From IMG/VR virus record IMGVR_UViG_3300048578_000324, positions 1 through 45,408 of that record: a DNA stretch of 45,408 nucleotides; one strand, written 5' to 3'. Both the position numbers and the translations under genes were made by a program. How positions within the stretch are numbered: position 1 is the first letter of the stretch; every line of letters starts with the position of its first letter. Below are positions 1 through 45,408 of this stretch, one piece after another. This DNA is from a virus. Its lineage: Duplodnaviria; Caudoviricetes. The notes beneath the pieces are model-generated. The model was not told the DNA's origin. It saw nothing but the letters and a program-made list of their open reading frames with translations, and did not search any database.

Positions 1-1872
1 TTACCGCGCAGTAGGGAGACGGGCGCGGATGCGTCGATCAGGGGCACTTGGTTTCTTTCCACTGACGGTCTCCGCGTTAGCCAACCACTCCTCGAACTCC
101 TCCAGGCGCCGCTCGTAGTCCAGGACCTCCAGCTGCTTGTCCGTATCCGACCCAGCCGCCTGAACATCCTCGGCGAAATACGCGCATGCTCCCGCCACCG
201 CGTCCAGCCTGTCGTCATGCACCAAGCTGTCCTTGGCGCGTGTCAGGTGGGTGAGCTGGAAGGCGAACGAGTAGTGGCGACGAAGCTCCTCTTCGACCTG
301 CATGGAGCGGACCGACTGCAAGTCCCACTCAATGACGCGCTCAGCCACGACCAACCGATGGGCCTGAGTCAGAGGCTCCATGATGGACAGGATGCGCCGC
401 TCCTTGGACATCGTTGTCTGGCGCACGTCAACCAGCTCTGTGCCAGCCATCTCCGTGGCGCCACCTCGGCGGTTCTTGTTGTAGGCCTCCCAGGCGCGGG
501 CCACGTAGGGGCGCAGAAGGGCAGACAACATGCCGTCGCCGAAGTTGGCCTCTACGCGGAGGGTGGAGACCCTGAAGCGGACGCAGGCCTGCGCGATGGC
601 CGTGAGGGTGGCCGGAGAGAAGCCATCCTTGGACCCCCAGAGGTAGAGGAGGTAGAGCGTGCCGTGCAGTTCGCCCACGATGGCCAGGGCCGTCTCGTCG
701 GCGCCTCGGCCCGAGCCGTCCACGAAGCCAACGACCTCCGAGAACCGGGAGAACTCATCGTTCGTGTAGAAGGCCGGGCCGTAGTAGAAGTCGCCGTCGA
801 AGCCCATGGGCTGGAGGTGTCGCAGCGGCTCGCCGGCACCCCAAGTCACCTTGTTGGGGGCCATGTCGTCCGCCAGCTTCATGACCAGCAGGTCGGCTAG
901 GCGGAGCGGGTACTGGTCCTTGGAGGCGAGGCTGGTGTCCAGCATGAACTGAAGGGCAAACTCAGCGGCGCCAAGAGACAGGAGACGCCGATCCAGCTCC
1001 TCGTCTGGGAACCGCCCAGGCTCGGCGGGCTTACCGGCCAGCTCCGGGTTGCGGCGTAGGGCATTGGCCAGGAAGGGGGCCAGGATGCCCTCGTACCGTG
1101 CCATCTCCTCGGGCTTCGGGTACCGGCAGGGCCAGCAGCGAGCCTTGTAGCCGCGCTTGCGCAGCTCGTTATAAAGCGACTCCTCATCGTGCGGCGTGCC
1201 CAGGTAGACCACCCGGCCGCCCGGCTTGAGGATGGAGTCGAACTCCTTGACCGCCTCCCTGATCTTCTCTCGGTTGGTGGCGGTGAGGGAGTTGATGTTC
1301 GTCTCAACGTCGTCAGGGACGATGATGTCCGCGCGGAAGCCGACGATCTGACCCAGGACACCAGCCGCGTGGAACGAGGGGGACTGGTCGGGGATCGCCG
1401 GGCCAACGTCGAAGGCTGACGCCGAGGACCGCTGGCTGGGGCCAGGGGTCAGGTGCTGAATGAGAGGCCACGACCGGATGAGGGTCAGGCAGAAGTTGGT
1501 GAAGGCGATTGACCGCTTCAGGCTGCCCGAGACCACCAGCACCTTCTTCTGGGGGTCGCAATAGAGAAGCCAGAGCACGAAGGCCGCGCAGATGTAGCTC
1601 TTGGCGGCGCCTCGGAACGCCATGATGATGGCGCGGTCAGGTCCATGCTGGAGGTACCACGCGATGGACAGCTGGAGGGGACTCGGGTCCTGGATGTTCC
1701 CGTGCTTGTCCTTCATCCCCAGGAAGCGCCACAGGAGCACGAGGAAGACGCGGAAGTCGGCCCGGATGGCCGCGTCCAGATTGTCCTCGGGGATGACGAG
1801 GGGTGGCGGAATGCGTGCCGCCTTGGGGAGCCGCGATACGGCCCCCCTTGCCTTTTCGATGTCGAAGTCCAT
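1..1872 (-). CDS. terL: Terminase large subunit (gp19-like)
   Basis: 623 aa; AFRGAAKS Walker A variant, GFRADIIVPDDVE, LGTP, nuclease motifs VDGSGRGADET and HDDRLDA. Confidence 0.96.
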   Translation of the reverse strand: MDFDIEKARGAVSRLPKAARIPPPLVIPEDNLDAAIRADFRVFLVLLWRFLGMKDKHGNIQDPSPLQLSIAWYLQHGPDRAIIMAFRGAAKSYICAAFVLWLLYCDPQKKVLVVSGSLKRSIAFTNFCLTLIRSWPLIQHLTPGPSQRSSASAFDVGPAIPDQSPSFHAAGVLGQIVGFRADIIVPDDVETNINSLTATNREKIREAVKEFDSILKPGGRVVYLGTPHDEESLYNELRKRGYKARCWPCRYPKPEEMARYEGILAPFLANALRRNPELAGKPAEPGRFPDEELDRRLLSLGAAEFALQFMLDTSLASKDQYPLRLADLLVMKLADDMAPNKVTWGAGEPLRHLQPMGFDGDFYYGPAFYTNDEFSRFSEVVGFVDGSGRGADETALAIVGELHGTLYLLYLWGSKDGFSPATLTAIAQACVRFRVSTLRVEANFGDGMLSALLRPYVARAWEAYNKNRRGGATEMAGTELVDVRQTTMSKERRILSIMEPLTQAHRLVVAERVIEWDLQSVRSMQVEEELRRHYSFAFQLTHLTRAKDSLVHDDRLDAVAGACAYFAEDVQAAGSDTDKQLEVLDYERRLEEFEEWLANAETVSGKKPSAPDRRIRARLPTAR

Positions 1873-1898
1873 GCAAGCCCGGATGGCCGCTCAGCGGC

Positions 1899-2039
1899 CT
1901 ACAGCGGCCACGGAGGGCCGGAAATCAGGCCGATGCCCACCATGAGCATCACGAGGACGTAGGCGCCCAGCAGGGCCATGATGGCCGCTGCGTAGAGGCG
2001 ATCAGCCGTCAGCCGTGGGAGCCGGCACTTCGCCATCAT
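1899..2039 (-). CDS. Small single-TM membrane protein (46 aa)
   Basis: GAGG upstream of ATG; hydrophobic stretch LYAAAIMALLGAYVLVMLMVGIGLI; fills the gap between the terminase genes. Confidence 0.45.
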   Translation of the reverse strand: MMAKCRLPRLTADRLYAAAIMALLGAYVLVMLMVGIGLISGPPWPL

Positions 2040-2388
2040 CCTCGTCCTCGAACTGCGGCATGAGGATTTGGTTGGGGGCGGGAAGCCGTGCTCCCTGGCC
2101 CACCGCTTCTGGCGAGACGTTGCCAATCAGCTTCGGGTCCTTGGGCGGGTTGAGCTTGGCCAGCACGAGGCGCTGGTCATTGAGCACCGCCCTGAGGACG
2201 GACATCTCTTGGTGAGATGCCACCCCCAGGTCGACGCGGGCGATGAGCTGGAGGAGGAGCTGGTAGTCGCCGTATTCGATCAGCTCCTCGCGGGTCAGGG
2301 TGGCGAGCCGTGCCAGACGCTCCTGGTAGGCCTGCTCCATGGGAGCGCCGCCCTGCCCTTCCTCCAGCCCCTCCTCGTCTTCGGCCAT
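2002..2388 (-). CDS. Terminase small subunit (gp18-like)
   Basis: Position before terL, size, helical ASHQEMSVLRAVLND segment; the start may be the second Met. Confidence 0.65.
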   Translation of the reverse strand: MAEDEEGLEEGQGGAPMEQAYQERLARLATLTREELIEYGDYQLLLQLIARVDLGVASHQEMSVLRAVLNDQRLVLAKLNPPKDPKLIGNVSPEAVGQGARLPAPNQILMPQFEDEDDGEVPAPTADG

Positions 2389-2392
2389 CAGG

Positions 2393-3064
2393 TCAGCCGA
2401 AGGGGCGGATCGCGATCTGGCCGTTCAGCGCACCCGCCGTGGCGAACGACGCCAGGACGGCCCGCAGGCGGGCAGACTTGCGGATGTAGGCGGTGGCCAC
2501 CGTCTCGTCGGCCGGCGCCGAGGACACGATGTCACCCAGGGCCTTCTTCGAGCCGTGGGAGTGGGTGGCCCAGCCGGCGACGTTCGTGGTGCCGACCTGC
2601 GGGACAATGGTGCCGCCCGTGGTGATGGTCGCCGAGACGATGGTGTCCATGCGGGAGATACGACCAGCCACCGGGGCCAGCAGTTCCTGCGCCGTGTTGG
2701 CCGCGAGGTCGGTGGCGTTGACGAAGAACTGCACGGTGCCTTCGAGGCCGGCGTCCAGCAGCTCGTTGAGGAGGTCGAGCGGGTCGCGGTCGTCGCCCAT
2801 CACGAGGCTCTTGGACACCACGCCACGCGGGGTCACGCGGGAGAGGCGCACGTCGGCGTTCAGCGCCGGAGCCGTCGCGAACGTCACCACCGGCAGCGGA
2901 CCATCGCGGTTGAGCTGGTAGTCGGTGCCCTGCACCTTCGGGGCGCCACCATCGACGCGGACAACGAGGGTCTGGTCGGCGTCGCTGATACGCGGCCCCT
3001 GGAAGGCCTTGGTGTTGCCGTCGCCCACGAAGTACGCCACGGAGCCGTAGTTGGAAAGTGCCAT
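2393..3064 (-). CDS. Putative virion protein with tail-fibre adaptor-like N-terminus
   Basis: YFVGDGNTKAF..VRVDG..DY..VTFATAP..VRLSRVTP parallels the N-terminus of the fibre at 3780-5222; AGGAG RBS. Confidence 0.55.
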   Translation of the reverse strand: MALSNYGSVAYFVGDGNTKAFQGPRISDADQTLVVRVDGGAPKVQGTDYQLNRDGPLPVVTFATAPALNADVRLSRVTPRGVVSKSLVMGDDRDPLDLLNELLDAGLEGTVQFFVNATDLAANTAQELLAPVAGRISRMDTIVSATITTGGTIVPQVGTTNVAGWATHSHGSKKALGDIVSSAPADETVATAYIRKSARLRAVLASFATAGALNGQIAIRPFG

Positions 3065-3080
3065 GTATGCTGTCTCCTTT

Positions 3081-3380
3081 TCAGGGGTGGAAGGTCTGCC
3101 ACAGCGTGTAGCCGGCGAGGGCAGCGGTGGTCAGCCAATGGACCATCTGGGCCAGCCACGCGGCCGAGCTGATGGTTCCCTTACCGGCGGCAAGGGTGTT
3201 CTCGACATCACGGACCCGACCATCGAGGTGCTTCAGGTCCGAGTGGAGGGTGAGGAGCTGGTCGACCTTGGTAACGACCTCGGTCAGGCGCTCATGGAGC
3301 CTGATGACTTGATCGTAGGTGACCATGGCGGGCAGCTTGGCCAGCCGCTCCACCGGGTCAGTGCTTGGGGTATTGTCCAT
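3081..3380 (-). CDS. Coiled-coil protein with C-terminal TM helix (holin-like position)
   Basis: 99 aa, heptad pattern then hydrophobic C-terminus; AGGAG RBS; lies where T7 has holin gp17.5. Confidence 0.6.
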   Translation of the reverse strand: MDNTPSTDPVERLAKLPAMVTYDQVIRLHERLTEVVTKVDQLLTLHSDLKHLDGRVRDVENTLAAGKGTISSAAWLAQMVHWLTTAALAGYTLWQTFHP

Positions 3381-3387
3381 CGGGCTC

Positions 3388-3780
3388 CTAGAGGGTGGCC
3401 GCGAAGTCGAAGAACTCCTGGAGCTGGTCAGCCTTGCCCAGTTGGGTCACGAGGTTGATCAGCATGGGGTCGTCGATCTGGAAGTCGGTGGCAGCCTGCC
3501 ATGCCACGAGGGTGATGCCCCCTTCGGTCGCGGCCAACGCCTCGGCGGCGTCCTTCAGGTTCCAGACGTAGAGAGCCATCATGAACTGTCGACGAGTAAC
3601 AGAGGAGGTGTGAAAGGTATCGGAGGCTACCCCAGGAAGCAGAACGCCGTCGCGGAGAGTGTCCCCGATGTCACCAGCCTCCGATGGGACGATGGAGAAG
3701 CCTTCAGGGGCGATGTAGTCCCCATCAGCAACGATGACATTGACCACCGCGCCACCGCCGTCAATCAGAAGATATCTCAT
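3388..3780 (-). CDS. Tail-fibre-associated protein (possible assembly chaperone)
   Basis: TGATG overlap with the fibre stop codon; begins MRYLLIDGGGAVVNVIV. Confidence 0.6.
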   Translation of the reverse strand: MRYLLIDGGGAVVNVIVADGDYIAPEGFSIVPSEAGDIGDTLRDGVLLPGVASDTFHTSSVTRRQFMMALYVWNLKDAAEALAATEGGITLVAWQAATDFQIDDPMLINLVTQLGKADQLQEFFDFAATL

Positions 3781-5222
3781 CAGCCAAACTCCAGGATGAG
3801 GATGCACCCAGGGCGACCAGTGCCCGCTGAGCCTCCTGTACTAGAGATGCCACCACCAGAGCCATAGCCACTGGCGGCGACCGTGTTAGAGGAGCCTCCG
3901 TGCCCAAAGAAGGAGTCAGCACCAAGATACACCGTGCCGGTGTCGTCCCTGGACAAGCGCGGGCGGCCACCTTCGATGCTGGCGATGCCCCCTGTGCCCG
4001 TGGCTGTGCTCGATGGGATTGCCCCGGTCACACCACCATAGGCGGTTATCGTGTCAAGGGTCGTGGCGCCCCCCGTGCTCCCCGCCGCACCGATGGTGGC
4101 GGTGAGGCTGGTAACAGCGGAGACGTCCAGGATGCCGATTTGGAGATTGCCGCTGCTGCCCTGGTTAGCTCCGGCGCCTTGAGCGAGGACTAGCCACTTC
4201 TTGGCACCAGTCGTCTTGGTGACCGTACCGCTGGCGGTGATAAACTGGGCATTGATGAGGGAGCCACCCAGCGCAGAGAGGGCGGAGACAACAAAGGCCG
4301 TGGTAGCGAGCTTGGTCGTGTTGTCCCCGGCGGTGGGGGTAACGCCTCGGGGGGTCTTGGTGAACGTGAAGTCCTGGGTCAGGCGGTTGACCGTGAAGAC
4401 GTTGCCGAGGAGTGTGCCAGCATCGTTGTAGGCGCTGAAGGCGAACGCGTCCCCGGTGTCGGACCGCATGGCCCACCGCACAACGCCATCGGAAAGCCAC
4501 TGGAGCCACTTGTTGTTGCCGGTGGGCCTGTCGATGGAAACCACAGGCGCATTGAGCGTGCCACTGGGTGTGTACAGAACAGGCGCCCCAGCCGTCCCGT
4601 CCGACTTGAAGTCGGTCTTGGGGTAGTAGCTGGAGGGGTCGAACGTGGCAGCGGTCGCCGCGCTCACCGCCGCCGCGCTGGCGCTGTCAGCCGCCTCGCC
4701 TGCCTTAGTGGTGGCGGTGGAGGCGTAACCCTGGGCCGCCGTGACGTAACCCGCCAGGGTGGACTGGACTGAGGCCACGGCATCAGCTGCCGCCGAGCTG
4801 GCAGCGCTCGCCGCCGCCGCCGCAAGGCTAACGCACTGGTTATAGTAGTTGGCCATCTCGTCCAGGTAGGTCAGGACATTGTCACCGATGGCCTTGACCT
4901 CGTCGGTGTCGTCGACCTGTTCCTGAACGATATGCAGGAGACCGCTGAAGGCTCGGTTGAGCGAGCGAGCCCCGAGCGGGCCATCCGCAAACACGACCAG
5001 CGGGGTGCTCTTGGGGGTCTGCCTGTAGAGCTTCACCACCTTGCCGCTGGCGGGCGTCGTGGGCAGCTTGATGGAGGCGGAAGTCAGCCACACGAGGTCT
5101 CCCTGAGGCACAGCCACCCCATCCACGGTCACGTAGACGTAGGCCGGGGACAGGTAGGTGAAACTCAGGGAGAACGTGTCGGTGGTGCCATCCGCGACGT
5201 AGGTATTGCGCGAATAGGCCAT
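3780..5222 (-). CDS. Tail fibre (gp17-like)
   Basis: T7 gp17-type N-terminus (YVADGTTDTFSLSFTYL..VYVTVDG), Ala-rich stalk, DNTTKLATTAFV fibre motif, Gly-rich C-terminus. Confidence 0.92.
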   Translation of the reverse strand: MAYSRNTYVADGTTDTFSLSFTYLSPAYVYVTVDGVAVPQGDLVWLTSASIKLPTTPASGKVVKLYRQTPKSTPLVVFADGPLGARSLNRAFSGLLHIVQEQVDDTDEVKAIGDNVLTYLDEMANYYNQCVSLAAAAASAASSAAADAVASVQSTLAGYVTAAQGYASTATTKAGEAADSASAAAVSAATAATFDPSSYYPKTDFKSDGTAGAPVLYTPSGTLNAPVVSIDRPTGNNKWLQWLSDGVVRWAMRSDTGDAFAFSAYNDAGTLLGNVFTVNRLTQDFTFTKTPRGVTPTAGDNTTKLATTAFVVSALSALGGSLINAQFITASGTVTKTTGAKKWLVLAQGAGANQGSSGNLQIGILDVSAVTSLTATIGAAGSTGGATTLDTITAYGGVTGAIPSSTATGTGGIASIEGGRPRLSRDDTGTVYLGADSFFGHGGSSNTVAASGYGSGGGISSTGGSAGTGRPGCILILEFG

Positions 5223-5230
5223 TGAAGTCC

Positions 5231-8200
5231 TTACTGCGACAGACCGAAGGCCTGCGCGATGCCTTGGATCGTGCTCAGGCCGGCCTTAGCCTGCCCCTGC
5301 CCCGCCCCGGCCTTGTTGGCCTCGTAGGCGGACTTGGATGCCATCAGCTTCTTTTGCACCGCCTCCAGCACCGCAGGGTCCTTCATCAGGCGCTCCATGG
5401 CGGCGGAGTGGTACTTCGAGGTCAGCTGCTGCATGAGCCACGCCTTGGTCCCCCGGATGGTCGGGGGGCCGTCCTCGGCGTTGCGATAGGTCTCGGACTG
5501 GATGAGGTCAGCCGCCGCCTTCTTCAGAGGCTTCTGGCCATCCGGGTAGCCGGACCAGCGGGACAGCGTCTCGTAGGCGTTGGCACCATCCTGCATGGTA
5601 ACGTCCCGCAGGTCCGCGCCGCCCTTCAGCGGGCTGGGCGGGCTGGCGAGGGCCACATTGGCGTCCATGGCCATCCGAGCTGCTTCGTCCTCGACAATGC
5701 CGTGCTGGGGGTGGGCCATCAGGCTGTTGCCGGCCGTGATGGGATCGCCCCAGGCGTCGATGCGGGAGGGAAGCGTGGAGCTGGCGATGGTGCTGGCCGC
5801 GAAGCTGGTGACGAAGTCGTGGGCCTCGCGGAGGTACTGGTCGCCATTGATCTGCCGCATCGTCGCATTGAGCGGGATCAGGCTGGCCGCCATTCGGGCC
5901 ACCCACCGCTCGCCGTCCCGCCTCGGATCGCTCATCGCGTCGAGGAAGTCGGAGAGGCCGCGCAGGTAGCTCTTATCCTTGGCCAGGGCCACCGTGTACA
6001 TCATGATGGCACCGACCGCCTTGGTCAGGCCTGCTTGGTCGACCTCACCCAGCTCGGGCTTGGACTTCAGCGCCTGCACCAGCGTGGCGGTCAGGATCAT
6101 CGGCGCCGAGACAGGGTCCAGGCGGTTGAGATTGACCCACGTGTCGGTGGCCGGCAGGCGGACATGACCCGGCTTGTTCCCCGCGTCGGCGAAGGCCTTG
6201 GCGGCTTGGGGGTTCTCTGGGGCAAGCCCCGTTATGTTGCCCTGAGCCGCCCAGTAGGCCGCGAGGCCGACCAGAGAGGTCGCCAGAGCCGCCTCACCCA
6301 TCGCCTGGGCCTGGGCCGTCTCGCCATGCAGCCCGAACAGCTCGTCACGGAACTGCTTCTGCACGAGATTGAGGCCGGGTGTCAGGCGGATGTTGTAGCG
6401 CAGCGCGTTGATGGGGGTCCGCAGGAACGGAACCACTAGCTTCATGGCCGGCATCTTGTTCAGAGTGAGCGCCATGTTGCGGCCGGTGATGCCCGTCCAG
6501 TCGAAGGTGCCCTCCCCCTGCTCGATGAGGGGCTGGGAGAAAGTGGCCATCTCGGCCTCGCGCTTGGCGACAGGGTCGATCAGAGCCCCGGCCTCGTCAA
6601 AGGCCTCCTCGACGCGACGGTTCACGAAGGACGCAAGGTCCTTGCCCTTGAGCCCCAGCCCTTGGCCCTCCACGGTGGCCCGGCCGATGATGTTCGACCG
6701 CGCTATCGTGCCCTTGAACAGCTCGTCGGCTGCACCCAAGGCTCGCGTGTTGTAGCCAAGCAGCTTGCCGCCGGCCACAAGCCCATTGAAGAGCACGTCC
6801 TTGGTGTTCGCCATGGGACGGAACGGCATCTGGTCGATCACCCGGCCGACATTCAGGGATGCGGACGAGTGGGGGTCGATGATGCTTTCGCCCTTGATGA
6901 ACGCCCGCACCGGCCCGGTGTTGGCGAGGCCCTTGCCGTCCAGGCGCGTCAGCATCGACAGGATGCTCTTCGCCCCCGTGAACAGCTCGGCGCCAAGCTG
7001 GTAGCTCTGTGCGAGAGCGACCTGCCGGGTGGCGGACATCTCGTGGACCCCCTTGACGCCCACCGCCTTGAGGCCTGACCCAATCAGCGCCCCCAGGGCC
7101 TTCACCGGGCCTCCCCGGATCGGCAGCATGAGGGTATTGGCCACCATGTTGATGGCATGGGTCGTGGCCGTCATGACGCTGTTCATCAAGACGTAGTGGG
7201 CGCCGTCGATGGCGTTCCGCGCGAAGCTCGCCGGTACCACCGCTTGGCGGATGCCATCGGGCCGGCCCTGGGTGTTCAGGATGGCGTCCACGAGGGAGTC
7301 GTCATCCATACCCAGGCTGGCGGCAGACTTGGTGTTGCCCAGGTTGACCTTCTCGAAGAGGTCGCCCCGCCATGCCCGGTTCATCCGGCCGCCGAAGGCC
7401 CTGATCTCCGAGATGGGGTCCCACAGGGCGTTGAACGCCACCGTGTGCTTGCGCAGGGCCTCCAGCGCCGCGTCCCGCGTCCCGTACTCCCCGTAGGCGC
7501 CCATCTTGATGCGATTGGCGAGGGTGTACATGTCGCGGGCAACCGTCATGGCGACCTTGAAGGCGGCCAGCGTCTGGGCCTCCAGGGTCTTCGCCGTGCT
7601 GGCGGCCTTGCCGAGGCCCATCATGAAGCCGTCCGTGTCGAGCCCGAACGCCTCGGAGAAGCGGGTGATCTCGGCGAGTGTCTTGGCGTCGGACTTCGGG
7701 GCCTTCGCGGGAGCACTGTTGGTGTCCGCTGCGACGACCTCGGACAGGAGGTCCTGGAGCTGCTTGGGCTCATCGACAACCTTCTGCCACGGGAAGTTCG
7801 GCTTACCGATGCGCTCGCCCGCCGCCAGCGCCTCGTCAAAGGAGCCGTGAGCCTCGACGGCCTTGGCGTCCCTGGAGGCCTGGGAGGCGAGCTTGGGAGC
7901 TACATCACGCGGACGTACATCGGAGGCAGGGGCATCGGGCACTCCTGCGCGGGCATTCCCTTCGCCTGCCACGCCAGCAGGGCCTCGCCCTCGAACATCG
8001 CCAGCTCCAGGGGTTCCAGCCGCCGCAGCATCGGCACCGGCACGGGGGGCTTCCGCCGAGGGAGAGATACTGTCACGTACCCCACGCTGCGCCGACCCTC
8101 CGGCCGCAGCTCCATCAGGTCCGCCACCGCCACTCGGGCCGCTTCCAGTCGGCGCTCGTCGCTCACCAATCGGTACATTGTCCTGAACTCCTAAAGTCTG

Positions 8201-9748
8201 GCCGCGAAGATCGACCGTTTCGCTGGGCTTGATGTTGTCCTGCCCCCACGCATCAATCGGCGGCGGGGGCTCATTGGCGTTGGCCGCAACGGGTGGCGCC
8301 TCCTTGCCGACCATGCCACTGTCGGTGACATTGACGCGGGCTTCGGACGGGCCGGCACCGGGACGGAACGTGTTGTCGTTGCCGGGTCTCGGCGTCTGGA
8401 CCACGCCTCGGCTCTTGTCCAAGGCATTGAGCCCTTCCTGCCCCGTGGTGACCCCGATGTCGGAGTTGCCGAGGTAGGTGCTGTCGGCGCCATATGCCCC
8501 ACCGCCCTGACGGAACCGGCCGCCGCCCTGCTGAAGGCCGGGGATGTCTCGGTTGTCGTTCGACGGAAGGGTGCGGCGCGGATCGCCCGGCAGGAACTGC
8601 TCGCCCTGCGCGGCCTGGGGGCTCAGCTCGGGGGCCTGCCCCGACGCGGCGTTGTCGTTGGCGCTCCGAACCAGCTTGCCGTTGTCGTTAGTGGCGGCGG
8701 GCGGCTGCGTGTAGCTGCCCTCCTCCACCTTCACCTCATAGGGGGTGACGGCCCGCTTCTGGTACTTCTCGAACGCCGTGGCCGCCTCGGCAAGGTCTTC
8801 GGCCGCCCCATCCACGTCGCCCTTGTCGAGCTTGACCTTGCCGCGTACGAACAGGCCAAGGAACTTCGACAGGGCCGCGTCCAGGGTGATCGCCTCAAGG
8901 GCGCCCATGGAGCGCTTCCACGCGATGGTGTCGTTCGGGTCGTTCGACAGCATGTTGGCCAGGGGGCCGCGCAGGGCGGGTATCTGGTTCACATGGGCGA
9001 GGAGCCGGTTGTTGTCCTCGTTGAAGAAGGCAGCCTGGACGGTGCCAGCCTTGAGGAACCGGGCGGCGGCCTTGGCGGTCGAGCCGAAGGTCTCCCCGGC
9101 GCCCTTCATCTTCCCGAGATAGCCGAGGGCCATCCAGCCGGCAGTGAACTGAGAGGCGCCGATGGCGAGCGATGCGCCACCCTTCTCCAGGTCCTCCTGC
9201 CAGCGGATGGTAGCCTCGTTCCGCTTCTCCCAGCGCTTCGTCAGGTCCGTGCCGAGCGCCGCGTCAACGGGCTGGAGACCGAAGCGCCCCAGCTCCCGGC
9301 CGGCGGCCAGGACACCCGCCCCGACAGCCTTGGTGCCACGCCAGAGGTCTTCCTTGACGCGGTCAACCGGGTCGGACGGAAGCTCACCGGGCGCCAGAAC
9401 GTCCTGGCCTCGGGCGGTCGCCAGCTGGTCAGCCGCAAAGCTGGGGTCCGCCTGCGCCGACTGGTCCCATTCCTGGGCCGCCGACTGAAGCATCTCCGCG
9501 AAGCCTGGGCGAACCAGATCAGCATCGGAGGGGGCCTGCGCTTCGGGTGCGGCGGGTTGGTTCTGGATGCCAGAGAACGGCTCCGGCTCGCCGACCTGGG
9601 CCGGCACGGAAGAGTCAGCTTGCGGTGCCGGGGAGGTGGCCGTCGACTGTCCGCCCAGGAACTCGATGGTGTCTAGGGCGTCGGTCAGGGTGTCACCCTT
9701 GCCGGTCGTTCGGCTGATCTGCTCGGTGAGAGACTTCGGGTCGGCCAT
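5231..9748 (-). CDS. Large internal virion/ejection protein (gp16-like)
   Basis: 1505 aa immediately before the fibre; VPFLRTPIN motif typical of this class. Confidence 0.8.
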   Translation of the reverse strand: MADPKSLTEQISRTTGKGDTLTDALDTIEFLGGQSTATSPAPQADSSVPAQVGEPEPFSGIQNQPAAPEAQAPSDADLVRPGFAEMLQSAAQEWDQSAQADPSFAADQLATARGQDVLAPGELPSDPVDRVKEDLWRGTKAVGAGVLAAGRELGRFGLQPVDAALGTDLTKRWEKRNEATIRWQEDLEKGGASLAIGASQFTAGWMALGYLGKMKGAGETFGSTAKAAARFLKAGTVQAAFFNEDNNRLLAHVNQIPALRGPLANMLSNDPNDTIAWKRSMGALEAITLDAALSKFLGLFVRGKVKLDKGDVDGAAEDLAEAATAFEKYQKRAVTPYEVKVEEGSYTQPPAATNDNGKLVRSANDNAASGQAPELSPQAAQGEQFLPGDPRRTLPSNDNRDIPGLQQGGGRFRQGGGAYGADSTYLGNSDIGVTTGQEGLNALDKSRGVVQTPRPGNDNTFRPGAGPSEARVNVTDSGMVGKEAPPVAANANEPPPPIDAWGQDNIKPSETVDLRGQTLGVQDNVPIGERRAPTGSGPSGGGGPDGAAAGGSAQRGVRDSISPSAEAPRAGADAAAAGTPGAGDVRGRGPAGVAGEGNARAGVPDAPASDVRPRDVAPKLASQASRDAKAVEAHGSFDEALAAGERIGKPNFPWQKVVDEPKQLQDLLSEVVAADTNSAPAKAPKSDAKTLAEITRFSEAFGLDTDGFMMGLGKAASTAKTLEAQTLAAFKVAMTVARDMYTLANRIKMGAYGEYGTRDAALEALRKHTVAFNALWDPISEIRAFGGRMNRAWRGDLFEKVNLGNTKSAASLGMDDDSLVDAILNTQGRPDGIRQAVVPASFARNAIDGAHYVLMNSVMTATTHAINMVANTLMLPIRGGPVKALGALIGSGLKAVGVKGVHEMSATRQVALAQSYQLGAELFTGAKSILSMLTRLDGKGLANTGPVRAFIKGESIIDPHSSASLNVGRVIDQMPFRPMANTKDVLFNGLVAGGKLLGYNTRALGAADELFKGTIARSNIIGRATVEGQGLGLKGKDLASFVNRRVEEAFDEAGALIDPVAKREAEMATFSQPLIEQGEGTFDWTGITGRNMALTLNKMPAMKLVVPFLRTPINALRYNIRLTPGLNLVQKQFRDELFGLHGETAQAQAMGEAALATSLVGLAAYWAAQGNITGLAPENPQAAKAFADAGNKPGHVRLPATDTWVNLNRLDPVSAPMILTATLVQALKSKPELGEVDQAGLTKAVGAIMMYTVALAKDKSYLRGLSDFLDAMSDPRRDGERWVARMAASLIPLNATMRQINGDQYLREAHDFVTSFAASTIASSTLPSRIDAWGDPITAGNSLMAHPQHGIVEDEAARMAMDANVALASPPSPLKGGADLRDVTMQDGANAYETLSRWSGYPDGQKPLKKAAADLIQSETYRNAEDGPPTIRGTKAWLMQQLTSKYHSAAMERLMKDPAVLEAVQKKLMASKSAYEANKAGAGQGQAKAGLSTIQGIAQAFGLSQ
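7900..8178 (-). CDS. Candidate nested gene (92 aa) in the +1 frame of the gp16-like gene
   Basis: TTTAGGAGTTCAGGACAATG RBS; G/C third-position bias moves to this frame while the host frame uses rare A/T-ending codons. Confidence 0.6.
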   Translation of the reverse strand: MYRLVSDERRLEAARVAVADLMELRPEGRRSVGYVTVSLPRRKPPVPVPMLRRLEPLELAMFEGEALLAWQAKGMPAQECPMPLPPMYVRVM

Positions 9749-9766
9749 CTAGGCTGCCTCCTGAGG

Positions 9767-10312
9767 TCAGGCCTCGGAGCCGCCCGCCTTGGCGGAGCCG
9801 GACACCGTTGCCGGAAGGTCGTACTGTTCGGGGGTGGGCAGCGGCACGTTGGCCGGCCAGCGGATGCCCGCGACCTTGTCGAGTGGGATGTCCATGACGC
9901 AGACGGAGTCGGACTGGTTGGCACCGAGCGCCTTGACCATCCCGGTCTTGGGGTCGTAGCCGACGATCTGGAAGACGTGGCCGCCGACCAACTTGCCGGC
10001 CGAGTTGTAGCGCTTCTTCACGCCGATGGCGCCGAGCGCCGGCTTGGTCAGCTTGACGCCGTACTTGAGGTAGTCCAGCGCCCAGAGCGTGCCCTTGCGG
10101 TTCGCATCCAGCTGGGCCGGGAGGCCGGCGGAGATGAGCCACGCGTCCATCGCGGCGGCGCACCACGCGGTCTCGTCGTCCTTGACCTCGGGGTGGCCGG
10201 CGATGCGGAAGATATCGAGGACGCGTTGGTTGTGCTTGTGGCCGGCGATCTCGTGGATGCCGAGGTCACCATAGGCGACCACGGTCCAGATGGGGCGGAT
10301 GTCCTGCTTCAT
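9767..10312 (-). CDS. TIGR02594-like cysteine peptidase (NlpC/P60-CHAP-like), putative endolysin
   Basis: DDETAWCAA (Cys), GHVFQIVG (His), LGANQSDSV; ATGA overlap with the upstream stop. Confidence 0.8.
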   Translation of the reverse strand: MKQDIRPIWTVVAYGDLGIHEIAGHKHNQRVLDIFRIAGHPEVKDDETAWCAAAMDAWLISAGLPAQLDANRKGTLWALDYLKYGVKLTKPALGAIGVKKRYNSAGKLVGGHVFQIVGYDPKTGMVKALGANQSDSVCVMDIPLDKVAGIRWPANVPLPTPEQYDLPATVSGSAKAGGSEA

Positions 10313-13300
10313 GTTGCTTTCTTGTCGCGGCTGCCGGTCATCTCGGCGTGCCAATTCTCATACGAGAGGGGGAACCACAGGCCGAAGCGAGCGGCGTTGT
10401 CGTGGACCCAGCGGACCACTTCAGGCGGAGCCTTGGCCAACGAGTTGCCGTTCCAGCCCAGGTCCACAGCCTCGCCGTGGTTGTGCTTGGAGCGGCCGGG
10501 CGGTGCGACCCACTTGCCGCTCTTGTCGCTGGCGGCGTACAGCTCGGCCTGACGCCGGCTATCGCGGAAGCCCGAGTAGACGCCAAGCCCGTCCTTGATG
10601 GCCGGAGGGGCGTCATTGATCAGGGCGGCCACGCGGTTGGTCAGCTCCGGGTCCATCCTGGCGATGGCCTCACGCGGGTGGTGCGTCCTTGCGGCAAGGA
10701 AGTCCACCGCGTTGCCACCCGTGAAGGTGACGTACGGGCCGGGCCGGATCGGGGTGCCCATGGAGACGAACTCAATGGGCTTCTGCGAGTACGGCTGCGT
10801 GTTGGTGCCATCGGCGTTGTCGCGCTCGGCGGCAATGTCGAAGCGACCCTCGGGGGCGCCAACAAAGGCTCCACCCGTGTCATGCACCACGGCCGGCACG
10901 TTGCGGAGCGTGACGGGTTGCCCGCCGATGTTGGCGGTGATCTCGCGGATGACATAGCGCCGGCCGTAATAGGTCGGGCTGCCGGCGAGGGTCACGTAGG
11001 GGCTGCGCCCTTCAACGTAGTCCTGGATTGTCGACACGCGGGTGTTGCCATCCGGGCCTGGGCGGGATGCCGCGTAACCTCCCTCCATCCTGTCTCCACC
11101 CTTCATGGGCGAGTAGGCGGAGGCGATGCCGGTTAGCGGCCGCCCCTGCGGTTGAGACACCTGCCCGGCTGTCAGGGCCGCCTGGGCAGCTTCCTGGCCT
11201 AACAGCTCGGGCAGGTTATCCCGCAACTGGGTAGCCACCTCATCCGGGGTGAGCATCGCCAGCTGCATCCCATCGGCAAGGTCGAACGCGGGCGCCACAT
11301 CGCTCATGACCACCGGGGCCTGAGTATCTGCCGCGCTCTGCTTGCCGGGGACCGGTTGTGCGGAAGGGGTTGGTTGGCCGGGAGGCGGAGCCATGCGGTC
11401 CTTCTCCATGGCGTTGCGCTGCTTGCGCCACAGCCAGATGGAGAACGAGTTGGTGTCGGCACCGCGCTGCCGCGCCACGTCCTCCATCATCCGCTTCTCG
11501 GCGGGCGTCATGCCCTGCATCCACGTGTTGAAGGCCTCCTTCTCCTGCGGGTCGGTGATCGGCAGGTTGGGCGGCGTGGATGGCTTGACGGGCGGCGTAG
11601 GGACGCCCTGAGGCTGCGGCGGAAGGCGCTCCCCAGGCCCAGCCGGGCCGTCGGTAACCACGGGCATATCAGCCCTGGTTTCCGGGTTGGCCTTCTGAAG
11701 CTCGGTAGTCGGAGCAACGATGTTGGACGGCGGGTTGGCTCCCTCACCGGGGGCGGCGGGAACATGCCCCGGCTGCCCCACCGAGGGGTTGGCCACAATG
11801 CTCTTGATCCACAGGGTGCCGATGTCCGAGATGGCCTTCTGGCGCTCCAGGATGGTGGCCTTGGGGTTGTCCATCATCCACTGGAGAACCTGCCGCCGGA
11901 AGCCTCCGACCGCCTTCAGGCCCTCGTTGGTCAGGCCTGCCCCCTCCGGACCGAAGATGATCTCTCCGTTCTGCGGGGCGCGGCTGGTGCGGGACTTGAT
12001 GGTGTTCATCACGTCCACGAAGGCAGGGTCTTGCTGGACCTTGGCGTACTCGTCCTGCTTCTGCTTGACGTTGTCGCCCAGCGTCATCAGGCTCTTGATG
12101 TCGTCGCCATTGCGGATGATGCCGAGGCCGATGCCCTGCTTGATCGCGTCCATGGCGTCGGCGCCGCCGAGTAGCTGCTGCTCGATCTCGAACAGGCCCT
12201 TGGGGTCAGACGCCTCCTTGGAGTCGCGGACCTCCTTCAGGGTCTTGCGGTCGCGGATCATGTCCATCTGGGCGGACGGGTCCAGCTCGCCGAGGCGGCC
12301 GAACTTCTTGGGGTCCAGAGTGGCGTCGGGGTCGGCGAAGAGCTGGCGCAGGAGGTCGGTCTTTAGGCCACGGGCCTCCTCGATCCGCTTCTTGTCGGCC
12401 AGCTCGCGGAGCCGCAGCTGCTTGGTGTAGGCCGTGTTCTCGATGGTCTTCTTGGCCTGCTCGTAGGCCGCCCCGCCCTCCACCGTGTCGCGCCACTTGA
12501 CCTTGGTGCCGGGCTTGACCGTGTCGAAGAAGCCCAACACCTTCTCCGCCATTGCCGGGTCCTCCTGGCTGATGGCGAACTCGGTGACCTTCTTCAGCAG
12601 CCCCTCGTCAAACTTCTGGAGCTGCGCAGGGCTGGCGCCGAACGCGGCGAAGTTGGCCCGGCTGCCGTTCCATTTGGCGTTCTGCTCGTCCCAGTTGACG
12701 CGGGAGGCGTCCGTGGCGGCGGTCAGCGCGAGGTTGTTCTGGGAGGCCGCTGTCCCGATCGAGGCGTCCTGCGACTTCTCAACGATGGAGTCGTGGGCAT
12801 CCTTCATGTGCCGCGTCTGGACGATGTCGCGGAAGCGGTTCAGCTCCGGCAGGAAGGTGCGGAGGACGTATGGGGCATCCTTGCCGTACTTCTCCTGCAC
12901 CGCCGTCAGCTTCTCCTGGGCGTACTGCGTCCAGAAGGCGTTGAAGCTGTCGGGGTTCGGGTCGTCCTTCTTGTCCCACGTCAGGTAGCGCTGCTCGAAG
13001 TCCAGGGGCAGCTCGGACCCCATCGACGTTCCTGCCGCCCCGAGGTAGCCCCGGTTGTAGCGGTAGGGGTCGGCGAAGATCGGGATCGCGCCCTGCTCCT
13101 GGGCGGCCTTGTAGCCGTCCTTGTTGCCCAGGGCGAAGTCCATCTGGCCCTGAAGCTCCTGCTTCTCGCGCTCCTCCGACTGCCGCTTGGCGATCACGCC
13201 GGAGATGGACTGGTCGAGGTCGCCGAGAGAGCGGGCGAGGTCATGGAGTGGCGAAGGGGCCGGATCGGCGGGTCGGACGTAGGAGGCGACCGGCGCCGCG

Positions 13301-13353
13301 ACCGGCTGGAGGTTGTCCTGAAGCTCAATGTCGCGGGGCCGAAAGCGGGCCAT
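10309..13353 (-). CDS. Internal virion protein (gp15-like) with C-terminal 3D/RlpA-like and peptidase M15 domains
   Basis: Synteny after gp14; ASAYS..VHDTGGAF..RFDIA; SGFR..Q..APPGRSKHNHGEAVD..ENWH. Confidence 0.8.
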   Translation of the reverse strand: MARFRPRDIELQDNLQPVAAPVASYVRPADPAPSPLHDLARSLGDLDQSISGVIAKRQSEEREKQELQGQMDFALGNKDGYKAAQEQGAIPIFADPYRYNRGYLGAAGTSMGSELPLDFEQRYLTWDKKDDPNPDSFNAFWTQYAQEKLTAVQEKYGKDAPYVLRTFLPELNRFRDIVQTRHMKDAHDSIVEKSQDASIGTAASQNNLALTAATDASRVNWDEQNAKWNGSRANFAAFGASPAQLQKFDEGLLKKVTEFAISQEDPAMAEKVLGFFDTVKPGTKVKWRDTVEGGAAYEQAKKTIENTAYTKQLRLRELADKKRIEEARGLKTDLLRQLFADPDATLDPKKFGRLGELDPSAQMDMIRDRKTLKEVRDSKEASDPKGLFEIEQQLLGGADAMDAIKQGIGLGIIRNGDDIKSLMTLGDNVKQKQDEYAKVQQDPAFVDVMNTIKSRTSRAPQNGEIIFGPEGAGLTNEGLKAVGGFRRQVLQWMMDNPKATILERQKAISDIGTLWIKSIVANPSVGQPGHVPAAPGEGANPPSNIVAPTTELQKANPETRADMPVVTDGPAGPGERLPPQPQGVPTPPVKPSTPPNLPITDPQEKEAFNTWMQGMTPAEKRMMEDVARQRGADTNSFSIWLWRKQRNAMEKDRMAPPPGQPTPSAQPVPGKQSAADTQAPVVMSDVAPAFDLADGMQLAMLTPDEVATQLRDNLPELLGQEAAQAALTAGQVSQPQGRPLTGIASAYSPMKGGDRMEGGYAASRPGPDGNTRVSTIQDYVEGRSPYVTLAGSPTYYGRRYVIREITANIGGQPVTLRNVPAVVHDTGGAFVGAPEGRFDIAAERDNADGTNTQPYSQKPIEFVSMGTPIRPGPYVTFTGGNAVDFLAARTHHPREAIARMDPELTNRVAALINDAPPAIKDGLGVYSGFRDSRRQAELYAASDKSGKWVAPPGRSKHNHGEAVDLGWNGNSLAKAPPEVVRWVHDNAARFGLWFPLSYENWHAEMTGSRDKKAT

Positions 13354-13364
13354 GCGCGGTCTCC

Positions 13365-13865
13365 TTAAGCGGTGCCGAAGGCCTTCACGCCCGCGCCGAG
13401 CACGCCCACCGCAAGGCTGAAGCCAGACGGCGAGACGGGGCGGGCCACCGAGTTGATGCGGTTGAGGGCCGTGGTGTTCGTGGCGTCCTTCTCCTTCTGG
13501 AGTTGCGCCACCTTCATCTTTAGGTTCTGCTCGATGCCTGCCCGGTTGGTTCCGGCGGCCATGCCCTGGTCCTGGACTAGGGCGTCAATCGAGAGGCCCG
13601 ACACATAGTCGGCGCCAGCAACCACTTCTGCCTTGTTCTTGGCTTCCTCCACGAGGGAGGTGTGGAGCTTCTGGCTTGTCGCCTGCTCCTCCTGCACTTG
13701 GCGGATAGTCAGCTGGTTCTGGTCGTCGCGTGCCGAGGCCAGGGCGTTCAGATAGTTCTGCTTCCACTGCTCAGCCTTGGCGTTGTAATCCGCCTGGGCT
13801 GCCGCGAAGGATGCGACCGACTGAAGCGCCCCGACCATTGCCCCTACGATAGGGGAGAAGCACAT
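13365..13865 (-). CDS. Internal virion protein B (gp14-like)
   Basis: MC N-terminus, Ala/Gln-rich helical sequence, synteny. Confidence 0.8.
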   Translation of the reverse strand: MCFSPIVGAMVGALQSVASFAAAQADYNAKAEQWKQNYLNALASARDDQNQLTIRQVQEEQATSQKLHTSLVEEAKNKAEVVAGADYVSGLSIDALVQDQGMAAGTNRAGIEQNLKMKVAQLQKEKDATNTTALNRINSVARPVSPSGFSLAVGVLGAGVKAFGTA

Positions 13866-14347
13866 AGGTCCTGCTTCCTGGAGAAAGCGAGGTAGATGGC
13901 ACCCTCCGGCCCGAGGGCCAGCGGCTCAGGCTCTTTGTCGTAGCCGAGCCAGTCCATCCACGTGTGGTGCAGGGTGTTCTCGGCAAGGGAGAACGCGATG
14001 GTCGTCTCGAAGAGACCGTCGATGATGTCCAACTGGTCGTCCAGCTGCCTGTGCAGCGACAAGGCGTGGGGGACGGCCTCCTTGGCCGCGATGAGCCACG
14101 TCTGGCCATGGTCGGACCAGCAGTCCTCGTCGTAGTCCCAGAGCCGGTCGACGCCCCAGATGCAGAGGCAGCGCCCTTCCGGGTCAAGGGCAGCTCGGCA
14201 ATACTCGGCGTGTTCCACGCAGTAGCCCAGGTGCTCGGCCAGGGGGATACCCAGTGAAAGTTCCCACTCGCGGCGGTCTTCATCGCGGCAGTGCTCCACC
14301 ATGTAGGCGACATGCTGGGCGGTTGGGCGGACAACATCGATCTTCAT
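13844..14347 (-). CDS. Internal virion protein A (gp13-like, acetyltransferase-like fold)
   Basis: CRDEDRREW, CIWGV, ENTLHHTWMDWLGY; synteny after tail tube B. Confidence 0.75.
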   Translation of the reverse strand: MKIDVVRPTAQHVAYMVEHCRDEDRREWELSLGIPLAEHLGYCVEHAEYCRAALDPEGRCLCIWGVDRLWDYDEDCWSDHGQTWLIAAKEAVPHALSLHRQLDDQLDIIDGLFETTIAFSLAENTLHHTWMDWLGYDKEPEPLALGPEGAIYLAFSRKQDLCASPLS

Positions 14348-14348
14348 G

Positions 14349-16877
14349 CTAGGCTCCCGGTCGGCTATGGCTGGCTGTGATGATCTCGTAGACGAGGCTC
14401 TGCCACGCGCTGGGCAGGTGGCTGTCGTTGATGAGACGCAGCGTCACCTTGTCGGCCGGTAGTCCAACTGGTACCCGCAAAGTGCCCTCCGCGATGACCG
14501 GCCCTCCTGTCTCGGAGCCTGCGCCCTCGGCGGTGCGTCCCACCATTTCCTTGGTCTTGATCTTGCCGTTCTCGTTGGCGACCTCTACCCGGAAGTAGGC
14601 GGAGGTCCCGTAGTTGACCAGCAAGTTGGCCACGGTCAGGTTGTCGTGAACGACGACGCCAGAGTCATTGCGGTCGTAGAACCGGGACTCCAGACGTTCG
14701 GCACTGATGCGATATCCGAGGTAGAAGCTCTCCCCTGTTAGGTCCCCCTGGCAGGTCACCGTGTCGGCGCCGACCTGGGTCCAAAGATGCACCTCGCCCC
14801 GCTCGAAGTTGTCGCTTCGGGTGCGCTGCACGATGCGAAGGGCCGCCGCGTCAGCCCCAAGGCTGTAGGGCAGCTGAATGGTTGTCCTGTCGGTTGCCGG
14901 GTCGTAGGCCAGCGAGCACGCGGCCTCAGCCACGCGGCAATCAAGCCGGGTGCTGTATGCCTCGCCTGGGTCCTTGAGCTGGGGCGTCATGTCCCACGAG
15001 ACGATCTCCACGTCCGCCCCGTGTTGCAGGGCTGCGTAGAGCTTCGCCTTGTAGAAGCTGCACCAGAGGACGCTGCGGTCCGAGGGGAGCCGCCAGATGT
15101 TCCAGGCCGACTGCGCTCGCTGCACCGCCCCGTCCTGGCTCCCCGAGCTGGAGAACAGCCAGTTGTAGAGGTAGAGCCGGCCCTTGTGGCCATCCGTCTG
15201 GAGCACCATGTGGCGCAGCGTGTCGCTGGCTGTCAGAATGCGGGTGCCGGCCGGGATGAGCTTGGAGACGTGCTCCGTGACATCCGTGTCGCCGGCAACC
15301 TTCCCGCTCTGGAACATCAGGTCGCGGACGGAGACGTAGGCTCCCGCCTCGGTCGGGAAGTAGACGGAGGAGCCGGTTGCGCAGGGGCGGCATGCCTCAA
15401 CGAACTCGTAGAAGGTGCTCGGAGGCGTGTCGACGGTGTCGAACTTGAAGGGGTCCTGCCCCGAGGTGACCCGGTACTGGACGCCGGGCGCCCACAGATA
15501 CAGAGTCTCCAGCGCCTGGACTGCCTTGCGCAGGAGCGCCACGCGCTGCCCGCCTCCCACCTCCACGTCGATTGGCTGATCAGCCAGCCCGGTCTGCATC
15601 GTGTCGCGGAAGAACGTGTAGTAGAAGCGCTTCTTGCTCCACACGGCGGTGCCTTCGGTGAGGATGGCGAGCCGGTTGTGATCCACGAACAGGTCTTGGA
15701 CGGAGGTGCCGATGAAGGACGGATCGGGGCAACTCTCCTCGTCACCGGCAATCCTGGTCGACCACGAGGGCTTCGTCAGGGTGAAGGCGCGGAAGGCGGT
15801 GTTGGTGAGGACGTGTGGCATTGTGGATGGGTCGATGGTGGTCTTGACCCCCTCGGCCGCACACTCCTCCCAATACCCGTTGGAGGCCGACTTGCCCTTG
15901 AACTGGACGTAGTAGTCGTCGTCCTTCGTGTTGTCGGTGCCACGCACCTTCAGCAGGAAGCCGTCGAAGCCGTTCTTCGGTAGGTCGGAGAACGCGGCGC
16001 AGTTGTCCTTAAAAGACCGCAGGTGGGCATCACCCTGCCCGTCGGCCGTATCGATGGAGAAGTCGTTCTGGTCACTGCCCCGCCAGATGCGGAGGAGGTT
16101 GCCTTTTATCTCCACGGAGAAGCCGAGGGTGCGGATATCCGTCGTACCGACGATGGTTCCGCTTCCACCTGTCGTGGCCGCCCCGACGCCGGCATTATCG
16201 GACGTGGTGGTAGACCCAGAGTCGGCCGTGCCCAGCGTGGGTGCCACACCGCCGGTCATCGCCTTATAGAAGGCCGCCGCGAGGTGGTTGGTCGTGATGT
16301 ACGCCGCATTGCCGGCCGTCGAGTTGTCGGGGGTGGTGTAGGTCCAGCGGTAGACCTTGCCACCATACGTGATGGCCAGCTGGTAGGTGACGCAGTAGCC
16401 CCCAGCCTTGAAATAGATCAGGGCCTCGGGTGGACGGGACAGCGACAGGTCGGACTTCATGGCCGGAAGGCGGACCTTCGAGGCCAGGAACGTCGTGTCG
16501 TTCAGCGTGGCGTGGCAGAAGTTGTCGCGTGGATTGCCGCCGTCGTAGCCGAGGTAGGGCGCCGCCTCCGTGTCGACCGTCACGGTGCAGTCGGAGCCAT
16601 CCTCCAGGTCCAGGACCCGAAGCGACCCGGCGTTGACCACCGAAAGGTAGTGCTCGGAGGTGCCGCGTTCGATCTCCGCGAAGTAGGCCTTCTGCCAGTC
16701 CTGGAGGGGGATGCGCCGCAGCAGCTCGTAGCCCGGCCGAGGAATGCAGCCCTCCAGCGTGGAGTTGATGCAGTCGAACTGCTCTTCCGCCTGAGTCGGG
16801 CGGCGCTGCATGGCCGCCTGCTGGCTGATACCCTGGATGAGGTTCGGTACGGGCCGACCCACCAGTTCGTCGCTCAT
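14349..16877 (-). CDS. Tail tubular protein B (gp12)
   Basis: PNLIQGISQQ N-terminus, PSFIG, QSAW motifs; 842 aa. Confidence 0.95.
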   Translation of the reverse strand: MSDELVGRPVPNLIQGISQQAAMQRRPTQAEEQFDCINSTLEGCIPRPGYELLRRIPLQDWQKAYFAEIERGTSEHYLSVVNAGSLRVLDLEDGSDCTVTVDTEAAPYLGYDGGNPRDNFCHATLNDTTFLASKVRLPAMKSDLSLSRPPEALIYFKAGGYCVTYQLAITYGGKVYRWTYTTPDNSTAGNAAYITTNHLAAAFYKAMTGGVAPTLGTADSGSTTTSDNAGVGAATTGGSGTIVGTTDIRTLGFSVEIKGNLLRIWRGSDQNDFSIDTADGQGDAHLRSFKDNCAAFSDLPKNGFDGFLLKVRGTDNTKDDDYYVQFKGKSASNGYWEECAAEGVKTTIDPSTMPHVLTNTAFRAFTLTKPSWSTRIAGDEESCPDPSFIGTSVQDLFVDHNRLAILTEGTAVWSKKRFYYTFFRDTMQTGLADQPIDVEVGGGQRVALLRKAVQALETLYLWAPGVQYRVTSGQDPFKFDTVDTPPSTFYEFVEACRPCATGSSVYFPTEAGAYVSVRDLMFQSGKVAGDTDVTEHVSKLIPAGTRILTASDTLRHMVLQTDGHKGRLYLYNWLFSSSGSQDGAVQRAQSAWNIWRLPSDRSVLWCSFYKAKLYAALQHGADVEIVSWDMTPQLKDPGEAYSTRLDCRVAEAACSLAYDPATDRTTIQLPYSLGADAAALRIVQRTRSDNFERGEVHLWTQVGADTVTCQGDLTGESFYLGYRISAERLESRFYDRNDSGVVVHDNLTVANLLVNYGTSAYFRVEVANENGKIKTKEMVGRTAEGAGSETGGPVIAEGTLRVPVGLPADKVTLRLINDSHLPSAWQSLVYEIITASHSRPGA

Positions 16878-16879
16878 GT

Positions 16880-17476
16880 CTACCTCTGGAAGCGGTTGCG
16901 TCGCGCCTGGGCGAATGCGTTCTGGAGGCCCATGCCTCCCTGCTCCATCTCGGCCTGCTCATAGGCGAGCCGCGCCGCTTCGAGCTTGGCCTGGGAGAAC
17001 CGATAGGCCTGCCCAGACTGGATGCGGTTGCCAACGAACGTCAGGCCGGCGCTGTTGAAGATGTAGCTCCGCATCGCCTGGGGCATCTCATCCCAGTCCA
17101 GGCCGATGGTCAGGTCGCCGTAGACCGTCTTGTCGAACTTGTAGGTGTGGCCCTTGCGGTCGTAGAGCCGCAGGCCGCGCTGCACCACGTCGAGTGCCCC
17201 CGACCTCGGGCTGAGGCGGAACTTGATGGTGTTGGCCGGAAGGGCAACGGTGCCATCCTCACCCGGCACCAGCGGGTAGTCCGTCTCGACGTTGGACGAG
17301 ATGCCCTCGCCGAGCTGGATGGACATGGAGGCGTCGTTGAGGGCGATGAACGCCTGCCCGACGTTGGTGTCATAGTTGATGTCGTCCAGGCTATCGACGG
17401 CATCGACCGCGATGGCGGCCAGCATTAGGTTGATGGCCTGGAGGAGGGTCGTGGGTGTGGTCTGGAGGTCGGTCAT
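16880..17476 (-). CDS. Tail tubular protein A (gp11)
   Basis: LQAINLMLAAI, QRGLRLYD, WDEMPQ; AAGGAG RBS before the ATG at 17476. Confidence 0.93.
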   Translation of the reverse strand: MTDLQTTPTTLLQAINLMLAAIAVDAVDSLDDINYDTNVGQAFIALNDASMSIQLGEGISSNVETDYPLVPGEDGTVALPANTIKFRLSPRSGALDVVQRGLRLYDRKGHTYKFDKTVYGDLTIGLDWDEMPQAMRSYIFNSAGLTFVGNRIQSGQAYRFSQAKLEAARLAYEQAEMEQGGMGLQNAFAQARRNRFQR

Positions 17477-17560
17477 GGGGTCTCCTTGGGTGCTTGCCTG
17501 AAGTTGCCACCCGGCAGGCTGCGGAGGTGGCGGGTGGTCCACCTCGCTCAGGCAAGCGCC

Positions 17561-17597
17561 AAAAGAGGCCCCCGGCGGTTAGGCCGAGGGTCCCTTT
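17561..17597 (-). terminator. Intrinsic terminator after the capsid gene (T-phi position)
   Basis: CCCTCGGC-CTAACC-GCCGGGGG hairpin followed by CCTCTTTT. Confidence 0.8.
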
Positions 17598-17618
17598 CGT
17601 CAGTCCTGCATCAGTGCC

Positions 17619-18587
17619 TCAGGAGCGGGCCGCGCTGGCCAGCTCGAAGGAGCACTCGGGGCGGAGGACGCCGCCGCCGTGCAACTGGGAGGCGATCAGC
17701 AGCGTGCCGAGGCGCGTCGGGGCCTTGACCACACTGACGCTCGGCGCCTTGCGCTCCAGCACGCCGACCGCCATCTCGGTGCCGATGTGGCCGACCGTCG
17801 TGCGGAAGTCGCCCTGGTACTTGGACGGGCCGGTGATGACGTTCGTGCTCGGCATGAAGTTGGTCGGCTTGGTGCTGATGCCCGCGAACGGCATCATCTC
17901 GCCCGTGCGGCGACCGTCCTGGGTGAACGGAGCCGCAGCGGTGAGGCCGGCCGGGTTGGAGCCCTGGAAGCCCGAGTAGCGAGCGCAGAGGAGGTACTGC
18001 GCCCACTTCAGACGGGCCTGGAGGGTGCCACCCACGTCGCGCGTCTTGATGTACTCCTTGGCGGCGAAGTAGGCGTTCTCGATGGCGTTCGGGTCGGTCG
18101 CCATGGCGGCGTTCCAGGCGTATCCCGGCACCGGGCCGCCCGTGTACGGCGGGGTGGTGACACGCGAGGCCAGGATGTGCAGCTGCGCCACGCGCTGGCA
18201 GAACACGGTGGCCAGGGACTCGGCCAGCTGACGGGCGTAGGGGCCACGCAGCTCGAAGTGGCTGATCAGCTCGTCGATGTCCGCGATGAACACGGCGTCG
18301 ATCACCTGCTTATCAAGCCCGATCTGGACCGAGTTGCCCTCGATGGTGCCACCCAGCACCTCCTCGCCCGGCTCGTGGTCCGTCGCATCGCGCTTGCGGC
18401 CGATGATCGGGAACTCCTCGGCCTTGCCGGTGGTGATGTTCTTCTGGAAGTAGAACGACTCGTAGTCGTTGGTCTGAGCCCACGCCTCCAGGACCTGGGC
18501 CAGGAACTCGACCGCGAACAGCTGGCGGTCGTCAGCACCGTTGAGCTTGGCGCCGGGACGGGACCGGGCGTCGGTATATGCGCTCAT
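17619..18587 (-). CDS. Major capsid protein (gp10)
   Basis: LFAVEF..V, ITTGKAEEFPIIGR, GGGVLRPEC motifs typical of T7-like capsids. Confidence 0.95.
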   Translation of the reverse strand: MSAYTDARSRPGAKLNGADDRQLFAVEFLAQVLEAWAQTNDYESFYFQKNITTGKAEEFPIIGRKRDATDHEPGEEVLGGTIEGNSVQIGLDKQVIDAVFIADIDELISHFELRGPYARQLAESLATVFCQRVAQLHILASRVTTPPYTGGPVPGYAWNAAMATDPNAIENAYFAAKEYIKTRDVGGTLQARLKWAQYLLCARYSGFQGSNPAGLTAAAPFTQDGRRTGEMMPFAGISTKPTNFMPSTNVITGPSKYQGDFRTTVGHIGTEMAVGVLERKAPSVSVVKAPTRLGTLLIASQLHGGGVLRPECSFELASAARS

Positions 18588-18594
18588 GCGTCAA

Positions 18595-18843
18595 TTATTC
18601 CTTAGGAGAGCCGCACACCTTCGTCCAGGCCGCGTTGTGGGCCTTGATCTGAACGATGGTGTCGGTGGTGTCCTGCCGGCTCCAGCTGATTGGCTTGGCG
18701 GCTCGGCAGTACGAAGTCGCGACGGTCTCAGTCGCGTCGATAAGGGTCGGGTTCGTCGCGCAGCTGGTCAGCGCTAAGGCTGCCACTGTGAGCCCGACTG
18801 TCGGCAGCAGCCTTGTCGGCCGCCGCCACGATGCTGGAGACAT
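18595..18843 (-). CDS. Outer-membrane lipoprotein, o-spanin (Rz1-like)
   Basis: GAGGAGG RBS; basic plus hydrophobic signal ending in lipobox LTSC; two further Cys; overlaps the upstream gene. Confidence 0.75.
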   Translation of the reverse strand: MSPASWRRPTRLLPTVGLTVAALALTSCATNPTLIDATETVATSYCRAAKPISWSRQDTTDTIVQIKAHNAAWTKVCGSPKE

Positions 18844-18967
18844 TGGTGGCTGCCTCCTCAACGGCCTTGCCGTACCCAATGCCCTCGTCCTTGGCGGACT
18901 GGGCGCGGGTCAGCACGAGGTTGATGAGCTTCAGGATGGCGACAACGGCCGCCAGCCATTCGCTCAT
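18728..18967 (-). CDS. i-spanin (Rz-like)
   Basis: N-terminal TM, Ala-rich helix, DPYRRD end; overlaps the lipoprotein gene. Confidence 0.65.
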   Translation of the reverse strand: MSEWLAAVVAILKLINLVLTRAQSAKDEGIGYGKAVEEAATNVSSIVAAADKAAADSRAHSGSLSADQLRDEPDPYRRD

Positions 18968-18970
18968 GGG

Positions 18971-19207
18971 TCAGCCCGCCTTGGCGTCGATGGTGGGATC
19001 GGCGACCACCGCAGCGGCCTCGGACTTGTCGGCGTAGATGACCGTCTTGCCGTCCTTCCACAGCGCCGCCGCGAGGGTCGTGATGATGGTGACGATCACG
19101 CCCTGGACCTCGGGGGTCAGGAAGTCGGTGTACTTCGAGCCGACGATCATGCCCACGAGGGTGACGATGCCGGCGAGGATGGAGGCAATGGCCTTCGAGA
19201 ACGTCAT
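18971..19207 (-). CDS. Putative holin (2 TM)
   Basis: 78 aa, two hydrophobic segments, immediately before the spanin pair. Confidence 0.65.
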   Translation of the reverse strand: MTFSKAIASILAGIVTLVGMIVGSKYTDFLTPEVQGVIVTIITTLAAALWKDGKTVIYADKSEAAAVVADPTIDAKAG

Positions 19208-19234
19208 GCTTGGAACTCCGGTTGGGTGGCGGGC

Positions 19235-20173
19235 CTAGTCGGCCCAGCCCTTGGTGTTGGAGCGGCGCAGCTTGGCGCGGGCCGCCTCGATCTTGGCGCG
19301 GTCGTTGCCGGCCTCCCGCAGGGCGGAGCGGTAGTCGGCCATGCTGGAGAACACGTCGTCGGCCGCAGCCGGGGTGGCGGGGGTGCCTCGGCCCAGCTCG
19401 CGCTTGGCGTTGACCGGACGGCCGGCCGGGAGGTTGGTCTTGCTCTGGGCGGGGGCCAGCGGGGCCTTGCCGGTGGCGCGGACGTAGCGGGCCGCAAGGG
19501 CGTCGAGGGCGTCCTGCGCATCCTGGCCGCCACGCTTGAGGGCCGCGTTGTAGCGCTTCTGGCCGGCCTTATCGTAGCCGCCCTCCCGCGCCCACTTCAG
19601 GGCCTCCTGGTAGTTGTCCTTCGAGCCGAAGCTGGCGGTGACCAACGCATCGCCCGCGTTGGCGTTGCGGGAGGAGAGAGCGGCTTCGATCTCCTTCACC
19701 GTGTCCTTCGGGAGGCCGAGGCGGTGCTGGAGGTAGGCGTAGGTGCCTTCGTTCAGCTCGCCAACCAGCTGGCCGTCTTCGCCGGGCTTGGCGTTGGCGT
19801 TCCACTCCGCCGTCAGAGCATCGCGGTCCAGCTCGCCGGCATCGTTGTAGAACCGGCTGTCGTAGGCGGACAGGACCTCGGGCTTGGCTGCGTCGAAGTC
19901 GGGCAGGGCCTCGTAGTCGGACGCCTCGGCGTCATCGTCCTGTGCCTCCTCCTTCGGCGGGTCCTCGCCTTGCTGGTCGTCATCCCCCTCGCCTTCCTTG
20001 GCAAGAGCGGCAGCCGCAGCTTCGCGTTCTTCCTCGGAGAGGCCTTCCCCGAAGTCGATATCGTTGCCGAGGTCGTCGGTGGACTCGAAGGTCGCCTCGG
20101 CGCTGCCGGAGCGGTTGGCCGGTGCGTTGGCAACCGCCTGCGCGGCGGTCGGCTTGCTGGATGCGTCACTCAC
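19235..20173 (-). CDS. Capsid scaffolding protein (gp9)
   Basis: Acidic N-terminus, FGSKDNYQEALKWA, basic C-terminus; follows the portal. Confidence 0.88.
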   Translation of the reverse strand: MSDASSKPTAAQAVANAPANRSGSAEATFESTDDLGNDIDFGEGLSEEEREAAAAALAKEGEGDDDQQGEDPPKEEAQDDDAEASDYEALPDFDAAKPEVLSAYDSRFYNDAGELDRDALTAEWNANAKPGEDGQLVGELNEGTYAYLQHRLGLPKDTVKEIEAALSSRNANAGDALVTASFGSKDNYQEALKWAREGGYDKAGQKRYNAALKRGGQDAQDALDALAARYVRATGKAPLAPAQSKTNLPAGRPVNAKRELGRGTPATPAAADDVFSSMADYRSALREAGNDRAKIEAARAKLRRSNTKGWAD

Positions 20174-21804
20174 TGGGTGCTACCCTCTTGCGGCGGCTGC
20201 TGGGGTGCCTGCGACATCTGGTCCATGAGCGCCTTCCCCATGGTCTGGATGGCGGGACCCGTCCCCTTGTCCATGAGCGTCTGCTGCATGGCTTGGTTCT
20301 TCTGGTCCTGCATATCGCGGGCGTGCTGGTCATCGCTCTTGATCAGCCCGTCAGGCTTGATGCCTTCGGAGGCCGCCACGCGGCGGGCGTAGTCGAGCGG
20401 ATTGACGATCTGGGCGGTGGCCTGGGGGCCGAACGCGGCGTTGAGGCGGGTCACCACGCGGTCGAGCGCCGAGGCTTCCGCCGAGCGGCCCATGGCGTCG
20501 AGGCCGGTCGCCACACGCACCTCCACCGAGCCGCGAGGCAGCTTGGGGAGTTTGGGGTGGGCCTCTTCGTTGAGGGCGATGAAGCGGAGGAGCTTGGGGC
20601 GGTTCACGCCGTTCGCCATGCTGGCGTAGACGCCACCCATGGCCTTATCCAGCTCCTGGCCCATGCGGACCCATTCCTCAGCGGTCACGCGCTCGGCCTG
20701 CCGCTGGATGGACGCCACCGACAGGAACGCTCGGCCTAGCCTCTGGGAGACCCGCTCGATGTTCTTGTCGACCACGTTGAGGTCGGCGCCCTTGTCGGTG
20801 CGGAGGACAGAGACATCCTCGGCCGACCCTGGGATGACCTCCAGGTTCTGCGCCTCGCGGACCTGCTTGATGCTGGTCCGGCCGGACTTCACGAACAGGA
20901 GCATGAAGCTGTTGATGGCGGCGCCGTCGTTGATCGCCGAGCTGTTCTGCTCCAGCGTGAACAGGTCGCCCTCGAACTGCTTGCAGTAGCCCCTGCCCCA
21001 GTTCTTGCCCTTGATGGGGATGAGCCAGTCGGCCTGGAGGGGCGGCGCCTCGTAGTCACACTCGAAGTCGGTGTCAGGGACAAGGTGGCCCTTGTACTCC
21101 TGCCAGCACTCCCAGTAGCGCTCGCCGTTGTCGTGGACGCACAGCTTCTGGACCGTGTAGACGGTGACGCTGCGCTCCCAGGGGTCCTTGTCGCCCAGGT
21201 CCTCGTCGTAGCGGAGGAAGAAGTCCTGGGTGGCCTCATCCTCTTCCATGACAGCGACCGTCTCCTCCACGATGATCAGGAGGGGCTGGCCGTACTTGTC
21301 ACGGATGACGATGTACTCCTCGGGCGTGTGGAAGCGCGGCTGCTCCAGCACCGTGTGGCGCCAACAGCCGTTGCCCGCGACGAGGAGAAGCTGGGCGTAC
21401 TGGACGTAGACCGACTTGAGGTCGGTGGTCTGCATCCCCTCGCGGTGGATCATCTCCAGCCGCGACAGGCCCAGCTCGGTCTTCGACCACAGCTCGGGGT
21501 CCTGTTCGATCTCCTGCTGTAGCTGATACTCGATGGGGACGAAGCGCAGGACGGGCAGGCCCGGCGGGAAGGCCATGAACATGAGCTGGGACGCGAGGGA
21601 GCCCACGAGGTAGGCCGAAAGGCCCTGGTTCTGGGACTCGACCTCGTCACCCGGCTCGTACCCGTCCGGCGGCATCACGGTGGTGATGGTCAGCTTGGAC
21701 ATGGCCCGCCCCTCATCGATCACGGCTTGGCGGGGACCGGAGGCGGCCTTGTAGACGGCCTCGGCGGGTCGGCCCAGGCTGAACGGAGGAGAGCGGAGCG
21801 CCAT
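20170..21804 (-). CDS. Portal / head-tail connector (gp8)
   Basis: LLLVAGNG, WGRGYC, RQAERVTAEE, TGLDAMGR motifs. Confidence 0.96.
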   Translation of the reverse strand: MALRSPPFSLGRPAEAVYKAASGPRQAVIDEGRAMSKLTITTVMPPDGYEPGDEVESQNQGLSAYLVGSLASQLMFMAFPPGLPVLRFVPIEYQLQQEIEQDPELWSKTELGLSRLEMIHREGMQTTDLKSVYVQYAQLLLVAGNGCWRHTVLEQPRFHTPEEYIVIRDKYGQPLLIIVEETVAVMEEDEATQDFFLRYDEDLGDKDPWERSVTVYTVQKLCVHDNGERYWECWQEYKGHLVPDTDFECDYEAPPLQADWLIPIKGKNWGRGYCKQFEGDLFTLEQNSSAINDGAAINSFMLLFVKSGRTSIKQVREAQNLEVIPGSAEDVSVLRTDKGADLNVVDKNIERVSQRLGRAFLSVASIQRQAERVTAEEWVRMGQELDKAMGGVYASMANGVNRPKLLRFIALNEEAHPKLPKLPRGSVEVRVATGLDAMGRSAEASALDRVVTRLNAAFGPQATAQIVNPLDYARRVAASEGIKPDGLIKSDDQHARDMQDQKNQAMQQTLMDKGTGPAIQTMGKALMDQMSQAPQQPPQEGSTQ

Positions 21805-21812
21805 GGCTCACC

Positions 21813-22022
21813 TCACATGTAGAGGCCAGCGCCACCCGAGGTCGCCGCACCGGAGAGGGCACGGTTGACGCGGGTCTGGGGCTTGCCGGAGGTGCCGTAG
21901 GCGGCCTGATCTTCCGCCTTGCGGGCCGAGCCGATCTCCTGCTCCTTGGCGGCAGGGTCAGGCGCGGCCGGGGCCGCAGCCGGCGTTTCAGCCTGCTGGA
22001 CCTTGGACGATCCGAAGCACAT
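21813..22022 (-). CDS. Small virion protein (gp6.7/7.3-like)
   Basis: Starts MCFGSS, Pro/Ala-rich, GGAGLYM end; directly before the portal. Confidence 0.7.
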   Translation of the reverse strand: MCFGSSKVQQAETPAAAPAAPDPAAKEQEIGSARKAEDQAAYGTSGKPQTRVNRALSGAATSGGAGLYM

Positions 22023-22042
22023 TGGTGTTGGATTGCTCCTGG

Positions 22043-22246
22043 TCACATGCCGGGAATGGTGGTTCCCGTCACGGAGTAGTTGGTGGCCCGCTGGTTGGTT
22101 GCGGGCCGCTGGTCGACCATGCCGTCTTGGGTTGTGGTCGCCGATGCCGCGTCCTTGGTGTCCGACTTCACCGCCGTGTACATGTCATCGACGCTGTACG
22201 AGGGCTTGGTGACCGGGTTGGACGGGCTCTTGGAGCCGAAGCACAT
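22043..22246 (-). CDS. Small virion protein (gp6.7-like)
   Basis: Starts MCFGSK like the T7 gp6.7 MCF N-terminus; synteny. Confidence 0.65.
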   Translation of the reverse strand: MCFGSKSPSNPVTKPSYSVDDMYTAVKSDTKDAASATTTQDGMVDQRPATNQRATNYSVTGTTIPGM

Positions 22247-22251
22247 TGGGC

Positions 22252-22449
22252 TCAGCCCTGCTCCTGCTGGATGTCGAATGCCAGACGCAGCTCCCCGATG
22301 AGGCGCACGCGGCCACCGTAGTCCATCGCTTCATCGCGGGACTGGTCGGGCTCCAGGCACTTCGGCGGGTAGCTGCTCTCCAGAAATTCGAGCAAATCTC
22401 GGGGTATCTCCGGCCAGTCTGACCGGAGAGGCGCAACACGGCGCTGCAT
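22252..22449 (-). CDS. gp6.5-like protein
   Basis: AGGAG RBS; PEIPRDLLEFLE segment and position resemble gp6.5. Confidence 0.55.
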   Translation of the reverse strand: MQRRVAPLRSDWPEIPRDLLEFLESSYPPKCLEPDQSRDEAMDYGGRVRLIGELRLAFDIQQEQG

Positions 22450-22457
22450 TGAGTCTC

Positions 22458-22592
22458 CTAGAGGGCGGTGAGCCCCGCCAGGACGGCCAGGACGATGGCC
22501 AGCTCTGCGTTCCGGGCCGGCGTCTTCGCGAAGAAGATGTTGTAGGCGGCCCAGAGGGCGAACACGACGGCGACGGACCAGAACGAGAGCAT
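22458..22592 (-). CDS. Small membrane protein (44 aa)
   Basis: Hand-translated MLSFWSVAVVFALWAAYNIFF..LAIVLAVLAGLTAL; fills the gap between neighbours. Confidence 0.6.
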   Translation of the reverse strand: MLSFWSVAVVFALWAAYNIFFAKTPARNAELAIVLAVLAGLTAL

Positions 22593-22597
22593 GGCGA

Positions 22598-22816
22598 TTA
22601 CCCCAGCAGTTCGTTGATGGATGCGGCGACCTTGCGGGCCTTGTCGGCTTCCAGGTCGGCGGCACGGGCCTCGGTGACGAGGGACTGCGCTTTGGCTTCC
22701 TTGCTGCGGGCCTCGGCGTCCTTGCGGTCGGCCAGCGCGGACAGCGCCGCGATGGTCTTGTGGAAGGCCGACATGATGCCGTCGACCGACTGATGTTTCG
22801 TAAGCGGGAGCTTCAC
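22598..22816 (-). CDS. Hypothetical coiled-coil protein
   Basis: 72 aa Ala-rich helix; TAAGGG RBS, GTG start. Confidence 0.7.
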   Translation of the reverse strand: MKLPLTKHQSVDGIMSAFHKTIAALSALADRKDAEARSKEAKAQSLVTEARAADLEADKARKVAASINELLG

Positions 22817-22829
22817 GTTACACCCTTAG

Positions 22830-23438
22830 TTACACCAGCGGAACGCCGGCTTCGTCAAGTTCCATCCGGTCGTAGTGGCCGGCGTTCTCGTGACGGCCCA
22901 CACCCGCGAGGCCAACGGCCCACTGCTGCGTGGTGCCGGCCATCTCCTTGGAGACGACCAGCTTGGCATTGGTGTCCTTGGCGGACGCCAGCTCCTTGTT
23001 GAGCTTGGCGATCTCCTGCTGGAGGTAGACGTTCTTGGCGAGCGTGTCGGCCAGCTGCCGCTCCAGCTCGTCAATGCGCTCATCCGGGTGCTTGGAGGCA
23101 CGCCACCAGTCGGGATTGCCGTCGAGGAACAGCTGCCACATCTGGAGGTACCGGGCGGCCTTGCGGAGGTCCTGACGACCGTCCTTGGCATCCCACCGGC
23201 AGATGTACTTGATGATGTTCCCCTGGAACCAGTTCAGGCCGTTCTCGGCGATGAACCGCATCGGCTCGATCTTGAAGCGGGCATAGTGGGCCGGGAGGTT
23301 CACCATGTCCTTCTTGGGGGCAGGCTTCAGGGGGCCGTGGTAAGGTGCGACGACAGTCTTCTCGCCGGACGGATGCACCCAGCCGGCCACGCCGTTGGGG
23401 GCCTTGGGGTCGAACTCCGGGCCGGGGTTCATGTTCAT
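22830..23438 (-). CDS. DUF3310 / gp1.7-like nucleotide kinase with coiled-coil tail
   Basis: DMVNLPAHY..IEP..GNIIKYICR..KDGRQDLRKAARYL. Confidence 0.85.
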   Translation of the reverse strand: MNMNPGPEFDPKAPNGVAGWVHPSGEKTVVAPYHGPLKPAPKKDMVNLPAHYARFKIEPMRFIAENGLNWFQGNIIKYICRWDAKDGRQDLRKAARYLQMWQLFLDGNPDWWRASKHPDERIDELERQLADTLAKNVYLQQEIAKLNKELASAKDTNAKLVVSKEMAGTTQQWAVGLAGVGRHENAGHYDRMELDEAGVPLV

Positions 23439-24004
23439 TCCCAGTCAAGTCCCGATCTGCGGGGCACGACCGGCACGGCGAGCCCCAGGTGATGCATGAT
23501 GGTGTAGGGGGCCTCGGCGTCCCCATCGATCACAGAGGTCAGGGTGATGCTTCCGCCGCAGATGGTGAGGAAGATGTCCCAGACCCGCCTGTCCAGCGCC
23601 CGCGCCTCATCCTCGGTCTGAGTCCGCCCGAAGGTCTGGTAGGGCTTGACCCGGCGGATGAAGACGTTGCGGTTGTCGTACTGGTCAAACCGGCTGCGGA
23701 TCGCTTGGGTGAGCCAGAAGCCATACTCTCCATGACAGTAGGCCATGCCGAGCGGCAGCGGGCTGTCGGTGATCGCCCACTCCACCTGCCCCTCCAGCCG
23801 GCGAAGCCGGTGGTCCTGCTGGGCGAAGAGGAGGAGCTGGTTGTCCCGGATGTCCCAGGCCCGCTCGTAGGTGCGATCCTTGGCGGCCTCGGTGACCAGC
23901 TCGACGCTGTAGCCGGAGGTCTTCATCAGGTTGAATAGGCCTGCGGCGGTGGTGCTCTTGCCGGAGCCGGGGCCGGCGTAGAGGTTGATGACCTTGAGTT
24001 TCAG
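23435..24004 (-). CDS. P-loop ATPase/kinase (AAA_28/NadR-like), probable CTG start
   Basis: In-frame extension upstream of the listed ORF gives KLKVINLYAGPGSGKSTT (Walker A); ELVTE..K and ITDSP motifs. Confidence 0.8.
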   Translation of the reverse strand: MKLKVINLYAGPGSGKSTTAAGLFNLMKTSGYSVELVTEAAKDRTYERAWDIRDNQLLLFAQQDHRLRRLEGQVEWAITDSPLPLGMAYCHGEYGFWLTQAIRSRFDQYDNRNVFIRRVKPYQTFGRTQTEDEARALDRRVWDIFLTICGGSITLTSVIDGDAEAPYTIMHHLGLAVPVVPRRSGLDWE

Positions 24005-24204
24005 GGGGTGACCTCCGTGCCAAGCTCGTGGGACGGAGGCTCGTAGGCGACGTCGAGGGTCTTGAAGCGGACCCGGTCCTTACGCCACCGCCGGAGCTTA
24101 TTGATGAGGGCGGTCCTGGCGCCCCTGGCCTTGTAGGTGGCCTCCAGATGCCACTCCGACCATTCCCCGGCTGGGGTCATGTTGCTGGTCCAGAGGTAAT
24201 ACAT
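24001..24204 (-). CDS. Hypothetical protein
   Basis: GAGGAG RBS; TAATG overlap with the upstream gene. Confidence 0.6.
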   Translation of the reverse strand: MYYLWTSNMTPAGEWSEWHLEATYKARGARTALINKLRRWRKDRVRFKTLDVAYEPPSHELGTEVTP

Positions 24205-24407
24205 TAGCCACTCCTCTCGTTACCAATGGCGTCAGTCCGCATGTGCCAATCCTTGGGCCAGACCACCCCGGTGGGGACCATCTGGTCGCGGTGGGCGTCC
24301 GCGAAGGCCTGCCCCGCGTTGGCGCCATACACGGCCCTGAAGGCTGCCAGCTTGGCCTCGTGCCTCCTCAGCCTTTCAGCGCCGAGGTCAATTTGTCCGC
24401 CGTCCAA
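24204..24407 (-). CDS. Hypothetical protein (TTG start)
   Basis: GGAGGT RBS before TTG; fills the gap after the exonuclease. Confidence 0.5.
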   Translation of the reverse strand: MDGGQIDLGAERLRRHEAKLAAFRAVYGANAGQAFADAHRDQMVPTGVVWPKDWHMRTDAIGNERSG

Positions 24408-25270
24408 AGTGTCACCTCCCCTGTCCTGAAGTCGTACTCCCCGGCCCGCAGAAGATGGGCCAGCCGCGCCTGCGTCAGGGCGTCCTGCTCGGTCAGGCCT
24501 TGGCGCTCGAAGTGGGACACGACGACAGCCCAGAGGTCGGCGCAGGGCTCCTCGGTCCACTTGGTGGTGGCCTGCCCTTTGTTGACCCCTGCCCGCTTGA
24601 CGTAGGGCTGGGCCACGAGGCGCCGCCAGATGCCGTCTTCCGGGTAGACGATGGAGTTGGCCTTCACGTCACCGCAGGCTGGGCAGCCGCTGTAGCCGTC
24701 GATGGCATCACCCTTCAGCGTCTGGAACATGTGCCAGCGGTCGGCCTCTTCCTGGCTGATGTCGCGGACGATCATCTTCCCCGAGGGGGTGATGTCGTTC
24801 AGCTGGTGGTGCTTGCCGGGGATGCACTTGAAGTCCTTGTCCCGGCCGACCACCACGCGCTCCACCGCCTCGTCGGGCCGGAAGTCAGGCAGGCCGGAGG
24901 TGGCCGCGAGGCTCACCGCATCGTCCGCCTCCAGGTTCTCTAAGTGCGCGGCGCCGAACTCGTCCCGCAGGTACTGCTTGAGGTGCCCAAGCAGCAGCGG
25001 GCGGGAGAGGATGTCGTAGTTGCGGGTGCCCTTGTAGTCCTCGGCGATCTGGTGCCGGAAGTTGGTTGGCGCCGAGACGAAGACGACCATGTCGTCCGCC
25101 TCCAGGCCCCGCTTCAGGCCCCAGAGCATGTTGTGGACCACCGCCTCGCCCATGGCCTTGTTGGCGAACGGCGTGAGGTAGCCGGCTTCGTCGCGCAGCT
25201 CCTGCTGGGCAGCCGCAGCGGCCTTGAAGGCGATCACGTCGCCGTCGACAATGAGGATGCGCTTGACCAT
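24368..25270 (-). CDS. 5'-3' exonuclease (gp6)
   Basis: ILIVDGD, YKGTR, LEADD, DKD, GDAIDGYSGC. Confidence 0.95.
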   Translation of the reverse strand: MVKRILIVDGDVIAFKAAAAAQQELRDEAGYLTPFANKAMGEAVVHNMLWGLKRGLEADDMVVFVSAPTNFRHQIAEDYKGTRNYDILSRPLLLGHLKQYLRDEFGAAHLENLEADDAVSLAATSGLPDFRPDEAVERVVVGRDKDFKCIPGKHHQLNDITPSGKMIVRDISQEEADRWHMFQTLKGDAIDGYSGCPACGDVKANSIVYPEDGIWRRLVAQPYVKRAGVNKGQATTKWTEEPCADLWAVVVSHFERQGLTEQDALTQARLAHLLRAGEYDFRTGEVTLWTADKLTSALKG

Positions 25271-25473
25271 CACGGGCTCCGGGTCTCCAGGGCGTGCAGC
25301 CCCGGCAGGGTCATCTTCCAGATGCGGGAGTAGGTGCCGCCGTCCGGTTCCACGACCGTGATCCAGCCGATGGAGGCGGCGAGCGCCACCGAGACCGCGT
25401 GGTCCCGCGCGAAGTTGGATGCGACGGAGATGGGCTCCCCGGCGATCTTGCGGAGGACGTGGAACACCTCCAT
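25270..25473 (-). CDS. gp5.7-like protein
   Basis: VLRKI..SNFARDHA..VALAASIGWIT..WKMT..G resembles T7 gp5.7; same position between polymerase and exonuclease. Confidence 0.8.
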   Translation of the reverse strand: MEVFHVLRKIAGEPISVASNFARDHAVSVALAASIGWITVVEPDGGTYSRIWKMTLPGLHALETRSP

Positions 25474-25520
25474 GGAGATGGGGCCGACGTAAGCCCGCCC
25501 CACTCCCGGATGTCCGACGC

Positions 25521-27701
25521 CTAGTGGGTTTCGGCCCATGAGTGTCCTGTCTTTGCCTCACCCCGGTAGGCGCCGCGCAGGCCCAGCATCTCGCCAGCTT
25601 CGCGGGCGGACTCCAGGCAGACGCGGCGGATCAGCTCGCGGTGTTCAGGCTTGTGGGTGATCTGAAGCTCGTCGTGGACCCAGAGCACCTGCTTGTAGTC
25701 GTCGCCGAGGACCAGCCCGGCTTCGCGCAGGTGACGGTGGACGAGGATCATCCAGAGCTTGCACGAGATGGCGCCGGCCGATTGCAGCAGCGTGTTGAGG
25801 GCGGCGTGGGGCTTGCGGACGAACAGCCGCCGGCCGTCCATGCCGATCAGGAAGCCGTCCCGCTCAGCCTGCTTCGTGACCGCGTCCTTGAGGAGCTTCA
25901 GGCCCTCGATCTTCTGCTCGAAGGCAAGGATGATCTGCCGAGCCTTGGCCAGCAGCGCCTTGCCCTTGTCGTCCGGCTCAACGAACTTCTCCCCGAAGCG
26001 GCGCTTCAGGTTGGCCAGCAGCATCGGCAGGCCCTTGTAGGCCAGTAGGTCGGCGATCTCCTCCGGCTTCACGTCGATCTGGAAGGTGAGCTTCCAGGCC
26101 GATCCGCCGTAGACGTAGAGGTAGGTGCAAGTCTTGGTGTCGTTGCGCGACAGCCCCGTGATCTCGGCGTGTTCCGTGTGAGGGTCACGGTCCGGATCGC
26201 AGACGCGGGCGGAAAAGACGCCCTTGTCGAAGCGCCAGAGGTAGTGGCCGAGGTCGATCAGCTCCAGGCTGGACATGTCGACGCCGGTCAGTTCCCACCC
26301 CTCATCCGCGATGAAGAGGTCGCGACACTCGTAGCCGTATCCACCCTTGATGCCGAGCACCGGATGCTTGGTGACCTTGTCGACCTGGACCTTCGGGACC
26401 TGCCCGAGGTTAGGGTCGCGGTGGGAGCCGCGATAGGTCACCGTGCCGGACGGGTCGACCTTGCCGTATATTCTGCCGTCGTCCAGGACGAGGTTGAGCC
26501 ACGCCTTGGGACCAACGGCGAGCATCCCGAGCATCTTGGTGACCTTGAAGTAGGCCGTCGCGGCCTCGGTCACCTCCTTGGGGACAACGCTCTCGGGGAT
26601 GTCCTCCAGCACGGTCTCATCGACCTTTGGGGCACCCTCCTCCGTGAACTCCTGGGGCCGCCAGCCGTAGACCTCCTGAAGGCGCTTGCCGAGGTGGTTG
26701 CGGTTGGAGGCCGAGAAGGTCACGTACTCGACGCGGGTGAACTTGGCGCCCTTCTCGTGGTGCTCCAGGGGCGGGCCGACATAAGGCTTCAGGGGCTTGC
26801 CGGTCTTCTCGGAGACGCGCGGCCGGGTGATGTCGGGGAAGTCGTGCCGCTTTACGTCAGACGTTGCGGTCCAGACGCCTTCCTTGCCGGCCGCCCACCA
26901 CTTGCCGAAGACCCCCTGGAGGATCGCTTCCAGACGAAGCTGTTCGTCCTTCAGCTCGCCGGCCAGCTTGCGGGCCTTCTCCAGGTCGAACCGGACGCCA
27001 CAGTCCTCCTGGTCGGAGATGACGGCGGCGCAGCCGTGCTCGATTTCCATGGCCAGATCGGGCACTCGGCGGGTACCCGGATCGGCGCCTTCCCAGCCAA
27101 GCCGCTTCAGACACAGGCGCCAGAGCTTCAAGCCAGCCCGGCAGTCCTGCATCATGTAGTCGGCCATCTCCTGGTTCCAGGCCTCGAAGCCGCCCTTGTA
27201 CTCGTCCTTCAGCTCGCCGAGGCGTTGGCCCCAGGCCTTCAGGGAGTGGCGCTTGACGAGGACCGGTTCCAGCTGACCCCGCGCCATCAGCTTCATGTCG
27301 GGGCCGATGAGGGCGTCAGCAGGCCAGATCAGCTTGGCGGTGACCATGGAGTCCCAGCACAGCGCCGGGTCCTTGTAGCCGTGGGGGCCGCCGAACTTGC
27401 GGAGGACCTTGTAGTCAAAACCGATGGCGTTGTGCCCACATAGGGCGGCGGCCTCGGTCAGGAAGAGGTAGCCGTCCTCCATGGTGTGCCCGGAGCCGGG
27501 CTCCTGGTCCACCCCGAAGTAGAACTCCTCGTTGGTGTGGATGTCGACTGCCCCGATGCACCACAGCGCTGTGATCTGGGGCTTCTCAGGGGTGCGGAGC
27601 TTGCCGTCCTTATTGAAGACAGCAGGCACGCGGCGCCATAGGCCGTTGCCCTCGGTGTCGAAGTAGAGGTGCCGGCCGACGCCTGAGGGTCGGTTGGTCA
27701 A
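25521..27701 (-). CDS. DNA polymerase family A (gp5)
   Basis: Exo motifs FDTE, GHNAIGFD, YMMQD; polymerase motifs DMSSLE, RNDTKTCTY, VHDE; insert at the thioredoxin-binding position. Confidence 0.97.
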   Translation of the reverse strand: MTNRPSGVGRHLYFDTEGNGLWRRVPAVFNKDGKLRTPEKPQITALWCIGAVDIHTNEEFYFGVDQEPGSGHTMEDGYLFLTEAAALCGHNAIGFDYKVLRKFGGPHGYKDPALCWDSMVTAKLIWPADALIGPDMKLMARGQLEPVLVKRHSLKAWGQRLGELKDEYKGGFEAWNQEMADYMMQDCRAGLKLWRLCLKRLGWEGADPGTRRVPDLAMEIEHGCAAVISDQEDCGVRFDLEKARKLAGELKDEQLRLEAILQGVFGKWWAAGKEGVWTATSDVKRHDFPDITRPRVSEKTGKPLKPYVGPPLEHHEKGAKFTRVEYVTFSASNRNHLGKRLQEVYGWRPQEFTEEGAPKVDETVLEDIPESVVPKEVTEAATAYFKVTKMLGMLAVGPKAWLNLVLDDGRIYGKVDPSGTVTYRGSHRDPNLGQVPKVQVDKVTKHPVLGIKGGYGYECRDLFIADEGWELTGVDMSSLELIDLGHYLWRFDKGVFSARVCDPDRDPHTEHAEITGLSRNDTKTCTYLYVYGGSAWKLTFQIDVKPEEIADLLAYKGLPMLLANLKRRFGEKFVEPDDKGKALLAKARQIILAFEQKIEGLKLLKDAVTKQAERDGFLIGMDGRRLFVRKPHAALNTLLQSAGAISCKLWMILVHRHLREAGLVLGDDYKQVLWVHDELQITHKPEHRELIRRVCLESAREAGEMLGLRGAYRGEAKTGHSWAETH

Positions 27702-27710
27702 ATAGGTGCG

Positions 27711-28478
27711 TTATCCGCAGTGCTTGAGGAGGAGACGGCAATGGGTCGGGCCTGACAGCTCGAACCCAAAGGTCTCCTTGACGTGCTTCCCGAGCCAGGG
27801 CTGCTGGTACAGCTCGACCCTCTGGGGCACGTAGCCGAAGCTCTCGGCGACGCAGAGGAGCGTGTCCACGTCCACCATGTAGTTCTCCTCCAGCTCCCGC
27901 TTCCAGTTGTCCCGGTAGCGGTACTTGAGGAGGTAGTGGACGAGGTGGTGGTGCTCCTCGATGTTGCCCCAGCGGCGCTCGAACTCCCGGAGCCTGGGCC
28001 AGTCCTCGCCCTTGGTGCGCCACTTCACGTGGGCGGCCTCCTTGCGGGCTCCTCCGAGCCAGCGCCGGTAGAGCACACGGTCGCGGATGGCGATGTAGTC
28101 GGCGCCGAGGGTGCGAGCCTCATAGAGGACGGGGCGTAGGTCGTGGTGGGGCAGCTCGTGGACAACGGAGGACAGCACCATGGCCGTCTTGGTGCCGGGC
28201 GGGGTGTCCCGCGCGGCCAGCCTTACGGACTCGATCCTCGTGGTGGCGGCCACTCCGCGTGCCGTCGCGGCGACCATCTGATCCAGCGAGGTGTCGTAGC
28301 CGATGGAGCGCAGGTTCGGCCGCAAGCGGCGAGCCTCCTCCAGCAGCAACCCGTCGCCGCACCCGTAGTCGACCACGAAGCCAACGTCCTGGGGCAGATC
28401 GGCGATAAGGGGCAGCTTCTCTTCCAGCGAGCTGGACAGGGAGGCGTTATAGGCCCCGAGGTTGGCGACGGGGGTCAT
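27711..28478 (-). CDS. Class I SAM-dependent methyltransferase
   Basis: VVDYGCGDG motif I, GYDTS, LSSVVHE. Confidence 0.85.
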   Translation of the reverse strand: MTPVANLGAYNASLSSSLEEKLPLIADLPQDVGFVVDYGCGDGLLLEEARRLRPNLRSIGYDTSLDQMVAATARGVAATTRIESVRLAARDTPPGTKTAMVLSSVVHELPHHDLRPVLYEARTLGADYIAIRDRVLYRRWLGGARKEAAHVKWRTKGEDWPRLREFERRWGNIEEHHHLVHYLLKYRYRDNWKRELEENYMVDVDTLLCVAESFGYVPQRVELYQQPWLGKHVKETFGFELSGPTHCRLLLKHCG

Positions 28479-29068
28479 TCCTCGTCGTCGTCCTCGTCAC
28501 CCTCGAAGGCGCAGCTGTAGCCCTCCCAGTTGTCCACGCCGGCCGCCTCCAGTCGGTCCAGAAAGTCATCACGGCGCTGGAGACGGGAGGCCTCCTGCTT
28601 GGTGAGAACCACGGCGTCGAGCGGGATCACGGCGCAGACATCAGCGGCGCACAGGGCCAGCTTGCTGACCTCAGGGAGCCAGCGGAGGTCCAGGGTGCGG
28701 CTCACGGTGCGCTTGCCGGTACGCTCGTAGGCGATCTTGAGGGAGCCACGGCGCTCCAGGCTGCCGCCGATGGGTTGGCCTGTGGCGTCGAGGACCTGGA
28801 TGGTCGATGAGGGGTACCATTCGGTCTTGCCGCCATACGTGTAGGCGTACTCCCAGGACTCCTTGACCACCGAGTAGGGGCCATTGTCCAGCTTGGGGGC
28901 CTTGATGGAGACCACCTCGGCATCCTGGATGCGGGCCGACCTGTAGGACAGGATGGAGGTGGCAACCATGTCGCCCTCCTTGATGCCCCATCCCCGGTAG
29001 TCGCAGATGCCGATCTCGGTGATGCCGGACGCGAGGACTTCGCTGGTCAGGTTGCGGTGTTCGATCAT
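28475..29068 (-). CDS. Hypothetical protein with acidic LEAAGVDNWEGY C-terminal module
   Basis: ATGA overlaps at both ends; recognisable small phage module at the C-terminus. Confidence 0.75.
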   Translation of the reverse strand: MIEHRNLTSEVLASGITEIGICDYRGWGIKEGDMVATSILSYRSARIQDAEVVSIKAPKLDNGPYSVVKESWEYAYTYGGKTEWYPSSTIQVLDATGQPIGGSLERRGSLKIAYERTGKRTVSRTLDLRWLPEVSKLALCAADVCAVIPLDAVVLTKQEASRLQRRDDFLDRLEAAGVDNWEGYSCAFEGDEDDDEE

Positions 29069-29331
29069 TCCTCGTCGTTGTCCTTGGTATGGACCTTGAA
29101 GCCCTTGCGGCGCACGGCCGCGTCGATGTCGCTACGCATCCGCTGGACCCAGCTCATGTAGGCCTGGGGGGCCTTCATGGGGTCGTCGGGCGTCTGCTGC
29201 TCGAAGGTCGGTAGGGATCGGAAATTGACGCCGTAGTAGAGGAGGGCGTCGTAGGCCTTCTTGTAGAGGCCGATGGCAGCCTGGGCGAGCCGGAGGCGGG
29301 TGCCCAGCTCGCGGCCTTCTTCATCTGTCAA
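29065..29331 (-). CDS. Hypothetical protein
   Basis: TTG start overlapping the helicase stop; fills the gap. Confidence 0.65.
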   Translation of the reverse strand: MTDEEGRELGTRLRLAQAAIGLYKKAYDALLYYGVNFRSLPTFEQQTPDDPMKAPQAYMSWVQRMRSDIDAAVRRKGFKVHTKDNDEE

Positions 29332-31097
29332 TCGAAGGTCTCCTCGGGGTGCTGGGGGCCTGGTGCCCTGCCGAAGCCACCCCGATGGGGGTTATTGCCT
29401 CCCTGCCCCGGCTTGCCCGGCTCGGGGAAGGCTTTGTTGCTGACCTTGTAGCGTCCGCTGATGGGGTTCCATTCGAGCACGCCCGCCACGCCTGTCGGGC
29501 CGACCCGGCGGTTCTTCAAGACGCGGCACTGCTGGAGGAGCGTGGCAAGCCCTTCGGCCTGCTGGTTCCGCTCCCAGCCGAGCACAATGCCGGCGAAGTT
29601 GGCGATGCTGCCACTACCGCGCAGCTCGTTGATGGAGGTCGGGGCGCCTTCCTCGTGGGGGATGCCCATGGTTCGCCGCAGGTGGTGGGCGACCTGAATG
29701 TGGACACCCAGCTCCTTGGCGGCGCGGGCGATCTCCTGGCTGGCGCGGTCCAGCGCCTTCACGGTGTCGGCCTCAAGGTCGATGCCGGCGGCGATGAAGG
29801 ACAGCGGGTCCAGCACGATGAACTGGCATTCGAGGGCCTTGGCGCAATACCGCACGTAGCGGATGATCGCCTCCATGGTCCACTCGGCACTCTCGGGGTC
29901 GAACAGCTCGACGCGGCCGGGGCCAAACACCTCCTCGTGCAGCTTGAGCATGTCGGCGTCTGGCCGGGGGTTTAGGTCCAGGCGCTCGCTGACGTGAACC
30001 GACAGAAAGCGGAGCTTGGTGTCGCGCCTAGTATCCTCGAAGCCCATCCAGCCAATCTTGCCGCCTTGCTCGCGTACACACTCGGCTATCTCGGCGATTA
30101 CGGAGGACTTACCGATGCCGGTCCCCGCCACGTGGTAAACGACCTGACCGGGGGCCATAGGTCCTACCATTCCCTCGATGAAGGGCCACGGCCAGTGGAA
30201 GCCCTTGGCGGCCCCCTCCTTCGGAGCGAGAACGTCGTCGGGGTTGGCCGAGGCGTTGACGATGCCGGCGGGCCGCCACAGGGATGCCCCCCAGACAGCC
30301 GCCTCAATCGCCGAGGGCTTCTTGGCCTGGAGCGCCGCGTTGGCGTCCTTGAAGCCGAGCGCCTTGGCGATGCGCACCTTACCGACCGCGAACAGCGGGG
30401 CACACTCGGCCACCGCCTGTCGGCCTGCCTCGTCGTCATCGAACCAGAGGATGATTTCCTCGAACCGGTCGAGCCATAGGTAGTTGGCCTGGAGGCTGGC
30501 CTTGGCGGCAGCCGCCCCGTTGACGATGGACACGGCGGGGAACTTGAAGTCGGTCACCTCGGCGACCGACATGGCGTCCTCTTCACCCTCGGTGATGACG
30601 ATGCGCTTGTCGAAGTTGTCGCCGTAGACATTGCGGCCCCAGAGCCAGCAGCGGTTGACCGCCGGGTGGCCCTGCGGGTCCTTCGGCATGTCGGCCGCAT
30701 AGACCCAGGGGAAGGTCTTGTCGGGGCGCCGCAGCTTCTGGGCCGCGATCAGCCCTCCCTCGGCGTACTCCGGGTAGACGATGATCTCCGCACCCTTGGA
30801 CTTGGTGGTGAACACGCCGTAGCGCTGGAGGGTACGTGTGGAGATGCCGCGTCGGGGCGACTGGTCGGCCCCGTAGGCGTCGAATAGGTCCATTCGGGTT
30901 GCTTTGAAGGTCTCGCTTTGGGTGGTGCCCTTCTCCTCGCCGGACGCCTGGACGTGATAGCCACAGCCCGCCGAGAAGCAGTGCTGGTGGCCATCCGCGT
31001 AGGTCTTCAGGTTGTCGGGGGAGCCGCACTTGGGGCATGGCCCCATGGACACCACGTGGGTGGAGACGGCTGCCCCACCCTCGCGGTCGTCACGCAT
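29328..31097 (-). CDS. DNA primase/helicase (gp4)
   Basis: CPKC..C..C zinc finger, TOPRIM ITEGEED and FDDD, AGTGIGKS Walker A, LRGSG, LKNR. Confidence 0.97.
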   Translation of the reverse strand: MRDDREGGAAVSTHVVSMGPCPKCGSPDNLKTYADGHQHCFSAGCGYHVQASGEEKGTTQSETFKATRMDLFDAYGADQSPRRGISTRTLQRYGVFTTKSKGAEIIVYPEYAEGGLIAAQKLRRPDKTFPWVYAADMPKDPQGHPAVNRCWLWGRNVYGDNFDKRIVITEGEEDAMSVAEVTDFKFPAVSIVNGAAAAKASLQANYLWLDRFEEIILWFDDDEAGRQAVAECAPLFAVGKVRIAKALGFKDANAALQAKKPSAIEAAVWGASLWRPAGIVNASANPDDVLAPKEGAAKGFHWPWPFIEGMVGPMAPGQVVYHVAGTGIGKSSVIAEIAECVREQGGKIGWMGFEDTRRDTKLRFLSVHVSERLDLNPRPDADMLKLHEEVFGPGRVELFDPESAEWTMEAIIRYVRYCAKALECQFIVLDPLSFIAAGIDLEADTVKALDRASQEIARAAKELGVHIQVAHHLRRTMGIPHEEGAPTSINELRGSGSIANFAGIVLGWERNQQAEGLATLLQQCRVLKNRRVGPTGVAGVLEWNPISGRYKVSNKAFPEPGKPGQGGNNPHRGGFGRAPGPQHPEETFD

Positions 31098-31098
31098 C

Positions 31099-31344
31099 CT
31101 AGTGGCCGACCGTCAGCGCGGCCGAGAGCACCAGGACGACCGCCACCACCACGTAGGACAACGCCCACACCACGATGAGGCCGATGAGTTGGTGGGCGGC
31201 CAGGAGGTAGGGCCACGGCGCAGCAAGGAGGAGAGCGGCGCCCCAGTAGGCGATATAGAGGCCCAGGCCGAGGCCCAACCACTTCAAGGCGTAGATGGCC
31301 ATCAGGCTCAGGAAGGCGAGAATGCCAGCGATGAACAGAAGCAT
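31099..31344 (-). CDS. Small multi-TM membrane protein
   Basis: AAAGGAG RBS; 81 aa, almost entirely hydrophobic. Confidence 0.7.
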   Translation of the reverse strand: MLLFIAGILAFLSLMAIYALKWLGLGLGLYIAYWGAALLLAAPWPYLLAAHQLIGLIVVWALSYVVVAVVLVLSAALTVGH

Positions 31345-31346
31345 GG

Positions 31347-31931
31347 TCACGCTCCTTTCTTGGCCCGGCGCGGCTTCGTGGCCACCGGGTCGGCTGCGGG
31401 CGGCTCCCACTGGGCGAGCCGGTCGAAGGGGTGGACGAAGCCGTAATCGGCGAGCTGCCAGAGGCCGGCCTGCTCGTTCCACATCCAGTTGGCGTCGTGG
31501 TGGTCGCAGAAGATGCCTGCGCCTTCCTCGATGCCGGCGAAGTCGGTAATCGCCTCGGCGCGGCCGGCGGTGTTCCAGGGGGCCTTGTCCCCAAGGCGCT
31601 GCCACAGGAAGCGGCCATCCTTGGAGACGGAGACGCACGGCAGGAGCCAGCGCTTGCCGAAGGGTGACCGGCCGAGCGCCATCCACGCCTTCCACTCCAT
31701 GGCGTTCTGGAAGTAGCCCTCGCTGTATTCGATCTTCACGACCAGCGTGGGGTCTGGCCTCCAGGCAAACACGCGGCGGCTGACGCCAGCACCGAGGAAG
31801 TCACCGATGCAGGCCTCCAGAAGGCGGTCGCCAATGGGGCCGATGGCCTCCAGCTCCAGCTGGCGGCGCAGGCGGGCGAGCTTCAGCCGATCACCCGAGT
31901 CCGCATCGTCATAGTCGGACACGCCACTCAT
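31347..31931 (-). CDS. Minimal protein-kinase-like enzyme
   Basis: LGAGVSRRVF Gly loop, VVKIE Lys, NAMEW alphaC Glu, DHHDAN catalytic loop, ADYG. Confidence 0.8.
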   Translation of the reverse strand: MSGVSDYDDADSGDRLKLARLRRQLELEAIGPIGDRLLEACIGDFLGAGVSRRVFAWRPDPTLVVKIEYSEGYFQNAMEWKAWMALGRSPFGKRWLLPCVSVSKDGRFLWQRLGDKAPWNTAGRAEAITDFAGIEEGAGIFCDHHDANWMWNEQAGLWQLADYGFVHPFDRLAQWEPPAADPVATKPRRAKKGA

Positions 31932-31934
31932 GGG

Positions 31935-32687
31935 TCAGTCCTGGCCGGGCTTCGTGCCCTTGACGTAGGCTTCCCGCGCCTCGGGGATGAAGTAGGTCTT
32001 CAGGCGGGCGCCGTGGCCATCCCGCTCCCAGCGGTCCTGGATGTTGACGCCTTCGGCCCGCAGTTCGGCGATGCGCGAGGAGAGCGACCCGATGCCCAGC
32101 TCCAACAGAGCGCGGCGGTTGGTGAGGAGGCGGCCATGCTCCAGGTAGTCGCGGACCAGCTTGCGCTGGGAGGCGAGGTCGGCCGTCTTGTCGGTACGTG
32201 CCAAGGGGGTGTCCTTGATATGCTCGTAGACCGGCCGCCAGCTCGCCCGCACGCTGACCATATCGGTCGCGGGGCAACGCATGTCGCGGTCCTTGAAGCG
32301 GGCCAGCTCGGTGTGGCCACTCACCCTCAAGGGGAACGGCGGTGTGTACTTGAGCTGGCAGTAGGCGATGAGGAAGGCGAGCGTGTCGCGTTGTTCCTCG
32401 GTGAAGTTGTCGACCTGCCGCCCCTCCTCGTCCAGGCCACCCACGAGGGCGATGCCGATGGTGTCGAGGTTGTAGTGCGGGGCGTGGTTGCCGATGAGGT
32501 GGTCCGAGCGGGTGGCCAGAAAGTCCCCGTCACGCTCGATGACGAAGTGGTACCCGATGTCCAGGAGGCCCATGGCGAGCCCCTTATTCAACAGGTACGC
32601 CTCGACGTGCTGGATGTCAGGCTTGGTGTGCGTGTCGTGGACCACCACGGCGTTGGTCTGCTCGCGGGGCCGCCAGGAGAGGGTCAC
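31935..32687 (-). CDS. N-acetylmuramoyl-L-alanine amidase (gp3.5-like) fused to a C-terminal winged HTH
   Basis: VVH, DIGYHFVI, IGIALVGG, GH..CP; then LT..ALLELGIGSLSSRIAELRAEG. Confidence 0.88.
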   Translation of the reverse strand: MTLSWRPREQTNAVVVHDTHTKPDIQHVEAYLLNKGLAMGLLDIGYHFVIERDGDFLATRSDHLIGNHAPHYNLDTIGIALVGGLDEEGRQVDNFTEEQRDTLAFLIAYCQLKYTPPFPLRVSGHTELARFKDRDMRCPATDMVSVRASWRPVYEHIKDTPLARTDKTADLASQRKLVRDYLEHGRLLTNRRALLELGIGSLSSRIAELRAEGVNIQDRWERDGHGARLKTYFIPEAREAYVKGTKPGQD

Positions 32688-32860
32688 CTGGCCGACACCT
32701 CGACGCAGAGGTAGCTCACGCGCCAGTTACCCCACTTCTTCATGGCAGCCTGTCCGGTGATCTCACACGCAGCCTGAGAACCGAACGGGAGAGCGGTGAG
32801 CGCGGCAGACGTGCCTGTCGGTCCAGCCCAGATTGCCAATAGTAGTATCCAGGTGGTCAT
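32684..32860 (-). CDS. Small exported/membrane protein (58 aa)
   Basis: Hand-translated MTTWILLLAIWAG..FGSQAACE..SYLCVEV; GTGA overlap with the amidase start. Confidence 0.6.
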   Translation of the reverse strand: MTTWILLLAIWAGPTGTSAALTALPFGSQAACEITGQAAMKKWGNWRVSYLCVEVSAR

Positions 32861-32869
32861 TCGTAGGCC

Positions 32870-33388
32870 TCACTCCTCGGCATCGAACACCTCCAAGGGT
32901 TTGCCCTTCAGCACCTCAGCCGGCTTCTTCGCGGGGCCGGGCTCCTGCATCCACTCGACGGGGATCAGCTTGGTGGCCCACCGGAAGCCGTGCTTCTCGG
33001 CCCACATGGCGTAGGTCGTGGGGCTGCCCTTCCTGATCTTGTCGGAGGGCCGCTGGAAGACGAACCGGATGTCCAGCTCGGGCCACTGCTTCTTGATCAG
33101 CAGGTGCTTCTTGCGGTCGGCCGGCTCGAACTTGCCCTTGGTCTCCACCAGGATACCGTTCGGGAGCGGGAAGTCGTTGGTGTAGGTGTGCAGCGTGCGT
33201 GGCTGGATGTAGCGAACCTTCATGGACTCGAAGGCCACCTCCACGCCGTGCTTCCGCAGCCACTCTGCGTTGGTGTCCTCCAGGCCCGAGCGGAAGCCGT
33301 GGAGGAGTCCGGGGTCCTTCCCGATGCGGGCGGCCCAGTGGTTGAACCTACCGGGCCGCTGGTTGTCCTGCTTGGCGATGCCCGCCAT
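32870..33388 (-). CDS. Endonuclease I / Holliday junction resolvase (gp3)
   Basis: FRSGLE, YTNDF, VETKG, DRKKHLLIK, DIRFVF. Confidence 0.96.
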   Translation of the reverse strand: MAGIAKQDNQRPGRFNHWAARIGKDPGLLHGFRSGLEDTNAEWLRKHGVEVAFESMKVRYIQPRTLHTYTNDFPLPNGILVETKGKFEPADRKKHLLIKKQWPELDIRFVFQRPSDKIRKGSPTTYAMWAEKHGFRWATKLIPVEWMQEPGPAKKPAEVLKGKPLEVFDAEE

Positions 33389-33636
33389 CAGGCGCTCAGG
33401 TTGGTGAACACGCCAGTGCCCGTGGTGGCGGGGAGCACCTTGGCGACCTTGAGGTGCCACACGGTGGTTCCGACCGGAGCCTGGAATGAGAAGGTCTGGC
33501 CGCCAAGCAGCTGCACGACGACCGCACCGGCCACCGACATGTCGGCGACGAAGCGCTGGCCCATGCCTTGCGCGGCCGGACCACCAGCCGTCAGGGTCTC
33601 GGCGTTACCGAAGCCCTCCTCGGGGACGTGGTTCAT
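33388..33636 (-). CDS. Hypothetical protein
   Basis: GAGG RBS; TGATG overlap with the endonuclease gene. Confidence 0.65.
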   Translation of the reverse strand: MNHVPEEGFGNAETLTAGGPAAQGMGQRFVADMSVAGAVVVQLLGGQTFSFQAPVGTTVWHLKVAKVLPATTGTGVFTNLSA

Positions 33637-33646
33637 GGGGCGTCCC

Positions 33647-34297
33647 TCAGTACGGGCTGTCCTCGGCAGCCTCGCCGTCCGACGTGGTGGCCTGGGCCTC
33701 CGTGTCGTCGCTGTAGGCGCCGAAGCCGCCGCGCTTGGCACCGCCGCCCGACTTGATGATCTGCACCGAGCTGAAGTCCAGGCGGACGCCGGCCATCTTG
33801 GCCGACTGTACGGCGACCGGCCGGAGGGTGTAGCGGAAGCGGACCTCGGCGCCAGCGAAGATCGGCGGCGACTCCCAGGACTTCTCGCCCGTCTCCGGGT
33901 CGGTGACCTCCTTGGACAGCAGGGTGTCGTCGCGGTCGTAGACGGCGATGTAGACCTTCTTGATCGTGCCGTCCTTGAGCTTGAGGGTGTGGTTCTGGGC
34001 GAACTTCACCTCAATCTGGCCGGTCTCGTTGCCGTCCGCGTCGCAGACCGGCTCGAAGGGCAGGTAGACCTTCCACTTCTTGTGCTCGCCCTTCGGCACC
34101 TTGTCGCGCAGGTGCTCCTCCAGGGCAGCCTGGGCGGCCTCCTGGATGAACGACGTGAACTTCTCCTGCGGGGCGCCGAAGTCGATCAGCAGGGTGGCGT
34201 GGAACTCGCCGCCGTCCTTAAACTTGGTGTCGGCCTTGTTGAGCCACGGATGCGGGCCGACTTCGCCCACCGGGGAATTGTATGCGGTCTTGGCCAA
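33647..34297 (-). CDS. ssb: Single-stranded DNA-binding protein (gp2.5)
   Basis: SPVG..PWLNKADTKF, AGVRL..VQII, acidic tail ending in Tyr; TTG start with AGGAG RBS. Confidence 0.93.
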   Translation of the reverse strand: MAKTAYNSPVGEVGPHPWLNKADTKFKDGGEFHATLLIDFGAPQEKFTSFIQEAAQAALEEHLRDKVPKGEHKKWKVYLPFEPVCDADGNETGQIEVKFAQNHTLKLKDGTIKKVYIAVYDRDDTLLSKEVTDPETGEKSWESPPIFAGAEVRFRYTLRPVAVQSAKMAGVRLDFSSVQIIKSGGGAKRGGFGAYSDDTEAQATTSDGEAAEDSPY

Positions 34298-34319
34298 ATG
34301 CTGGTCTCCTGAAGGTGTT

Positions 34320-34362
34320 GCGCGGGGTGGCCTGGAGAGCGACCACGAGGACCACCCCGCGC
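34320..34362 (-). promoter_or_regulatory. Stem-loop in the ssb leader
   Basis: 11-bp perfect stem GCGCGGGGTGG/CCACCCCGCGC plus 3 bp, 14-nt loop, no U tract. Confidence 0.6.
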
Positions 34363-34367
34363 GGCCC

Positions 34368-34649
34368 CTACCCCTTCGGGGTGGGGAACTCCACGACCAG
34401 CCTGTCTAGGTCCTGGTCGGGGTCTACGGTGACGGTGAACGAGGCGACATGGCCCCGTAGGCGCTCGTGGCGGCGGTGCGCCTGCCAGCGCCTGAGGTAG
34501 TTGGTCACCTGCTCCTGGCAGGCGGCCTTGGATGCCTGCGGCAGGCCGATGGGGAAGTCCCCGGCATCGGTCACCACAAACGCGCGAAACCCCCAGTCCA
34601 GCCGCCTCAGGACGAAGCGGAAGGTCTGGGGGCTAGAGGGGTCGGTCAT
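34368..34649 (-). CDS. Hypothetical protein
   Basis: ATGA overlap with the SPFH gene stop. Confidence 0.6.
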   Translation of the reverse strand: MTDPSSPQTFRFVLRRLDWGFRAFVVTDAGDFPIGLPQASKAACQEQVTNYLRRWQAHRRHERLRGHVASFTVTVDPDQDLDRLVVEFPTPKG

Positions 34650-35458
34650 TTGATCGGCAGGAACGGGACCGCCGAGCCGGGGACCATCGTGGCCGGGAGC
34701 TTGCCGTCCCACTTCTCGGCGGCAGTCAGCGCCACGAGGTTCGGGCTCTCCTTCAGCGCGTCACTGCGGGCCTTGATGGCCCGCGCCTCGGCCTCGCCGT
34801 TGAGGATGACCTTGTCGGCATCCGCCTTGGCGTTGGTCACGACGATCTGCGCCTTGACCTGCGCTTCCAGGGCGGCCTGCTTCTGGGTCTCGACGGCGAT
34901 CTCGGCCGTCTTGCGGGCCAGCAGCGCTTGGTCGAACTTCGGGTCGAACTTCACGTTCTCGACCTGGACGGACTGCACATTGGAGAACTCGGCCAGGGCC
35001 GGCTCCAGCGCCTTCTGGATGTCCATGGCGAGCTTGTCGCGGGCGTTGGTCGCCTCCAGGGCCGTGAAGTGGCCGAAGACCGCCTTGCCTTCCTGGGCGA
35101 GCCGAGGCGCGACGATGCGCTTCTTGTAGTTGTCCAGCGAGTAGAACTGGGCGAAGAGGTCGGCCACCTTGTCGGGCTTGATGGCGATGGTGACGGACAC
35201 CTGGATGTCGCCGAGCTGCATGTCGGACGAGTAGCTGTTCAGCTCGTCCTTGATGGTCTGCGGCTGCACGTCGATGGTGTAGACCGACGTGATGAAGGGC
35301 GTCTTGAAGCCGAGGCCCGGCTGCGCCATGTCGACTACCTTGCCGAAGCGGGTGATGACGCCACGCTCGCCGCTGTCGACGGTGTAGAAGCTGCCGCCGA
35401 GGGCGGTGACGCCGGCGAGGAACACGATGCCCACGAGGGCGCCGATGAGCTTGTTCAT
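34646..35458 (-). CDS. SPFH / Band 7 / prohibitin family protein
   Basis: N-terminal TM, VDSGERGVITRFGKV..PGLGFKTPFI, coiled coil, GEAEA, EKWDGKLP. Confidence 0.92.
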   Translation of the reverse strand: MNKLIGALVGIVFLAGVTALGGSFYTVDSGERGVITRFGKVVDMAQPGLGFKTPFITSVYTIDVQPQTIKDELNSYSSDMQLGDIQVSVTIAIKPDKVADLFAQFYSLDNYKKRIVAPRLAQEGKAVFGHFTALEATNARDKLAMDIQKALEPALAEFSNVQSVQVENVKFDPKFDQALLARKTAEIAVETQKQAALEAQVKAQIVVTNAKADADKVILNGEAEARAIKARSDALKESPNLVALTAAEKWDGKLPATMVPGSAVPFLPIK

Positions 35459-35462
35459 GTAG

Positions 35463-35714
35463 TCACTCTCCTTCTCGGGTCTTGGGGTCGGTGTCGTTGA
35501 AGACGAGGATGCCGCAAAGGGCTCGCCGCTTCCGCAGGTCTCGGAAACCGAGGTCGAGCGGGAAGGTCTCCTGGGGCGGTGGGAACACCACGCTTACGGT
35601 GACGACGGTTCCGGCCGGCGGGGGCTGGTCGAACACGATACGGGCCTTGGTGGGGCACTCGCCGGGCTTGGGGTTCGGGATGCGCAGCCACTGGCTCTTG
35701 CGTCTGGTCTTCAT
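35463..35714 (-). CDS. Hypothetical protein
   Basis: GAGGT RBS; TGATG overlap with the upstream gene. Confidence 0.6.
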   Translation of the reverse strand: MKTRRKSQWLRIPNPKPGECPTKARIVFDQPPPAGTVVTVSVVFPPPQETFPLDLGFRDLRKRRALCGILVFNDTDPKTREGE

Positions 35715-36028
35715 CACGCCACCTCGACTTCCTGGCCCATGAGGCGCAGCCCCGCGAAGTCGCGGATGGTCTGGATGCCGTCGTTGGCCTTGAAGTTGGC
35801 CTGCTCGCGGGTGGTCATGACGCGCATCCCGAAGGTGTGGGCGTCCTGGGGGTCGACGCCCGTCCGGTGGCAGATGGCGGCGAACAACAGGGAGATGCCG
35901 GCCACCATCTCGTGGGGCTTCATCTGCTGCACCGGGTCGAGGGCAGTGAGGGCCGCTCGCGTCACGTCCAGCTGGCTCATGGTGAAGAGCTTGTCGCGGT
36001 CGAGGGGTTCGCCGATGTGGCACTTCAT
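35714..36028 (-). CDS. Hypothetical protein
   Basis: AGGAGG RBS; genome-typical codon usage. Confidence 0.75.
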   Translation of the reverse strand: MKCHIGEPLDRDKLFTMSQLDVTRAALTALDPVQQMKPHEMVAGISLLFAAICHRTGVDPQDAHTFGMRVMTTREQANFKANDGIQTIRDFAGLRLMGQEVEVA

Positions 36029-36052
36029 GTGGTCGCCTCCTGTCAGTGGTGG

Positions 36053-36346
36053 TCAGAGGCCGAACCGGAAGAACCGGGCCAGCCATGAGAAGAAGTCGTC
36101 AGCGGGTGGAGGGTCTGGGGGAGGATCAGCCTTGACGAAGTGCTGTCCGGCTTCCCCGCACAGGTGGCCGTGGTTGCGCATCACGCGGCAGTGCATCTGG
36201 TGCTCCACCCGCGTTCCCACGACGAGATCGACATCCTCGTAATGTGCGGCGGGGTGGGCGCATTTCGCGTAGCGCAGGTCGTAGTTGGTGCCAAAGCCGC
36301 TGTGCGCCGGCCGACAACATCGGCAGTCTTTGCAGAACTTGGTCAC
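36053..36346 (-). CDS. Cys/His-rich hypothetical protein
   Basis: AGGAGG RBS; CKDC..C..C..C pattern. Confidence 0.7.
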   Translation of the reverse strand: MTKFCKDCRCCRPAHSGFGTNYDLRYAKCAHPAAHYEDVDLVVGTRVEHQMHCRVMRNHGHLCGEAGQHFVKADPPPDPPPADDFFSWLARFFRFGL

Positions 36347-36355
36347 GGCGGCCTC

Positions 36356-37435
36356 CTACATGGACACGGCTTCACGCACCCCGACGTACTGGGCCTGCCG
36401 GGGCAGCCCGCCTTCGTTGACCGGCGGTGCGGCCTCGTACTGGATGACCTTGCCGACCCAGCTTTCCCGGTCCTCCCAGATCGCCTTGCGGTCGGCGTCT
36501 GTCAGGCCCTTGCGGCAGCCGATCTTGATCTCCTTGCCGGTGGCGAGGTCACGGGCGAGGAACTTGCCGGCCGTCCCGGCGGGGACCTTGCCGGCCTTGG
36601 AGGAACCTCGGCGGCCCTCCACGCCCGCGTCGGACACCTTCCGCGCGTTGGTGTTGGTCGTCTGCTCGATGACCTCCAGCACCTCGGCCTCCTGGAGGTC
36701 GCGCTGCTTGACCTTCAGCAGATCGCCTTCGGTCGCCGTGGCGCGACCATGCTTGTAGGCACTGTCGGCGCGTCGGAGGATGATGCCCTCGTAGCCCTCG
36801 TCCATGACGCGGGCCGCGAACGTGGCCAGCTTCTCGCCGGCCTCAGGATCGGCGAGGTCGACGAGGTATTGGTCGGCCAGGAGGATGTTGAGGCCGGTGC
36901 CGTTGCTCCACGCAGGCGTGGCGTAAGGCTTCTGGGCAGTCTCGATGGTGGGGCGAGCGCCATGCGGATGGTGGAACACGCGGCGGAGATAGGACTGGCG
37001 GCGCATGGCGTCGGGGTTCGTGCCTTCCATGGCCGCAGAGGGCATATGGTCGAACACCACGAAGTCCAGCGACCCGCCGGCTTCGGCACAGGCCTTCTGG
37101 GCCTGGGGGAACACGTCCGTGCCCGCGTGGTATCCCGCCGCCAGCAGCTCACCGTCCAGCCCCGCGACCGGCATGGCCATGGCCAGCTTGGTCAGCGCTC
37201 GGTGCATCATCCGGTTGGGGACGACGTTGCCGCTGCGGGTGAAGGGGATCGGCGGGTAGGTGTGGTGCCTGCCGCTGCGGCCACTGGGGCCGGGAGCCAA
37301 GTAGTCCACCGTGCAGCGCACGCCATCCAGCTTGACGCTGGCGAGGTACCGTCCGGTGTTGGAGCCGGCCCATTCGCGGAGGTCCTGGGGGCGGATGATC
37401 TCGGACGCGGCGAGCATGGGCTTGCGGAATGTCAT
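36356..37435 (-). CDS. ATP-dependent DNA ligase
   Basis: KLDGVR, LDGE, FVVFD, YEGIILR, LLKVK. Confidence 0.93.
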   Translation of the reverse strand: MTFRKPMLAASEIIRPQDLREWAGSNTGRYLASVKLDGVRCTVDYLAPGPSGRSGRHHTYPPIPFTRSGNVVPNRMMHRALTKLAMAMPVAGLDGELLAAGYHAGTDVFPQAQKACAEAGGSLDFVVFDHMPSAAMEGTNPDAMRRQSYLRRVFHHPHGARPTIETAQKPYATPAWSNGTGLNILLADQYLVDLADPEAGEKLATFAARVMDEGYEGIILRRADSAYKHGRATATEGDLLKVKQRDLQEAEVLEVIEQTTNTNARKVSDAGVEGRRGSSKAGKVPAGTAGKFLARDLATGKEIKIGCRKGLTDADRKAIWEDRESWVGKVIQYEAAPPVNEGGLPRQAQYVGVREAVSM

Positions 37436-37459
37436 GGGGTTGGCTCCCTGGGTTGGCCG

Positions 37460-37509
37460 AAAAAGAAAAGGCCCCTCCAGGCCAACCGGATGGTCGGCTT
37501 GGAGAGGCC
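37460..37509 (-). terminator. Intrinsic terminator downstream of the RNAP gene
   Basis: Long hairpin GGCCTCTCCA..ATCC..TGGAGGGGCC followed by TTTTCTTTTT. Confidence 0.85.
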
Positions 37510-37606
37510 AGTTGGGCTCAGACTAGTGGGGTCTAGGTCTGGGCGGGAGAGGTGGACCGTGCAGGGAACTTCGCGTTTACATGTTCTAATGTGGTGACAT
37601 TGAACG

Positions 37607-40318
37607 TCACGCGAAGAAATACGCTGATTTCCGCACGGCTTCGATATCGAGACTTCCCGTTACGAACGGAACGTCTAGCTGTTCTTCGGACTTTTCAGTG
37701 GCCGCGATCGGGTCGAGCCCGCCGTCCGTGATGTGATGCGCCGTAAGGACGCGGAGGCAGCCCGCCCGGAAGAGGTCCAGAGCATTGTCGCGGTGGACCT
37801 GCACGAAGGCTTCCCGCAACGCCTCGTCCAGCTCGTCCATCAGGGCCATGTGGGTGCCGTAGGCATCGTGGATGGTCGTGATGTCTCGGATGCCCCGCTT
37901 GCGTGCCTCGTGGATGGTGAGGTCTAGGGCGGCGGCGTCCAGCGAGTGGATGAAGTTGGGCGGAACTCCCCTGAGCTGGTCTTCCAGGTCAAGGGTATCG
38001 GTCGGCTCGGTGACGCGGAGGCTGACCATCTCGCCGAACAGCCGCATCTGCACCTTCTTGCTGGCGAACTTCCCGTAGAAGTGCCTCACCACGAAGCCCG
38101 AGGGCGTCGACCAGAAGATGGGGGCGCCAGCCTCGGCGGTGGCCCTGGCCTGTGAGACCAGCCAGCGCATGACGGCCATCGGCCCCTTGAGCTGGTTGTT
38201 CACAACGTCCCACATCTTCACGGAGAGATAGCGGCAGTATTCCATTCGCTTCTTGAAGGCTTCCCGGTCAAGAGCGTAGGTCGGCGGGGCGGTTGCCTTG
38301 CCGTCCTTGATGGAACTATCCAGCCACTTGCACGTATACTTGAAGAACGCATCACGGGAACCGCCATAGGGCAGCACCATGACCTGTCGCTTCGTGAGGG
38401 TACGCTTGAAGCTGCCCTCGCAGATGTCGAGCCACCAGCCGGCAGCTTCGGCCGAGGCACCGCCCAGCTCAAGGTCCGCCTCCGCGAGCGCCTGAAGCGC
38501 CTCGGCGACTACCCGATAGATGTCCTGCTGGAAGGGCTGGGGCACGAGGTTGACGAGACGGCCGGCCTCCTCGTCCCGCGTGATGGCGGCGAGGTGCTGG
38601 ATACCGTTGCACGTGCCATCGGCGTAGCCCGGCAGAGAGCACTCGTAGTCCTCGGGGTTTGCCAACTCGTAGGCTGCCCCAACCTCGAAGCATGAGGCGA
38701 GGAAGCACCACGGCTTGTCCATGTCCGACCAGAAGTCGATCATGGCCAAGGGGTCCTGGTGGGTCTGTCGGATCAGAGGCAGGTGCTCCATGGTCCACGC
38801 AACCCGCTCGTCCAGGGTGGCCTTGTCGAAGCCAGCCATGTTGGCGGTGTGGATCAGGAGTCGCCGCAGTCCGCGAGCGCCGAGGCGCATCGGCCGTGCG
38901 AAGGTAAGCAGCCCGCGAGCAATGTGGTCGCCCTGGGGCTGGAGCGCGATGGCCATCGGGTACTTGCGGCCCCGAAAGTCCATCATGTGTGGGAAGTAGA
39001 CTTGCTCGAATTCCCGGTAGCGGATGGCTTGCTGCACGATGGTGTCGACGCGCTGCCGCTGCCTGATGCTGTGGGCATTGCGGGACGCCACGCCTGTCGC
39101 CTGCCGCTTCCACTCGTTCGTGCGCTCCTCCTTCTCCCGCATGTCGTCGGGCAGCTCGGCGTGGGGCACGTCGGGGTGGAGCTTGCGGTAGGCCTTCACC
39201 TCCTCCAGCTCTTCCTCATAGCCCGCGTATTTGGGCGGGGTCTCGTCCTTGCGCAGGAGGGGCAGCTTGCCGATGCCCTTGTCGAGGGAGCCCGGCCGCT
39301 TGGTGTCGGCCGCCCAGCACGCCAGCAACACGTCGAGCACCCGCGCGTTGATGCGCCATGGCGTCTCCTGGAGAGCGTGCAGCGCCTCGTAGACCACAGG
39401 CATGTCGAGGGCTTGGTAGTCCTCCCACGCCCAGGTCTTCTGCTGCGTGGTCGACGCCTTGAACCGGATGAGGTTCGGATGCCGGATGACGGGCGTGTGG
39501 TAGCCGCCGTTTAGCATGTTGGTCCACCGCTTGGGTGGGATGACCGTGGGGCCGAGCACCGGGTTGGCGAGCGAGTGCCGCTCCAGGGCGGAGGTGAGCA
39601 TGTCGAGGGCCGCATCCGACAGGCGGATCATGCGGTCGGGTGCCCGTGTCGGGTTTCGCTTCTCGCCCGGCTCAAGCTGGCGCGGCTCTTCGGTCAGCCA
39701 GTTGGTCCCCGTCTGGATTGCCCGCAGGACGGTGATACCTACGGCCGCCTGCGTGCTGGAGGGCCAGTTGGACCACTCCAGCTCCGGCTGCTTCTCCATG
39801 AGGGCGTTGAACTTGGCGACGTTCACCTTATAGCGGTGACCGGCGGTGGCCCCCTGCTGGTCCAGCTTGAACTGGGTCTTGGTGAAGGCCTCTGGCTCGG
39901 CCGCAGCCCAGGTGCGGACGTTCAGCTCGTGCTCGATGGTGCTGCCTACAACCACGGCGAGGCGGTTGGCGCTCATGCTGGCTTCAGGGTCGGACAGGTG
40001 GTTGACGATGGCGTGAAGCCCAATGAAGCAGGCGTCTTCCGGTGGCAGCTTCAACAGGTACTGGAAGGCAACCGGCTTGTGCGGCGCCCTCTTCCAGCCC
40101 TTCAGCGCCTCGCTCAGCACCTCGGCGCTGGGCGTGATGCCGGCGATTATCGCCTGCTCGAAGGGCTTCAGCTGCCCCATGGTTCCGCGCTTCCTGGCCT
40201 TGTCGACGGTATCCAGGAAGGTGTCGCGCCCTTCATGAAGCATGTCCAATTCAACCGCCACCTGCTCCTCCCAGAGCGGATGGTCGCGGGGGTCGTCTAC
40301 CTCGATGTCCCAAGCCAT
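37607..40318 (-). CDS. Single-subunit DNA-directed RNA polymerase (gp1)
   Basis: DFRGRKY, DGTCNGIQH, RTLTKRQVMVLPYG, PNFIHSLDA, IHDAY, C-terminal YFFA. Confidence 0.98.
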   Translation of the reverse strand: MAWDIEVDDPRDHPLWEEQVAVELDMLHEGRDTFLDTVDKARKRGTMGQLKPFEQAIIAGITPSAEVLSEALKGWKRAPHKPVAFQYLLKLPPEDACFIGLHAIVNHLSDPEASMSANRLAVVVGSTIEHELNVRTWAAAEPEAFTKTQFKLDQQGATAGHRYKVNVAKFNALMEKQPELEWSNWPSSTQAAVGITVLRAIQTGTNWLTEEPRQLEPGEKRNPTRAPDRMIRLSDAALDMLTSALERHSLANPVLGPTVIPPKRWTNMLNGGYHTPVIRHPNLIRFKASTTQQKTWAWEDYQALDMPVVYEALHALQETPWRINARVLDVLLACWAADTKRPGSLDKGIGKLPLLRKDETPPKYAGYEEELEEVKAYRKLHPDVPHAELPDDMREKEERTNEWKRQATGVASRNAHSIRQRQRVDTIVQQAIRYREFEQVYFPHMMDFRGRKYPMAIALQPQGDHIARGLLTFARPMRLGARGLRRLLIHTANMAGFDKATLDERVAWTMEHLPLIRQTHQDPLAMIDFWSDMDKPWCFLASCFEVGAAYELANPEDYECSLPGYADGTCNGIQHLAAITRDEEAGRLVNLVPQPFQQDIYRVVAEALQALAEADLELGGASAEAAGWWLDICEGSFKRTLTKRQVMVLPYGGSRDAFFKYTCKWLDSSIKDGKATAPPTYALDREAFKKRMEYCRYLSVKMWDVVNNQLKGPMAVMRWLVSQARATAEAGAPIFWSTPSGFVVRHFYGKFASKKVQMRLFGEMVSLRVTEPTDTLDLEDQLRGVPPNFIHSLDAAALDLTIHEARKRGIRDITTIHDAYGTHMALMDELDEALREAFVQVHRDNALDLFRAGCLRVLTAHHITDGGLDPIAATEKSEEQLDVPFVTGSLDIEAVRKSAYFFA

Positions 40319-40345
40319 TGTGGCTGCCCCTGTTCTGGTTCAGTC

Positions 40346-40382
40346 AAAGCAAAGCCCCCGCATCCGGGTGGACGCGAGGGCC
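40346..40382 (-). terminator. Putative intrinsic terminator just upstream of the RNAP gene
   Basis: GCCCTCGCGTCC-ACCC-GGATGCGGGGGC followed by TTTGCTTT. Confidence 0.7.
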
Positions 40383-40413
40383 TGTATTGTGCCGTCCGGT
40401 GTTGGCGGAGGGT

Positions 40414-40890
40414 CTAGTCGATCCAGCCGAGGAAGATGCCCAACTCGGCGGGCTTGTCGTCCTTGGCAGGCCGGGTCGTCACGGTCAGCTGATAGTGCTT
40501 GGCACGCTCGCCGCTCTCGTCCTGCTTGAGCCACGCCTTGAAGCGCGTACGGACGACGGCCTTCTGCCACGTGGTGTCGGTCAGGTTCTCGTCCTTGACC
40601 TTGCTGGCCTGGACGCCACCATTGGCCTTGTAGAACGGCCAGTAGGTCTGCGGCAGCGAGATGTCGGTCCACTTGCCCTTATCGGGGCCGATGAGCGCGG
40701 CGAGGCGGTCGAAGTTGTCCCACGGGTGGCGGTACGTGGAGGCCGCCACGGGCGGGGCCTTCCTGGTCAGCTCCTCGGGAGCCTCGTCCCAGGTGCGGGG
40801 CGCGAAGGCCTGCTCGAAGTCGACATTGCCCCAGTCGATGCTGGGTGTCGTCGGGGCGGGCTGCTCGGTCTTGGTCGTGGTCTTAGCCAT
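40414..40890 (-). CDS. Hypothetical protein between recombinase and RNAP
   Basis: GGAGAG RBS; 158 aa; strong codon bias. Confidence 0.8.
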   Translation of the reverse strand: MAKTTTKTEQPAPTTPSIDWGNVDFEQAFAPRTWDEAPEELTRKAPPVAASTYRHPWDNFDRLAALIGPDKGKWTDISLPQTYWPFYKANGGVQASKVKDENLTDTTWQKAVVRTRFKAWLKQDESGERAKHYQLTVTTRPAKDDKPAELGIFLGWID

Positions 40891-40977
40891 TGGTCGCTCT
40901 CCATTGTGCTAGTCGTTATGCCCGCTTGAGGCAGGCCTGAGGCAGTGGGAACCGCCTCGTCTGAAGCCCTTGCGGTG

Positions 40978-41877
40978 TCAGGCGGCTTTCGTACCTGAAT
41001 TCCTCGTCGTACCAGCTCCGCTGGAGAGGCCAGCCGAGCCAAACGTCGATGTCGGTGGCAGCCACTTACGCTGCTCCTGCGTCTTGAAGCCGCCGACCAG
41101 CTCCAAGTACCCCTGCGTCGTGATGATGGAGGAGTGCCCCAGGTAGTCCTTGAGGACCGCAGTTGGCATTCCGCCGGCAGTCAACAGTCGGGCGGCGCTG
41201 CGGCGAAGAGCCTTCAGCGTGGCGCCGTGCGTGTCCTGCCAGCCCATGGCCTTGCGGATGACGGCCCATTCGTTGGCCGCTGTCCTGTACTCCATGCCCA
41301 CGAGGGGGTGTCCGGTGCTGGGGAGGTCGGCAATCTCGTCCTGGAACAGCTCCAGGGCATCCGGCCAGAGTGCGATCTGACGCTGGCTCGATGCGGTCTT
41401 GGTGCCGGGCACCGCTAGGTCCACCTGCCAGCCTTCGCCATCCCGCCATGCCGTGAAGTCGCGGCGCTGCACGCGCAGGGCTTCCTCGACGCGCATCCCC
41501 GTGAAGTAGATCAGGCGGATGAGGAGGGACATGCGGCTCGTCGGGCAGACGGCCATGACCGCCTTCAGTTCGTCAGGCGGGAGCCACCACTTCAGCACCT
41601 TCTTGCGGCGTGGCCGCGTGCCCTTCGGCACGTCGACCCCAAGGCAAGACAGGGCGGAGAGGCGCGAATTGACGGTGGACCACGCGTAGCCTTCATCCAG
41701 CCACTCGTCCACCGCGTCGTCCAGCGCCTCCTCGGTGGCGTTGGCGGGGCCATCAATCGTGAGCCCTCGAAGGGTCTCGATGGCCTTGCCTGCTTGGCAG
41801 AGCATGGTCCGCTCGTTTCGCGTCCCTGCCCAGCGCTTTTTCGTCACGCGGTCGAGTACGGTATCCCAAGCGTCCAT
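40978..41877 (-). CDS. int: Tyrosine recombinase / integrase
   Basis: TGMRVEEAL (R), GTKT (K), LKALRRS (KxxR), LGHSS (H), TQGY (Y); GGGAG RBS before the ATG at 41877. Confidence 0.9.
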   Translation of the reverse strand: MDAWDTVLDRVTKKRWAGTRNERTMLCQAGKAIETLRGLTIDGPANATEEALDDAVDEWLDEGYAWSTVNSRLSALSCLGVDVPKGTRPRRKKVLKWWLPPDELKAVMAVCPTSRMSLLIRLIYFTGMRVEEALRVQRRDFTAWRDGEGWQVDLAVPGTKTASSQRQIALWPDALELFQDEIADLPSTGHPLVGMEYRTAANEWAVIRKAMGWQDTHGATLKALRRSAARLLTAGGMPTAVLKDYLGHSSIITTQGYLELVGGFKTQEQRKWLPPTSTFGSAGLSSGAGTTRNSGTKAA

Positions 41878-41917
41878 GCTCTGTGCTCCCATCACATCGT
41901 TGGGGCGTTCTGCCCTA

Positions 41918-42475
41918 TCAGCTGCCCGTCGCGGTCTTGGTGGTCGACAGCTCGACATCCTCGACCGTCTCGACGCCGTGATCCTTGGCCGCCTTCTCGA
42001 CGGCCAGCCGGTAGGCCTCGCCCGTGGCGGTGCCCTCGGCGTGGGCCAGGACCTCGTAGCCCTGGGCGGACAGCTGGTCGGCAATATCGACCACATCCTC
42101 GTCGCTGTCCAGGTCGACGTTGGTGTCGATGCCCAGAAGCTCGGCGACGCGGGCCTGACGATACTCGGCGTTGGCCGGGAAGGTCATCTCGGCGTCGGTC
42201 TCGGTGTCGATGCCGGTCCAGTCCAGGTCCTGGGCGTCGATGGGGTTCTCGTCGGCCAGCGTCTTGGCGAAGTCGGGGCCGAGGCGCTGTTCGTACCACG
42301 TCAGGCGCGTCTGGAGGTGGGCGGCGGCGAAGCCCTCGGACCAGTCGGGACGGTCACCCGGATCGGTGGTGATGATGCCGGTGAAGGCGTCGACCTGGAT
42401 GGTACCTTCCTGGTCCTGCATGTGGACAGTGATGGTCTTGACGGGCGTGCCGTCCTCATTGCGCAGTTCGTTCAT
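41918..42475 (-). CDS. Highly acidic hypothetical protein
   Basis: 185 aa, very Asp/Glu-rich; AAGGG RBS. Confidence 0.8.
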   Translation of the reverse strand: MNELRNEDGTPVKTITVHMQDQEGTIQVDAFTGIITTDPGDRPDWSEGFAAAHLQTRLTWYEQRLGPDFAKTLADENPIDAQDLDWTGIDTETDAEMTFPANAEYRQARVAELLGIDTNVDLDSDEDVVDIADQLSAQGYEVLAHAEGTATGEAYRLAVEKAAKDHGVETVEDVELSTTKTATGS

Positions 42476-42570
42476 GCGGGTGGTCCCTTGTGCACTGGGG
42501 TTGACCCTAGGTGGCCCCGCCGGGTCGGGTCCTGCCCGGCGGAGTGTTTCATGTGGTTGGGTGCGGCGGG

Positions 42571-43206
42571 TTACTGGAGCGTGGCGCCAATGGGCGGGTC
42601 AACCGGGTCGGCCGTTGTGTCGCGCGGGATGTCGAACAGCGAGGGGCCGGCGAACAGGGCGCCGAGGATGGAGGAGGCCATCACGTGCGCCATGTAGCGT
42701 TGACGAGCCTCCTGCTCCATGTCCATGACGGCGGAGGGTGCGATGCCCTGGAGGAGGCCGGCGGCATAGGCCGTCGCCTCGATGTCGGTCGCGAACGGGG
42801 TACGGTCGCTCTCGGCGAAGCCCCGCGTCACGAACTGGTAGCGCTTGCCGCCGTCCTCGTGCTTGTCCCAGGGGTACGTCGCGTAGGTGAACAGGGCGTG
42901 GCCCATTTCGCTGATACCCTCAGGCGCAGTCAGCATCACACCGACGTAGCGAACAGGCTTGTCGCCCGTGCAGTCCTCCGCCCAGAGGCGCCAGATGCCC
43001 AGGATGACGGTGCCCTCAGCCTTGCGCTCGGCGCGGCTGCGGACCTCCTGAAACTCGACGCTGTCACTCGGAAGACGGTAGGCCTTGCCGTCCGCCTGCC
43101 CCCACAGGAACGTGTCGAAGTAGCCGAGCGTCGTGGCGAGGTTATCACCCACGAGGCCGGGCAGCACGGCGAACGGCTCGCGCATGGGGTTGAAGTCGTG
43201 CTTCAT
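42571..43206 (-). CDS. Hypothetical protein
   Basis: AGGAGAG RBS; 211 aa. Confidence 0.8.
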   Translation of the reverse strand: MKHDFNPMREPFAVLPGLVGDNLATTLGYFDTFLWGQADGKAYRLPSDSVEFQEVRSRAERKAEGTVILGIWRLWAEDCTGDKPVRYVGVMLTAPEGISEMGHALFTYATYPWDKHEDGGKRYQFVTRGFAESDRTPFATDIEATAYAAGLLQGIAPSAVMDMEQEARQRYMAHVMASSILGALFAGPSLFDIPRDTTADPVDPPIGATLQ

Positions 43207-43420
43207 GGTCTCTCTCCTGTATGTCGGTCACGTGCCGGGCGATCAGTCGGACCCCTGCGATGGCCAGCACGCCCAGCGCGAGGTAAATCGAAGGCAGCCA
43301 GCCCCAAGCCTGGAACTGGCTGACCTTGAAGGCTGCCCCGACGCCCAGCGCGAGCCAGACGACGAGGCCGATGAGGCAGGCGCCCTGTTCGTCCCGCCTA
43401 GGCGGCGAGCGAGAGGGCAT
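43145..43420 (-). CDS. Small 2-TM membrane protein
   Basis: GGAGG RBS before the ATG at 43420; two hydrophobic segments; overlaps both neighbours. Confidence 0.5.
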   Translation of the reverse strand: MPSRSPPRRDEQGACLIGLVVWLALGVGAAFKVSQFQAWGWLPSIYLALGVLAIAGVRLIARHVTDIQERDHEARLQPHARAVRRAARPRG

Positions 43421-43643
43421 GGTCGAAGGCCTCCGCATTGAGGGCGTCCACGGCCGCGTTGATGTCCTGCTGGTGGTCACCCGTCTTGATGATGCGCAGC
43501 TGGTTGCGGCGGTAGCCGTGGTCCAGGTAGTCCTCCAGCTCGTCCTCGACCGTGCTGCGGTCGTAGTCGCCGAACTCGATGCACCAGCGTCCGGTGCGGG
43601 CATCACGTGACAGAAGGGTGTGGTAGGTGCGGGACTTGGCCAT
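43398..43643 (-). CDS. Hypothetical early protein
   Basis: GGAGAG RBS; WCIEFGDYDR..V..E segment. Confidence 0.75.
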   Translation of the reverse strand: MAKSRTYHTLLSRDARTGRWCIEFGDYDRSTVEDELEDYLDHGYRRNQLRIIKTGDHQQDINAAVDALNAEAFDHALSLAA

Positions 43644-43759
43644 ATCGCTCTCCATTGGGTGGCCGTGGGTGAATGCCTCATGCATCCAACGCGAGGCAGA
43701 GCGAGTGCCCTGCCCCGACTTGGTGGCATGTTGGTCATGGGGTTGGTGCGGCGGGTTGG

Positions 43760-43831
43760 TCAGAAGGGACCGAACACCGCGAAGCAGAGGATGGCGAACC
43801 AGAAGGCGCCAGCGGCTAGGTCATGCAGCAT
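43760..43831 (-). CDS. 23-aa hydrophobic peptide
   Basis: GGAGG RBS 9 nt before ATG; MLHDLAAGAFWFAILCFAVFGPF. Confidence 0.5.
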   Translation of the reverse strand: MLHDLAAGAFWFAILCFAVFGPF

Positions 43832-44033
43832 CGGGCTGGGCCTCCGCGTTGAACCTCGCGAGCCACTGGGCAGCCGTTAGGATCAGGTAGCGGTCTTGGT
43901 TGACGCTCTCCACGAACACGCGGGAGAACACTTCGCAGACGGCGCGGCCCGTCTCGCGGTTGACCACGACCCAGCTACCACAGTGGGGCTCTAGGTCAGG
44001 GACGGAGGGCTTGCCGGTTATGACGCTGGGCAT
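43821..44033 (-). CDS. Hypothetical early protein
   Basis: GAGGTGA RBS; 70 aa. Confidence 0.7.
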   Translation of the reverse strand: MPSVITGKPSVPDLEPHCGSWVVVNRETGRAVCEVFSRVFVESVNQDRYLILTAAQWLARFNAEAQPDAA

Positions 44034-44036
44034 AGC

Positions 44037-44420
44037 TCACCTCACCCAGTAGGTAACGCCATCAAAGTCGATGGCCGTGTAGTCGATCTTGAGCTGGTCG
44101 GCGGCGGCTTCCCAGTCGATACAGTTGAGGGGCCACGAGGCCTTCGGGTCGATTGCCCCGATGTCGGCCGCAAGCTCCTCGGCGTACTGCTCGAAATAGC
44201 TGTCTCGGACCAGTGTGGCGCCGTACTGCCAGTCGTCCGCGTAGTTCTCGCCGTCCTTGGCCAGCGCCTGAAGCGTGGCCAGCTCGGCGGCTTCGTCCGG
44301 TGACGCTTCGGCCCAGTCGCCGTCCTCGAAGCTGTCGCGCTCTGCCTCAAGCTCCTCAATGCGGGCGATCACGTCGCGGCTGTCGATCACGTCGTCAGAG
44401 TTGGTGATGTCGGTGGTCAT
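44037..44420 (-). CDS. Acidic ArdA-like antirestriction protein (putative DNA mimic)
   Basis: Very acidic; YAEELAADIG..CIDWEAAADQLKIDY recalls ArdA C-terminal domains; early position. Confidence 0.6.
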   Translation of the reverse strand: MTTDITNSDDVIDSRDVIARIEELEAERDSFEDGDWAEASPDEAAELATLQALAKDGENYADDWQYGATLVRDSYFEQYAEELAADIGAIDPKASWPLNCIDWEAAADQLKIDYTAIDFDGVTYWVR

Positions 44421-44423
44421 GGG

Positions 44424-44669
44424 TCAGCCCTCCCCGCGCTCAAGAGCACGAAGCGCCTTGAGGGTCGGCTTGCCCTTGCCCCCGATCTCGCGCCATGCGG
44501 CGGTGACGGCCGCGCCTTCGTGGTTCCACGGCGCCGTGCCCCCGAGTGTGAAACCGATGGTCGACGCAACGCTGGACATGAAGCGGTCCAGCTTGGTGGC
44601 ATCCTGTGCCCATGCGTAAAGGTCGATGAGCTTGGCACGGTAAGCGGCGATGAATGCGGTCTTGGTCAT
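44424..44669 (-). CDS. Hypothetical early protein
   Basis: GAGG RBS before MTKTAF; tight packing with the next gene. Confidence 0.7.
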   Translation of the reverse strand: MTKTAFIAAYRAKLIDLYAWAQDATKLDRFMSSVASTIGFTLGGTAPWNHEGAAVTAAWREIGGKGKPTLKALRALERGEG

Positions 44670-44776
44670 GGTCTTGCCTCTAGGCAAAGCGCGAGGGTTG
44701 CCCCTAGCGCATCGCCAGGGGCTTGGCCTCTTGCGGATTGGTGGAATGGGTTGGTCAGGCGTCCGGTGACTTGGGG

Positions 44777-45085
44777 CTAGATGCCCTCAAGGCGGCAAGT
44801 CCGCATGAACCGGACGGTGTTGCGGCGGTCGCGCTTACAGGCGCGGCCATAGGTGCCGACCAACAGGTCAGAGCCAATGGCGGACATCGGCGGACGCTTA
44901 GGTCCATAGAAGCGCACCGGGTCGGTACCCTGAGGCCCGAACAGGTTGTACATGGCGTAACCGACGAGGGTCCGCCCATCGGCTCCAAAGATGGGAACCT
45001 TGGCGAAGCCGTGAGCGGCGCAGAACTCGGCGTCCTTTTTGGCATAGAGCCGTGCATTGCGGACGATGAGGCGAGGGTCGGACAT
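44777..45085 (-). CDS. Basic hypothetical early protein
   Basis: GGAGG RBS; 102 aa. Confidence 0.6.
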   Translation of the reverse strand: MSDPRLIVRNARLYAKKDAEFCAAHGFAKVPIFGADGRTLVGYAMYNLFGPQGTDPVRFYGPKRPPMSAIGSDLLVGTYGRACKRDRRNTVRFMRTCRLEGI

Positions 45086-45087
45086 GG

Positions 45088-45408
45088 TCAGCCCTCCACC
45101 TTGTGAGGGCCAACAGGCTCAAAGTCGTAGCCAATGGCGTAGACGGTGTTGAAGTATCGACCCCGCGTATCGTGCAGGTCCCAATGATAGGTGCCTTCGT
45201 TGCCTCTGGTCTGGGACATGCCGGACCTAGCGAAGGCCTTGCGATACTGCGGCGGCAGGCACTGAGAGACGGCAGCACGGTCGGGCACAACGAAGCCCTG
45301 CGGTGTGATGTCGCACAGGATGCCTTGTGCAGGAACGGCCGGTGCCGGTCCCTTGACGCAGCCCTTTACGTGGCGGCTGAGGTGAATGGCATAGAGACGA
45401 GTGGCCAT
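45088..45408 (-). CDS. Hypothetical early protein
   Basis: ORF begins at the window edge; 2-nt gap to the next gene. Confidence 0.6.
   Translation of the reverse strand: MATRLYAIHLSRHVKGCVKGPAPAVPAQGILCDITPQGFVVPDRAAVSQCLPPQYRKAFARSGMSQTRGNEGTYHWDLHDTRGRYFNTVYAIGYDFEPVGPHKVEG

Follow-up and report, generated by a model that had tools for sequence, protein, structure and literature searches.

The gp16-like ejection protein gene of a T7-like phage contains, wholly within its coding sequence and offset by +1, a 92-codon ORF preceded by its own ribosome-binding site, and across this ORF the gp16 frame loses the G/C third-position bias of the genome. Such an ORF had been proposed in a first-pass annotation of the same DNA, and its boundaries, start codon and Shine-Dalgarno (SD) site were verified (Table 1). 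Judging from these features of the sequence, the +1 frame is very probably translated as a second protein. The fuller reading, in which a translated accessory gene occupies a tolerant linker of gp16 and its product is a fast-changing conflict factor, is one that we hold with moderate confidence.

The window, by which we mean the whole stretch of DNA analysed (45,408 nt; 45.4 kb, 66% GC), is T7-like: besides the usual late block it carries genes for an integrase and a single-subunit RNA polymerase. Since its proteins are on record within a 227-kb contig, the phage probably exists as a prophage. An alphaproteobacterial host is suggested by its closest gp16-like relatives, which reside in genomes of Methylobacterium, Beijerinckiaceae, Nitrobacter and Nitratireductor. 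The gene containing the nested ORF was identified as gp16-like by homology, its tblastn matches carrying the annotation internal virion protein D, and by its position: a tail fibre gene follows it, and on the other side it is flanked by a gp15-like gene and a TIGR02594 gene. Its linker varies from 58 to 316 aa across full-length relatives. Upstream of the nested ORF, codons 354-492 of the linker (window about 8690-8280) contain five 'ANDN'-like peptide motifs, and similar ones occur in the linkers of the related loci L175, L007, L183 and L187. The TIGR02594/phrog_1259 gene stands alone at window 10354-9767, between the gp15-like and gp16-like genes, and overlaps the end of gp15 if a TTG start is used. 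The gp15-like protein of L198 carries the TIGR02594 domain as a C-terminal fusion; that of the window ends in a VanY/M15 peptidase domain, not TIGR02594. Elsewhere in the window, a small predicted membrane protein is encoded at 2126-1902, directly ahead of the terminase large subunit, and L007, L179 and L175 have short hydrophobic ORFs in the corresponding position.

Table 1. Features of the gp16-like gene in the window and nested ORFs in the linkers of related gp16-like genes.
Feature	Window position, or frame and length	Strand	Basis or remark
gp16-like internal virion (ejection) protein gene, 1505 aa	5231..9748	-	phrog_6651, E 5.6e-33; tblastn; synteny
Hypervariable gp16 linker, about codons 311-627	7868..8818	-	alignments; between N-terminal conserved block and C-terminal body
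Low host-frame GC3 segment, codons 510-617	7898..8221	-	maximum likelihood, likelihood ratio (LR) 98.5; nested ORF plus initiation region
Nested 92-codon ORF, offset +1 to gp16 frame	7900..8178	-	ATG at 8178, TAG at 7900-7902
SD site AGGAG, 9 nt ahead of nested ATG	8188..8192	-	weakly structured stretch
L007 nested ORF in gp16 linker	+1, 104 aa		SD present
L179 nested ORF in gp16 linker	+1, 111 aa		SD present
L176 two tandem nested ORFs in gp16 linker	+1, 64 and 62 aa		SD present
L016 nested ORF in gp16 linker	+2, 62 aa		SD present
L198 nested ORF in gp16 linker	+1, 157 aa		SD present
L261 nested ORF in gp16 linker	+1, 62 aa		SD present
L243 nested ORF in gp16 linker, weaker case	+1, 112 aa		SD present

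Inside the overlap, GC at codon positions 1, 2 and 3 of the gp16 frame is 0.86, 0.76 and 0.46, vs. 0.66, 0.48 and 0.88 outside; in the nested frame it is 0.76, 0.46 and 0.87. From its amino acids, the gp16 frame would be expected to have 78.9 G/C-ending codons among the 93 of the overlap and has 43 (z -10.4). The adjoining upstream disordered linker (gp16 codons 340-500) has 137 of 161, with 139 expected (z -0.5), and because third-position GC (GC3) is normal there, disorder alone does not explain the drop. The lowest 93-codon GC3 window of the gene begins at codon 524, which is the nested start, and in 12 other genes no 93-codon window has a GC3 below 0.66. The fitted low-GC3 segment covers codons 510-617 and the nested ORF codons 524-616, so that two observations of the first-pass annotation, a loss of G/C bias in the gp16 frame and its return directly after the nested TAG, hold on calculation. 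The correlation of codon usage (RSCU) with that of the genome is 0.51 for the nested frame and -0.11 for the gp16 frame; the control linker gives 0.60.

That the +1 frame is open is in itself uninformative (P = 0.86 when the synonymous codons of the linker are redrawn from genome usage), and the high GC3 of the nested frame occupies the same column as the first codon position of the G/A/P/R linker. The independent signal is therefore the loss of GC3 from the gp16 frame. Within the overlap, gp16 contains 23% G and 22% A and no L, H, C or W, unlike the raw shadow frame of ordinary genes (R 18, L 8.5 and H 8.4%). Composition is thus constrained in both frames, and it is the nested gene that now sets the third positions. 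The nested frame had been described as mostly G/C-ending, which is correct, and as ordinary in composition, which is only roughly so, as R, L and P stand at 12 each and M at 8, with no N, H or I. It had also been called the selected frame; it does carry the codon signal of the genome, but the gp16 frame is constrained as well and the small protein changes fast.

Pairing of the nested SD site with the anti-SD is -6.8 kcal/mol, and 16 other genes of the window range from -4.8 to -11.0. Only 4% of windows in the gp16 gene fold as weakly as the nested start region; similarly weak structure is present at L176 and absent at L179 and L016. No sigma-70 consensus promoter was detected in window 4800-10500, a relaxed promoter scan upstream of the nested ORFs gave weak matches only (in three of eight regions), and no repeated phage RNA polymerase promoter motif could be defined. 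Because no separate promoter was found, the nested gene would be expected to be co-transcribed late with gp16. Internal initiation at the nested SD, by ribosomes on the late mRNA, would yield a 10.5-kDa protein, and gp16 would pass through the same bases as a sequence-tolerant G/A/P/R tether, needing only an open frame of small residues.

The 92-aa protein has a single Cys (residue 80) and a net charge of +3, and neither a lipobox nor a hydrophobic or membrane segment (maximum 19-residue hydropathy 0.55). Its AlphaFold model (pLDDT 44) is too poor for a fold search. No family match was obtained in Pfam, PHROGs, NCBIfam or PADLOC, and no homolog in a set of 5.8 billion clusters, among 1.84 billion representatives or in phage and plasmid records; recognition in the ESM Atlas was under the bar, and scans of genomes and metagenomes, run with the single protein or with a two-row alignment, gave no matches. 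In viral contigs the sole match was a 97% relative, so the homology search proposed in the first-pass annotation led to no homolog or family beyond this near relative. In agreement with the expectation that gene callers would miss the gene, a collection of 15 billion proteins contains gp16 without the 92-aa product. Two further candidates were set aside: a motif likeness of the 92-aa protein to the nested proteins of L007, L179 and L176 was not significant against shuffles, and a 345-aa antisense ORF at 7157-8194, which lacks a family match, was treated as a shadow frame.

Both near relatives of the window locus, L009 (also L001) and a contig of run X2, carry the nested ORF, and an empty close allele was not found. 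In L001/L009 (97% nucleotide identity to the window) the SD, ATG and stop are all kept, and four of the six L009 differences within the nested ORF are synonymous for the nested frame yet non-synonymous in gp16. With one divergent indel block excluded, the changes in this relative fall on gp16 codon positions 1, 2 and 3 as 4/1/1 inside the overlap and 14/8/80 outside. X2 (about 89% identity) retains the nested ATG and TAG, and a 6-nt deletion and a 73-nt divergent block of unchanged length preserve both frames; among the differences listed, X2 alone has at least three synonymous vs. at least nine non-synonymous codons, in both frames. The gp16 frame stays open in both relatives, the 6-nt deletion being in frame.

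Pooled over the differences listed, changes fall at the gp16 third position in 7 of 27 cases inside the overlap vs. 99 of 126 outside (p 3e-7). Nested position 3 takes 13 of the 27 (p 0.08). In the test of frame-specific selection that the first-pass annotation had suggested, 7 of 20 changes were synonymous in the nested frame, against an expected fraction of 0.29 (p 0.34), which gives no support for purifying selection on its amino acids; the gp16 frame within the overlap, with 4 of 20 synonymous, is also at a neutral level. Divergence of the 92-aa protein is no slower than that of the gp16 sequence on either side.

Gp16-like ORFs gathered by terminase- and gp16-based scans were screened for nested frames with a codon advantage (45, 67 and 18 gp16-like rows, some of them duplicates), and further nested ORFs were found in the linkers of seven loci (Table 1). 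As a null set, 271 long codon-biased ORFs (201,612 codons) supplied 1628 nested candidates. An SD combined with a codon advantage over 10 was seen in only three, all within gp16-like genes and one of them the window ORF; one ORF outside gp16 scored 26.7 but lacked an SD. The limits of the low-GC3 segment coincide with the nested ORF in six of six loci (LR 43-98), and 15 of 16 control genes gave LR 6-19. The exception, L191, has a GC3 dip of LR 45 with only a weak +1 ORF; this dip (L191:5487-5724) also contains a short A-rich tandem duplication and could be a nascent gene or a regulatory site. LR values of 22-29, as high as that of L243, were obtained for L250, L262, L273 and L276, which have no convincing nested ORF. 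In L261, a dip over gp16 codons 483-527 begins 44 codons ahead of the nested start, possibly marking a promoter or a second small ORF.

The nested proteins of L007 and L179 are homologous (45%, E 4e-13), with nested and gp16 frames both about 41% identical between the two loci; no homology was found for the other pairs of nested proteins. AlphaFold models for L007 and L179 (pLDDT 47) were too poor for fold searches. A membrane helix is predicted in the nested proteins of L016, L198, L243 and L261, and the proteins from L007, L179 and the first of the L176 ORFs are strongly basic. In a tree of 34 rows, from which distant, partial and duplicate rows were left out, a nested ORF with SD is present in 8 of 30 gp16-like clade members and at least five changes are required. 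A single clade of carriers was rejected (p-AU 5e-40) in a test on 16 rows from which the window protein was left out as a long branch. Since related phages hold unrelated small frames at one spot, the linker is likely a reusable slot for accessory genes missed by annotation. A bolder proposal, which we find doubtful, is that the linker is a recurrent cradle with at least four to five independent origins of small genes, often membrane-bound, that took over the linker codons and left gp16 to keep only an open G/A-rich frame. If so, temperate T7-like phages would have a concealed site, proof against recombination, in which to keep exclusion or counter-defence factors suited to their own injection machinery.

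As to origin, we somewhat favor overprinting: the +1 frame of the G/A/P linker, open by default, would have become a gene that then took control of codon choice. Overprinting fits the orphan status of the protein, the default openness of the frame and the nested ORFs of L016, L198 and L007, which run into conserved gp16 sequence before stopping. A substantial but lesser possibility is capture, in which a small phage gene, already complete with its RBS, entered the linker out of frame and gp16 was left open by luck. Capture fits the genome-like codon use of this orphan frame, which by the codon-usage rule would make it the older of the two (PMC8227390), although the same source notes that old de novo genes can converge on genome codon use (PMC8227390). 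In addition, 93-codon windows of ordinary genes leave the host frame open at +1 in 23% of cases (151/666) and at +2 in 8% (51/666), a bias that fits the eight of nine cases at +1, and the linker also takes in-frame domains. Against capture stand the lack of stand-alone homologs for the nested proteins of the window, L007 and L198 (those of the latter two sought in phage genomes), the extension of three nested ORFs into conserved sequence, and the G/A-rich composition of gp16 in the overlap, so unlike a raw shadow frame.

The product of the nested gene may act inside the infected or lysogenic cell, in exclusion of competing phages or in counter-defence, rather than as a required part of ejection. 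We propose this role tentatively, by analogy and because the slot occupants turn over rapidly and tend to be basic or to carry a predicted membrane helix. SieA of P22 is a prophage-expressed inner-membrane protein that acts on ejection proteins in superinfection exclusion (PMC10883804). It resembles the present case as a small protein of a temperate podophage, and several slot occupants are small predicted membrane proteins. SieA differs in being a separate gene, and the 92-aa protein shows no similarity to it, no membrane helix and no detected host-type promoter; being soluble, the 92-aa protein more likely has a cytoplasmic target than a SieA-type block. Phage polyvalent proteins are described as large injected proteins that collect variable conflict domains (PMC5512222). 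The ART-PolyVal-like domain in the gp16-like linker of L271 recalls them, but polyvalent cargoes are in frame and injected, whereas the nested product is separate and would not accompany gp16. For phage Fc02, exclusion activity has been reported for overlapping genes (PMC9936078).

Alternatively, the nested protein could be a dedicated partner of gp16, a capsid-loading chaperone or self-inhibitor made in fixed ratio from one mRNA, which we consider unlikely. The nested position would ensure co-expression and co-inheritance, L007 and L179 kept one nested protein while gp16 fell to 44% identity, and SieA is a precedent for a small protein directed at ejection proteins (PMC10883804). Still, 22 of 30 clade members show no nested gene, the occupants are mostly unrelated and of different types, and the 92-aa protein diverges no more slowly than the gp16 sequence beside it. 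The chaperone offered in the first-pass annotation is unlikely, at least as an obligatory one, because most relatives lack any nested gene; its suggestion of an immunity partner to an ejected cargo also fared poorly, as L271, the sole relative with an enzyme-like linker cargo, shows no nested gene.

It is still less likely that the ORF is non-functional, a product of two compensating frameshifts or of foreign DNA in which the old frame has not decayed. The chance-level openness of the +1 frame, the neutral level of nested-frame substitutions, the missing homologs and GC3 dips of the L191 type without a clear ORF are all compatible with this. Yet an SD and start codon lie at the 5' edge of the dip and a stop at its 3' edge, and the chance of such an SD-start lying no more than six codons from any chosen point is 0.007 (11 in 20,163 codons). 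Start and stop are moreover kept at about 89% identity, the pattern recurs in independent lineages, and the predicted membrane helices of four occupants are not old linker sequence. A lysis accessory (spanin-like, holin regulator or membrane disruptor), suggested by Rz1 within Rz, is very improbable despite the late position, the predicted membrane helices of four occupants and a weak Rz-like match of the L198 protein (E 0.12), because the phage has its own holin-like and spanin genes, with an amidase too, and the 92-aa protein has no membrane helix or lipobox. The cluster in question (window 19207-18598) comprises a holin-like gene (78 aa), an i-spanin-like gene (79 aa) and an overlapping o-spanin gene (phrog_1275, E 8.6e-13), with the spanins at 18967-18598, and sits between the scaffold and major capsid genes, unlike the lysis genes of T7, which are located after the tail fibre.

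To our knowledge, most nested genes described in tailed phages are spanin genes, together with one insertion of a homing endonuclease. Rz1 within Rz of lambda and 18.7 within 18.5 of T7 are embedded spanin genes, and Rz1 is a conserved lipoprotein that binds the product of its host gene. As in these pairs, a small gene with its own start lies wholly within a larger late gene on the same strand at +1. The window ORF differs in that its product has no lipobox and is not a lipoprotein, its host gene encodes an internal virion protein rather than an i-spanin, it lacks family-wide conservation, and the spanins of this phage are encoded separately.

In the ShiLan domain an HNH endonuclease is inserted out of frame in a phage methylase, and the host frame remains open and, by prediction, translates the insert as a loop (PMC11855218). 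The window ORF shares the out-of-frame position within a phage gene and the open host frame. ShiLan is, however, a homing endonuclease with homologs, whereas the 92-aa protein has no His or Asn for an HNH motif and matches no nuclease family, nor any other in Pfam, PHROG or NCBIfam; the gp16 slot also holds unrelated occupants in different lineages. Overprinted viral genes, as reviewed elsewhere, have a narrow distribution, prefer +1, show disorder in one partner and often encode accessory conflict proteins (PMC8227390). The window ORF has the same restricted distribution, narrower than that of its host gene, the +1 frame and a disorder that relieves constraint. It departs from them in its inverted codon signal, the nested frame being the more genome-like of the two rather than the less, and in recurrence at one site, in several lineages, within a structural gene of tailed phages.

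No gene nested in an ejection-protein gene was found in the literature searched, which covered few subscription papers; in a keyword search of a review of ejection proteins, the words 'overlap' and 'linker' do not occur (PMC8954989). What appears new is that hidden genes unrelated to one another occupy a single structural gene in several lineages and invert its codon signal. A GC3 dip in the linker offers a simple screen for small phage proteins that annotation omits, and some candidates from this screen are in prophages of cultured hosts.

The site also forms a natural series of empty, in-frame-filled and out-of-frame-filled linkers, which could serve as a test of gene birth by overprinting vs. 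capture. Among in-frame fillings, that of L271, the sister of L261, is a DUF3990/ART-PolyVal-like domain below cut-offs. Inserts judged by eye to be GNAT-like in L270 and ART-like in L195 had no Pfam match. In L184/L193 and L186, the gp16-like ORFs begin directly after the linker, and their N-terminal block may have split off at this site. Finally, in L198 (L198:4779-11452, G001) the gp16-like gene comes ahead of the gp15-like gene, with an invertase and an ATPase as flanking genes, and the 13.6 kb retrieved contain no capsid or tail genes; the region is possibly a satellite-like island that carries ejection genes.
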